Part shown: piece by piece, positions 1-64,000 of the stretch
How the letters are laid out: each line of letters starts with the position of its first letter
How positions within the stretch are numbered: position 1 is the first letter of the stretch
Source: Mobula hypostoma
Taxonomy: Eukaryota
NCBI RefSeq assembly: GCF_963921235.1
Contig: NC_086108.1
Span: 14,198,001-14,262,000, forward strand
Length of the DNA: 64,000 bases
Direction of reading: 5' to 3'
Position numbers and translations under genes: made by a program
The notes under the pieces: generated by a model
Told to the model about the DNA's origin: nothing
The model's input: the letters and a program-made list of their open reading frames with translations, nothing else
The model's database searches: none

Positions 1-1270
1 GGGAGCGGTGGTAGAAATTCACCATAACCACGAATTCCTGCAGGCCTTTGATTATGTTGGGTCGGGGGAAGTGGCGGACCGCGTCTACCTTGGCGGGCAG
101 TGGGGTTTCCCTGTCTTTAGTAATCCTGTGGCCCAGGAAGTCGATGGTGTCGAGTCCGAACTGGCATTTGGCCGGGTTGGTTGTAAGGCCGAATTCGCTC
201 AGGTGGGAGTAGAGCTGGCGGAGGTGGGACAGATGCTCCTGACGACTATTGCTGGCTATGAGGATGTCGTCCAAATAGATGAATGCAAAGTCCAGGTCGC
301 GTCCCACCGCGTCCATTAGCTGCTGGAACGTCTGTGCGGCATTCTTTAGACTGAACGGCATTCGGAGGAATTCGAAAAGTCCGAACGGGGTGGTGAGTGC
401 TGTTTTGGGGATGTCGTCCGGATGTACAGGGATTTGATGGTATCCCCAGACGAGGTCTACCTTGGAAAAGATCCTTGCGCCGTGTAGGTTTGCTGCGAAG
501 TCTTGAATGTGCGGCACAGGGTAGCGGTCTGGCGTTGTAGCTTCGTTCAGTCTGCGGTAGTCACCGCATGGTCTCCAGCCCCCTGTTGCCTTGGGCACCA
601 TGTGCAGGGGGGAGGCCCATGGGCTGTCGGACCATCATATGATCCTCAATTCCTCCATCTTTTTGAACTCCTCCTTCGCCAGTCGGAGTTTGTCTGGGGG
701 AAGCCTTCGAGCACGGGCGTGGAGTGGTGGTCCCTGGGTCGGGATGTGGTGCTGTACTCCGTGTCTGGGCATGGCTGCCATGAACTGCGGTGTCAGTACT
801 GATGGGAAATCTGCCAGGACCCTGGTGAATTCATTGTTGGACAGCGTGATGGAGTCCAGGTGTAGGGCTGGCAACTTTGCTTCACCCAGGGAGAACGTTT
901 GAAAAGTCTTGGGGTGGACTAATCGCTTCCCTTGCAGGTCGACCAGCAGGCTGTGGGCTCGTAGAAAATCTGCCCCCAGGAGTGGTTGGGCCACGGCGGC
1001 CAGTGTGAAGTCCCACGTGAACCGGCTGGAGCTGAACTGTAGCCGCACCGTGCGGGTGCCGTAGGTTCGTATTGTGCTGCCATTAGCGGCCCTCAGGGTG
1101 GGTCCCGGTTCTCTGTTGCGGGTGTCGTAACTCGCTGGAGGTAAGAAGCTGATCTCCGCTCCGGTGTCGACCAAAAAGCGGTGTCCTGACTGCTTGTCCC
1201 AGACATACGGGAGGCTGTCCTGATGGCCAGCCGCCGTAGCCGTCAGCGGCGGCTGGCCCTGGTGTTTCCC
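1..1270 (-). pseudogene. Gypsy pol (aspartic protease + reverse transcriptase N-part), disrupted
   Basis: ORF 635..1174 has VDTGAEISFLP and LLGADFL; the RT region downstream contains a stop. Confidence 0.85.
1225..1270 (-). other. Programmed -1 ribosomal frameshift signal at the gag-pol junction
   Basis: G GGA AAC heptamer in the gag frame, followed 5 nt later by a perfect 12-bp hairpin GGCCAGCCGCCG/CGGCGGCTGGCC; the -1 frame reads into LVDTGA. Confidence 0.8.
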
Positions 1271-1948
1271 GGGAATTTGCAGGGTGGTCTACAGCGGCGG
1301 GCCTCTGTGCCCCACTGCTGGTGGTAGAAGCACCATTGTTCATTGGGCTCCTCACTCCCGTCGCCGGGTTTTGTAGGCTCTGCTGCTGGGCCTGGTCTGG
1401 TCTGCTGTTGGGCACGTGGCTTGGTGATCTGTGCGACGGACGCCTCTCTCTCTTTCCTGGCATTCCACAGCGCATCTGCCCGGGCCGCCACCTCCCGGGG
1501 GTTGCTGAAATCTGCGTCGGACAGCAGGAGGCATATGTCCTCGGGCAGTTGCTCTAGGAACGCCTGCTCAAACATGAGACAGGGTTTGTGTCCTTCAGCC
1601 AGGGCCAGCATCTCGTTCATTAATGTCGACGGTGGCCTGTCTCCCAAACCATCCAGGTGCATTAAGCGGCGTGCTCGTTTGCGCCGTGAGAGTCTGAAAG
1701 TCTTTATGAGCAGGGCTTTGAATGCTGTGCATTTGCCCTCCTCCAGGGGGCAACTGTATAAACTCCTCAACTTGTGCAGCTGTCTCCTGGTCAAGGGAGC
1801 TCAGCACGTAGTAGTAGCGAGTGGACTCCAAGGTTATCTGCCGAATGTGGAATTGTGCTTCTGCTTGTTCGAACCACAGACGAGGTCGCAGCGCCCAAAA
1901 GCTTGGCAGTTTTAACGAAACTGCGTGAACAGATGCGGCGTCGGTCAT
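1243..1948 (-). pseudogene. Gypsy gag, frameshifted
   Basis: Split over ORFs 1595..2008 (MTDAASVHAVSLKLPSFW) and 1243..1794 (LGDRPPS, WCFYHQQWG..C..PC). Confidence 0.85.
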
Positions 1949-1972
1949 CTCTGGTCCAAATGTCGTTTGGGC

Positions 1973-1986
1973 CGTCGGGGTCACCA
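1973..1986 (-). promoter_or_regulatory. Primer binding site complementary to tRNA-Trp 3' end
   Basis: TGGTGACCCCGACG begins 2 nt after the LTR end. Confidence 0.85.
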
Positions 1987-1988
1987 TT

Positions 1989-2263
1989 TGTAGCGGTGTG
2001 CTACACACAGTGCTAAAATAACCACACGTAGTCGGTGAGTTAAAGTTGTGATGAAAGAGATTTATTCAAACTTCGCGGCCTGCTTTAAAGCCTTCCCGTT
2101 CCTGCCCTCCCTGGGCGGGACTGCTGTAGGGAATGCATATTCGCAGACCCTTCCCGCATGCGAGATTTTCCCATGCTGGTGAAGATGGCCTGGCGCCCTT
2201 TTAGGGGCTGGCCTCTCTGCCGGCGCGCGCCGGTTTGTGTGTGCTAGAAAGTGGGTCGCCACA
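1989..2263 (-). repeat. 5' LTR of the Gypsy element (275 bp)
   Basis: Inverted termini TGTGGCG...CGCTACA, AATAAA near 2062-2067 on the minus strand, adjacent PBS. Confidence 0.9.
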
Positions 2264-2428
2264 GTACCATCCAAAGTCATGAAATCTGTGTAAATTACAA
2301 AATAAGTGCAAAACGAAAAGTATAATGAGGTAAACAACAGGAATTCTGCAGATGCTGGAAATTCAAGCAACATACATCAAAGTTGCTGGTGAACGCAGCA
2401 GGCCAAGCAACATCTGTAGGAAGAGGTG

Positions 2429-2466
2429 CAGTCGACGTTTCAGGCCGAGACCCTTCGTCAGGACTA
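2429..2466 (-). ncRNA. Minimal type I hammerhead ribozyme motif, core intact
   Basis: UAGUC CUGACGA AGG-GUCUCGG-CCU GAAA CG UC GACUG: conserved core, stem I, stem II, palindromic ACGU in place of stem III. Confidence 0.85.
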
Positions 2467-2762
2467 ACTGAAGGAAGAGTGAGTAAGGGATTTGAAAGTA
2501 GGAGGGGGAGGGGGAGGTCCAAAATGATAGGAGAAGACAGGAGGGGGAGGGATAGAGCCGAGAGCTGGACAGGTGATAGGCAAAAGGGGATATGAGAGGA
2601 TCATGGGACAGGAGGTCCGGGAAGAAAGACAAGGAGGGGGGGGTGACCCAGAGGATGGGCAAGAGGTATATTCGGAGGGACAGAGGGAGAAAAAGGAGAG
2701 TGAGAGAAAGAATGTGTGCATAAAAATGAGTAACAGTTGGGGTACGAGGGGGAGGTGGGGCC

Positions 2763-3506
2763 TTAGCGGAAGTTAGAGAAGTCGATGTTCATGCCATCAG
2801 GTTGGAGGCTACCCAGACGGAATATAAGGTGTTGTTCCTCCAACCTGAGTGTGGCTTCATCTTTACAGTAGAGGAGGCCGTGGATAAACATGTCAGAATG
2901 GGAATGGGACGTGAAATTAAAATGTGTGGCCACTGGGAGATCCTGCTTTCTCTGGCGGACAGAGCGTAGATGTCCAGCAAAGCGGTCTCCCAGTCTGCGT
3001 CGGGTCTCGCCAATATATAAAAGGCCACATCGGGAGCACCGGACGCAGTATATCACCCCAGTCGACTCACAGGTGAAGTGATGCCTCACCTGGAAGGACT
3101 GTTTGGGGCCCTGAATGGTGGTAAGGGAGGAAGTGTAAGGGCATGTGTAGCACTTGTTCTGCTTACACGGATAAGTGCCAGGAGGGAGATCAGTGGGGAG
3201 GGATGGGGGGGACGAATGGACAAGGGAGTTGTGTAGGGAGCGATCCCTGCGGAATGCAGAGAGAGGAGGGGAGGGAAAGATGTGCTTAGTGGTGGGATCC
3301 CGTTGGAGGTGGCGGAAGTTACGGAGAATAATATGTTGGACCCGGAGGCTGGTGGGGTGGTAGGTGAGGACCAGGGGAACCCTATTCCTAGTGGGGTGGC
3401 GGGAGGATGGAGTGAGAGCAGATGTACGTGAAATGGGGGAGATGCGTTTAAGAGCAGAGTTGATAGTGGAGGAAGGGAAGCCCCTTTCTTTAAAAAAGGA
3501 AGACAT
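2763..3506 (-). pseudogene. PLE ORF 3' part: RT thumb, Cys linker, GIY-YIG endonuclease (5'-truncated)
   Basis: CKQNKCYTC linker; GVIYCVRC..C..LYIGETRRRL..RF..H; C-terminal LEEQHLI...GMN. Confidence 0.92.
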
Positions 3507-4002
3507 CTCCCTCGTCCTAGAATGAAAAGCCTCATCCTGAGAGCAGATGCGGCGGAGACGGAGGAATTATGAGAAGGGGATGACGTTTTTGCAAGAGACA
3601 AGGTGAGAAGAGGAATAGTCCAGACAGCTGTGAGGAGAGTCAGTGGGCTTATAGTAGACATCAGTGGATAAGCTGTCTCCAGATACAGAGGCAGAAAGAT
3701 CTAGAAAGGGGAAGGAGGTGTCGGAAATGGACCAGGTAAACTTTGCCTCCAACTTTCACCCTGCCTTCGAGTTTACCTGGTCCATTTCCGACACCTCCCT
3801 CCCCTTTCTAGATCTTTCTGTCTCTGTCTCTGGAGACAGCTTATCCACTGATGTCTACTATAAGCCCACTGACTCTCACAGCTGTCTGGACTATTCCTCT
3901 TCTCACCTTGTCTCTTGCAAAAACGCCATCCCCTTCTCATAATTCCTCCGTCTCCGCCGCATCTGCTCTCAGGATGAGGCTTTTCATTCTAGGACGAGGG
4001 AG

Positions 4003-4746
4003 ATGTCTTCCTTTTTTAAAGAAAGGGGCTTCCCTTCCTCCACTATCAACTCTGCTCTTAAACGCATCTCCCCCATTTCACGTACATCTGCTCTCACTCC
4101 ATCCTCCCGCCACCCCACTAGGAATAGGGTTCCCCTGGTCCTCACCTACCACCCCACCAGCCTCCGGGTCCAACATATTATTCTCCGTAACTTCCGCCAC
4201 CTCCAACGGGATCCCACCACTAAGCACATCTTTCCCTCCCCTCCTCTCTCTGCATTCCGCAGGGATCGCTCCCTACACAACTCCCTTGTCCATTCGTCCC
4301 CCCCATCCCTCCCCACTGATCTCCCTCCTGGCACTTATCCGTGTAAGCAGAACAAGTGCTACACATGCCCTTACACTTCCTCCCTTACCACCATTCAGGG
4401 CCCCAAACAGTCCTTCCAGGTGAGGCATCACTTCACCTGTGAGTCGACTGGGGTGATATACTGCGTCCGGTGCTCCCGATGTGGCCTTTTATATATTGGC
4501 GAGACCCGACGCAGACTGGGAGACCGCTTTGCTGGACATCTACGCTCTGTCCGCCAGAGAAAGCAGGATCTCCCAGTGGCCACACATTTTAATTCCACAT
4601 CCCATTCCCATTCTGACATGTCTATCCACGGCCTCCTCTACTGTAAAGATGAAGCCACACTCAGGTTGGAGGAACAACACCTTATATTCCGTCTGGGTAG
4701 CCTCCAACCTGATGGCATGAACATCGACTTCTCTAACTTCCGCTAA
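4003..4746 (+). pseudogene. PLE ORF 3' part (mirror copy): RT thumb, Cys linker, GIY-YIG endonuclease
   Basis: 247-aa ORF that differs from 2763..3506 at only two residues. Confidence 0.92.
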
Positions 4747-5048
4747 GGCCCCACCTCCCCCTCGTACCCCATCTGTTACTCATTTTTATGCACACATTCT
4801 TTCTCTCACTCTTCTTTTTCTCCCTCTGTCCCTCTGAATATACCTCTTGCCCATCCTCTGGGTCACCCCCCCCCCCTTGTCTTTCTTCCCAGACCTCCTG
4901 TCCCATGATCCTCTCGTATCCCCTTTTGCCTATCACCTGTCCAGCTCTCGGCTCTATCCCTCCCCCTCCTATCTTCTCTTATCATTTTGGATCTCCCCCT
5001 CCCCCTCCCCCTCCTACTTTCAAATCCCTTACTCACTCTTCCTTCAGT

Positions 5049-5086
5049 TAGTCCTGACGAAGGGTCTCGGCCTGAAACGTCGACTG
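5049..5086 (+). ncRNA. Minimal type I hammerhead ribozyme motif, core intact
   Basis: tagtc CTGACGA agggtctcggcct GAAA cg TC gactg. Confidence 0.85.
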
Positions 5087-5399
5087 CACCTCTTCCTACA
5101 GATGCTGCTTGGCCTGCTGCGTTCACCAGCAACTTTGATGTATGTTGTTAGTATAATGAGGTAGTGTTCATAGACTCAAAGATCAGCACAACACAGAAAC
5201 AGGCTCTTTGGTCCTTCTAGCCCGTGCCAACTATTATTCTGCCTGGTCCTTTTGACATGCATCCAGAACATAGCCCTTCATACCTCTCCCATCTATGTAC
5301 TTATCAAAACTTCTCTTAAATGTTGAAATCGAGCTCACGTGCACCATGCTCTCACAGCCCTCTGAGTGAAGAAGTTGCCCTTCATATTCTGCTTAAACT

Positions 5400-5810
5400 T
5401 ATCCTCAGACTCTGAAGTAAACATAGCTGCTGGTGTGCCTTTTTCATAATTTCATCAATCTGTTGGGCTCAGGATAGATATCCTAGCACTGAGGAACTTA
5501 AATGGTCACTCTTTCCCCCACTGATCTTTCATTGAGGACTGGGAGATGTTCTTTCAAATTTCCCTTCCTGAGGCCCATGATCAATTCATTCGCCTTGCTG
5601 ATGTTGACTGTGAAGTTTTGTTGCAACATCTCGCTCTTTCCTTCTCAGTTGTGTACATCTCCTCATTGTAATCTGAGATTTTACCAATAACAGTTGTGTC
5701 ATCTGTGGATTTATAGATGGCATCGGAGCTGTCCTTGGAGAGTAGAATGGAAGGCTTGAAACAATTCATGATGGTAGATGTTAGAGTGACTGGGAGTAGT
5801 CAGTAAGTCA
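5400..5810 (-). mobile_element. Degenerate Rex1/Babar-type LINE RT fragment
   Basis: AIYKSTDDTTVIGKISD motif in ORF 5581..5769. Confidence 0.7.
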
Positions 5811-6090
5811 CTTCATGAAGGCAGTTAGTCATTCCTCAGCTATGAACAGTTCTCAGTAACTGAACCCTGCAGTAACCCGGGGACTGTCTGCATTAGCTCT
5901 TCCCAAGCTCCCCTGGTTGACTGCATCAAGTAGCACAATGAATCTGCCTGACTGGTCAGTTGTCTGGGAAGATGGAGTCTGTATGACAAACATGGCACTT
6001 ATTTACAAAGAGTGCAGAATGAGTAACAAAACAGCAGTGGGCCCCCTTGGCAGGCAGCAGAAGAGAACAGAGACACCAAATGCCCTGGCA

Positions 6091-7220
6091 GACACAAGAA
6101 ACAGCAGATACTGGAATTTGGAGGAAGAAATGAACTGCTAGAGGAACTTGGCCGTTCAGACAGCTTCTGTGGAGGGAAATGCAGAGCTGAAGTTTTGATT
6201 CGAGAGCCTTCATCAGGACTGAAAGATAGAGGGAAGATAACTGGTATAATGAGGTGAGGGGAAGGGATGAAACAAGAGCTGGCAGGTGATAGTGGATCCA
6301 GATGAGGAAGGATGACAGACAGGATGGGGGATGGGAGTGTGGCTATAGTTACAGAGGCTGGGAGGTGATTGGTGGAGATGACTCCTGATGTTGCCTTCTC
6401 TATTTCACTGAGCACCTTCAAACATGGCCAGCTGAAGCTCCTGGGTACCAGCCATTTTAATTCTCCTCTCCATTCCAACCTCAAGGCAATGGCAAACCAC
6501 TTCTGTTAGAAAAATTTGCCAAGAACAAGCATGGTCATGGAAAGACCATGATTGCCTATATCACATATCATGGCATATAACGAACGAGCAAACCTTATTC
6601 CAACACCAACCTGTCAGTCTGTCCTCAGCCTTTTCCACATCATTGGTGAGGCTAAACACAAATTAGAGAAAAAACATTTCATTTTCTGCTGGTGTATTCG
6701 AGAAACCAACAACATGAGCATTGAATTATTCAACCTTTGACTAACTGTTCACCTCTGTCCCTTTTCTCTCTCCTCCTGATCTGCTCAGTTTTTACTAAAT
6801 TCCCCAATTTTCATCACCTTGTTTCTTTTCCCTTTCCCCTCCTCCACCCATTCCATTTTGTCCATCACCCACACACTGCTCACATTGGGACTTTCCCCTA
6901 CTGTTCCCACCTGCCCCCCTCTATCTATCTACCTCCCTTGATTCCTTGCTCCACCTTCCTCTCCTATCAGATTCTACCAACTGCTGCCCCTTCTGTTCTC
7001 CACCTCTCACCTCCCAGTCTCTTGTGCTATTTCCATTCCTCTTTTCCTCCATCTGCTCATCACCCCTCTGCCAGCTCTTGTCCCACCCCTTCCCCTCACA
7101 GCTTTATACTGATTGTCTCTCTCAATCTTTGAGAAAGGTCTTGACTTGAGAGGACACTTTCCATTTCCCTCCACAATGCTACCTGACCTGCTGAGTTATT
7201 CTGGCATTTAGTTTATTGTT
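6091..7220. mobile_element. Old Penelope-like element with head-to-head inverted architecture
   Basis: Minus-strand 3' end with decayed hammerhead (about 6185-6221); plus-strand GIY-YIG end and 3' region; direct repeat ATGCCCTGGCA at 6080-6090 and 7226-7236. Confidence 0.75.
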
Positions 7221-7518
7221 CCAATATGCCCTGGCACATTTCTAGGATTAATTGCTGTCATTCTCAGACACATTGTAAGTCATAGTGGTTACACTTTAGA
7301 TGTTTGTCTGGAGAGTTGGCAATAATATAAATGGGCTTGTGTCTTGATGGAATGCTGCAACCCATGTTTTTTACAGAAATCCTTTAAATTCAAGTGTACT
7401 TGATTATGGAGCATGTCCTGTCATACTAATGTCCCAATTTGCTTACCGACAAGAGTTTATGTCTCTGCTAAGCTGAGAATATTTTAATGTGTCTGGAGTT
7501 GTTCTTGTCCTGCAGGAG

Positions 7519-7785
7519 TTACGTCCATGGAAGGACTGACTCTAACTTTAATTCATCTTGCAAAGTTGTCTCAGTATCCAGTGGCAAGAAGTCCTCCAGC
7601 TTTCTACGTTTACAGGACTTATTCACCACTTGCCTGTTAGTTTCTAATTTATTTCTGCAAGACGATAGCACACTCTGGGCTGTTTTAGAGGAAATACTGT
7701 GCCAGGTGCTGAATGATGTGACATGGCCAAATTTCTGCACAAGCTGTTGGCTCCTATACGTGAAAGCATGTGCAGTCATTTCCAT
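7519..7785 (-). CDS. Candidate terminal coding exon of an unidentified host gene
   Basis: Non-repeat-looking sequence; acceptor cttccccactcctccAG; 88 open codons in phase 0 ending in TAA; KRRK basic motif; ATTAAA about 30 nt downstream. Confidence 0.35.
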   Translation of the reverse strand: MEMTAHAFTYRSQQLVQKFGHVTSFSTWHSISSKTAQSVLSSCRNKLETNRQVVNKSCKRRKLEDFLPLDTETTLQDELKLESVLPWT

Positions 7786-8749
7786 CTGGAGGAGTGGGGA
7801 AGTTCATGGGTAGAATGAAGATGGGGATTGGACTTTGAATAGAAGGTCTTCAGCCACCTGTCCTTTTAGCTGAATCTCAGCAGGGAGCAGAGGATGAGGT
7901 TTCTCTCAATGAGTAACGGTGTCCTTCAAATGTTCCATCTACTGTAAACCACGCTGCAGTGTCCAGGGAGTGTAAAGGTGACTATTGGCACAGTCCAGGC
8001 GTCCTCCAGGTTGTAGCTGGCCAGTTGTGAAGACTTCCTAACACGCCATCACCTGTTAATGTGAGACCACACCGACGCTTTACTATCCAGGTGACCTTTG
8101 TATGTTTCATTGTCCTTTGCAAGTGCTGGTGGTTCTGCAGAGTGTGTGTTGCTTTGTACATCGACTAAGATGGCCCTCTGCAGCCAAAAAGGATTCCACT
8201 CTGTTGGTGAAAACCCATGGTGTCACCATAAGCTGTGCATCAGTCTCCTGACAGCGCTAACTGTGTTCCAAAGTTCAAAGTAAATTTATTATCCAAATCA
8301 CCATATCCAACCCTGAAATTTGTTTTCTTGTGGACATTCACAGTAAATACAAAGAACTACAATAGAATCAATGAAAGACCGCATATGACAAGACGGATAA
8401 GCACCAACGTGCAAAAGACAACAAACTGTGCAAATACAAAAAGAAAAAAAATAACAGTAATACATTGTTATTTTAATAAATTATAGACAATAAATATTAA
8501 GAACATGAAAATAAGAATCCTTGAGAGTGAATCTTTCGGTTGCAGGAATAGTTCAGTGTGGGGGTGAGTGAAGTTATCCCCTCTGGTTCAAGAGCTTGAT
8601 GGTTGAGGGGTAATAACTTTCCTTGAACTGCCTGAGTCCTGCGGCTCCTCCAACTCCTTCCTGATGATAGCAGCGAGAAGAGAGCATGGCTTAGATGGTA
8701 GGGGTCCTTGATGACGGATGCTACTTTCCCGTAACAGTGCTCCAAGTAG

Positions 8750-11700
8750 ATAGCACATCACAGCACAGAACCAAGCCAATCAGCCCATCTAGTCTGTGCT
8801 GAACCATTAATCTGCTTTGTCCCATTGACCTCCACCCAGACAATACTCTCCTTACCCCTCCCATGCACTTACAGTACTTATCCACACTTCTCTTACATTT
8901 TACAATCAAACCCGTACCTACCACTTCCACTGGCAGCTCGTTCCACCTTCACACCACCCCTCAGGTTCCCCTAAAATATTTCATCTTTCTCCCTTAACCT
9001 ATGACCTATAGTTCTACTTTCAACTAACCACAGAGGAAAAATTCTGCTAGCATTTAGCCCTGTCTATACCCCTCATAATTTTATATACTTCTGTCAAATC
9101 TCACTTCCCACTCTCCAGGGAGTAAAGATTTAATCTATTCAGACTTTCCTTATAACTCCGGTACTGAAGTCCTGGCATCCACCTTGTAAATTTTATCTAC
9201 ACTCTTTCAAGTTCCATATCCCTCCCATGTATGCAACCATCCAAATTTCTCTTACATTTTGAAAGTGAAGGTGCATTCACCACTTGCACTGGCATCTCGT
9301 TCCACACACTCACCACCTTCAGTGAAGAAGCTACCACTCATGTTCCCTTTAAGTATTCCTCCTTTCACCCTTAAATCATGACCTGCAGTAGTAGTCTCAC
9401 CCAACCTCAGTGGAAAAAGCCTGCTTGCATTTGCCATATCTATACTTCTCAAACTTTTGCAAACCTCAATCAAATATTCCCTCTGTCTTCTATGTTCTAG
9501 GGAATAAATTCCTAATCTGTTCAGCCTTTCCCTATAAACTCAGGCCCTCAAGTCCCAGCAACATCTGTGTAAATTTTCTCTGCAGTTTTATCAATCTTAC
9601 ATCTTTCCTGTAGGTAGGTGACCAAAACTGCACACAATATTCCAAATTACGCTTTACCAATTTCTTACATAATTTCGACGTTACATCATAACAGCTGTAC
9701 CCAATACATTGATTTACGAAGCTGCTGAGCCTGTCATCAATAGTGGGAAAGTTATTGCAAGGTATCTAAAAGAATACCTTGCAATAGCACTTTCTTCACA
9801 ACTCTGTCTACCTGTAACACTACCTTCAATGAATTATGGACCTGTATTCCCAGATCCCTCTGTTCTACCACACTCCTCAGTGCCCTACTGCTTATCGTGT
9901 TAGACCTACCCTGGTTGGTGCTCCCAAACTGAAACACCTCACATTTATCTGCAATAAATTCCACCTGCTATTTTCTGTCCATTTTTCCGGCTGCTCCAGA
10001 TTCTGTTGCCAGACCTGATAGCCTTCCTCGCTGTCCACTACAATTCTATTTTTGGTGTCATCTACAAATCTGTTGATCCAGTTTACCACATTATAATCGA
10101 GATTATTGATATAGATGACAAACAAGAACAGACCCATCACCAATCCCTACGGCAATCCCAGGCCTTCAGCCAGAGAGGCAACGATCTACTAACACTTTCT
10201 GGCTTTTCCCTCAAAGCCAATGTCTAATCGGATTTACTACCTCATCTTGAATGCCAAGCGACTGAACCTTCTTGACCAACCTCTCATGCTGAACTTTGTC
10301 AAGATCTTGCTAAAGTCCTGTAGATGACATCCACTGCTTTGTCTTCATTAACCGTCCTGGTAACTTCCTTGAAAAACTCTATGAGGTTACCACACACAAA
10401 GCCATGTTGACTATCCCTAATCTGTCCTTGTCTATCCAAATACTGTATCTGGTCCTTTAGAATACCTTGCAATAACTTTTCCACTACTGATATCAGGCTA
10501 AATGGTTTATAATTTCCTGGATTATTCTTCGAGTCTTTCTTAAACAATGGAAGATTAGCTATCCTCCAATCCTATGGCACCCCACCCATGGCTAATGATG
10601 TTTTTTATATCTCTGTTGGGACCCTGCAATTTCTGCAGTAGCCTCCCATAGATTCAGAAGGAGCACCCTGTCAGGCCCTGGGGAATTTATTCACCCTAAT
10701 TTGCCTCAGGATATCAAACATCTCATCCTCTGTAATCTCTATAGTTTCTATGACCTCCCTGCTCCTTTGCCTCACTTCTATTGACTCTATGTCTGTCTCC
10801 TGAGTAAATTTAAATGCAAAAAATCCATTTACGATCTCCCCCATCTCTTTTGGCTCCATGCATAGATTACCACTAATCTCCAGAGGACTACTTTTGTCCA
10901 TTGCTAAAGTTTTGCTCTTAATACATCTGTAGAAACTTCTAGAATTCCCCTCCACCTCGTCTGCTAGAGCAAGCTCATACCTTCTTTTAGCTTTCCTGAT
11001 TTACTTGCTAAGTGTTCTCTTTCATTTCTAATAGTTCTCAAGTACATCATTTGTTCCTACTTGCCTATACCCCCTTTTTCTCTTAATCAGGGCCTCAATA
11101 TCTCTTGAAAACCAAAGTTTCCTGAACTTGTTATCTTTTCCATTTATTCTGATAATCATATACAAGCTTTAAACTCTTAAATTTTCACTTTTGAAGGCCT
11201 CCACTTACACCTTTGCCTGAAAACAACCTGTCCCAAACCACACCTGTCAGATCCTTTCTGATACCATCAAATTTGGCCTTTGTCCAATTTAGAATCTGAA
11301 CCCAAGGACCAGACTTACTTTTTCCATAAGTATCTTGGGTCCAATTGCATTACTAGATGCAAAGTGTTTCCCTACACAAGCTTCTGTCACTTGCCCTGTC
11401 TCATTCCTTAATAGGAGATCTAATATCACACACTCTCTAGTTGGGACTTCTGTGTACTGATTAACAAAACGTTCGTGAACACATTTCACAAACTTTTTCC
11501 CATCCAGCCTTTTACGGAATGGGAGTCCCAATCAACATGTGAAAGTGAAAATCACCTTCCATAACAACCCTGTTCTTCTTGCAATAGTCTGTGAGCTCTC
11601 TACAAATTTGCTCCTCTATATCCCGTTGACTGTTGGGTGGTCTATAAAACAATCCCATTAATGTTGTCATTCCTTTATTGTTCCTTAGCCATGCCATAAA

Positions 11701-13030
11701 GCCCACTAGATGAGCTCTCCAGTCTGACCTGTCTGAGCACTGCCATGCTATTTTTCTTAACTACAGTCGGCCCTCCTTATCCGTGGGTTCCACATGCATG
11801 GATTCAACCAACTGCAGATCGGGAAAACCCGCAAGTTCTCTCTCCTGCACTCATTGTTTGAGCATTTTTTTCTTGTCATTATTCCCTAAACAATACAGTA
11901 TAACAACTATTTACATTGTATTAGGTATTATAAGTAATCTAGAGATGGTTTAAAGTGTATGGGAGGATGTGCGTAGGTTATATGCAAATACTACGCTATT
12001 TTATATAATGGATTTGAGTATCCAGGTTTTTTGGTATCCACGGGGGCGGGGGGGGGTCCCAGAACCAATCCCCCGCAGATAAGGAAGGCCGACTGTAGTT
12101 ATGCCGCTCCTCCCCCATTGATCCCTCCCACTCTGTCACATCTAATACAACAAATCCCTGGAACTTTGACCTGCCAGTCATAGCCTTCCAGGAAAAAGAA
12201 GTCTCACTAATCACTACAATGTCTGAATTCTACGTGTTGATCCATGCCCCAAGCTCTTCCATCCTTCCCTCAATACTCCTTGCATTGAAATGTACACAGC
12301 TCAGAACATTAGTCCCACCATGCTCAAGCCTTTTGATTCTTGGCTTTGTAGCCTCAACAATATCTTTCTCCGCATTCTCTCCACTCACTGTTCAGGTACT
12401 CTGGTTCACATCCCCCTGCAACTCCAGTTTAACCTCCCCCCACTCCCCCATGCAGCACTAGCAAACCTTTCCACTAGGATATTAGACCCCCTCCAGTTCA
12501 GCTGCAAACGGTCTCATCTGTACAGGTCTCACCTTCCCTGGAAGAGAGCCCATGACCCAAAAATCTGAAGCCCTCCTTCCTGCACCATTCCTTAGCTACA
12601 AGTTAAGCTGTGTTATCTTACTATTTATGGCCTTACTAGACTTGGCACAGGTGGCAATACTGAGATCACAACCCTGGAGGTCCTGTCTTTTAACTTAGCA
12701 CCTAACTCCCTGAACTCACTTTGGAGGACCTTCTATCTCCTCTACCCATGACATTAGTGCCAACATGGACCATGACCTCTGGCTGCTCACCCTCCCACTT
12801 AAGGATGCTGTGGTCTCGGTCTGAGATGTCCCTGACCCTGTCCCGGGAGGCAACATACTTTCTGGGAATCTCATTCTCATCTACAGAACCTCCAATCTTT
12901 TCCCCTAACTGTTAAATCCTCTGTCACTACAGCTTGCCCCATTCCCCTTCCCCTTCCCTTCTGAGCCACAGAGCCAGACTCAGTGCCAGAGACCTGACTG
13001 CTGTGGCTTTCCTCTACTAGGTCATCCTCA
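8750..13030 (-). mobile_element. Degenerate CR1 LINE(s): ORF1 end, APE endonuclease, RT and 3' end
   Basis: Fragments YRPPNS, KFPRA/PGPD region, PGNYKP.SL.S, QHGF, FVDDTK, RDLGIQV. Confidence 0.85.
11764..12095. mobile_element. Tigger/pogo-type MITE resembling mammalian MER2
   Basis: TA-flanked TIRs CAGTCGGCCCTCCTTATC...GATAAGGAAGGCCGACTG; internal sequence matches my recollection of MER2; inserted in CR1. Confidence 0.8.
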
Positions 13031-13357
13031 AGGGTATTGGAGTTTCTGTATCAGGCTGTGATGCAACCAGTCAATATACTCTCCACCATACATCTATAGA
13101 AGTTTTTCAAAGTTTTAGATGATATTCCAAATGTACACAAACTTCTAAGGAAGTAGAGGTGCTGCTGTGCTTTCTTCATAATTGCACTTACATGCTGGGC
13201 CCAGGACACGCCCTTAGAAATGATAACACCAAGGAATTTAAAGTTGCTGACCCTCTCCACCTCTGAGCCCCTGATGAGGACTGGCTCATGGATCTGTTTT
13301 CTTCCTCATGAAGTCAATAATCAGCTCCTTGGGCTTGCTGACATTGAGTAAGAGGTT

Positions 13358-14106
13358 ACGCTGGGGTGATATACTGTGTCCGGTGCTCCCGATGTGGCCT
13401 TCTATATATTGGCGAGACCCGACGCAGACTGGGAGATCATTTCGTTGTACACCTACGCTCTGTCCGCCAGAGAAAGCAGGATCTCCCAGTGGCCGCATAT
13501 TTTAATTCCACGTCCCATTCCCATTCTGATATGTCTATCCACAGCCTCCTCTACTGTAAAGATGAAACCACACTCAGGTTGGAGGAACAACACCTTATAT
13601 TCCATCTGGGTAGCCTCCAACCTGATGGCATGAACATTGACTTCTCAAACTTCCACTAGTGCCCCACCTCCCCCTTGTACCCCATCTGTTATTTATTTAT
13701 TTATTTATATATACACACACACATTCTTTTTCTCTCTCTCCTTTTTCTCCCTCTGTCCCTCTCACTATACCCCTTGCCCATCCTCTGTGCTTTATCCCCC
13801 CCTCCCCCTTTTCTTTCTCCCTAGGCCTCCTGTCCCATGATCCTCTCATATCCCTTTTGCCAATCAACTTTCCAGCTCTTGGCTCCATCCCTCCCCCTCC
13901 TGTCTTCTCCTATCATTTCAGATCTCCCCCTCCCCTTCCCACTTTCAAATCTCTTACTAGCTCTTCCTTCAGTTAGTCCTGACGAAGGGTCTCGGCCCAA
14001 AACGTCGACTGAACCTCTTCCTAGAGATGCTGCCTGACCTGCTGTGTTCACCAGCAACTTTTATGTGTGTTGCTTGAAATTCCAGCATCTGCAGATTTCC
14101 TCGTGT
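13358..14106 (+). mobile_element. 5'-truncated Penelope-like element (GIY-YIG end + 3' region with tail)
   Basis: ORF 13366..13659 IYCVRC..LYIGETRRR; direct repeat TTGAGTAAGAG(G/A)TT at 13344-13357 and 14107-14120. Confidence 0.92.
13974..14011 (+). ncRNA. Hammerhead motif, core mutated (GAAA to AAAA)
   Basis: tagtc CTGACGA agggtctcggccc AAAA cg TC gactg. Confidence 0.65.
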
Positions 14107-14382
14107 TTGAGTAAGAGATTGTTGTTTTGGCACCACTCTGCCAGATTTTCAATCTCCCTCCTATATGCTGATGTTTCATTCACTTTAATTTGGCCAACAA
14201 CAGTGGTGTGGTCAGCAAATCTGAATATGGCATTGGAGCTGTGTTTAGTGTCTTAGTGTCACAGTAGCAAGTAGAGCAGGAGGGTAAGCACACAGCCTTG
14301 TGGTGCAACTGTGTTGATAGTGATTGTGGAGGAGATATTGTTGCCAATTTGAGCTGACTGGGGTCTGTAAGTGAGGAAGCTC

Positions 14383-14668
14383 TATTTATTTATTTAGTGA
14401 TATAGTACGGAGTTGGCCCTTCTGGCCCTTTGAGCCACATTGCCGTGGCAACCCCTGACAAACCTGATTAACCCTGACCTAATCACGGGACAATTTACAA
14501 TGACCAATTAACCTACCCTGAACCTCTGTGGACTGTGGGAGGAAACCAAAGTACGCGAGGAAAGCCCATGCATTCCACGGGGAAGATGTACAGAGACTCC
14601 CTGAACGGTGCCGGGATTGAACTCCGAAACGGCCCGAGCTGGCGTGTCATTGCGCTAACTGCTTTCTG
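14383..14668 (-). mobile_element. tRNA-derived SINE with CR1-like tail (V-SINE/HE1-like)
   Basis: B-box-like GAGTTCAATCCC on the minus strand, central TGTGGGAGGAAACC block, (TAAA)n tail. Confidence 0.65.
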
Positions 14669-14805
14669 CCTTGGTGTTGAGGATCCAGTTGAACAAAGGG
14701 GTATTGAGGCCTAGGTATTAAATCTTATTGATTAGTCCACCCCACGTGACAAACAAGAGGTGGCTCTTGGGCGGGCAGAAATTTCCCATAGTAGCAGTTT
14801 TTCAC

Positions 14806-14956
14806 CTTGACATCCTCCTTGCTCAGTGTGCCACAATGCCATGCAAGGAGTGATGGAATAGAAATGGCTTCCTCTGGATTTGTTCCAGGCATTGGCGGAG
14901 CCGGTCTCGGTGTTCTTCCAAAGTGGCGACAATTGTATCGTTCTCTCTGCCAAGTG
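14806..14956 (-). CDS. Candidate internal coding exon (151 bp, phase 2 to phase 0)
   Basis: Acceptor cacttgtacttcAG, donor AAG/GTGAAA, CpG-retaining non-repeat-looking sequence; TWQRERYNCRHFGRTPR...SKEDVK. Confidence 0.4.
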
Positions 14957-15949
14957 CTGAAGTACAAGTGATGGCGCTTAAGGGATTTCCAAAACGCACT
15001 ACTGAAGGAGTGCTATAATGTGGCACTTGCCATTTTGAATGGGATTGTGAAATATAAGACTTTGCTTTACAGTTGGCTGAATTCTAAATGTTGGTGTTTC
15101 CGTAGTGTGCTGGTCAGAGTAAGAGGTGTGAATGTAATTTAACAATTGTTCATATTTCATAGAGTAAAACAGCAGAGAAACAGGCCCTTTGGTCCACTAT
15201 GTCCATGCAAGCCATGACATAGAGTATATTGAATAAAACATAAATATATCATTGCATCCACCCTTACATAATAGGAATCTCAGAGATTCATATTACATAG
15301 CACATTATATAATCCTGAATATATTGAAATAAAATGCCTTAATGCTGTTGATTGTGCCTTTAGGGAAATTGTTGTATTGCTTATATTAAAATTTGAGAAG
15401 GAGTGGTACATTAAAAGTGAACTCTATTGCAGAAGAAATTATGTGTGTTGCTATATTTGTTAGAATCAGATTTGTTATGTGATTTTGTGTTTCTGTGATT
15501 TTATGTCTTTGCACTGTACTGCTGCCAGAAAACAACAAATTTCACATCAGAAAACTTACAAATTACATAAATAGTGCAAAAAGGAATAATAAAGGGAATA
15601 GTGTTCCTGGATTTGTGGACAGTTTCAGAAATCTGATGACAGAAGGGAAGAAGCTGTTCCTGTATCAAAGAGTGTGAGTCTTCAGGCTCCTGTTACTCTT
15701 CCCTGATGGTAGTAATGAGAAGAGGGCATGACCTGGATGGCGAGGTTTCTTGGAGAGAGTAATAATGCATGTCTTCAGGAGTATTGTTCCAGTTCAGGAG
15801 AATCACGCAGGCATGTTTTTCGAGGGGATGCTATTATATATCAATACGGATATCTCAAGGATGTCTGTTAATACAAGTGCACATTTCTGTGGAGTATCAT
15901 AAATCAAAGATGAGTCTCCAAATCACTGGCTGGAGATAGATAGCAGAAT

Positions 15950-17395
15950 TAGAACATTAGAAAGGTTTGTTCAAGACCAGGCCATTCAGCCCAACAAAGC
16001 TCGCCAAATTCCCATTCACATAGTGTGTTGAAATAACTATTGAGTTTAGATTTGAAAGTCTCTAAGGTAGTACTCTGAACTACACAACTAGTTAGTTTGT
16101 TCCACGTGTCCACAACTCGCTGTGTAAAGAAATGCTTCCTGATGTTAGTGTGAAATCTCCCTTTAGCCAGTCTCTACCTGTGGTCCCATGTCCTCGTTGA
16201 TGGGTTAATTTTGAAGTAGCAGCTGACATCCACCTGACTTATACCCTGAATGATTTTGAACACTTCTATCATGTCTCGCTTCTCATTCCACAGATCTGGA
16301 ACGAGTCTAGTTGCCCTTCTTTGGACTCTCTCCAGTGCCTTCACATCCCTCACACAATATGGAGACCAAAATTGTGCACAGTTCTCAAGGTGTGGCCTCA
16401 CAAGCACATTATACAGCTTAAAGAGAACGTCTCTAGACTTGAACTGCACTGAGTGCGTTACAGTATATAGTCTAACATTCTATTAGCCTTTCTAATCACT
16501 TCTGTGCATTGTGTAGATGCTGATAGTGATGAGTCTACAGGGTGCCCAAATCCTCCTCATACAGTGCACTTTCTAACTCAAGACCCGTCCCATTGTATAT
16601 TTATATCTAATATTTCTACTTCCTATATGTAATATTTTACAATTACTCACATTAAATTTCATCTGCCACTTATCTGCCCACATCTATTTTTTATTTAGAT
16701 CTAACTGTATTGATTCAGCTGCCTGAATGTTATCAGCTTGTCACCTTAATTTTGTGTCATCAGCAAACCTTAGTAGTTTATTTGTTATGTACTTATCCAA
16801 ATCATTAATGTAAGTTAAAAACAGCAAACTGCCCCAAAACTGATCCGGTGGAACCTCACTTTTAACATCTAAGTGTGAAAATGATCCTCTCAGCATAACA
16901 TAGTGTTTTCTGTTTTTGAGTCAATTCTGCACCCATTCACAAACCTTACCCTGAACCCCTATCCCCTGTGATTTTATTATTAATCTTTTGTGGGGTACCT
17001 AGTCAAAAAGCTTCTGAAAGTCCAAGTAAATTATATCAGCTGCTCTATTGTTATCATAGATTTTAGTTGCCTCTTCGTAGAACTCCAGCATATTAGTAAA
17101 ACATGAGTTCCCCTTTTCTGAACCCATGCTGACCTTCTGCTAATATGCCTATTCTTACCAGCTGCTTTTCCATCTCATTCTTTATTAATGTTTCCATTAT
17201 ATTGCCTGTGAAACACCTGGTCTATAGTTACCAGGGTCAGTGCGGTCACCCTTCTTATATAACGGGACAATGTTGGTCCAATTCCAGTCCTTAAGGATTT
17301 CACCAGTTTTCACTGACTTTTGAAAAATACATGTTAGGGGTTTGTATATATAAACACTGACCTCTTTAAGTACCCTTGGATATATTGTACCTGCT
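15950..17395 (-). mobile_element. CR1 LINE RT/3' fragment
   Basis: KKGDRTDPGNYRP, LVRPHLENCAQFWSPY, LERVQRRATRLV. Confidence 0.85.
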
Positions 17396-17999
17396 TTGGG
17401 AGAAGTGCTAAACCGAAAGGGACATTTCTCTGAGAGGAGAGGGAAGGATAATAGAGGGAAAGTGGAGGAAGGAAGGAGAGAAAAAAGAAACAACAATAAT
17501 AGAAAATATCTGAAAAATTGTGGTAATGTTAGAATAGATGAGGGTGGAATTAATGGATGTGACCTGTTGACATTTTCAGAATCTTTTCAATAAAGTCCCA
17601 CAAAGGTGATCAGTCAATAGGGTAAATGTACCCAGAGTTTTACTTGTTTTCTTACGATGACAATTAATGGAAGTCACTAATGTCACGATAACATTATTGG
17701 AGATTATGCTCATGCCATCTCCCAACAGCGCGTGTTTCCTCCTTTACTTCTTTCCCTTTAGCCCTGCAACTTTACTCTCAGTCACATACACATCCATCAA
17801 TCATTTTTTCATTCTCCTGCTATTTTCTTAATGTTAGGGTTCAGGTTACAGTTAGCAGCTAACTCCCACAGGATGTCCTTGGGGTGTAGGAAGGGCCAAG
17901 AGTATAACCGTACCATCCATGCACACTCCATACATTGAACCTGGTCTGACCAATGCTTATAAAGCCTCAGCATCACATCTTTTTTCTTATATTCTAGTC

Positions 18000-19205
18000 C
18001 TGTCAATGCCATCTCTCTGGCCCTACATTCCTCCTCAGAACGCCTGGAGAATAAAGGCGTATACGTAAGGCTACTTTTCATTGACTACAGCTCTGCCTTT
18101 AATACCATCATTCCAAATAAACTGATTCCTAAGCTCCGGAACCTGGGCCTTAGCACTCAGATCTGCAGCTGGATCTTCAACTTCCTCACAGACAGGACCC
18201 AGGCTGTAAAAATTGGGGACAAGGTCTCCTCTACAATCACTCTGAGCACTGGTGCCGCACAAGGCTGGGTACTCAGCCCCCTGCTGTACTCACTGTACAC
18301 CCATGATTGTGTAGCCAAGTTTCCATCAAACTCAATATATAAGCTTGCTGATGACACAACAATTGTAGGCCGTACAGAGAAGAAATTAAGAACCTGGTGG
18401 CATGGTGCGAAGACAATAACCTATCCCTCAACGTCAGCAAGACGAAGGAATTGGTTGTTGACTTCAGAAGGAGTAGCGGACTGCACGACCCCATTTACAT
18501 CGGTGGTGTGCAAGTTGAACAGGTCAAAAGCTTTAAGCTCCCCAGGGTCAATATCACAAATGACCTGACTTGGTCCAACCAAGCAGAATTCACTGCCAAG
18601 AAGGCCAACCAGCGCTTTTACTTCCTGAGAAAACTAAAGAAATTTGGCCTGTCCCCTAAAACCCTCACTAATTTTTATAGATACACCGTAGAAAGCATTC
18701 TTCTAGGATGCATCACAACCTGGTGTGGAAGTTGTCCTGTCCAAGACCGGAAGAAGCTGCAGAAGATCGTGAACACGGCGCAGCACATCACACAAACCAA
18801 TCTTCTGTTCTTGGACTCACTTTACACTGCATGCTGTCGGAGCAGTGCTGCCAGTATAATCAGGGACACAACCCACCCAGCCAACACACTTTTCGTCCCT
18901 CTTCCCTCTGGGAGATGGCTCAGGAGCTTGAAGACTCATATGGCCAGATTTGGGAACAGCTTCTTTCCAACTGTGATAAGACTGCTGAATGGATCCTGAC
19001 CCGGATCTGGGCCATACCCTTCAAATATCTGGACCTGCCTCTCAGTTTTTTTGCACTACCTTACTTTCCATTTTTCTATTTTCTATTTATGATTTATAAT
19101 GTAAATTTTTAATGTTTACTAATTTTTACTATTTTAATATTTTTAATATTTACTATTTGTAATCCAGGGAGTGGGAAGTGCAGAATCAAATATCGCTGTG
19201 ATGAT
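18000..19205 (+). mobile_element. Rex1/Babar-type LINE, 5'-truncated
   Basis: ORF 18397..18999 [23 protein letters not shown]...NSFFPTVIRLLN. Confidence 0.9.
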
Positions 19206-19209
19206 CTCA

Positions 19210-19830
19210 GATTTTTAAAATGTTTTCCCTGTTTGGAAAATAGTCTCCATCTTTATTCCTTCAACCAAAGTGCATGACCATATATTACCCTGCACTATAT
19301 TCCATCTGTCACTTCTTTGCCCGTACCCCAATTTCTCTAAGTCCTTCTGCAGACTCTATAGTTTCCTCAAAAATTCCTGCCCGTCCACCTATCTTTATAT
19401 AATCTGCAATCATGGCCACATTGCCATCAATTCCAAAAATCCAAATTGTTGATGTATAATGTGAAAAGAAACGTCTCCAATACTGACCTCTGTGGAACAC
19501 CACTGTCACTGACTGCCAACCAGAATAATCCCCCCGCCTTTTATTTCGACTCTTTGCCTCCTGCCAATCAGCTAAACTTCTATCCATGCTTGTACCTTTC
19601 CTGTAATATCATGGGTTCCTATCTTATTAAGTAGGCTTATGTCTGGTACCTTGTCAAAGGCTTTCTGAAAATTCAAATAAACAACAACCTCTAACTCTCC
19701 TTTGTCTATCCTGCCTGTTATTTCCTCAAAGGAATCCAATAGATTCGTTGGCAAGATTTTCCCCTTAAGGAAACCATGCTGACTTTGGCCTACTTTATCA
19801 TACACTTCAGGTACCCCAATGCCTCATGCT
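19210..19830 (-). mobile_element. CR1 RT fragment
   Basis: QSQHGFLKGK, YLNFQKAFDKVP. Confidence 0.8.
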
Positions 19831-20101
19831 TAACAATTTAATAACACCAAGTTAACATGCAGGAGCAAGCAGTAAGGAAGCCAAAAGGTTCATTGGCTTT
19901 TATAGCCTGTGGAGCTGAGTAAAGAAATGTGAGTTCATTTAAAACAATATATTTCTGGATATTGGAGGAATCACGGTTTTTTGGGATGATGCAGAAGGGG
20001 TGGGCCTGTGGCTGAGATAGAAGGTGAGCTATTATGATCTTTATGGATGGGTAGACAGGTTATGTTCTTGAATAAATCTTGATTCTTGTGGAGAGATTGT
20101 A

Positions 20102-20420
20102 CGAGGGGTAATTGATAAGTTCGTGGCCTAAGGCAGAAGGCAGCTCTTGTTACATGCATGTGCACTTCAACTCTTTGAGTGAAAATGCAGAAAGTTTGAA
20201 GTTAATAACTCATCTCCTTCTACTTTAGGCCACGAACCTATCAATCACCTCTGCTGTGGACTACTTCTGGAGGTCCAAAATGCCGAGTTCTACAAAGAAG
20301 GGATCCGTATGCTCTCCGACCGCTGGACTAAGTGTGTAAATGTAGCAAAAAATAAATGTGCCAGGTTTTCTAAAATTGACTCTTTCTACCCTAGGCCACG
20401 AACTTATCAAGCACCCCTCG
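20102..20420 (+). mobile_element. Mariner-derived MITE
   Basis: TIRs CGAGGGGTAATTGATAAGTTCGTGGCCTA / TAGGCCACGAACTTATCAAGCACCCCTCG; transposase C-terminal remnant FYKEGIRMLSDRWTKCV. Confidence 0.85.
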
Positions 20421-20871
20421 TCTATAAGTTGCTTTCAGTGTTCCTTATTAAAACCTATACATGTTCATCATTCACTCAACTAGCCTCCAGTTGCTTTGTG
20501 ATTTCTGCCACTGGATTCTGATGGGGAGTTTGAGATATCCTGACACTCCCATGCAGGCACATCCACTGCCCTCAATTCTGCACATTCTGTTCCCAAGCAG
20601 AAGTGGACTTGGTTGCCAACCAGGTGCACCAGCTAGTGTCCTAGGATAAGACCCCACTGCATCACCTGGAGCCATCCACAAGTTGTCACGTAGTGCAATG
20701 GCAGTTCAACTATGAGCTCTAAAATACTGTTTTTGATACCCTGACCGTGTTAATTTAAAAAAATTTTCTTTTCACATGAATTCCACGAGAGCAAATTTTA
20801 TCCCTTAACTTAAACTTTAGTTCGTGATTTGTGAATCCAGTAAGGGTGATTTCCATTTGTCAAACAGCTTC

Positions 20872-21497
20872 AAAGGCGGGAGGAGAGAGAGCAGCGCGCC
20901 TGCGCGTGCGCAGCCCTCCGGTGAAAAATTATATCGTATCTGTTAAATAGGGGCCGTGAACAATTCTGATTTGATGGAGAATGGACACGAAAGCACAGAA
21001 GAACATCTGGAGAAATTTCTGAAACGCTCGTTTGCTGCTGTCATTGCTGCGTGGTCGGGAATCTTTCAGAGGGTAGGCCTCAAAATCCCCGGCTTTGCCT
21101 GCTGTTGGTGACCGAAGTTGAGGTCGAATAGTTCGGACAGAGATGGCGCTCAGTACTCGGTGTCAGAGAGCTGATCAGAGCTTGAAGTTTTCGGATGACT
21201 CAGAGTCGGACTGTGGTCAGCATGGCAGGGAGAGTTTTTCTTCCTTCTCCCGTCTGCGTGAGATGTGGGACATTTGAGAGACTTTGAACTTTTACTGTGC
21301 TCATGGACTTCTTCATCAAGTTATGGTATTGTTGCACTGTTGTAACTATATGTTATAATTATGTGGTTTTGTTAGTTTTTTCAGTCTTGGTCTGTCCTGT
21401 GTTTTGTGATATCACACCGGAGGAAATATTGTATCATTTCTTAATGCATGCTTTACTAAATGACAATAAAAGAGGACTACGTGTCTTCATAATCTAA
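20872..21497 (+). repeat. Probable non-autonomous LINE-derived repeat
   Basis: GC-rich 5' head and a 3' end (GACAATAAA plus short repeat) resembling the Rex1-type 3' ends in this window. Confidence 0.4.
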
Positions 21498-21779
21498 TGT
21501 GGAGGGTCACCTGTATATGTTTCACTAAATTACCTTCTATTGAAAGCTTTGTTGAGCTTACCCAAACCTGCTCAATCTTTCTTCACAGGTAAACCCTGTT
21601 ATTACAGGAGTCAAGGTTGTGAGCTTTCTTTGTGTGCTTCCAATGCAAGCTTGCCATCTTTACACCCAGAATCTGATACTGTACACAGTGTTCCAGAAAT
21701 GGTCTCAACAATGCCCTATAAAATTGTAACAAAACTTACCTATTTTTATACTTCATATCTCTTATGTTACAAGCTGACA

Positions 21780-22200
21780 GTGAACATTGAATTCTCTGAT
21801 TTCAGGTAAACTTCTTCCCTTTTATCCGTTTTCTCTCTCCTGATCTGCCCAGTTCCTCTGACACCGACCCCAGCCCCCTTCACCCTGTTTCCTTTCCCTC
21901 CTCACCCACTCCATCTGCCCATCACCCACAAACTACTCCCACTGGTCCCACTTCCACATTGTTCCCACTTACCTCATTTGATGCCATGTCCAGCTTTATC
22001 TCCGACTAGATTCCACAAACTGCTGCTCTTTGACACCTCCACCCATCACCTCCCAGCCTCTTTCGCTCTTTCTACGCTCCCCTCCTCCATTTTTTTGTCA
22101 CCCTTCCTCACCTGGGGCCATCTATCACCTGTCTGCTCTTACCCAACCCCTTCATTTCTTTATACTGATTGTCTCCTCTCAACTGGCTCTCTTCCCTATT
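21780..22200 (+). mobile_element. Old PLE 3' fragment
   Basis: NIEFSDFR-stop followed by a pyrimidine-rich 3' region like the other PLE copies. Confidence 0.6.
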
Positions 22201-22708
22201 CGTTTTAAGTCCAAATGAACAGAGAATCAAATTTGTAAAGAGATCACAGACAGTCGCAAGAAACATAAGGTTGTGATAATAGCTAATTTTAACATTCCAC
22301 ATATTGACTTTGACTCTCATACTGTAAAAGGGCTGGATGGGAAAGAATTTGTCAAATGTGTTCATGCATGTGTCCTTAGTACATAGACGCCCCAATTAGT
22401 GAGAGTGTTATACTAGATCTTCTGTTAGGGAATGAGACTGGGCAGTTGACAGAAGTTTGAAGGGGAACACTTTGCCTCTGGTGATCATAATGCCATTAGT
22501 TTCAATTATGAAAAAGATAGGTCTGGTCCAATATTGGAGAAAGGCCAAAATTGATGGTATTGGAAAGGATCAGGCAAGTGTGGATCAGGTCAGGTTATTT
22601 TCTGGCAAAGGTGTACTTGGTAAGTGGGAGGCCTTCAAAAGTAAAATTTTGAGAGTACAGAGTATGTTTCTGTCAGAATAAAAGTCAAGCATAACAGGTA
22701 TAGGGAAC

Positions 22709-22794
22709 ACACAAAAAATGCCGGAGGTGCTCAGCATCTATCGAAAAGAGCAAAACAGTCAACGTTTTGGGCCGAGACCCTTCATCAAGACCAT
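22709..22794 (-). mobile_element. 86-bp PLE-derived mini element consisting of little more than a decayed hammerhead and the 3' end
   Basis: Exact 14-bp direct repeat CAGGTATAGGGAAC at 22695-22708 and 22795-22808. Confidence 0.85.
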
Positions 22795-23509
22795 CAGGTA
22801 TAGGGAACCATGGTTTCTGAGAGAAATTGAGGCCCTGGCTAAGAAAAGAAGGAGGTGCGTAGCAGGTATAGATGGACAGGAACAAATGAGGTACATGAGG
22901 AGTATAAGAAATGTAAGAGAACACAAGCAGGAAATCAGAAGGGCTCAAAGAAGCCATTAGATTGCTCGAGCAGACAAGGTGAAGGAGAATCCCAAGGGGT
23001 TCTTCAGATATATTAAGAGGAAAAGGATAGCAAGGGACAAAATTGGTCCACTGGAAGATCAGAATGATAATCCTTGTGTGGAGCTGAAAGGGACGGGGGA
23101 GAACTTAAATGTTTTTTTGCATCTGTATTTACTTGGGAGATGGACAGAGTCTATCGAAGTGTTGCAAAGCAGCAGCACTGGGTCATGGACCCGATGCAAA
23201 TTACAGAAGAAGAGGTGTTTGCTTGCTTGAGACAAATTAGGGTGGATAAATACCCAGGGCCTGCAAGGTGTTCCTTTGGACCCTGTGGAAGGCAAGTGCT
23301 GAAATTGCCAGGGCCCTAGTAGAGATATTTGAAATATCCTTAGCCATGGGTGAGATGCTATAAGATTGGAGGATAGCTAATGTTGTTCCATTGTTTAAGT
23401 ACTCTCAAGACTAAGCCAAGCAATCGTAGGGTGGTAATGGGAAAGTTATTGGAAGGTATTCTAAGGGACCAGATATGTAAGTATTTGGATAGACAGGAAC
23501 TGATTAAGG

Positions 23510-24346
23510 TGTGACGAAAAACCAAGTTATCAGAAGATTGATGCTAATGAGAGAGAGATAAGGGAGACAATGGAGAAACATTCAATATGTTAATAAGAGA
23601 GGAGAGAGATTAACGAAAAGAGACACAATTCAGAATATTGACAGACCGGTTGCTTTGAACCTGAACTGTTTGAAGTTTGATGGACAGGCGGTACCCCAGC
23701 AGAGGGATAAAAAGAACAGGTTCGCTAGGGCATGACACACACCACGAGATCACGAGATAACGAGACCCTGGAAGAGCGATGTGCCCCCACAAGTTGGTGA
23801 GAGTTTAGAGGTCTGGTTCGAGGGAACCGACCATAGACTCACAGGGTGAAAAGGTACGATCGACGGGAACCTGGTGTGTGTGTCCGCCGTTGCCTGGGTG
23901 CCGGGTTCACCGCGTAAGAGCGGTCGTATCCAGAACGGAGGGGTCACAGTCGGTGACCACAGCGGGATAGAAGACATAAAAGGGTCCGCCCGAAAGCCAA
24001 CTGCGAAGAACATCAAAGGTCTGCTTGAATCAAAATTTGCATCTCTCTCTTTCTCCAACGGCACAACAGCGATTACTGCAAACTGTACTAAGCTGAACTG
24101 AACTCTGCGTCACTTGAGACTGATCATTTTACCCCTAGACTGCGATAGAGCTTGATTGATTCCTATTATCCTAGTTCTGTGTAAATGTGTGTTTTATCAT
24201 TGCTAACCTGTTGCATTTATATCCTTACGATTAGAGTACTGTGTTACTTATTTCCTTAATAAAACTTTATTAGTTTCTGGTAATCCAGACTCCAACTAGT
24301 GGTCCATTTCTGCTGGTTTTGCAACCCAGTTACGGGGTACGTAATA
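23510..24346 (+). mobile_element. Solo LTR (837 bp)
   Basis: TGTGACG...CGTAATA termini (CA mutated to TA), 4-bp TSD AAGG, AATAAA near 24258; splits the CR1 cleanly. Confidence 0.88.
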
Positions 24347-26301
24347 AAGGATAGTCAGCATGGCTTTGTGCATGGTATGTCATGTCTAACCAATATTATA
24401 GAGTTTTTCAAGGAAGTTACCAGGAAAATTGATGAAGGCGAGGCAGTGGATATGCAGAGATTTTACAAAAACTTTTGACAAGGTCCTACGATGGGAGGTT
24501 GGTCATAAAGGTTCAGTCGCTTGGCATTCAAGATGAGTAGTAAATTGGATTAAGCATGGGCTTCACAGAAGAAGCCAGAGAGTGGTTGTAGATGGTTGCC
24601 TCTCTGACTGGAGGCCTGTGGCAAGCGATATGCTGCAGAGGTCAGTGGCTCTGTTGTTGTTTGTCATCCATATCAATGATCTGGATGATAATGTGGTTAA
24701 CTGGATCAGCAAGATTGGGGATGTAGTGGACAGGGAGGAAGACTAGCAAAGCTTGGAGCAGGATCTGGACCAGCTTGGAAAATGGGCTGGAAAATGGTAA
24801 ATGAAGTTGATTGCAGTCAAGTGTGAGGTGTTTCACTTTGGGAGGACAAACCAGGGTAGGTCTTACACAGTGAGCAGTAGGGCACTGAGGGGTGTGACAG
24901 AACAGAGGGATCTGTGAATACCGATCCATAATTTCTTGAAAGTGGTATCACAGGAAGAAAACTTCTGACATATTGGCCTTCATAAATCAATGCATTGAGT
25001 ACAGGAACGGTATGTTATGTTGAAATTTATGAGGCCTGCTTTGGAGTATTGTGTGCACCTACCTACAGGAAAGATGTAGATAACATTGAAAGAATGCAGA
25101 GCAAATGCTTCTGGGACTTGAGAACCTGAATTGTAGGGAAGGGCTGAATAGGTTAGGACTCCATTTCCTAGAGCATTGGAGAGAGAGTGGAGATTTGACA
25201 GAGATATACAAAATTAAGAGGGGTATAGTTTGGTTAAGTGCAAGCAGGCTTTTTCCACCGAGGTTGGGTGAGACTATAACTTGAGGTCATGGGTTAAGGG
25301 TGAAAGGTAAAATGAGGAACATGGTGAGTGTGTGAAACGAACTACCAGCAGAAGGGTGGATGTACTGTAGGTTTGATTTCAACATTTAAAAGATATTTAG
25401 ACAGGTACATGGATGGGAGGGCATTGCAGGGCTATGGTCCAGGTGCAGGTTGATGAGACTAGGCAGATTCATGGTTTGGCATAGAGTGGAGGTGCTTAAG
25501 AACCTCTTTCTGTGCTGTAGTGTCCCATGACTCTGTGAGGGGTCTCAACCTGAAACATCAACTGTTCATTTTCCTCCACAGATGCTGCCTGACCTGCTGA
25601 GTTCTTCCAGCATTTGTGAGTTACCCGATTTCTCCTCCCAGTAATGTCTTGTAGCAGCAGGGTAACCTTTATACATGATCTATGAAGATGGTCAATTATT
25701 GCCATCTAATCATGTTAACAACAGCATCTGGCTGGTGATTTTGAGAGTCTAACTAAACTGCAATGTTCTGTCTTCCTCCTTGACTTAGTCGTGTTCGGCC
25801 TGCTGTGCTTGGTAGATGGGGAGAAAAAAGCACCTTGAAAAGTGGTGGTGAGGAGGAGGAATGTAAGAGATGCATGCTTGCACCATCTGCATTGTGTAAA
25901 TCAGCAATGTGTTTAAAGGGAAATAGGATGTTAGAAGAGTGGTTAGTCATAAGCAACTTCTGTGTTCCCAGTGGCTGAGGCGTTCAGCAACAGTGAAGCC
26001 TCTCACCCAGAGTATTGCACATATGCATGTTTGGCACCAGTCACTGCTGTTTACCAGTTCACCTTGTCCTGCAAGAAAGAAGGAACTGTGTCAGTCAGTG
26101 AATGTCATGTCTGCTAGATGTCGCTGAAGAGGTAGAAGTTGGAAGATGTCTTTGTGAGTTGTAGAGGAATGATTAGTGTGTGAAGGCAGTGAGGAAGAGG
26201 TATGAATTGTGAATGGTAGTTCTTTCTCATTTGGTGAATGGGGCTGTGTTCTATGGAGTGATGGGTGAGGCTTAGGTTGAATTTGGGGATGAAGTAGTAG
26301 T

Positions 26302-28144
26302 AGTCGCGTAGGGAGCGATCCCTGCGGAAAGCAAGGGAGGGAAGGGAAAGATGTGCTTAGTGGTGGGATCCCGTTGGAGGTGGCGGAAGTTACGGAGAAT
26401 TATATGTTGGACCCGGAGGCTGCTGTGGTGGTAGGTGAGGACAAGGGGAACCCTATTCCTAGTGGGGTGGTGGGAGGATGGAGTGAGAGCAGATGTGCGT
26501 GAAATGGGGGAGATGCGTTTGAGAGCAGAGTTGATGGTGGAGGAAGGGAAGCCCCTTTCTTTAAAAAAGGAGGACATCTCCTTCGTCCTGGAATGAAAAG
26601 CCTCATCCAGATGCGGCGGAGACGGAGGAATTGCAAGAAGGGGATGGCATTTTTGCAAGAGACAGGGTGAGAAGAGGAATAGACCAGGTAGCTGTGAGAG
26701 TCCATAGGCTTATAGTAGACGTCAGTAGATAAGCTGTCTCTGGAGATAGAGACAGAAAGATCAAGAAAGGGGATGGAGGTGTTGGAAATGGACCAGGTAA
26801 ACTTGAGGGCAGGGTGAAAGTTGGAGGCAAAATTAATGAAGTCAATGAGCTCAGCATGCATGCAGAAAGCAGCGCCAATGCAGTCGTCGATGTAGCGAAG
26901 GAAAAGTAGGGGACAGATACCAGTATAGGCTTGGAACATGGATTGTTCCACAAAGCCAATAAAAAGGCAGGCATAGCTGGGACCCATATGGGTGCCCATG
27001 GCTGCACCTTTAGTTTGGAGGAAGTGGGAGGAGCCAAAGGAGAAATTATTAAGAGTAAGGATTAATTCCGCTGGACAGAGCAGAATGGTGGTGGAGGGGA
27101 ACTGGTTGGGTCTGGAATCCAAAAAGATGTGGAGAGCTTTGAGACCTTCCTGGTGGGGGATGGAAGTATGTAGGGACTGGAAATCCATAGTTCAAATAAA
27201 GCAGTGGGGGCCAGGGAACTTAAAATCATCGAAAAAATTCAGAGCGTGAGAAGTGTCACGAACATAGTTAACGCGACTCCCTTGTCCATTCGTTCCTCCC
27301 CCATCCCTTCCCACCGATCTCCCTCCCGGCACTTATCCTTGTAAGCGGAACAAGTGCAACACATGCCCTTACACTTCCTCCCTCACCACCATTCAGGGCC
27401 CCAGACAGTCCTTCCTGGTGAGGTGACACTTCATCTGTGAGTTGGCTGGGGTGATATACTGCGTCCGGTGCTCCTGACGCGGCCTTCTATATATTGGTGA
27501 GACCCGACACAGGCTGGGAGGCCATTTTGCTGAACACCTACGCTCTGTCTGCCAGAAAAAGCAGGATCTCCCAGTGGCCACACATTTTAATTCCACATCC
27601 CATTCCCATTCTGATATGTCTATCCACAGCCTCCTCTACTGTAAAGATGAAGCCACACTCAGGTTGGAGGAACAACACCTTATATTCCGTCTGGATAGCC
27701 TCCAACCTGATGGCATGAACATTGACTTCTCTAAGTTCCATTAATGCCCCACCTCCCCTTCGTACCCCATCCGTTATTTATATATTTATTATTATTATTA
27801 TTATTATTATTTTTCTCTCTCTCCTTTTTCTCCCTCTGTCCCTCTCACTATACTCCTTGCCCATCCTCTGGGCTTCCCCCCCCCCTTTCTTTCTCCCTAG
27901 GCTTCCTGTCCCATGATCTTCTCATATCCCCTTTGCCAATCACCTGTCCAGCTCTTGGCTCCATCCCTCCCCCTCCTGTCTTCTTCTATCATTTTGGATC
28001 CCCCTCCCCCTCCCACTTTCAAATCTCTTACTAACTCTTCCTTCAGTTAGTCCTGATGAAGGGTCTCAGCCCGAAACGTCAACCGAACCTTTTCCTAGAG
28101 ATGCTGCCTGGCCTGCTGCGTTCACCAGCAATTGTTATGTGTGT
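26302..28144. mobile_element. Penelope-like element with inverted 5' segment (RT core on minus, GIY-YIG and 3' end on plus)
   Basis: Minus: MDFQSLHTSIP, GAAMGTHMGPSYA, LRYIDD; plus from 27271: Cys linker, YIGET, hammerhead motif. Confidence 0.92.
28048..28085 (+). ncRNA. Hammerhead motif, core intact, stem I weakened
   Basis: tagtc CTGATGA agggtctcagccc GAAA cg TC aaccg. Confidence 0.7.
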
Positions 28145-30199
28145 CACAAGGATTCTGACAGGATTTAAAGGCTTGAGTTATTAGGAGAGACTGGAAAGGC
28201 TGGTTCTGTTTTCTCTGGAGTAAAGGAGGATGAACGGTGACCTTATACAGGTTTACAAAATCATTCTGTGCCATCTCTAGCTTAATTACATCCTTCTTTT
28301 ATAATGGCATATCGCATTCTTGCAGAAGTGTTTTAAACCGTGCTGTAGTACAAAGTCTCTGTCGAGCTGACTGTGATACAACTGTGCATTTCTGCAGACA
28401 GAGTGATACGATACATAGTTGTAAGTACCAGCATGTAGCGCATCCCTGTTAGGATTGTAGTGATGTTTTGTTTCTATAGAGTGAGTGTCAGGTTAGACTA
28501 ATGTCAGCAGTAGGGAAAACACCAGAATCTATTGTTAGGAAAGTGGTAGCAGAGCACTTGGAAAACAATAACAAAAATAGGTGGTCACACAACACAGAGA
28601 AAGTCCAAGATTCCCATTTAAACTTGCCCCATTTTAGAATTAGAATCTGGTTTATTTTCACTGTATGGTACGTCATGAAACTTGTTGTTTTGTGGAAACA
28701 AAGACAGAATTACTATAAATTACAAAATAGACAATGCAAAAATAGAATAATGAAGTCGTGTTGTTGAACTGTTCAGAAATCTGATGTGGAGGGGCGAAGC
28801 TGTTGACCTGTAGGTCTTTAGACTTCTGTACTTTCTTCCTGATGGCAGTAATGAGAAGAGAGCATGTCTTGCATGGGAGTGGGAGCCTTCAGTGATGGAT
28901 ATCACTTTCTTGAGGAACTGCCTTATGTGGATGACCTTTTGGTCAATATCCCTTTTTCTCTCCATGTACCTGACCAGTACCTTTTAAATACTGTTAATGT
29001 ACTTGCCTCAAAATGTTCTATATAAGTACTCTGTGCAAGAAAATGTACTTCAGGCTCCTATTAATTCTCTCCCCTCTCCCCTCTCTCATCTTAAACCTAC
29101 GCCGTATAGTTCTTGATTTCCGAACCCCGGGGAGAAAAGAGGGCATTCACCCTATCTATGCTCCTCATAACTTTATACAACTCTATAAGATCACTCCTCA
29201 TTCTCCAAGACTCTAATAAATAAATTCTTAGCTTGGCCAACTCAGTACCTCAGGTTCTGGTAACATCCTTGTAAATCTCTGCACTCTTTCTGGCTTAATG
29301 TCACCTTTCTTATATTAGGGTGACAAGAACTGAACATGACATTCCAAGTATGACCTCACCAATGTCGTGTGCAACTGCAACATTATATCCCAACCTCCAC
29401 AATCTATAACTCAGGAGATTCTGCAGAAGCTGGAAATCCTGAGTATGCTGGAGGAATTCCTCTTCAAATGCTGCCTGATGCATTGAGTTCCTCCAGCATT
29501 TTGTACTTTACCCTGCCCTGACTGATGAAAACGATTGTGATTGCAGTGATGTTTCTATAGAGGGAGCATCTCCCCCACAGACCAGTTAGATTGACGTCAG
29601 TATAAGGAAAATACTAGAAGAATCTATTGTCAGGACAGTGGGAACCGAGCACTTACAAATAATAACTCTAATAGGTAAAGTCAACATACAGTTAAGTATG
29701 AAAAGTGCCTTTTGACTAACCTGTTCGTGTTTTGAGGTTGTGACGAGCAGAATGGGTAAGAGCAAATCAGCTGATCTGTATTTGTACTTCAAGAAGGTCT
29801 TTGATGAGGTCCCATATGAGACACTTCAATCAAAGTAAAGGGCATGACACTAAGTGTAAATTACTGGACAGGATTGAATATTGATGGACAGGGTACATTC
29901 AGAGTGAGCAGCTCATTCCTGGGCTGTGAGACTATTGCAAGGGGAATTGCTGCTGAGGCTTCCAGCTGTTCAGAATCTATGACAATAATCTAAATGAGGG
30001 ATCAGGCAGTTTAAATGGTTTGGCATGGACTAGGTGGGCCAAAGGACCTGTTTCTGTGCTGAACTTTTCTATGACTCTATATCCAGATTTGCTGATAATA
30101 CAAAGCCAGTGGAAGTGGATGTGACAGGGCCCCAGACTGATTTCAAGTGAATTTAGGGAGGCTAAGTTAAGATCAAAAGGATTGCAAAGACAAAACAAG

Positions 30200-33120
30200 T
30201 CCTCTGGAGATTAGATTGGTAATCTATGTGTGGAGGGAAAAGAGATGGGGGAGATCTTTAAGTGATTTTTTAGTATTTGTATTGACTCAGGTGCCAGACA
30301 CAGAGTCTGTAGAAGTGAGGCAAAGTGACAAGTGAGGGACTGGAGGATAGCTAATGAAAGACCCTAAAAATAAACCAGCAAATTATAAACCTGTGAGCCT
30401 GACGTCAGTAGTGGTTATTGGAAGATATTATAAGAGTTTGGCTATATGAGTATTTGGATAGACAGGGATTGATTAGGGATAGTCAGCCTGGCTTTGTGCA
30501 TTGTAGGTGCTGTCTAACCAGTCTTACAGAGATTTTCAATGATGTTATCAGGAAAGATGATAAAGACAAGGTGGTGGATGTTGTCTACATGAGCTTTAGT
30601 ATGGCATTTGACAAAGGTCCCACATGGGAGGTTGGTCAAGGAGGTTCAGACACTTGGCATTCAGAATGAGGTAGTAAATTGAATTGGACATTGACTTTAC
30701 AGAAGAAGCCAGAGAGTGGTAGTAGAGGGTTGCCTCTCTGACTGGAGGCTTGTGACTCGTGGAATGCTGCAAGGATCAGTGCTGGGTCCATTGTTGTTTG
30801 TCATCTATTCCAGTGATCTGGTTGATAATGTGGTTAAATGCATCAGCAAATTTGTGGACATCAGCAAGATTAGGGGTGTAGTGTACAGCAAGGAAGATGA
30901 TTAAAGTTTGCAGCAGGATCTGGACCAGTGGGAAAACTAAACTGAAAAAATGGCAGAAAAGTATAAGGTTTTGCACTTCGGTAGGACCAACCAGGGTAGG
31001 TCTTACACAGTGGATGGTAGGGCACTGAGGAGTGTGATAGAACAAAGGGATCTGGGAATACAGGTCCATAATTCATTGAAAGTGGTGTCATAGGTAGATA
31101 GGGTCATTAAGAAAGTTATTGGCATGTTGGCCTTCATAAATCAAAGTACTGAGTTATGTTAAAGTTGTATAAGATGTGAGGCCTAATTTGGAATATTGTG
31201 TGCAGTTTTGGTTACCTACCTACAGGAATGATGTAAATAAGATTGAAAGAATACAGAGAAAACTTACAAGGATGTTGCCAGGACTGGGGGACCCGAGTTA
31301 TAATGAAAGACTGAATAGGTTAGAACTTAATTCCTTAGAACGTAGAAGATTGAGGGGAGATTTGATAGAGGTATACAAAATTATCAGGGGTGCAGATATG
31401 ATAAATGCAAGTAGGTTTTTTTTCCACTGAGATTGGGTAAGACTACTACTAAAGGTCCTGGGTTAAGGGTGAAAGGTGAAATATTTAAGGGAACACAATA
31501 GGGACTTTTAAGAGACTCTTAGACAGGTACATGGAGCTTAGGAAAATAGAGGGCTATGCAGTAAGGAAATTCTAGGCAGCTTCTAGAGTAGGTTATATGG
31601 TCAGCACAACATTTTAGGGCTGAAGGGCCTGTAATATGCTGTAGATTTCTATGTTCTACGAAACATGAAGGGAAACTTCTTCACTCGGAATGTGGCGAGA
31701 ATGTGGAACAACATGCCAGAACAAGTGGTGCATGTGAGCTTGATTTCAACATTGAAGAGAAATTTGGATAGGTACACGGATGGGAGGGTTATGGAGGGAT
31801 AAGTTCCAGGCCCAGGTCGATGGGTCTAGGCCAGCGGTCCCCAACCACTGGGCTGCGGACTGGTACCGGGCCGCAAAGCATGTACTATCGGGCCATGAGG
31901 ATGCTATATGATTTGGCGATATGAGTCAGCTGCACCTTCCCTCATTCCCTGTCACGGCCACTGTTGAGCCATTACGCATGCGAGGTCATTACCTGCGCGT
32001 CATCCATGTCAGCGCAGGAAGGGGAGCAACTCCTCGAGCTTGCAAATGACAGCGGGCTGGGAAGTATGTTTTACATAACATCTCTGCCGGCATTCTGGAT
32101 CAAAGTCAGGGCTAAAAATCCTGAGATAGCCACGAAAGCACTGAAAACGTTGCTTCCATTTCCAACATATCTCTGCAATGAATGCAACGAAAACTAAACT
32201 GCGGAACAGACTGGACATAAGGAACCCGTTCGACTATCGCTGTCTCCCATCACCCTTCGATAGGACTGTGTTGTTGCAGGAAAACAAGCCCAGGGCTCCC
32301 ACTGATTCAGCGATATTGGTGTGTTGCAATGATTTTATATGTTCATACGGGAAAAACATGTGCTGTGTGTTTAATATCCAAATGTTACTTAAAATGTTAT
32401 GATGCTATTGACTTATATAACAATTACAGCACGGAAACAGGCCATCTCTCCCCTTCTAGTCCGTGCCGAACGCTACTCTCACCTAGTCCCACCGACCTGC
32501 ACTCAGCCCATAACCCTCCATTTCTTTCCTGTCCATATACCTATCCAATTTTTCTTTGAATGATAATATCGAACCTGCCTCTACCACTTCTACTGGAAGT
32601 TCATTCAACACTTACTTCAAGCTCCCCTGTCCTCCCCTGATAATTGACTTATCACTATATTCATGCGAGGAAAATATGCGCTGTGTGTTTAATATTAAAT
32701 TCGTTAGATAAACCCTTTTAGAAAGGAAATTGAGTGTGTTAACCACTTATCATCGATATTTCTGTCGTGATTAACACCCCCCTCCCCCTCACACAGAATC
32801 GCCAAAAACGATTTGTAGAAAAAAATCGTACACGCATGCCAAATCACGCATGTGCACTGGTGCCTGCGCAAGGCTTCATGGTCATTGTAGTCTTTCTCGG
32901 GGTAAACCTAGCGTATTTGACTGCTACTCTTGTCCGTTGGCAACCCTACCGCCACCCCCTCGCCCCCGGTCGGCCGGTCCGCAAGAATATTGTCAATATG
33001 AAACCGGTCCGCAGTGCAAAAAGGGTTGGGGACCCCTGATCTAGGCAGTGTAAATAGTTTGGCAAGGACTAGTTGGGCTGATGGGCCTGTTTCTGTGCTG
33101 TAGTTTTCTATGACTCTATA
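30200..33120 (+). mobile_element. CR1 RT/3' fragment interrupted by a hAT element
   Basis: QGSVLGPLLFVIY, RPNLEYCVQFW, RRRLRGDLIEVYK. Confidence 0.85.
31832..33038 (+). mobile_element. Non-autonomous hAT (Buster/Charlie-type) element
   Basis: TIRs CAGCGGTCCCCAACC / GGTTGGGGACCCCTG; 8-bp TSD (G/A)TCTAGGC with central TA; transposase C-terminal remnant FWIKV..PEIATKALKTLLPFPTYLC..KTKLRNRLDI. Confidence 0.92.
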
Positions 33121-34259
33121 TAGAGAGTTAGGGCAAATCAAAAGTGCAGAAAAATGAGTTCCTCTATATTGGTAGAAAAACAAACAAGCTTAATTTTTTT
33201 TTAAATGATGAGTGTTTGGTGTTGAGAGGGTCCTGGCCGTCCTTGTACACGAGTCTCTAGCACTTCACTTACAGATACTACAAGCAGTTATGAAAGCCTA
33301 TTGTGTTGTCTATTTCAAGAGAATTTAATCAGAAGAGCAGAGATAGATGTCGTGACCCAGTTACATAGGGTTTTGGTAAGAGATCACAACTAGCTTGTTG
33401 TGTTCAGGTTATGGTCACCTATCTTAAGAAAGGGTATACTTGCCAAATGCAGCTAAGGTTCCCCAAGTTGACTACTGGGATGTAAAGAAGGTGGGCAGGT
33501 GAAAGTGGTATTTGAGGAGTCGCTTTGCATGGACAGACTGGAAATATACTCTCTTGTTAATAAGAATGAACTGTGAAATGTACAAAAATTCGGACAGTGC
33601 TTAACAAGGTAGGACCTGGAGACAGTCTCAAATGAAGAGATTAGCAATTCAGGTCTGAAATGAAAAGTATTTTCACTCAAAGGATGGTGAACCTTTGAGA
33701 CTTTCCAGCCGAGAGAACTGTAGAGTCTCAGTCACGGAATGCTTTGACAAGACCTTTAGATGTTGAGTTGCATTTTGTGTGGTCAGATGAAAGGGGAAAA
33801 TATCCAGTAAATGGCAGGACCCTTGTAGTAGTGATGTACAGAGGGGTCTTGAGTTACAAGTCCCTAGCTCCCCAAAAGTGGCAACACAAGTGAATAGGGT
33901 GACAAAGAAGGCATACCACTTACTTGCCTCCATTAATTGGATCATTGAGTCTAAAAGTTGGCAAGTCATGGAACAAGTGTATAAAGCTTTGGTTAAGCCA
34001 TGTTTGGTGTACTATGCAGATTTGGCTGCTACGTTACAGGAAGGATGTGGAGAGTTTGGAGAGAGTGCAGGAGAGGTTCACCAGGATGTTGCCTGAATGG
34101 AAAGATTAGACAAAATTGATTGTTTTTTCTTCTGATTGCTGAGAGGAATCCTGATAAAAGTTTATAAAGTTATGAGAAGTAGGTAACATAAGTAGAATAG
34201 AATTGTCAAATACATGAGGGCATAGGTTTAAGTGAGAGGGATAGTTTAGAATCAGAATC

Positions 34260-35933
34260 ACGTTTAATAGTATTGGCATATGTCATGAAGTTTGTTGTTT
34301 TGCATAGCAGTACATGACAATACATAATAAAAATGATAAATTACAGTAAGATGCCACCTTTTTGAGGGATCACCTTTTGATGGTGTCTCGGATGCTGGGG
34401 AGACTAGTGCGCATGAAGTGGCCCCTCCGTACCAGATGTAATACAACCAGTTAAGAATGCTGTCCATTGTATATCTGCAGGAATTTGTTGGAGTCTTTGG
34501 TGACATACCAAATCTTCTTAAACTCCTAATGAAATATAGCCACTGTCATACCTCTTTGTAATTGCATAAATATGTTGGGCCCAGGATAGATCTTCAGAGG
34601 TGTTGACACCTAGGATCTTGAAACTACTCACCCTTTCCACTGCTGATCCTCCAATGAGGACTGGTGTATGTTCTCTTGATTTCCCCTTCCTGAAGTCTAC
34701 AATCAATTCCTTGGTCTTTCTGACGTTTGGTGCGAGGTCGTTGCTATGACACCACTCAACTAGCTGATCTATCTCGCTCCTGAACGCCTCCTTGTCACCA
34801 TCTGAAATTCTGCCAACAATGGTTGTGTCATCAGCAAATTTATAGATGGCATTTGAGCTGTGCAATCCTGGGTGTAGAGAGCAGAGCAGTGGCCTAAGCA
34901 CACATCTTTGAGGTACAGCAATGTTGATGTCAGTGAGGTGGAGATGTTATTTCCGATCCACACCGACTGTGATCTGTCAATGACGAAGTCAAGGATCCAG
35001 TTGCAGAAGGAGGTACAGAAGCTCAGATCTTGGAGCTTATTGATTAGTATAGTAGTGTTGAACGCTGAGTTGTAGTCGATAAGCGGTAGCCTGGCATAGC
35101 TATTACTATTGTCCAGATGATCCAAGGCCGAGTGGAGAGCCAGTGAGATTACATCCGTTGTAGACCTATTGTGGTGATAGGCAAAATGCAGTGGGTGCAG
35201 GTCCTTGCTTAGGCAGAAGTTGATTCTGGCCATGACCAAACCTCTCAAAGTATTTTTTCACAGTAGATGTGAGTGCAAGTGGGCAATAGTCATGGAGACA
35301 GACCACCCTGCTCTTCTTGGGCACTGGTATGATTGTTACCTTTTTGAAGCAGGTGGAAACCTCTCTCTGCAGCAGTGAGAGATTGAAGATGTCCTTATGC
35401 CAACCAACAGGCGGGTGTACTCAAGTTTTCAGAGCCCCACCAGGGGCCTTGCGCAGGTTCTTCAAATCTGAATGAATACGACACAGTTGTCGCCAACTTC
35501 TTCAAGACCTTTTTGGATGGGTGTGTGCATTTGAGAACATACAACATGCCCATATCAAAAGCCATGAGTGAACTAGGTGATTCATAGTTTACTGAGGGCT
35601 AGATCTCTGGCATTCAAGACCGGTGATCCAGAACTATACAAGAAGTCCAAGTACAACCTAAGGAAGGCTATTTTAAGGGTGAGAAAACAATTCCATTTGA
35701 GGTTAAAGAGAGATTGGATGCACGTGAGCATCCAAGGTTTGCAGGCCATTACTTCCTACAAAATGAAGCCTAACATTATGAATGACTGTGATGCTTCACT
35801 CCCAGATGAGTTCAATGTCTTTTATTCACACTTTAAAAGGAGAATAAAACTACACTTGTGTGAATCCTGAAGTATCTGGTGACCCTGCGATCTCTGTCTT
35901 GGAGGCCAACATTAGAACATCTTTCAAGAGGGT
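34260..35933. mobile_element. Rex1/Babar-type LINE with inverted 5' segment
   Basis: RT and 3' part on minus up to 35460 ([10 protein letters not shown]); upstream ORF segment on plus at 35461-35933. Confidence 0.85.
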
Positions 35934-36780
35934 CTACTTTTGATGCCACTTCCTCTATCCCTCTGTTCTACAATACTCCACAATGCCACCATGTAAGTCC
36001 TACCCTGGTTTTCTTTCCAGAAGTGCAACACTTCACACTTGTCTGCTATAAATTCCTTTTGCCATTTTTAAGTCCATTTGTCCAGCTGGTCCAGATTCCC
36101 CTGGAAGTTTTGATAGCCTTCCTCACTGTCCACTTTGGATCCAGTCTTGGTGTCATTTGCAAATTTTCTGATCCAGCTTGCCACGTTACCCAGATTGTTG
36201 ATATAGATGGCAAAGAGCCTGCAGCGCACCACTAGTCATAGGCCTCCAGTCAGAGTTAAACCATGAAGTGACTCAACCTTCTTGACCAGCTTCCCATGTG
36301 TGACTTTGTCAAAGGCCTTGCTGAGATCCATGTGGACAACATCCACTGCATTTCCTTCATCAACCCGCCTGCGAACCACCTCAACAAACTCTATAAGGTT
36401 GGTTAGACATGACCTACCACGTTCAAAGCCGTGTTGACTATCACAAATCAGGCCCTGTCAAGATCCACATCCCTATATATCTGATCCCTTAGAATACTTT
36501 GTAATAATTTGCCTACTACTAACATAAGGCCCTGGGGATTTATCCACCTCAAGGCAACATGCACCTATCCTCCTCTGTAATCCATATATAATCTTTGACC
36601 TCACTGTTGCTTTGCCTCAGTTCTATAGTCTCTGTGTCCATCTCCCAAGTAAATACAGGTGTAAAAATTCCACTTAAGATCTCCCCCCCCCCCCATTTCT
36701 TTTGGCTCAATGCATTGATGGCCATACTGATCTTCCAGTGGACCAATTTTGTCCTTTGCTATCATTTTGCTCTTAATTTA

Positions 36781-38162
36781 CAGTTGCAAGAAAAAGTTTG
36801 TGAACCCCTTGCAATTATGTGGTTTTCTGCATTAGTTACTCAGAAAATGTGGTCTGATCAGCTAAGTCACAATAATAGACAAACTCAATCACCTAAACTA
36901 ATAACACACAAACTAATTCTCGTCAAAACTGAGTACACATTTAAACATTAACAGTCTAGGTTCGAAAAAGTATGTGAACCTCTGGGTATTGCCTTTACAA
37001 AAGTTATTTGGAGTCAGGTGTTCCAAACAATGAGATGAGATTGGAGGTGTGGGTTGTAGAGGTGCCCTGTCTATAAAAAAGACACACAAAGTCAGATTAC
37101 TGACAGAGCCTGCTCTTCTCAAGGAAGATCTATTTGACGTGCACCATGCCTTGATCAAAACAACTTTTAAAGGTCCTTAGAAGAAGAATTATGGAGATGT
37201 ATGAAGCTGGAACAAGCTACAAAAGTGTTTCAAAAGACCTGAGTGTTCATCAGTCTACAGTAAGAGAAATTGTCTACAAATGGAAGAAATTCAGAACTGT
37301 TGTTACTAACCCTAGGAGTGGGCATCCTGCAAAGATTACGCGAAGAGCACAACATGTAATGCTGAAGGAGGTGAAAAAGAACCCAAGGGTAACAATAAAA
37401 GGCCTACAGAAATCTCTAGAACTTGTTAAAGTTTCTGTTCATGTGTTTACTATAAGAAAAACACTGAACAGGAATGGTGTTCATGGAAGGACACCATGTA
37501 GGAAACCACTGCTCTCCAAAAAAAAATTCGCTGCATGTCTCAAGTTTTCAAAACCCTACCTGGATGTTCCACAATGTTCTGTAGACAGATGAGACAAAAG
37601 TTGAATTTTTTGGCAAAATTGCGCACCGCTAATTTTGGAGGAAAAGGGCCACTGCACCCCAACACCAAAACCTCATTCTAACTGTGAAGCATGATGGAAG
37701 GAGCATCATGGTTTGGGGCTGCTTTGCTGCCTCAGGGCCTGGACAATTTGCAGTCCTTGAGGGAACAATGAATTCAAAATTGTATGAAGACATTTTACAG
37801 GAGAATGTCAAGGTAGCAGTCCGTTACATGAAGATTGACAGGAGTTGGATGATTCAACAAGACAATAATCCCAAAAGTAAACCAACAACAGAATGGTTTA
37901 AAAAGAAGAAAATCTGTGTTTTGGAATGGCCAAGTCAGAGTCCAGGCCTTAACCTAATTGAGATGCTGCGGCATGACCTGAAGAGAGCTGTCATGCAAGG
38001 TACCCCCGAAATATTGATAAACTGAAACAGTTTTGTATGAAGGAATGGTCTAAAATTCTGCCTGATCAGCAGCTGTGGGAAACGTTTGGTGAGGTTATTG
38101 CTGCTCAGGGAGGTTCTACCAGTTACGAAATACAAGGGTTCACACACTTTTTTCCAGCCTGG
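36781..38162 (+). mobile_element. Tc1-like (IR/DR type) transposon, defective, right end truncated
   Basis: TA-CAGTTG start; internal direct repeats AAAAAGT(T/A)TGTGAACC; RSGHP, TDETK, VWGCF, QQDNNPK and SPGLNLIE motifs with stops and frameshifts. Confidence 0.93.
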
Positions 38163-38752
38163 AAATTCTCCAATTTCACCTCCCAATTCTAAGGATCAGA
38201 CTTTGAAACTCATGGAATTATGATCACCTGCCCTGTCTCATTCCCTAACAGGAAATCCCATATCACACTCTGTCTAGTTGGGACCGTTGTATATTGATTA
38301 AGAAAACTTACCTGAACACATTTGACAAACTCTATCCCATCCAGCCCTTTCGCAGTATGGGAGTTCCAGTCAACATGTGGAAAGATAAAATCACCTACTA
38401 TCACAAACTTATTTTTCCTGCAACTGTCTGCCATTGTTCTACAAATTTGCTCTTCTAACTCTCACTGACAATTGGGGGGGGGCGGTCTATAATATAATGT
38501 CATTAATGTGTTTATCCCTTTCTTATTCCTCAATTCTACCCATTTCTGTGTCTTACGCAAAATACTCTTTGCATTGAAATGAATACAACTCAGAACATTA
38601 TTCTCACTATGCTCAACCTTTCAGTTTCTGTCTTTATATGGGCTTGATAACATCTTTCCCCACAGCCATATAATCATATAACCATATAACAATTACAGCA
38701 CAGAAACAGGCCATCTCGGCCCTTCTAGTCCGTGCCGAACTCCTACTCTCAC

Positions 38753-41600
38753 CTAGTCCCACCGACTTGCACTCAGCCCATAACCCTCCATTCCTTTCCT
38801 GTCCATATAGCTGACAAGTTTAACTTTAAATGACAACATCGAACCTGCCTCAACCACTTCTGCTGGCTCGTTCCACACAGCTACCACTCTCTGAGTGAAG
38901 AAGTTCCCCCTCATGTTACCCCTAAATTTTTGCCCTTTAACTCTCAACTCATGTCCTCTTGTTTGAATCTCCCCCATTCTCAATGGAAAAAGCCTATCCA
39001 CGTCAACTCTATCTATCCCTCTCATAATTTTAAATACCTCTATCAAGTCCCCCCTCAACCTTCTACGTCCCAAAGAATAAAGACCCAACTTGTTCAACCT
39101 TTCTCTGTAACTTAGGTGATGAAACCCAGGTAACATTCCAGTAAACCTTCTCTGTACTCTCTCTATTTTGTTGACATCTTTCCTATAATTTGGTGACCAA
39201 AACTGTACACAATACTCCAAATTTGGCCTCACCAATGCCTTGTACAATTTCAACATTACTTCCCAACTCCTATACTCAATGCTCTGATTTATAAAGGCCA
39301 GCATACCAAAAGCTTTCTTCACCACCCTGTCCACATGAGATTCCACCTTCAGGGAACTATGCACCATTATTCCTAGATCCCTCTGTTCTACTGCATTCTT
39401 CAATGCCCTACCATTTACCATGTATGTCCTATTTTGATTAGTCCTACCAAAGTGTAGTACCTCACATTTATCAGCATTAAATTCCATCTGCCACCTTTCA
39501 GCCCACTCTTCTAACTGGCCTAAATCTCTCTGCAAGCTTCGAAAACCTACTTCATTATTCACAACTCCACCTATTTTAGTATCATCTGCATACTTACTCA
39601 TCCAATTTACCACCCCATCATCCAGATCATTAATGTATATGACAAATAACTTTGGACCCAGTACAGATCCCTGAGGCACACCACTAGTCACCGGCCTCCA
39701 ATCTGACAAACAGTTTTCCACCACCATTCTCTGGCGTCTCCCATCCAGCCACTGCTGAATCCATTTTACTACTTCAATATTAATACCTAACGATTGAACC
39801 TTCCTAACCAGCCTTCCATATGGGACCTTGTCAAAGGCCTTACTGAAGTCTATATAGACAACATCCACTGTTTTACCCTTGTCAACATCCCTAGTAACAT
39901 CTTCAAAAAATTCAATAGGATTTGTCAAACATGACCTTCCACGCACAAATCTATGTTGACTGTTCCTAATCAGACCCTGTCTATCCAGATAATTATATAT
40001 ACCATCTCTAAGAATACTTTCCGTCATTAGCCACCACTGACGTCAAACTCACAGGCCGATAATTGCTAGGTTTACTCTTAGAACCCTTTTTAAACAATGG
40101 AACAACATGAGCAATACGCCAGTCCTCCGGCACCATCCTCGTTTCTAATGAAATTTGAAATGTTTCTGTCAGAGCCCCTGCTATTTCCACACTAACTTCC
40201 CTCAATGTCCTAGGGAATATCCTGTCAGGACCCGGAGACTTATCCGCTTTTATATTCCTTATAAGCTCCAGTACTACTACTGCTTTAATCATCATACTTT
40301 CCATAACTTCCCTACCCGTTTCCATTATCTTACACGATTCAATATCCTTCTCCTTAGTGAATACCGAAGAAAAGAAATTGTTTAGAATCTCCCCCATCAC
40401 TTTTGGCTCCACACATAACCGTCCACTCTGATTCTCTAAGGGACCAATTTTATCCCTCACTATCCTTTTGCTATTTATATAACAGTAGAAACCCTTGGGA
40501 TTTATTTTCACCTTACTTGCCAAAGCAACCGCATATCTTCTCTTAGCTTTTCTAATTTTTTTCTTAAGATTCTTTTCACATTCTTTATATTCCTCGAGCA
40601 CCTCGTTTACTCCATGCTGTCTATATTTATTGTAGATCTCTCTTTTCTTCTGAACCAAGCTTCCAATATCTCTTGGAAACCATGGCTCTCTCAAACTTTT
40701 AACCTTTCCTTTCAACCTAACAGGAACGTAAAGATTCTGTACTCACAAAATTTCACCTTTAAATGACCTCCATTTCTCCATTACATCCTTCCCATAAAAC
40801 AAATTATCCCAATCCACTCTTCTAAATCCTTTCGCATCTCCTCAAAATTAGCCTTTCTCCAATCAAAAATCTCAACCCTGGCTCCAGATCTATCCTTCTC
40901 CATAATTATATTGAAACTAATAGCATTGTGATCACTGGACCCGAAGTGCTCCCCACCACAAACCTCCGTCACCTGACCTATCTCATTCCCTAACAGGCGA
41001 TCCAACACTGCCCCTTCTCTCATTGGTACTTCTATGTATTGCTGCAAAACCTATCTTGCACACATTTTACAAACTCCAAACCATCCAGCCCTTTTACAGA
41101 ATGGGTTTCCCAGTCTATGTGTGGAAAATTAAAATCTCCCACAATCACAACCTCGTGCCTACTACTAATATCTGCTATCTCCTTACAAATTTGCTCCTCC
41201 AATTCTCGCTCCCCATTAGGTGGTCTATAATACACCCCCATAAGAGTTACTGCACCCTTCCCATTCCTCAATTCCACCCAAATAGCCTCCCGAGACGAGC
41301 CCTCTAATCTATTCTGCCAGAGCACCGCTGTAATATTTTCTCTGACAAGCAATGCAACCCCTCCCCCTCTTGTCCCTCCGATTCTGTCACACCTGAAGCA
41401 ACTACATCCTGGAATATCTAGTTGCCAATCACACCCCTCCTGTAACCATGTTTCACTAATAGCTACCATATCATACTTCCAGATATCAATCCATGTTCAT
41501 CCAGCTCATCCACCTTTCTTACAATGCTCCTAGCATTAAAATAAATGCACTTAAGAAATTTTCCACCTCTTACTCTCTGTTTATCACTAACTGTGCAAAC
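38753..41600 (-). pseudogene. CR1 ORF2 (APE endonuclease + RT), frameshifted
   Basis: ORFs 41032..41469 (ISETWL, GDFNFP), 40781..41047 (SDH), 40008..40715 (SPGPD), 38753..40027 (PQGSVLGP, YADD). Confidence 0.92.
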
Positions 41601-41674
41601 AATTTTACTATTTTCTTTTTCTTCCTTCTTCCCTACATCTGTTCCTACACTCTGGTTCCCCTCTCCCCTCGTAT

Positions 41675-42600
41675 CTAGTTTAAATCCACCGGAGCCTCTC
41701 TAGCAAATCTACCCGCAAGAATATTTGTCCCCCTCCAGTTCAGATGTAGACCGTCCCGCCGGAACAGGTCCCACCTTCCCTGGAAAACAGCCCAATTATC
41801 TATAAATCTGAAGCCCTCCCTCCTGCACCATGCCTTCAGCCAAGTGTTGATCTGCGCTTTCTTACTATTTCTAAACCCGCCTGCACATGGCACTGGTAGC
41901 AATCCTGAGATTGGTATCCTGGAGGTCCTGTCCTTTAACTTGGCGCCTAACTCCCTAAACTCACCTTTCAGGACCTCCACACTTTTCCTACCCACATCAT
42001 TGGTCCCTACATGGACGACGACACCTGGCTGCTCACTCTCCCTTTTGAGAATACCGAGGACTCGATCCAAGATATCGCGGACCTTGGCACCAGGGAGGCA
42101 ACAGACCATCCGGGATTCTTGATCTCTTCCACAGAACCTCTTATCTGTCCCCCTAACTATTGAATCCCCTATCACTATTGCTGTCCTCTTTTCCCTCCTT
42201 CCCTTCTGAGTTGAGGGTCCCATCTCGGTGCCAGAGACACAACCACTGCAACTTGTCCCTGGTAGGTCATCCCCATCAACAGTATCCAAAACGATGTACT
42301 TAATATTGGTGGGATCGGCCACAGGGGTGCCCTGCTCATTCTGTCTCTTTCTCTGCCCTCTCCTGACAGTCACCTAGCTACCTGTCTCCTGACTCTTAGG
42401 GGTGACTATCTCCCTGTAGCTCCTTTCTATTTCTGCCTCTGCCTCCCAAATTATCCGAAGTTCATCCAGCTCCAGCTCCAGTTCCCTAACTCGGTTTGTC
42501 AGGAGTTGCAGCTGGATGCACCTTTTGCAGGGGTAGTAATCAGGGACAATTGTGCTCGCCCTGACTTCCCACATCCTTCAAACGGAGCACTCAGCTGTCT
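41675..42600 (-). pseudogene. CR1 ORF1 with SGNH esterase domain, one in-frame stop
   Basis: CKRC..L..RV.ELE zipper; GDSIVR, HVGTND, DGLHLN. Confidence 0.92.
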
Positions 42601-43831
42601 CCATTACCTACTCTTAAGGTAATTAGATTTATTAAAGGAACTTACCCGGCCTTACCTCACTTGGGGTGAAGCTCTTCCTCAGCCTCTGCTCGCCGAAGCC
42701 ACTTGAGCCAAAGCCTTCCTACTCTGTCTCCCTCTACTCTGTCGCCCGCTCCGTTAATCTGCTCTCTTTTAAATACTCCGGCTGCCCCATGCTCCGACTT
42801 ACACACGCTTGTGCAGTCGTGCCCCGTTCAACTGCCGAAGAAACACTTCCTGGCACTCTGATTCCTATCCCCCTGAAACTTGACGGAAGTAGCACTGAGA
42901 TGTAATTGCAGCCATTTGGATTGAGTGGCAGAGGGAACAGGTACAGATAGATCTGCCTCTACACCTATCCATTATGTGCTGATGCACTGTCAGAGAAGTC
43001 TCTTCTTCCATCAAAGAATTTCTGGAATCCAAGTGTCACAGAAAGGATTTTGTGATAATAATGTACCTTTGAGTTGGGAGTACTCAAACACAAGCTGTCA
43101 TTCCTCCAAAGTGAGTGCAGTAACACAATTTTAAAAAAAATAATCATTTGTATGATGTGTGAGCTTTGGGTCAGGCCAGCACTGGATGCCCTCTCCCAGG
43201 CTACTGAAGTGCAGGTGTGGTGAAGAACTTTTTTGAAGTGCTGAAATTCTGGAGGCAAAAATGCTCCCACAGGCCTGTTAGGTAGGACTGCCCTTGTGAT
43301 GATGAAACAGCTGTAACATATTTTTCAGTCAAGATGGTATGCAAGCTGGAGACTTGCTCATGCAAATTTCCCTGGGGGAAAGGGGGAATGGGGATGGGAA
43401 AAGATCATTGCCTCATGACAAGACCTTGTCCTAGAAACTTGACTGTACTGAGAATGTACACGAGAATAGAAGAGGCTGAAGGGACCTGTGCCAGTTGGAA
43501 CTGCTGCTCCTATCTGAAATCCATGTGTGCAACCCATTAAAGAATTGCAGTATTTAAGAGCACAGAAACAGGCTCCACAACCTAACTTGCCTGTGCCGTT
43601 CATGATATCTATTTACACTAATCCTATTTGCCCACATTAGTGCCGCCCATCTGCATCCAATTTCCTGCCCGAAATGCATTTAAAACATTGTAATTGTGTC
43701 CATGCATAGAGCTACCTCTGGCAGCTCATTCCAGATAACCACCACCCTGTGTGTGGGAAACTTGCCCATCAGATCTCCTTTAAATTTTGCCCTCAAGAGT
43801 ATTGTCCCCAGGAGAAAGATTCTGGCTACCT

Positions 43832-45125
43832 ACCAAGTCAAGTCAAGTCACTTTTTATTGTCGTTTTGGCCATAACTGCTGGTACAGTACACAGTAAAAA
43901 TGAGATAACGTTTTTCAGGACCATGGTGCTACATGAGCAGTACAAAAACTATACTGAACTACGTAAAACACAAAACTATAATAGTTTACAGACCTACCCA
44001 GGACTGCATAAAGTGCACAAAACAGTGCAGGCATTACAATAAATAATAAACAAGACAATAGGCACAGTAGCGTGCAGTAGGTTGGTGTCAGTCCAGGCTC
44101 TGGGTATTGAGGAGTCTGATGGCTTGGGGGAAGAAACTGTTACATAATCTGGTCATGAGAGCCCGAATACTTCGGTACCTTTTGCCAGATGGCAGGAGGG
44201 AGAAGAGTTTGTATGAGGGGTGCATGGGGTCCTTCATAATGCTATTTGCTTTACGGATGCAGCGTGTAGGGTAAATGTCTGTAATGGCAGGAAGAGAGAC
44301 CCCGATGATCTTCTCAGCTGACCTCATTATCCACTGCAGGGTCTTGCGATCCGAGATGGTGCAATTTCCGAACCAGGCAGTGATGCAGCTGCTCAGGATG
44401 CTCTCAATACAATCTCTGTAGAATGTGATGAGGATGGGGGTGGGAGATGGACATTTCTCAGCCTTCGCAGAAAGTAGAGATGCTGCTGGGCTTTCTTTGA
44501 TATGGAGCTGGTGTTGAGGGACCAGGTGAGATTCTCCGCCAAGTGAACACCAAGAATTTTGGTGCTCTTAATGATCTTTACGGAGAAGTCGTCGATGTTC
44601 AGCGGAGAGTGGTCGTTCAGTGTCCTCCTGAAGTCAACAACCATCTCTTTTGCTTTGTTCACATTCAGAGACAGATTGTTGGCTCTGCACCAGTCCGTTA
44701 GCCGCTACACCTCCTCTCTGTATGCTGACTCATCGTTCTCGCTGATGAGACCCACTACGGTCGTGTCATCGGTGAACTTGATGATGTGGTTCGAGCTGTG
44801 TGTTGCAACGCAGTTGTGGGTCAGCAGAGTGAACAACAATGGACTGAGCACACAGCCCTGGGGGGCCCCCATGCTCAGTGTGATGGTGTTGGAGATGCTG
44901 CTTCCAATCCGGACTGACTGGGGTCTCCTGGTCAGGAAGTCTAGGATCCAGTTGCAGAGGGAGGTGTTCAGGCCCAGTAGGCTCAGCTTTCCAGTCATTT
45001 TCTGAGGAATGATTGTGTTGAATGCTGAATTGAAGTCTATGAACAGCATTCGAACGTACGTGTCTTTTTTGTCCAGGTGGGTTAGGGCCAGGTGGAGGGT
45101 GATGGCAATGGCGTCGTCTGTTGGA
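43832..45125 (-). mobile_element. Rex1/Babar-type LINE, 5'-truncated
   Basis: [35 protein letters not shown], (GACTT)n tail. Confidence 0.9.
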
Positions 45126-46510
45126 CCGTTTCTATACCCTCATAATTTTATCTACCTTCATAATGTTACTATCAGCTTTACATACTCCAAGGAAAACAGT
45201 CTCAGCTTAGGTAACCTCTCCTTGTAACTACCGCCTTCCATTCCAGACAAAATGCTGCATTCTCTTATTGCTACCACATCCTGTTTGTAATGTGGGAACC
45301 AGAACTGTAAACAAAATTCTAAGTGTCATCTAATCAATGTTTTGTTCAGCTGTGAGATGATGTCCTAACTCTTATACTTAGTGTTTTGGCCAATGAAGGC
45401 AAGCATTCCATATGCCCTTTTCACTGCTATATCCATCTATGTTGCCAATTTGAGTGAACTATGGACTTACACCCTAAGGTCTCTGCATACATAAATTCTC
45501 CTAAGATCCCTGCCGTTTATTCTGTTTGTTCCACCAGAATTTGACCTCTCCAATTGCATTACCTCACACTTCCTTGAATTAAGTTCCATTTGCCATCATA
45601 AGGCTGAACTATTCAGCTGATCTACAGTGTGTCCTGCTATATCTCTGGACAATCTCCCTCACTATCATGATGCTACCAGTTTTAAAGTTTTCTGGAAACT
45701 TATTAATCCAAGTCAATTGTATTTATATGAGAAACAACCAAGCACCCAGCTCCAATCTCTGTGGTACATCAATCAGGAAAAAATCTGCTATCCACCAAGC
45801 CCCTCTGCCTCCCATCACCAGATTCCATTTGCCAACACCATGTACGCCATATTCCTTAACCATTGGGACCAGCGTAGCCTGTGAGATCTTGTCAAAAGCC
45901 TTGCTGATGTCCATGTTAACCACACCTATTACTCTGCTGCCTTCAATTTTCTTACACACCTCCTCAGAAAACTCTATAAGATTTGTGAGACATGATCTCC
46001 CTGCACCAAACCATGCTGACTCCTATAACCATTCCCTGCCTTTCCAAGTGAAGATAAATCCTGTCTCTCAGAATCTTCTCCAACAATTTCTCTACCACTG
46101 ACATAAGGTGGGCAAAGGCACTGAAGGTTGACAGAATGGTGATTCGTTAACAATTTGCCTTTTGGAACTGGTTGTATTTTTTACTGTTTTTGTACTGCAG
46201 TGAGCAATGAGGTGATCAGAAGGAGGAAAATGATAAACTAGAAATTGTTGCCATGAGCTTCAGGGTTCACATGGAATGTGAGCTTGGACACTGAAGTATC
46301 AGAGGCTGAAGGGTGACCTGATAAAAGTTTATAGAATTATGAGACATAAGATAATCTGGTCCATAATGTGGTGCCTAACTAATTATGCTAATGACACATC
46401 TTATTTGCTACATATTTATCTGCCTATCTAAGAGCTTCTTAAACACCTCTGTCATACCAACCTCCACCACCATCCCTGGCAACATATTCTAGGCACCCAC
46501 TGCTGGCTAC

Positions 46511-46542
<32 letters not shown>

Positions 46543-46590
46543 GTGTATGTGTATGTGTGTGTGTGTATGTGTATGTGTGCGTGTATATAT
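46511..46590. repeat. (TG)n/(TGTATG)n microsatellite
   Basis: Direct reading. Confidence 0.95.
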
Positions 46591-46865
46591 AGACACTTGG
46601 AATTTTCTCCTTGGCACCTTAAGTGCACACCCTCTAGTATGAGGCATTTTGACCCTGGATAAAAGAGCATAAGTTTGCCCGTCCTCTCTTTATGGCACAT
46701 GCCTTCTAATCCAGGCAGGCAGCATCCTGGTAAGCTTCTTTGACAACTTCTCCATCTTCACATTCTTCGTATAATTGGATGGCAGAATTGATGATTACTG
46801 ATTTGGGGAAGAGATTGAACCAGGCTGCCTTTGGACAGGGATAGAGAAACGAAGACTCACTCCAG

Positions 46866-47024
46866 ACACAAGAGATACTGCAGATGCTTGAGCAACACAC
46901 AAAACTGCTGGAAATTTTCAGGGTCCTGATGAAGAGTCTCCTGCTTGCAACGTCAACTATTTGTTCCCCTTCACGGATACTGCCTGACCTGCTGAATTCC
47001 TCCAGTATTTTGCAGAGCCTGCTC
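46866..47024. mobile_element. 159-bp palindromic PLE-derived mini element with decayed hammerhead
   Basis: Reverse 3' tail on the left, gtcCTGATGA...GCAAcgTC and 3' end on the right; exact 14-bp direct repeat AAGACTCACTCCAG at 46852-46865 and 47025-47038. Confidence 0.85.
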
Positions 47025-47529
47025 AAGACTCACTCCAGTGGGCTTATCCTCATGTCAAAATACTTGAGGACAGCTTTGTTATAACATACATCTTGTTTTG
47101 TCAGAGGGAGGAGTGTAAGACGCTATAGCACCACTCTGGTTCAAGCTTCGGTATCAGGTAGAGTCTATGATCATCTGAGTGAAGGGACATAAGGATGTTT
47201 CTATTACTGTTGCCATGACGCACACCAGTGACTAACCATCGTCTTCATAGTGCCCTCAACCTGGCCCAAAACATGGTCTACAGAAGCATTGTCTCTGACT
47301 TCCCTACCAAGGACTGATCTAAAGTCATTGAGTTTATGTCATGTGCACAAGTGCAGTGAGGTACAGGTACAATGAAAAACTAGTTTGTAGCTGCATCACA
47401 GGTAGAGACAACAAATAAAAGATAAATTGCACGTAAGTTATACAGGACAGAGAAGAAATAAAAAAAAAACAAAATGATAAGGTGCAATCAGAGACAAGTC
47501 CTTGGTAGTGCAGGGTCTGTACTGTTCCT

Positions 47530-48490
47530 TTAGGCCATAAGATATAGGAGACGCAATTAGCCATTTGGCCTATCAAGTCTGCTCGGCCATTTCATCATCG
47601 ATCATCCATTTACCTCTCATCCCCAATCTCCTGCCTTCTCCCCATATTCTTCATGCCCTGAACAATCAAGAATCTATAGATCTCTGCCTTAAATATATGT
47701 AAAGACTTGTCCTCCACAGCTTGCTGTGGCAAGTAATTCCACAGATTCACCACTCTCTAGCTAAAGAAGTTCCTGCTCATCTCCGTTCTAACATGGCACC
47801 CCTCTATTCTGAGGCTGGGTCCTCTGGTCTTAGACTCCCCCACCATAGGAAACATCCTCTCCACATCCACTCTATCAAGGCCTTTCAACATTCAGTAGGT
47901 TTCAATTAGATCACCCCTCATTTTTCTGAATTCCAGTGAATACAGGCCTAGAGCCATCAAACACTCTTCATATGACATGCCATTCAATCTTGGAATAATT
48001 TTCGTGAACCTCCTTTGAACCCTTTCCAGTGTCAGCACATCCTTTCTAAGATAAGGGGCTCAAAATGTCTCACAATACTTTAAGTGTGACCTCACCAGTG
48101 CTTTATAAAGCCAAAACATTACATCTTTGCTTACCAACACAAGATGCAAATTTTCTCTCCATTTGGAAAATAGTCTGCCCTTTTATTTCTTCTGTCTAAG
48201 TGCTTGACCATACACTTCCTTATACTGTATTCCATCTGCCACTTCTTTGCCCATTCTCCTAATCTGTCTCAGTCCTTCTGCAGCCTCTCTGCTAGCTCAA
48301 AACTACCTACCTCTCCACCTATCTTCGTATCCTCTGCAAACTTTGCAAAAATTCCGTCATCCAAGCCACAGACATATAATGTAAAAAGAAGCAGTCCCAA
48401 CACAGACCCCTGTGGAACACCACTAATTATCGGCAGCCAACCAAAATAGGCTCCCTTTATTCCCACTGTTTACATTCTGCTAATCAATCA
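47530..48490 (-). mobile_element. CR1 RT/3' fragment
   Basis: SGVPQGSVLGLLLF, KFAEDTKIGG. Confidence 0.82.
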
Positions 48491-48499
48491 AATCTCTAG

Positions 48500-51400
48500 A
48501 GAGAATAGGGTGTCAGATGTGGGATTTCCAGGAGACTTCTAACCTCCCTGATGGCCACATCTGCACCAGGTGCATCGAGATGCAGCTCCCTAGAGACTGT
48601 GTTAGGGAATTGGAGCTGCAGCTTGATGACCTTTTGCTTGTTAGGGAAAGTGTAGCAGTGATAGACAGGAGCTATAGGGTGGTAGTCACCCCAAGGCTAT
48701 AGGAGACAGATAAATGGGTGACTGTCAGGAGAGGGAAGGGAGAACATCAGATAGTGGAGAGCACCCCTGTGGCTGTCCCCCTCAACAATAAGTATACTAC
48801 TTTAAGTACTGTTGGGGGCGGTGGGGGGAACGACTTATCTAGGGGAAGCAACAGTGGCCAAGCCTTTGGCACTGAGTCTGGCCCTGTGGCTCACAAGGGT
48901 AGGGAGCTGAAGAGAATGGCAGCGGTAATAGGGGACTTTGTAGTCACGGGGACAGATGATTCTGTAGATGCGAAAAGGAAACACGGTTGGTAGTTTGCCT
49001 CCCATATGCCAGGGTCCGCAGTGTTTCTGGACGCTTCCACAATATCCGGAAAAGGGAGGGTGAGCAGCTAGAAGTTGAAGTACATATTGGTACCAACGAC
49101 GGAAAAGTAGAAAAAAGGAGGAGATCCTGAAAAAAGTATACAGGGAGTTAGGAAGGAATCAAAGGTAGTAATGTTGGGATTGCTGCCTGTGCCACACAAC
49201 GGTAAGGATAGGAAAAGAATGAGGTGGCAGATAAATGCATGGCTGACGAATTGGAGCAGGGGGCAGCGATTCAGGTTTCTGGATAATTGGGACCTCTTCT
49301 GGGGCAGGTGGAACCTGTACAAAATGAATGGGTTGCACTTGAATCCAAGGGGGACCAATATTCTTGCGGGCAGGTTCATTAGAGCTGTTGGGAGTGGTTT
49401 AAGCTAATATGGTAGGGGGATGGGAAACAGGATGATAGAGTTGCGGATGAGACAGCAGGTTTACAAGTAGATGATGGGTGTAATATGAATGTAAGGAAGG
49501 ACAAACCAATGATTAAGTACAAATGTAGATAGAGCAAAGAGATAAATTATACCACAGAAGCAAAATTCAAAAGGGCAAAGAATGCAAGACTGAAGGTGCT
49601 GTATTTAAATATGCGTAGCATTTGAAATAAGATGGATGAACTCGTGGCACATTTAGAGATTGGTTGGTATGACGTTGTGGGCATCACTGAGTCATGGCTG
49701 AAAGAAGGCCATAGTTGGGAGCTTAACATCAAAGGATATACTTTGTATCAAAAGGAAAGGCAAGAAGGCACAGGTGGTGGTGTGGCTGTATTGGTAAGAG
49801 ATGGAATTACATCCTTAGAAAGAGGGGACATGGGTCAGAGAATGTCGAATCTTTGTGGGTGGAGTTATGAAGCTGCAACGGTCAAAAAAAACCATCATGG
49901 GAATCATATACAGGCCTCCAAATAGTAGCCAAGATGTGGTGTTTAGATTTCAAAGGGAACTGGAAAAGGCATGTAATAAGGGTAATGACACAATTGTAAT
50001 GGGGGACTTCAATATGCAAGGGGATTGGGAATGTTGATATGGGATTGCAGGAGAGGGAATTTGTTGAATGCCTATGAGATGGCTCGTGCTTGAGTCTACT
50101 CAGAGAAAAGCTATCTTAGATTGGCTGTTGTGTAATAACCCAGATCTTATTAGGGAGCTTAACATAAAGGAACTCTCAGGAGGCATTGATCATAATATGA
50201 TTGAATTCATACTGCAATTTGTGAGGGAGAAGCATAACTCACATGCAGTGCAATAAAGGAGATTACTAAAGCATGAGAAAGGAACTTCCCTAAGTGGACT
50301 GGAGGAGGATACTGGCAGGGTTGATCGCAGATTAGAGATGGCTGAAGTTTCTGGGAATGGTTCACAAGGTGAAGGAGAGATATGTCCCACAGAGGAAGAA
50401 GTTCTCAAATGGCAGAGGTAGGCAACTGTAGCTGACAAAGGAAGTTAAGGACCGCATAAAAGCCAAGGAAAGGGCGTATAAGGCAGCAAAAGTGAGTGGG
50501 AAGTTGGATGGTTGGGAAACTTTTAAAATCCAACAAAAAGCAACTAAAAAAGCTATAAGAAGGGAAAAGATGTGATGTGAGGGCAGACTCGCCAATAATA
50601 TAAAGCGGGATACCAAAAGAGTAAAAGGGAGGTGAGAGTTGATATTGGACCACTGGAAAATGGTGCTGGTGAGGTAGTAATGGGGGACAGAGAAATGCCA
50701 GGTGAACTAAATGGGCACTTTGCATCAGTCTTCGCTGTGGAAGACACTAGCAGTGTGCCAGAGGTCCGTGGGTATCAGGGAGCAGGAGTGAGTGCCATTG
50801 CTATTACAAGGGAAAAAGTGCCAGGCAAATTCAAAGGTTTTAAGGTGGATAAATCACCTGATGGATATATCCCAGAGTCCTTACAGAGGTTGCTAAAGTG
50901 ATAGCAGATGCATTGGCCATGATCTTTCAAGAATCATTTCATTTCAGCATGGTCCTGGAGGACTGAAAGATTTCAAGTGTCACTCCACTCTTTAAGAAGG
51001 GAGGAAGGCAACAAAAAGGAAATTATAGGCCAGCTAGCCTAGCCTAGCCAAGCCTCAGTGGTTGCGAAAGTGTTGGAGTCTATTACTAAGGATGAGATTT
51101 TGGGGTTCTTGGAGACTAATGACAAAATAAGTCAAAGTCAGCATGGTTTCTCCAAATGGAGAGTTAGAGTTCTTTGAGGAAGTAACAAGTAGGGTGGACA
51201 AAAGAGAGGCAGTGGATGCAATTTACTTGGATTCTCAGAAGGCCTTTGATAAGATGCCACACATAAGGCTCTTAATAAGATAATATGCTACGGTGTTACA
51301 GTAAAGATACTGGCATGGATAGTGGAATGGCTGACAGGCAAGAGGCAGAGAGTGGGAATAAAAGGGACCTTTGCTGGTTGGCTGCCAGTGACTCGTGGTG

Positions 51401-52335
51401 TTCCTCAAGGATTCAGTATTGGGACTGCTGCTTTTCACATTGTTTGTCAATGATTTGGATAATGGAATTGATGGCTTTGTGGCAAAGTTTGCAGGTGATA
51501 TAAAGATAGGTGCAGGGGTAGGTAGTGCTGAGGAAGCAAAGCAATTGCAGCAGGACTCAGAGAAATTGGAAGAATGGGCAAAACAGTGGCAGATGGAATA
51601 CAGTGTTGGGAAATGTATGAAAATGCATTTTGGTAAAAGGAACAATAGTGTGGACTATTATCTAAATAATCAAAGATTCAAACATTAGAGGTGCAGAGGG
51701 ACTTAGGAGTCCTCGTGCAAGACCCCCAGAAGGTTTAGTCTGTGGTAAAGAAAGCAAATGCAATGTTGGCATTTATTTCAAGGGGAATAGAATATAAAAG
51801 CAAGGAGATATACTAGTCAGGCCGTACTTGGAATATTCTCAACATTTTTGGGCTCCATATCTCAGAAAGAAGGTGTTGTCATTGGACAGAGTCCAGAGGA
51901 GGGTCACGAGGATAATTCCTGGAATGAAGGGGTTAACACAGGAGGAGCATTTGGCACTTTGGGCCTACCAAATGTTGAAAGGACTAAGTGGGGTGGATGT
52001 GGAGAGGATGTTTCCTCTGGTGGGGGTATCCAGAACTAGAGAGCACAGCCTCAAAATTGAGGGATGATCTTTTAGAACAGAGGTAAGGAGGATTTTTTTT
52101 AGGTAGAGAGTAGTGAATCTATGGAATACTGTGCCACAGACTGTGGTGGAGGCCAAGTCCATGGGTATATTTAAGGTGGGAGTTGATCGTTTCGTGATCG
52201 GTCAGGGCATCAAAGGATATGGCGAGAAAGCAGGTGAATGGGGTTGAGTGGAATCCGGGATCAGCCATGATGGAATGGTGGAGCAGACTTAATGGGCTAA
52301 GTGGCCCACTTCTGCTCCTATGTTTTATGGTCTTG
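48500..52335 (+). mobile_element. Degenerate near full-length CR1 (ORF1 esterase + ORF2)
   Basis: CTRC..ELELQL, GLHLNPRG, GITESWL, GDFN, KFAGD, 3' end. Confidence 0.9.
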
Positions 52336-52339
52336 TGAT

Positions 52340-53715
52340 CTCTAGCCATGCTAGTATCTTTCCTGTAATATCATGGGCTATTACCTTGTTAAGCAGCCTC
52401 ATGTGTGGCACCTTGTCAAAAGCCTTCTCAAAATTCAAGTACACAACATACACCAGTTCTCCCTTGTCCATTCTGCTTGTCATCTCTTCAAAGAATTCCA
52501 ACAGATTTGTCAGGCAAGATCTTCCCTTGAGGAAACGATACCTGCTATGGCCTATTTTGTCATGTACCTTAAGTACCCCAAAACCACATTCTTTAACAAC
52601 CAACTCTAACATTTTCCCAACCACTGAGGTCAGACTAATTGGCCTATAATTTTCTTTCCTCTCCCTTTCTCCTTTCTTGGAGTGACATTTGCAATTTTCC
52701 AGTTTCCCTGAACCATTCCAGAATCTAGTGATTCATGAAAGATCATTACCAATGCCTTCACAATTTCTTCAGCCTCCTCTTTCCGAACCCTGGGGTGTAG
52801 ACCATCTGGTTCAAGTGATTTATCTACCTTCAGACTTTTCAATATCCCAAGCATCTTCGTCCTAGTAATGGCAACATCATACACTTCTGACACCTGACTC
52901 CTTCAAACTTCCAGCATACAGCTAGTATCTTCCATAGCCAAGACTGATGCAAAATACTTATTCAGTTTGTCTGCCATTTCCTTGTCCCCCCACTACTAAC
53001 TCTCCAGCATCATTTTCCAGTGGCCTGATATTCACTCTTGCCTTTCTTTTACACTTCATGTATTTGAAGAAACTTTTGGTATCTTCTTTAAAATCATTGC
53101 CAAGCTTACTTTTGTATTCCATCTTTTCCTTCTTAATAACTTTTGTTGCTTGCCTTCTATTGACTTTTAAAAGATTCCTAATACTTAACACTAGTTTTTG
53201 CTCTATTATATGCCCTCTCTTTGGCTTTTTTGTTAACAAGACCTCTCTTGTTAGCCACAGTTGTGTCATCTTGTCCTTAGAATACATCCTCCTCTTTGGG
53301 ACTTATATATCCCTGCCTTCTGATTTGCTTCAGAAATTTCAGCCATTGCTGGTCTGCTGTCATCCTTGTCAGTGTTCTTTTCCAATCAATTTTGACCAGC
53401 TCCTCTCTCATGCCTCTGTAATTTCCTTTGCTCCACTGTAATACTGATACATCTGATATTAGCTTCTCCTTCTCAAATTTCAGGGTGAATTCTATCATAT
53501 TATGATCACTTACTCCAAAGGGTTTTTTTTTTAACCTTAAGCTTTCTAATCAATTCCAGTTCATTGCACAACACCCAATCCTGTATATCTGGTACCCGGG
53601 TGGGCTCAACCATAAGCTGCTCTGACAAGCCATCTCATAGGTCTTCCAGAAACTCCCACTCTTGGGATCCAGCACCCACCTGATTTTCCCAATCTACCTG
53701 CACATTGAAATCCAT
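52340..53715 (-). mobile_element. CR1 ORF2 fragment
   Basis: VDKSLEPDGLHPRV, SCLTNLLEFFE, KAFDKVPH. Confidence 0.85.
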
Positions 53716-54616
53716 CCTGTTTTTAAATCTTGATTGAGGATCTTATTGAAAGGTAGCTCTTTTTATGTCCTCCCACTTGGTGATTGATTGCAGCGCAACT
53801 CCCATCACCGAGGTACGATTAGTGTTGTGAATGTTGTTTCAAGAACCTGATGGTTGTAGAGAAGAAGTTGTTCTTGAACCTGGTGGTGTGGGACCTCAAA
53901 CTTATGTACCTCCTGTCTGGCAGTACCAATGGAAGGAGGGCAGGATCATCTGGGATTCTTGAAGATGGATGCCACCTTCTTGAGGCAGTGTCTCCTGTAG
54001 ATTCTGTTGACGGTGGGGAGGGATGTGCCCATGACAGACTGGGCTGTGTTCACTATTCTCAATAATCTCCTGTGTTTCTGTACATTGGAATTGCCAAAGC
54101 AGCTCATGTTGGACAGAGTAGATGTGGAAAGGTTGTTTCCCTTGGTGGGTGAGTCCAGGACAAGAGGCCATAGTCTTAGAATTAGAGGGTACCCAGTTAA
54201 AACAGAGATGAGAAGAATTTTTTTTAGCCAGAGGGTCGTGGATTTGTGGAATTCGTTGCCACATACAGCTGTGGAGGCCCGATCATTGAGGGTGTTTAAG
54301 GAGGAGATTGACAGGTATCTAATTAGTCAGGGTATCAAAGGGATATGGGGAAAAAGCTGGAAATTGGAACTAGATGGATGAATAGTTTAGCTCACGGGGG
54401 AGCTGTGGAGCAGACTCACTGGGCCGAATGGCCTACTTCTGCTCCTTTGTCTTGTGATCTTGTGATGTTGCAAGCAGGATACCAAGAAGAACCAGTGCTG
54501 CTATGATGAGAATGACAAGCTCAAGGAACTAATCAACCACAGATGGGATGGGAAGTTCTTACTTATTGAAGGAAAAATGTGGCAGAGATGGAAAACCCCC
54601 TGACCTAAAGAACATA

Positions 54617-55136
54617 CACTCAGTGGCCACTTTATTTGTTACATCTGTACAATTACTCAGTAATGCAGATGTCTAATCAGCCAATCATGTGGCAGCAAAC
54701 CAATATATAAAAGCAGAATAGGGGAAGAAATGTGATCTAAGTGACTTTGACTGTGGAATGATTGTTGGTGCCGGACAGGGTGGTTTGAATATCTCAAAAA
54801 ATGCAGATCTCCTGGGATTTTCACACGCAACAGTCTCCAGAGTTTACAGAGAATGGTGCAAAAAAAAAATCCATTAAGTGGCAGTTCTGTGGGGGAAAAC
54901 ACCTTGTTAATGAGAGAGGTCAGAGGAGAATGGCCAGACTGGTTCAAGCTAACAGGAAGGTGACAGTAATTCAAATAACCACGCATTCCAACAGCAGTTG
55001 TGCAGAAGAACATGTCTGAATGCACAACACATTGAACCATGAAGTGAATGGGCAACATCAGCAGAAGACCATAAGCATATATTCAGTGGCCATGTTATCA
55101 GGTACAGGAGGTACTTAATGAAGTGACCACTGAATG
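54617..55136 (+). mobile_element. Tc1-derived MITE (duplicated in reverse at about 56956-57490)
   Basis: TA-CACTCAGTGGCCACTTTATT...AATGAAGTGACCACTGAATG TIRs; transposase N-terminal remnant MIVGARQGG..ADLLGFSH..VSR. Confidence 0.85.
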
Positions 55137-56340
55137 TTAGTGGATGGTGAGAATCCAAGAAACAATATACTGGCAGCAGGAACGTAACCCATGTGAGTTC
55201 TTCAGTGATGGAAAAGCCATATGTGCTTCAAACACCTGAAGCCTCACCCAGTGAGAGCCAAAGCCAGTAGTGAACTCAATACAGATGGACAGGTTGTCAG
55301 CATTAATCCAAAGGCGCACTTAAAAGATGTTCTCAACTATTTAGTTCCCTGACCTCCGTAACTGGGCGAGCCTTGCTGCTATCCCCAACTGACAAGATAT
55401 AGAGGAGGTCAGATTACAACTTGAAAGTAGCAAGAAGGTCCATGATGACAGCTGAAAACTCACAATTCTACAATCTCATCTTCTGGGGGAAGGATGAAAT
55501 TCAAAGTAAATGTAATTATCATTAAGAAGGGCAATACTCTTGATTTCCAAATCAGAAGTCAGTACACTGAAACACACCCTTTGGCTTAATTCATCCAAGG
55601 TGCCCACCCAAATTAGTCCCATTTTCTGCATTGGCCATACTCTTTCTAAACCTTTCCTATCCATGTACCTGTCCAAAAATCTTTTAAGTATTGCTACTGT
55701 ACCACCTCTACCACTTCGTCTAGCAGCTTGTACCATATATCCACCATCCTCTGTGAGAAGAAGTTGCCCCCTCAAGTCCCTTTTAAATCTTTCACTTCTC
55801 ACCTTAAACCATGCCTCTAGGTTTTGGTTCCCTTCCCCTGGGAAAACAAACTCATCTGTCTATATCCTCATGATTTTATTCACCTATTTAAGGTTGCCCC
55901 CTCTTCTGCGATGTTCCAAGGAATAAAGATCTAGCCAGCCCCTTCTCTCGCTGTAACTCAGTTCCTCCAGCCCTGGCAACATTCTCATAAATTTTCTTTA
56001 CACTCTTTCCAACTTGATGATGTTATTTTCACCTCATTTCAGTGCTCCACAAATGTAGGGATCTCCACCCTCTTCAAAACATGGCTGTCTGTCATTTCAT
56101 TCAAGTGTTTAATGCCTTCAGTCAGGAGAGACTGCTACACTAATGGTTGTGATGTGCTCAAGTGAGCCAAAGGGTCATAAAGTGCTCAGCTTTAGCGATC
56201 TGTAGAAACACAGAACGTAGAACAGTACATCACAGGAACAGTCTCTATGGTCCATTAGTCTGTGATGACCACAGTACCAACTTCAATTGCACATCTGTCT
56301 ACAGATACAGTGTTTGATCCAGGGAAGCCATGATACTAAC

Positions 56341-56541
56341 AAATACTGTGGATCCACAGTAAAATATTTTTCGGTGAAGATCAGCACCAAACATTTCTGC
56401 AGCATTCTCCTGACACTTTTGTCAATTTCTCTCACTACCATGTTGTACTTCACCTCCAACAACCTAGATGTGGAACTGAACTTCAGACCGATGGGGAACT
56501 GTTCACTGAAACATCCAGTTGACGGGCTTCTCTTTCCACAT
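56341..56541 (-). CDS. Candidate internal coding exon (201 bp, phase 2 to phase 2)
   Basis: Acceptor ccttgttctttcAG, donor TTT/GTTAGT, only one open frame, non-repeat-looking sequence. Confidence 0.4.
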
Positions 56542-57580
56542 CTGAAAGAACAAGGACCTCTGCCAACTTGCCCCATTTCCATAATGAAATAGTGATTAAT
56601 GTTGTGAAGGTTGGTTTAAGAACCAAATCGTTAAAGAGAAAAAGCTGCTCTTTAATCCGGTGATGTGAGACTTTCAGACTTGTGTATCTCCTGCTCAATG
56701 GTACCTGTGAAAAGATGGCAAAGAGTGGATGGTGGGAATCTTTGATGATGTGGCCTTCTTGAGATACAATGGATAGTGGAATGGAATGTGTTTATGATGT
56801 ATTGGTGAGAGACCAGCTGGAATATTGTGAGTAGTTCCGTTATCATACTGTAGGAAGGATATGAATAAGCTGGCGAGGGTGCAGAGAAGGCTCACAAGGA
56901 TGATGTTGGAACTGCTGCCAGTATATTGCTTCTTGGATTCTCACCATCCACTAATCATGCAGTGGTCACTTCATTAAGTACCTCCTGTACCTGATAACAT
57001 GGCCACTGAATATATGCTTATGGTCTTCTGCTGATGTTGCCCATTCACTTCATGGTTCAACGTGTTGTGCATTCAGACATGTTCTTCTGCACAACCACTG
57101 TTGGAATGCGTGGTTATTTGAATTACTGTCACCTTCCTGTTAGCTTGAACCAGTCTGGCCATTCTCCTCTGACCTCTCTCATTAACAAGGTGTTTTCCCC
57201 CACAGAACTGCCACTCAATGGATTTTTTTTGCACCATTCTCTGTAAATTCTGGAGACTGTTGCGTGTGAAAATCCCAGGAGATCTGCGTTTTTTGAGATA
57301 TTCAAACCACCCTGTCTGGCACCAACAATCATTCCACAGTCAAAGTCACTTAGATCACATCTCTTCCCCTATTCTGCTTTTATATATTGGTTTGCTGCCA
57401 CATGATTGGCTGATTAGACATCTGCATTAATGAGTAATTGTACAGATGTAACAAATAAAGTGGCCACAAATAAAGTAACAAATAAAGTGTATGTTCTTTA
57501 GGTCAGGGGGTTTTCCATCTCTGCCACATTTTTCCTTCAATAAATAAGAACTTCCCATCCCATCTGTGGTTGATTAGTTG

Positions 57581-58491
57581 TTTTCCTTTACTTTACTTTA
57601 CTTTATTGTAGCCAAACAATTGATACTAGAGCGTGCAATCATCACAGCGATATTTGATTCTGCGCTTCGTGCTCCCTGGAGTACAAATCGATAGTAAATA
57701 TAATAAAAATTTAAATTATATATCATAAACAGAAAATAGAAAAGGGAAAGTAAGGTAGTGCAAAAAAAAACCGAGAGGCCGGTCCATATATTTGGAAGGT
57801 ACAGCCCAGATCCGGGTCGGGATCTGTTCAGCAGTCTTATCACAGTTGGAAAGAAGCTGTTCCCAAATCTGGCCGTACAAGTCTTCAAACTCCTGAGCCT
57901 TCTCCCGGAGGGAAGAGGGACGAAAAGTGTATTGGCTGGGTGGGTCATGTCCTTGATTATCCTGGCAACACTGCTCCGACAGCGTGCGGTGTAAAGTGAG
58001 TCCAAGGACAGAAGATTGGTTTGTGTGATGTGCTGTGCCGTGTTCACGATCTTCTGCAGCTTACGGTGCATCTATAAAAATTACTGAAGGTTTTAGAGGA
58101 CAAGTCAAATTTCTTTAGCTTTCTCAGGAAGTAAAGGCGCTGGTGGGCCTTCTTGGCAGTGGATTCTGCTTGGTTGGACTAAGTCAGGTCATTTGTGATA
58201 TTGACCCCGAGGAACTTAAAGCTTTTGACCTGTTCCACCTGCGCACCACCAATGTAGATAGGGTCGTGCGGTCCGCTACTCCTTCTGAAATCAACAACCA
58301 ATTCCTTCATCTTGCTGACGTTGAGGGATAGGTTATTGTCTTTGCACCATGCCACCAAGTTCTTAATTTCCTCTCTGTACTCAAACTCATCATTACCCGA
58401 GATACAGCCTACAATTGTGGTGTCATCAGCAAACTTACATATTGAGTTCGATGGAAACTTGGCTACACAATCATGGGTGTACAGTGAGCAA
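57581..58491 (-). mobile_element. Rex1/Babar-type LINE, same family as 18000-19205
   Basis: [22 protein letters not shown], (AAAGT)n tail. Confidence 0.9.
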
Positions 58492-61400
58492 AGCAAGTTG
58501 AGGAGTGTCCTCATAATTAGAAGGGGCACAGATAATTTGGATTGTTGCAGTCCTTTTCCCAGGGTAGTGGAGTCTAAAACTAGAGGACATAGGTTTAAAG
58601 TGAGAGAGGAACGATTCAAAGAGCCTAAGGCAAGTTTTCTCACACAGAGAGCGGTGGATAGTGACTGCCAGAGGAAATGGTAAAGGCAGATACAATTACA
58701 TTAAAAGACACTTGTCAGGTACAGGAATAGGAAAGGTTAGAGGGATATGGACCAAGTGAGGGCAAATAGGACTAGCTTAAGAAAGCACACCTTAATTGAC
58801 ATGAGCCAATTGGGCCTGTTTCCATGTGTATAATTCTAGGACTCTGTGGATATTTACAAGTCTGATCACCACACCACTGCAAGGGTGTGATTATCCTGAA
58901 ATTTACTGTGGTGATACCTGGGATAGAGTATTTAGTTTATGGGAAGACTGGATAGTCTGTGTTTGTCTTCTCTGGAGCAAAGATGGCTAAGGGGGAACCT
59001 GCTGTAAGTATCCAAAGTTATGAGTGCTATGAATAGAGAAGATTTTAAGAAACAGCTTAGATGTGAATGTATAATATATGATAAAATGTTTGCAGATGAC
59101 ACAAAAATGGGTGGTGTTGAAGGTAGTAGTAAGGATGACAGAGGCTGCTAAACAACATTGATCAGCTGGTAAGTTGGATGGAGCAATGATAGATGCAATT
59201 TAGTCCCAATAAAGAATGTGATGATGCATTTTAGAAGTCAAAGGAAGGTAAAACGCACCATAAACACTGGTCTCTGAGGAATTATTAAGGAATAGAAGAT
59301 CTTGGTTTGCAAGTCAATATATTTCTGAAAATAGCAGCACTGGGTAGATCAGGTGGTAAAGAAGACTTGCGGGCCACTGGCCTTCATTAGCTGTGGTATT
59401 GAATATATCTGTATAGAGGTCATGATTCAGCTTTTAAAATAGTAGCTGAAATAGTTGGGATCTCTTTGAGAGTTGGAGCGAGCTGTACAAGAGAGACGGG
59501 CTGCACCTGAACTGGAGGGATACCAATACCCTGGCTGAAAGATCTGCTAGTACTACTTAGGAGAGTTTAAAGTAGAATTGCAGGGGGTGGGGTGGGGCTT
59601 TGAACAGTAGAGTCGCTATCGACTTTTCCCCAGGGAGAGGATGCTAAAAACAAGAGGGCTTAGGGATGAGAGGCAAGGGATTTAAAGGGGACAACAAGGG
59701 CAGTTTCTTCACATATAGGATGGTGCGTATTTGGAATGAGCTGCCAGAAATTGTGGTCGACATGGGCACCTTAGGAACGTTTAAAAGCCATTTAGATAAG
59801 TACTTGAATAGGAGGGATCTACCAGTGCTGCTGTGGGCCAAATGTCTCTAGATGGACTAGCTTGCTGGCTGGGCAGCTCATTTAGAATGGACAAATTAGG
59901 CTGAAGGGACTATGTGACTCCAAGGCAGGGGTTTCCAGCACTTTTTCAAGCCCTGGACCCTTACAATTAAATGAGAGGTCCGTGGACCCGTGCTCTATGG
60001 CTAGGCCAGAGGAGGAGTGCTGTCTGCAGTTCTTGTTGCTATGCCATATTGCACTGGAGAAGGTGATCAAGAGATTGATCAGGATGTAACCTGGGTTGGA
60101 GTGTTTCAGTTACAAGGAGAAACTGGATAGGCTGGGGTTTTCTTTGGAGTGGAGGAGGCAGACTGGGGACCTGTAAAGGTATATAAAATTGTGAGGGACA
60201 TAGAGTGGGTAGTGAGAAATGTGACCCCATAATGGGGACATCTGAAAACAGAAGCTATGGGTTTAAGGTGAGGAGTAAGAAAGCTAGAGGGGATATGAGG
60301 AAGCCTTTTCTTCCTGGCCATGGGTGGATAGAATCTGGATTGCACTGCATGACAAGGTGATGTAATCAGATTTTCTCACAATATCTAAGGTATCTGGATC
60401 TGCACTTAAATTTGCAAAGCACAGAAGGCAAGTATCTAAGTGTTGGTAAATGGGGTCAAAATAGATGGGACAATGGTCACTATTAACACTAAGTGTGTGT
60501 GTGTTGTCCTTGGAGCTGGTATGAAAATATAAGTATGCCTCCTTTGTAGAGAGTGCAATATTTGTATGTGGAAGTCTACAGTGCCAGGGTAAGTTTCCTT
60601 GAAGGAAATGGTAACATTTCCTGGATGAAATCCCTGATGCACATCTGTGTTTCCTTTGCTTTCCTGGAGGGAGTGCTCTATGAATTCGTCTGCAGGGAGT
60701 GGTGCAGTAGAGATATGGTTCACCGTTGGGTGTGCTGTAGTACAAGTGCACATGCTATGCTGGTGTGTCACAGAGTAGTAACCCTTCACTCAAACCACTT
60801 CATGTTGACCACCAGCGAGTCTTAACTTACTGTGTTTAGCCAGTATCCCTATAACCTACACCCCTCCACGTACCTACCTTCTTAAATAATACCATTGCAC
60901 CTGCCTCAACCACTTCCTCTGCTATCTCATTCCATATGTGCACCACCCTCTGTGTGATGAAGTTGTCCTCAGGTCCCTTTTAAATCATTACCCTCTCATC
61001 CTAAATCTATTGACTCTAGTTTTAGGGACACACCTACCATAAAGAAAAAACTGTTATCATCCACCCTATCTATGCTTCCCATAATTTTAAACGTCTCTAT
61101 AAGCTCACCCCTGATTGATGAAGTAAATGGTGCTGTTATGTGTATCACTGGTGTGTGTAATAACTCAATTGTGTGCTTCACTACAGGGGGTCCAAGTGTG
61201 TGATTCCTCAGAGAGAGAGCAGAGATACAAGATTATGTTTCTTTCAGCTGCATTTCCTCAAAGCAATGCAACGTGCGAGTTTGTGTTACTATATACAGAA
61301 TGCTGCATAATCTTGTTTTACCCCAGGTGAGAGCTGTTGTATGATTCCCAGGTGGAAACACAGTAGTTGCAAGATTGTGCTTCATTTGAAGGAGGGTGCT

Positions 61401-61499
61401 AATATACCTGTCCACTTCCACAGAGTCAGCAGCATAATCTGTGCTATGATACAGGATTGTATTTACATTTTGAATATGCTCTAATGTAGGTCATAGTCA

Positions 61500-64000
61500 T
61501 AGTCTGATAGCACTACAGCACAGAAACAAGCCATTTAGCCCATCTAGTCCATGCTGAACAATTAATCCACCTAGTCCCATCGACCTGCACCTGAACCAAA
61601 GCCCTCCATACCCCTCCCATCCATATACCTTTTTCTCTTAAATGTTGAATTCAAACCCGCATCCATCTCTTCTGCTGGCTGCTTGTTCCACACTCCTAGC
61701 ACCCTTTGAGTGAAGAAGTTGCCCCTCATGTTCCTCACGAACTTTTCACAATTTACCCTCAACCAATGATCTCTAGTTCTTGTCTCACTCCACCACAGTG
61801 GAAAAAGTCTGTTTGCATTTAACCGAACTGTAACCCAAATAATTTTGTATACCTCTATCAAATCACCCATCATTCTTCTTTGCTCCAAGGAATAAATTCA
61901 TAACCTATTTAAACTTCCTTTATAACTCAGATCCTTAATTCTTGGCAATATCCTTGTGAATTTTCTCCGCACTCTATCAATGTTATGGAAATCCTTTCTG
62001 CGGGTAGATGACCGGAACTGCACATAGTACTCCAAATTAGGCCTCACCAATCTGTTACTTTGTCTTAAATATATTTACTGAGGTAGCCTCCACTGATTCA
62101 TTGGGCAGAGAATTTCACAGATTCACCACTCTTTGGGAAAAGCAGTTTCTCCACATCTCTGTCCTAAATTTATTCCCCTGAATTTTGAGGCTATATTCCC
62201 TAGTTCTAGTCTCACCTACAAGTGGAAACAACTTTCCTGCCTCTGTCTATTCTATACCTTTCATAATTTTATTTGTTTCTCCTCTCATCCTTCTGAATTC
62301 CAGCAAGTACAGTCCTAGGCGACTCAATCTAACCCCCTTATAGCCCAACCCCTCATCTTCAGAATAACCCTGGTGAACCTCCTCTGCACCACTTCCAAAG
62401 CCAGTATATCCTTCCTCAAGTAAGGAAACTAGAACTGCACACAGCACTCCAGATGTGGCCCCACCAGTACACTATAAAGTTGCAGCATAACCTCCCTGCT
62501 CTTAAATTCAATCCCTCTAGCAATGAAGGCCAACATTCCATTTGCCTTCTTGATAGCTTGCTGCATCTGCAAACCAACCTTTTGTGACTTATGCACAAGC
62601 ACTCCAAAGTCCTTTTTGCACAGCAGCATGCTATAATCTTTTACCATTTAAATAATAATTTGATCTTCCATTTTTCCTTCTAAAGTGGATGACCTCGCAT
62701 TTGTACTCTATCTGCCAGACCTTTGCCCATTCTTTACCTTATCTATATATTTCTCTGCAGACTCTCCGTGTTCTCTGCAAATTTGCTTTTCTACTCAATT
62801 TGGTGTCATCGGCAAAACTTAGATCACTACACTTGATCCCCTCTTCCAGATCGTTAATGTATATTCCAAACAGTTGCAGGCTGTTGCCACTGACCCCTGT
62901 GGCACACTACTCACCACTGATTGCCAACCAGAGAAACACCCATGTATCCCAACACTCTGCTTTCGATTAGTTACCCAATTCTTTATCCATGCTAATAGAT
63001 CACCCCCAAACTCTATGTATCTTTATCTCATGAATAAGTCTTTTATGTGGCACCTTATCGAACGTCTTCTGGAAATCCAGGTAAATAACACCCATCTCTT
63101 CCCCTCTATGCACTGCACTTGTTACATCCTCAAAGGACTCCAGTAAGTTTGTCAAACAGGACCTGCCTTTGCTGAATCCATGCTGCGCCTGCTTGATGGA
63201 TCCATTTCTTTCCAGATGCCTTGCTATTTCTTTAATGATAGCTTCAAGCATTTTTCCAACTACAGATATTAAACTAACTGGCCTATAGTTACATGCCTTC
63301 TGCCTACATTTTTTTTTTAAACAGTGGCATGATATTCACCTTCTTCCAATCCGCTGGGACTGCCCAGAGTCCAGAGAATGTTGGTAAATTATCGCCAAAG
63401 CCTCAACTATAGCCTTTGTCATTTCTTTCAGTACCCTGAGATGCATTCCATCAGGACCAGACGACTTGTCTATTTTTAGGACCACAAGTTTGCTCAGCAC
63501 TACCTCTTTAGTGACAGTTATTGTATTGAGGTCCTCACCTCCCATTACATCCAAATCACCTCTCCTCAGCATGTTAGACGTGTCCTCCACCGTGAAAACT
63601 GACAAAAAATTGTCATTCAAAGCCTCAGCCATTTTCTCATTACCCACTATCAATTCCCCCTTCTTGTCTTCCAAGGGACCTACATTCACTTTGGCCACCC
63701 TTTTCTGCTTTATATAATTATAAAAAACTTTTACTATCTTTTTTTATGTTTTGTACTAGTTTATTTTCATAATCTATCTTCCCTTTCGTTATTGCTCACT
63801 TAGTTGTTATTTGTTGCATTTTGAAGTTTTCCCAATCTTCCAGTTTCCCACTACTCTTGGTGACGTTGTACCCACGAGCTTTTAGTTTGATGACTTCTTC
63901 TATTTCCTTAGTTACGCAAGGCTGGCTCTCCCTACCCTTACTGCCCATGCTTTTAACTGGAATATGCTTTTGTTGAGCACTGTGAAAAATGTCTTTGAAA
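61500..64000 (-). mobile_element. Two adjacent CR1 ORF2/3' fragments
   Basis: DKSSGPDGMH, QHGFSKGRSCLTNL, PHLECCVQF, GDLIEVYK. Confidence 0.85.

Follow-up and report, generated by a model that had tools for sequence, protein, structure and literature searches.

Head-to-head copies are a described feature of Penelope-like elements (PLEs). The accessible text of PMC3846280 describes a unit that has its pLTR inverted, is enclosed by a 9-bp target site duplication (TSD) and carries a 31-bp tail at one end, and it gives head-to-head as the most frequent form. In the available part of PMC8557442 an inverted truncated copy with a one-sided tail is common in PLEs, and the formation of their head-to-head units is called undefined. 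An earlier, sequence-only reading of the locus analysed here had given inverted arrangements and a short tail as known PLE features, and these two papers bear that out as far as their accessible text goes. For the Poseidon element PAc of Anolis carolinensis, the sections available of PMC11167929 report two in vitro reverse transcriptase (RT) starts that bracket the tail, cutting and extension of both strands, and a modelled dimer. For L1 twin priming, overlaps are short, with a median of 22 bp in the accessible text of 10.1101/2024.08.27.596794.

The ray unit described below lies in a 64-kb stretch of DNA (the window). It resembles Pen2a_Av of Adineta vaga (PMC3846280; PMC8557442) in its head-to-head orientation, its one TSD, a one-sided tail of 30-40 bp and a palindrome or overlap at the junction. 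Pen2a_Av-type units are, in the accessible descriptions, mostly short inverted pLTRs beside a longer ORF copy, whereas here two near-equal 1.4-kb arms are joined and there is no direct pLTR pair. The likeness to PAc (PMC11167929) covers two bracketing RT starts, two-strand cutting and extension, and a hammerhead upstream of the starts. However, PAc belongs to the Penelope/Poseidon clade and the ray element has the CX4CxxC linker of Neptune/Nematis; inverted insertions are not treated in the accessible part of the PAc paper. With L1 twin priming (10.1101/2024.08.27.596794; PMC11702581, both as available) the unit has in common that both target ends prime, that microhomology joins the products and that the TSD is kept. 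L1 cDNAs are adjacent with short overlaps, in contrast to the palindrome arms, which overlap over about 1,375 nt; the L1-type adjacency absent from the palindrome is found in a sister copy without TSD at 26298-28145. Long identity tracts between arms that differ elsewhere are also described for palindrome arm conversion (PMC3723533; PMC1803023, accessible text), although those palindromes are large and gene-bearing or conserved and the ray unit is a young dead transposon. Because head-to-head PLEs with a TSD and a one-sided tail have already been described, and two-start two-strand priming has been shown in vitro, the architecture itself is ordinary. New here are a 5-nt microhomology at the midpoint, a 668-nt block free of arm differences, and the twin-primed sister copy. 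A literature search by title and start of abstract, with most subscription journals and older PLE reviews outside its scope, found no work linking PLE head-to-head units to twin priming or to equal cDNA lengths, and nothing relevant on sharks and rays among the 20 papers listed; a retrozyme preprint had no passage bearing on the subject either.

Architecture of the palindrome

The inverted pair 2368-3742 (minus strand) and 3770-5147 (plus strand) gives an alignment of 1,381 columns, in which 16 substitutions and two indels (3 and 6 nt) separate the arms; identity at aligned bases is about 98.8%. The whole unit is a 2.8-kb palindrome of two 5'-truncated PLE copies with arms of about 1.38 kb each, and this inverted-pair architecture is far beyond chance. 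Both arms are enclosed by an exact 14-bp direct repeat on the plus strand, AGTATAATGAGGTA, at 2319-2332 and 5150-5163. The near-perfect 2.8-kb palindrome with arms of about 1.4 kb and one 14-bp TSD around it, as proposed in the sequence-only reading, is thus what the alignment returns.

The two outer ends are unlike. The left arm (2333-3743, minus strand, 1,411 nt including the microhomology) carries a 3' tail of 35 nt (2333-2367, minus strand), or of 33 nt if the TT at 5148-5149 is paired with its last two bases. The right arm (3739-5149, plus strand, 1,411 nt) is tail-less and ends with two extra T (5148-5149). At 5147 family contigs part from right-arm sequence and continue into the tail, and a copy ending near 14107 bears the same tail. 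An extra left-arm tail of about 36 nt had been claimed; its one-sidedness stands and its length is corrected.

At the centre, the spacer (3744-3768, plus strand) is element sequence running on from the right, tail-less arm, and the same context occurs in the sister copy at 26.3-27.3 kb (near 26.8 kb). The window has G at 3769, where 99.9% of the family depth in run X1 has A. Because the family reads A, the G is a later change, and the original microhomology was AACTT (3739-3743) with a spacer of 25 nt, compared with 27 nt today. This placement combines the arm alignment, the family base at 3769 and family sequence upstream of 3739 in loose contig ends; it agrees with the earlier assignment of an AACT(T) junction and of a 27-nt spacer to the tail-less arm. 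The AACTT overlap lies at the exact midpoint (3741) of the insert 2333-5149, a feature the sequence-only reading did not contain. The 1,411-nt lengths of the two strand-copies agree within 3 nt once later indels are removed. Among the available inverted 4- or 5-mers, 10-21% would match in length equally well by chance, and the equality is a hint at the copying mechanism from a single case noticed post hoc. Changes cluster near the palindrome centre (3766-3940), with adjacent-base doublets at 3884-3885 and 3939-3940 common to both arms; the cluster could come from error-prone synthesis at the junction.

The element and its relatives in the window

An ORF remnant at 3739-4746 (plus strand) holds the end of the RT, a CX4CxxC linker and a GIY-YIG endonuclease with CCHH. 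The GIY-YIG/CCHH region at 4450-4674 gave a Pfam match of E 4.5e-4 and 20.9 bits, below the cut-off of 22.6; the CCHH motif, whose two cysteines fall between GIY and YIG, was read from the translation by the definition in PMC8557442. An RVT_1 match (E 0.002) and a YIDD motif were found in the upstream part that is present in the sister copy. Between RT and endonuclease, the linker CX4CX2C (about 4339-4365) fits the CX2-5CxxC pattern that the accessible text of PMC8557442 gives as common to Neptune, Nematis and Naiad. An in-frame stop at 3940-3942 is common to both arms. Features of endonuclease-bearing PLEs found here are RT followed by a C-terminal GIY-YIG in one ORF, the CCHH motif, the optional 30-40 bp tail, an inverted truncated copy and a TSD. 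Judged from sequence features, the element is a PLE with a C-terminal endonuclease and the Neptune/Nematis type of linker, and probably belongs to Neptune, a label based on this linker, on the endonuclease position and on its host being a vertebrate. Of 73 proteins at E <= 1e-20, the nearest were gene models without a name in Mobula hypostoma (94%) and Hypanus sabinus, which points to a myliobatiform ray as host. The family is abundant and young in rays, and its DNA had no match in metagenome contigs, viral contigs or prokaryote genomes. Contigs of run X9 (RNA by guess) contained family matches, none of them listed as specific to the palindrome locus. As an object the PLE unit is an ordinary insertion and a dead copy, and no full-length copy with a direct pLTR pair was found in the 64-kb window. 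A Gypsy-type LTR retrotransposon, named from motifs, occupies positions 1-2263 on the minus strand; its gag, protease and RT frames are interrupted and its LTR ends 55 bp before the TSD.

Both arms contain a minimal type-I hammerhead motif, at 5049-5086 in the right arm (plus strand, predicted cut after 5081) and at 2429-2466 in the left arm (minus strand, ends transferred through the arm alignment). By the criteria of PMC4209133 it has the CUGANGA core, an unpaired base at 9/10.1, helix II, GAAA, a palindromic 15.2-16.2, a NUH site and a short helix I, and the 10.1-11.1 pair is G-U in both arms. Measured to the tail-less end, the motif is 66 nt upstream; measured to the tail end, it is 101 nt upstream. 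A hammerhead near the 3' end had been noted earlier, and as a motif it is there in both arms; it is of the minimal type, however, which the accessible text of PMC4209133 describes as inactive in monomers. Rfam returned no hammerhead match up to E 5 and, at the palindrome centre, generic hairpin matches only, below the gathering score; in minimum free energy (MFE) predictions the motif does not adopt the hammerhead shape. Inside the 1.4-kb dsRNA hairpin that the sequence-only reading predicted for transcription through the unit, it would be base-paired with the opposite arm.

A profile search of the window identified four young and five old PLE 3' ends of this group. Two of the four young ends are at the tail and two at the internal site. 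At 13360-14109 there is one lone arm, with a tail and a 14-nt TSD (one mismatch); together with its TSD (13344-14120) this copy sits within another LINE fragment. The copy at 26298-28145 is tail-less and carries a twin-priming inversion, in which the inverted arm (973 nt) starts where the forward arm (870 nt) stops, with a primer match of 4 nt; no TSD was found at its ends. Within 1 kb of the palindrome the head-to-head form recurs in an old, lopsided unit (about 6092-7225), in which a tailed short arm of about 290 nt faces a longer arm of 830 nt with no recognisable tail. Its flanks (about 6080-7238) hold a TSD of about 13 nt with one mismatch, and its arms are just about 66% identical. Two units have both 3' ends, and in each of them it is the arm extending less far in the 5' direction that bears the tail. 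Since the sister copies include tailed, tail-less and inverted forms, both strands of the target and both 3' ends are in use by the family in vivo. Three older PLE 3' ends (22731-22795, 25536-25619 and 46920-47006) have decayed hammerhead motifs and no inverted partner nearby. A second inverted duplication, not related to PLEs, was seen at 54527-55201 and 56885-57579; its halves agree at 654 of 697 columns, are separated by about 1.7 kb and contain an apparent Tc1-type remnant and flanks.

Origin of the inverted pair

We tentatively favour, at a little short of an even chance, a route in which both nicked strands primed one RNA, copied it jointly and annealed. On this view a Neptune-type PLE retrotransposed once, at about the time when two related ray lineages split. 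The GIY-YIG endonuclease would have cut the target with the 14-nt stagger that the TSD records. Both free 3' ends would then have primed the RT, with the top strand starting at the tail end and the bottom strand about 35 nt inside it, at an internal start, a step we propose because the end positions are seen here and two starts with two-strand extension were shown in vitro for another PLE. One RNA would have served both RTs: the one behind would have displaced the cDNA made by the one ahead, and the two would have stopped together after about 1.41 kb each. The cDNA 3' ends presumably annealed at AACTT/AAGTT, where the junction is seen, and were then filled in; the 25 nt copied by the leading, tail-less cDNA alone would therefore have become the spacer. 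Afterwards the arms would have mutated independently, with at least 668 nt probably homogenised by arm-to-arm conversion.

Several observations are in line with this joint copying from two primers. The exact 14-bp TSD agrees with the 14-nt and about 13-nt duplications of related copies, the young 3' ends are divided evenly between tail and internal site, and the twin-primed sister copy lies in the same window. The strand-copies are equal at 1,411 nt, the tail is on the less far-reaching arm in both informative units, rare states are common to both arms, and the match between the window and a contig of a second organism breaks off at the first base of the TSD. By analogy, the accessible text of PMC11167929 on PAc, which cuts and extends both strands from two starts, would also support it. 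Two-strand priming had been part of the sequence-only reading: it matches this in vitro result and the twin-primed sister, but the two long cDNAs it required are putative. Other points weigh against the whole route. The equal length is one case with a chance of 0.1-0.2, and the old 6.1-7.2 kb unit is asymmetric. Displacement of a 1.4-kb cDNA by a PLE RT is hypothetical, and in L1 twin-priming overlaps are short. The two extra T could also be explained if 33 nt were skipped from one to the other of the two TGTTG repeats on either side of the tail, and the contig over the right junction, with 23 element letters, may be from the source sample. The narrower proposal that a locked dimeric PLE RT primes both strands at two starts of one RNA and leaves equal-length cDNAs is, in our judgement, doubtful.

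Simple fold-back had earlier been dismissed, as not explaining why the spacer belongs to the tail-less arm, and it is excluded; the same product is reached, however, if fold-back of a tail-less cDNA is combined with a short tail cDNA. One long tail-less cDNA would snap back at AAGTT/AACTT with a 25-nt loop, and extend itself; the new strand would then jump, where the two share a TGTTG end, to a short cDNA made from the top strand and covering the tail alone. We consider this a close rival, though on balance unlikely. It forces near-symmetric arms, the spacer on the tail-less arm and common rare alleles with no need for long displacement; inverted 5-mers with a 3-40 nt loop are available at 75 of 1,849 positions, and self-priming of the antisense strand is proposed for head-to-head PLE junctions in the accessible part of PMC3846280. 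Equal strand lengths, however, are not predicted by it, and one additional template switch is required. The 5-bp stem is also missing from the predicted fold of the bare cDNA end, but joint copying from two primers needs the same weak stem.

We regard as improbable a third origin with two RNA templates, either separate molecules or repeat units within one tandem transcript. Each would have been copied independently from its own nick, with both stopping by chance at nearly the same place, and later conversion would have spread rare alleles between the arms. PLE tandem transcripts exist according to the accessible text of PMC11167929, the identical block makes homogenisation likely, and the old unit, whose arms are about 66% identical yet whose TSD is nearly intact, could mean different templates. 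If lengths are exponential, two independent stops would fall within 30 nt of each other with a probability of 2-10%, although in an abundant family such coincidences must occur somewhere, and common rare states are also found outside the block, between arm differences.

All of these presuppose that the palindrome is real, not an artefact, and we conclude that it is. Half or more of the sequence words were contained in 8 of 24 runs, four from one sample of organism A and four from one sample of organism B, and contigs of 4 of the 24 runs were aligned to 3714-6100. One organism A contig matches 5127-5298 across the right junction with zero differences, with just 23 letters on the element side, and may derive from the source sample. 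An organism B contig of 229 nt matches 5150-5298 and then departs, for 80 letters, exactly at the first TSD base, as expected of an empty site; organism B likely has the empty site, the check that the sequence-only reading had proposed. In the flank, organism B and the window disagree at 14 of 741 bases. Private changes were assigned at 17 sites to the left arm (8), the right arm (6) or neither (3). Assembly fold-back is unlikely because the flanks differ, the arms have private mutations and a related organism seems to be without the insert. An assembly or library fold-back as the source of the palindrome would be easier to entertain in that the centre junction is absent from the 15 of 748 contig joints listed; it is nevertheless very improbable, given different and collinear flanks with one TSD, 18 events of difference between the arms, unlike 3' ends, private changes in each arm (at least 8 in the left, at least 6 in the right), and a contig matching the right junction. 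Two separate insertions, the second landing at the end of the first, are scarcely credible even in a window dense in PLE copies, given a pair enclosed by a single TSD with no TSD where the arms meet, arms that are about 98.8% identical with common rare alleles when other window copies are 87-91% identical, and the apparent lack of the right arm at the TSD in organism B. With one TSD, of the length seen in sister copies, and the likely empty site, we hold with high confidence that the unit is a single PLE insertion, as first proposed.

History of the arms and meaning for the family

Differences between the arms, which the sequence-only reading had not placed, avoid 3927-4594. By stretch they number 4 in 157, 0 in 668, 3 in 152 and 9 in 401 nt, and random placement of the differences left a gap of at least 668 nt in 1-4 of 10,000 trials. 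There are 25 CpG in the 668-nt block (3927-4594, mirrored at about 2915-3582), and between block and sister copy 47 of 657 sites differ, vs. 7 of 152 in the next coding stretch. Low mutability was rejected as its cause on the CpG content and this ordinary divergence, and polishing toward the family consensus on the rare alleles kept there. Arm-to-arm conversion is the simplest reading that this one haplotype suggests, and the block is a candidate conversion tract.

The states at 3867, 3940 and 4535 are common to both arms, and 98.8-99.9% of the family depth reads otherwise (X1). In an incomplete allele table, 10 residues are seen in at most one outgroup row; all eight of those inside the arms are shared, three of them outside the identical block. 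Some shared rare residues are subfamily alleles (about half of the family depth reads otherwise at 4447). Shared rare alleles may also arise by later conversion, and therefore they do not prove one template. Divergence between the arms is 1.2% overall and 2.3% outside the block, not distinguishable from the 1.9% between organisms A and B.

The value of the locus is as a clean footprint of head-to-head PLE formation. In an abundant young ray family the position of the junction, the side of the tail and the side of the spacer can be counted over many copies, which could separate locked two-primer copying from fold-back. Conversion on small transposon palindromes, as the identical block suggests, would bias their dating. 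If a locked RT pair does make these units, it would leave as its fingerprint in genomes near-perfect palindromes with a midpoint junction and with the spacer in the tail-less arm, arm-to-arm conversion would then keep such palindromes partly identical, and the origin of PLE inverted insertions would become testable across ray and shark genomes.

Follow-up and report, generated by a model that had tools for sequence, protein, structure and literature searches.

We analysed a window of 64,000 nucleotides from the genome of Mobula hypostoma (contig NC_086108.1, positions 14,198,001 to 14,262,000, forward strand). Near its start we identified two truncated copies of a Penelope-like element (PLE) joined head to head, each with a hammerhead motif in its 3′ region. 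The features of the locus, in window coordinates, are:

2319..2332, plus strand: left target-site duplication of 14 bp (this 14-mer occurs in the window only here and at 5150)
2333..3741, minus strand: left arm, a 5′-truncated PLE that runs to the distal (long-tail) 3′ end, delimited by alignment of the arms
2333..2367, minus strand: tail of ~34 nt found in the left arm only, from the same alignment
2429..2466, minus strand: hammerhead of the left arm, predicted cut between 2434 and 2433
2763..3566, minus strand: C-terminal ORF remnant of the left arm with RT thumb region, Cys linker and GIY-YIG (Pfam)
3742..5149, plus strand: right arm, a 5′-truncated PLE that runs to the proximal (short) 3′ end
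3742..3768, plus strand: unpaired centre of 27 nt, right arm only, at the head-to-head junction (arm alignment)
3943..4746, plus strand: C-terminal ORF remnant P0001 of the right arm, 267 aa long, comprising a Cys-rich linker and the GIY-YIG/CCHH endonuclease
5049..5086, plus strand: hammerhead of the right arm, predicted cut between 5081 and 5082
5054..5060 and 5074..5081, plus strand: core of the right-arm hammerhead, with stem II at 5062..5073 and ACGU at 5077..5080
5150..5163, plus strand: right target-site duplication of 14 bp, a direct repeat of the left one

The palindrome is one insertion event, because the 14-bp direct duplication flanks the whole unit, the tail lies on one arm and the 27 nt lie on the other. 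The arms are 98–99% complementary and 1.2% divergent (17 of 1373 columns), with 16–17 substitutions and 2 indels between them. The 27-nt centre is itself element sequence, continuous with the element in copy 26303–27268. The left-arm tail, which is present in copy 13974 and absent from copy 28048, is the one-sided tail of 30–40 bp that marks a PLE terminal structure. An assembly artefact or a later duplication at the DNA level, with no insertion product, is highly improbable. Long palindromes are difficult to assemble, and the arms, which lie 10–11% from two other young 3′ copies of the window, share 38 differences from both of them (691 columns); against this stand the direct target duplication around the unit, the sequences unique to each arm, and the substitutions and indels that separate the arms.

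Published inverted, 5′-truncated PLE insertions (bioRxiv 10.1101/2021.04.23.441226; PMC3846280) are likewise arranged head to head, with a one-sided tail of 30–40 bp and a short target duplication. In contrast to these, the inverted copy in Mobula is nearly as long as the direct one (~1.4 kb each), and the arms have neither a full ORF nor a direct pLTR between them.

The ORF remnants in the arms match GIY-YIG only weakly (E 7e-4 for the left arm, below the curated Pfam cut-off), and the ORF of copy 26303 reaches into the RT (GIY-YIG E 4.5e-4 and RT E 0.002, both under the Pfam cut-offs). The best longer relatives are proteins of whale shark, zebra shark and bamboo shark, with 57–67% identity, after which come unnamed proteins that have both RT and GIY-YIG (18 hits at E≤1e-20). 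Across 10 aligned proteins, the CCHH residues of the endonuclease (C177, C180, H199 and H221) are invariant, as are C134, C139 and C166 of the linker, with C142 nearly so. These similarities identify the host as an EN+ Penelope-like element, in which the RT is followed by a C-terminal GIY-YIG with CCHH. A Cys linker between RT and endonuclease is a feature of Neptune and Nematis (Craig et al. 2021, bioRxiv 10.1101/2021.04.23.441226), and Neptune and Poseidon are the only PLE clades that Li et al. found in vertebrates (2026, bioRxiv 10.64898/2026.07.22.740005), so the host element probably belongs to the Neptune clade. In one zebra shark protein the reading frame continues across its own 3′ region and gives LMKGLRPKRQ, compared with LMKGLSPKRQ in the translated hammerhead of copy 28048. 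Nine of the ten residues are alike, at 378 nt (zebra shark) and 328 nt (copy 28048) past the endonuclease end, which suggests that the zebra shark element contains the same hammerhead motif in the same place.

The hammerhead lies ~310 nt past the stop of the GIY-YIG ORF and 63–101 nt before the element ends. The initial annotation had described it as a minimal hammerhead with a stem I of UAGUC and GACUG and a stem III reduced to the palindrome ACGU; the motif, which is of type I, and these two parts are confirmed in each arm. A degenerate 28-nt hammerhead pattern finds 5 sites in the window, compared with a mean of 0.00 in 100 shuffles. The matches are exact at 2434–2461 (minus), 5054–5081 (plus) and 28053–28080 (plus) and inexact at 13979 (plus, 1 mismatch) and 22761 (minus, 2 mismatches). 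In both arms the 38-mer runs from stem I through CUGACGA, an unpaired A, stem II (GGGU-CUCG-GCCU), GAA and ACGU to C17. The minimal hammerhead core (C3-U4-G5-A6-N7-G8-A9, G12-A13-A14, A15.1-U16.1 and H17) is complete in both, the unpaired base between A9 and 10.1 is the A at 5061 or 2454, the palindromic positions 15.2–16.2 are provided by ACGU, and a stem III loop is absent. The G10.1–C11.1 pair, which is highly conserved in minimal hammerheads and lies outside the catalytic boxes (PMC4209133), is instead G–U in both Mobula arms; it is G–C in copies 13974, 28048 and 22757.

An Infernal search, the check that the initial annotation had proposed, returned 13 Rfam matches at E≤10, none of them to a hammerhead family. 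We infer that this reflects the missing stem III; PLE minimal hammerheads were originally found with a dedicated descriptor (PMC4209133). The top Rfam matches were miRNA models placed on the palindrome centre, far below the gathering score, and were rejected as hairpin artefacts. The pattern search, the GIY-YIG match, the shark relatives and the homology boundaries all support identifying the motif as the minimal hammerhead of a PLE, palindromic in its stem III, and we hold this identity with high confidence.

The motif resembles the minimal hammerheads of metazoan PLEs, including the fish elements Xena, Poseidon and Neptune (Cervera and De la Pena 2014, PMC4209133), in its type I arrangement with a 5-bp stem I, its unpaired base after A9, its palindromic 15.2–16.2 and the lack of a loop III. 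It also resembles them in its terminal-repeat position and its many lone decayed copies, and opposite-strand pairs have been reported. Its stem II differs, with 4 bp and a CUCG loop compared with 7–8 bp in the Schistosoma minimal hammerhead (PMC4209133). Judged by its sequence, the motif has the testable defining features of the PLE minimal hammerhead class, with 10.1–11.1 weakened to G–U in these arms, and stands outside the Rfam families. Hammerheads of this kind are already published, and the finding is correct but ordinary. Two supplementary files of PMC4209133 make no mention of shark, Callorhinchus, Leucoraja or skate. Within the partially accessible literature we found no paper on this particular PLE family, which the species tables of Li et al. 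(2026) may cover, and nothing specific on chondrichthyan PLE hammerheads beyond that preprint. The same preprint describes animal non-LTR retrozymes, which carry PLE-derived type I hammerheads and occur in one chondrichthyan genome (bioRxiv 10.64898/2026.07.22.740005). We considered a non-LTR retrozyme here and rejected it: such an element consists of non-coding tandem repeats, each with a hammerhead, whereas the arms of this locus are inverted and retain coding remnants.

The initial annotation had stressed that cores are intact in both palindrome arms. The cores are indeed intact and identical, but they carry no functional weight, the arms being one insertion with 1.2% divergence. At that divergence a 38-nt stretch would be identical between the arms by chance with P ~0.64, so nothing about selection follows from the identical cores. 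Because the arms have opposite orientations, a transcript through the locus carries one sense hammerhead together with its antisense twin. The published dimer model involves two same-sense copies in a tandem transcript (PMC4209133; PMC6765202). Cooperation of the two arms as a hammerhead dimer at this locus, which the two intact and identical cores might invite, is thus extremely improbable: with one sense motif per transcript a cis dimer is excluded by geometry, and sense/antisense pairing is predicted at −164.8 kcal/mol over 81 nt, compared with −3.1 for the ACGU self-duplex. We suggest that both motifs of the palindrome are inert passengers that form no dimer in cis. Published views on what PLE hammerheads do are still unsettled (PMC11167929; bioRxiv 10.1101/2021.04.23.441226), and this locus does not advance the question, as its two motifs cannot act as a dimer.

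Folding predictions describe how a lone motif may behave. In the isolated 38-mer, pair probabilities are 0.55–0.98 for stem I and 0.87–0.97 for stem II; in the native context the predicted probability of the hammerhead stems is ≤0.03. The isolated motif prefers a rod in which G5–G8 are paired with the CGUC strand (−11.0 compared with −7.0 kcal/mol for the open fold). Upstream sequence offers a further competitor:

5035..5065, plus strand: predicted competing hairpin between the upstream pyrimidine run and the 5′ half of the hammerhead (pair probability 0.80–0.86)

This hairpin is not seen in the folding prediction for copy 28048. When the upstream 30 nt were shuffled, stem II was suppressed as strongly in 5 and 9 of 100 shuffles for the right arm and copy 13974, and in 85 of 100 for copy 28048, and in these models the upstream hairpin is not clearly a signal beyond that of shuffled sequence. 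The folding z-score of the 38-mer is unremarkable (−1.24). The best two-strand fold given by ViennaRNA is a rod duplex; the program has no model of the core, hence this is no test of the dimer.

All five further copies listed by the initial annotation (at 13974, 28048, 22757, 46923 and 6185) exist. A profile built from 7 window copies, including 25527 and leaving the right arm outside the seed, returned all 7 listed sites, which match it by construction except for the right arm. It also returned 25527 (plus), 7120 (plus) and a tail-only piece at 29457. The further hammerhead copies and the duplication that flanks one of them are:

6185..6222, minus strand: decayed copy of an older subfamily, G12A (profile search)
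7120..7212, plus strand: strongly decayed copy, missed in the initial annotation (profile E 3.7e-10)
13974..14011, plus strand: copy with G12A, in a 5′-truncated element at ~13357–14106 with the long tail
13344 and 14107: 11-bp duplication that flanks the element of copy 13974
22756..22793, minus strand: decayed copy with C3U, G12A and C17U
25527..25564, plus strand: decayed copy, missed in the initial annotation (member of the profile seed)
28048..28085, plus strand: copy with intact core and damaged stem I, in element 26303–28143 with the short end
46921..46959, plus strand: decayed copy with A13C and damaged stem II (profile search)

Element 26303–28143 has a non-overlapping 5′ inversion. 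All 11 core positions are kept in three of the nine hammerhead-bearing copies (the two arms and 28048), and G12 is changed to A in copies 13974, 22757 and 6185.

An excess of conservation in the core across family copies, which the initial annotation had named, together with cleavage, as a test of its proposal, is not found within the window, whereas in contigs from public sequencing runs similarity, among the entries listed, stops at the edges of stem I. In the window we counted mismatches over 8 copies, omitting the left arm (identical to the right arm in this stretch) and the tail-only piece at 29457. The core has 14 mismatches in 88 positions (16%). The remainder of the motif has 44 in 216 (p 0.42 against the core) and the tail has 51 in 248 (p 0.43), both at 20–21%. 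The core is better conserved only relative to the upstream 30 nt, which are themselves partly non-homologous. Such a pattern agrees with neutral decay of copies once they are inserted, with any selection acting on the source elements.

We aligned ~40,000 contigs from four public sequencing runs (X1, X5, X22 and X19, the last with 39 contigs only) to positions 2320–2800 (481 nt), leaving out contigs below 82% identity. None of the runs that contain the sequence is on record as RNA. Among the 19 of 956 loose-end entries listed, the largest groups of ends lie before 2429 (109 contigs in X1, 59 in X5, 440 in X22 and 1 in X19), behind 2464–2465 (22 and 58 in X5, 445 in X22) and at the distal element end at 2331–2332 (35 and 85 in X1, 57 in X5, 257 in X22). 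The breaks at 2429 and 2464–2465 are the edges of stem I, which points to diverged relatives that keep the motif while their flanks change. Agreement behind 2465 is low (0.40–0.43), so some of the ends there may belong to short copies that start at stem I. Among the 40 of 97 variant entries listed, one lies inside the motif, at position 11.1, and it is U or C, both of which pair with G10.1. About 80% of the depth in X1 is U, and C accounts for 20%, 29% and 59% of the summed depth in X1, X5 and X22, respectively. None of the changes at plus-strand C in X1 (2 C>T, 3 C>A and 1 C>G) falls within the motif. Hence G5, G8 and G12 do not appear among the positions listed as variable at ≥4% in that run. 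This tally is of depth-weighted contigs and covers X1 only, as the listing omits two of the four C>T places in X5 and seven of the ten in X22. G12 stays off the list in X1 although simple CpG decay should strike it as often as 11.1. Taken with the decay in the window, we consider it quite probable that selection maintains the motif in source elements, while copies, once inserted, lose it by neutral decay.

This family lends itself to further study: with ~40,000 contigs on 481 nt from four public runs, it is feasible to count, genome-wide, where copies begin and end with respect to the cut and how subfamilies change. As a separate observation, the contig data hint at tandem short units, like those of non-LTR retrozymes.

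The initial annotation had placed the predicted cut about 100 nt upstream of the tail end. The distance is right for the left arm (101 nt) and copy 13974 (100 nt), and so for the distal site only, whereas the right arm has 66–68 nt and copy 28048 has 63 nt. The distances fit two start sites of reverse transcription that lie a tail-length apart, and the Poseidon element of Anolis carolinensis similarly has two 3′ end points, a tail-length apart, past its hammerhead (Frangieh et al. 2024, PMC11167929). The Anolis element differs in that its ORF starts inside the hammerhead, whereas young Mobula copies have no open frame from the equivalent codon, and in that the Mobula protein has the Cys linker of Neptune and Nematis. 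All four young copies of the window continue through the cut site to the downstream end. No pile-up of contig ends at the cut appears among the entries listed, and contigs cannot show RNA ends; a single X1 contig that starts at the cut position 2434 (1 of 9226) was given no weight.

The overall explanation that we favour, and regard as probable with good confidence, is that the motif is the minimal hammerhead of the 3′ end (pseudo-LTR) of a PLE, probably of the Neptune clade, in a cartilaginous fish, and that it may cut in tandem source transcripts. A lone motif could not form stem III and would fold into the inactive rod or the upstream hairpin. For a cut after the GUC, two copies of the same sense would have to join through ACGU/ACGU, as a transcript of a tandem source element would allow, and the protein of the element would probably assist. 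Cleavage would then probably serve to excise unit-length RNA, or its 5′ end, from tandem transcripts. In the RNA that acts as template, the 3′ hammerhead would remain uncut or be re-ligated, given that reverse transcription appears to start 63–68 or 100–101 nt downstream of the cut. Self-cleavage may plausibly process the RNA of this family, as the initial annotation had proposed, and a role of cleavage in vivo in source elements seems slightly more probable than its absence. PLE minimal hammerheads cleave weakly and only as multimers (PMC4209133). The Anolis Poseidon hammerhead cuts only with the protein of the element, with C3/G8 rescue, is dispensable for insertion in vitro and shows no read ends at its cut site (PMC11167929). 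In Xenopus, eight of nine tested dimer elements showed no cleavage (Li et al. 2026, bioRxiv 10.64898/2026.07.22.740005).

Alternatively, the motif may be a hammerhead descendant that no longer cuts and that persists because the pseudo-LTR uses it as a promoter, to bind protein or to position the RT. We consider this unlikely, although it would account for the passage of all four young copies beyond the cut site, for a downstream tail conserved to much the same degree as the core within the window and for the common U11.1 in contigs. It would also agree with the lack of effect of Anolis hammerhead mutants on insertion in vitro and of reads ending at the cut (PMC11167929), and with the spread of Naiad elements without hammerheads (Craig et al. 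2021, bioRxiv 10.1101/2021.04.23.441226). Cleavage in source elements is favoured over such a role by homology boundaries that track stem I to the base, by a variant at 11.1 that retains its pair while G12 is not listed as varying in X1, and by the Anolis motif, which cuts in the presence of protein, with C3/G8 rescue (PMC11167929).

A further feature downstream of the cut suggests a second alternative:

5087..5104, plus strand: pyrimidine run followed by CAG-ATG, 20 nt after the cut, a candidate splice acceptor that is also the 5′ side of a predicted tail hairpin

Here the hammerhead would lie inside an intron of the pseudo-LTR 5′-UTR, with CUGAY as the branch site and the cut before the acceptor, so that splicing would compete with self-cleavage. 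In most copies the motif is followed by pyrimidines that end in an AG, and a diverged subfamily keeps the pyrimidine-AG pattern with different letters. The pLTR of Drosophila Penelope contains an intron whose 3′ end abuts the hammerhead (PMC4209133), and a shared 5′-UTR intron has been suggested for other PLEs (Craig et al. 2021, bioRxiv 10.1101/2021.04.23.441226). However, the entire 3′ region is pyrimidine-rich on the hammerhead strand, the acceptor AG also falls within the predicted tail hairpin, the branch A lies 44 nt from the acceptor, and in the arms and copy 13974 the frame opened by the ATG after the AG is closed by a stop within 17 codons. Among the 15 of 33 joints and 19 of 956 loose ends listed, none is at 2414. 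We therefore regard the intron as very unlikely. Even a little less likely is an extended form in which source-element RNA would be spliced for translation, left as a template for reverse transcription or destroyed by protein-triggered self-cleavage, again with CUGAY as the branch site. A literature search on overlap between hammerheads and branch points found nothing specific. The 20-nt stretch after the hammerhead was found at 4 viral and 96 metagenome loci, and none of these 100 has an upstream hammerhead or BLAST similarity to the element.

The palindrome itself calls for an account of how it formed. A simple snap-back of one cDNA could explain the small centre loop but fails on the extra tail. 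Two independent cDNAs could explain the tail but fail on two 1.4-kb copies that stop within 27 nt of each other. We propose a combination, in which one target strand would prime at the proximal site and its cDNA would snap back, while the other target strand would prime at the distal site and anneal to the snap-back strand. This would account for both the centre loop and the one-sided tail. The model agrees with the nicking and extension of both strands in vitro by the Anolis protein (PMC11167929) and with the self-priming proposed for PLEs (Arkhipova et al. 2013, PMC3846280). A literature search on twin priming in Penelope found nothing specific. For this one locus, we tentatively read the palindrome as an in vivo record of two-strand, two-start-site priming followed by cDNA snap-back, a reading we rate as a little less probable than its negation. 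It offers a clear case in which a single insertion used both 3′ start sites.

In two public sequencing runs (X1 and X22; single low-depth contigs in each case), the stem I edge of the hammerhead at 2465 is joined back to the end of the tail at 2333, with 16-20 other letters between. We found a comparable joint in a third run, X5, from 2462 to 2343 (window-equivalent positions). Both joints may reflect tandem units of about 133 nt, each composed of a hammerhead and its tail, in a retrozyme-like arrangement.

The features of the window discussed here are:
5087-5104 and equivalents, pyrimidine run followed by AG-ATG, 3' of the hammerhead
26303-27268 (-) and 27272-28143 (+), a second young Penelope-like element (PLE) copy, whose 5' inversion is non-overlapping
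38756-40042 (-), LINE-type reverse transcriptase ORF (E 5e-25)
54623-55136 / 56956-57467, further inverted pair, 98%
1-2263 (-), Gypsy-type LTR element fragment, with an aspartyl protease match and an LTR-like stretch

The AG that follows the pyrimidine run is a possible splice acceptor. In a diverged subfamily, represented by loose contig ends at 2429, the pattern is retained with changed letters. The run with its AG is also predicted to pair in a hairpin of the tail. From the hammerhead to the end of the long tail, the predicted fold comprises a long stem and an inner hairpin (14025-14098; 2343-2417 (-)). Within this fold, the inner hairpin has the short 3' end of the family (63-68 nt past the predicted cut) on its 3' side; the long 3' end (100-101 nt) lies just beyond the outer stem.

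The young PLE copy at 26303-28143 has a 3' end of the short type, and its layout is as twin priming would predict. We saw no target duplication around this copy, and its left edge carries a short TAG-like repeat.

The palindromic PLE pair appears to have inserted into an older repeat (flanks 2264-2332 and 5150-5200), which may be a LINE 3' end. The further inverted pair does not belong to the palindrome's PLE. A gap of 55 nt separates the Gypsy-type fragment from the PLE insertion, and the two appear to be unrelated; the fragment's aspartyl protease match has an E-value of 1.7e-6, and its LTR-like TG...CA stretch, at about 1989-2263, adjoins a PBS-like TGGTGAC.
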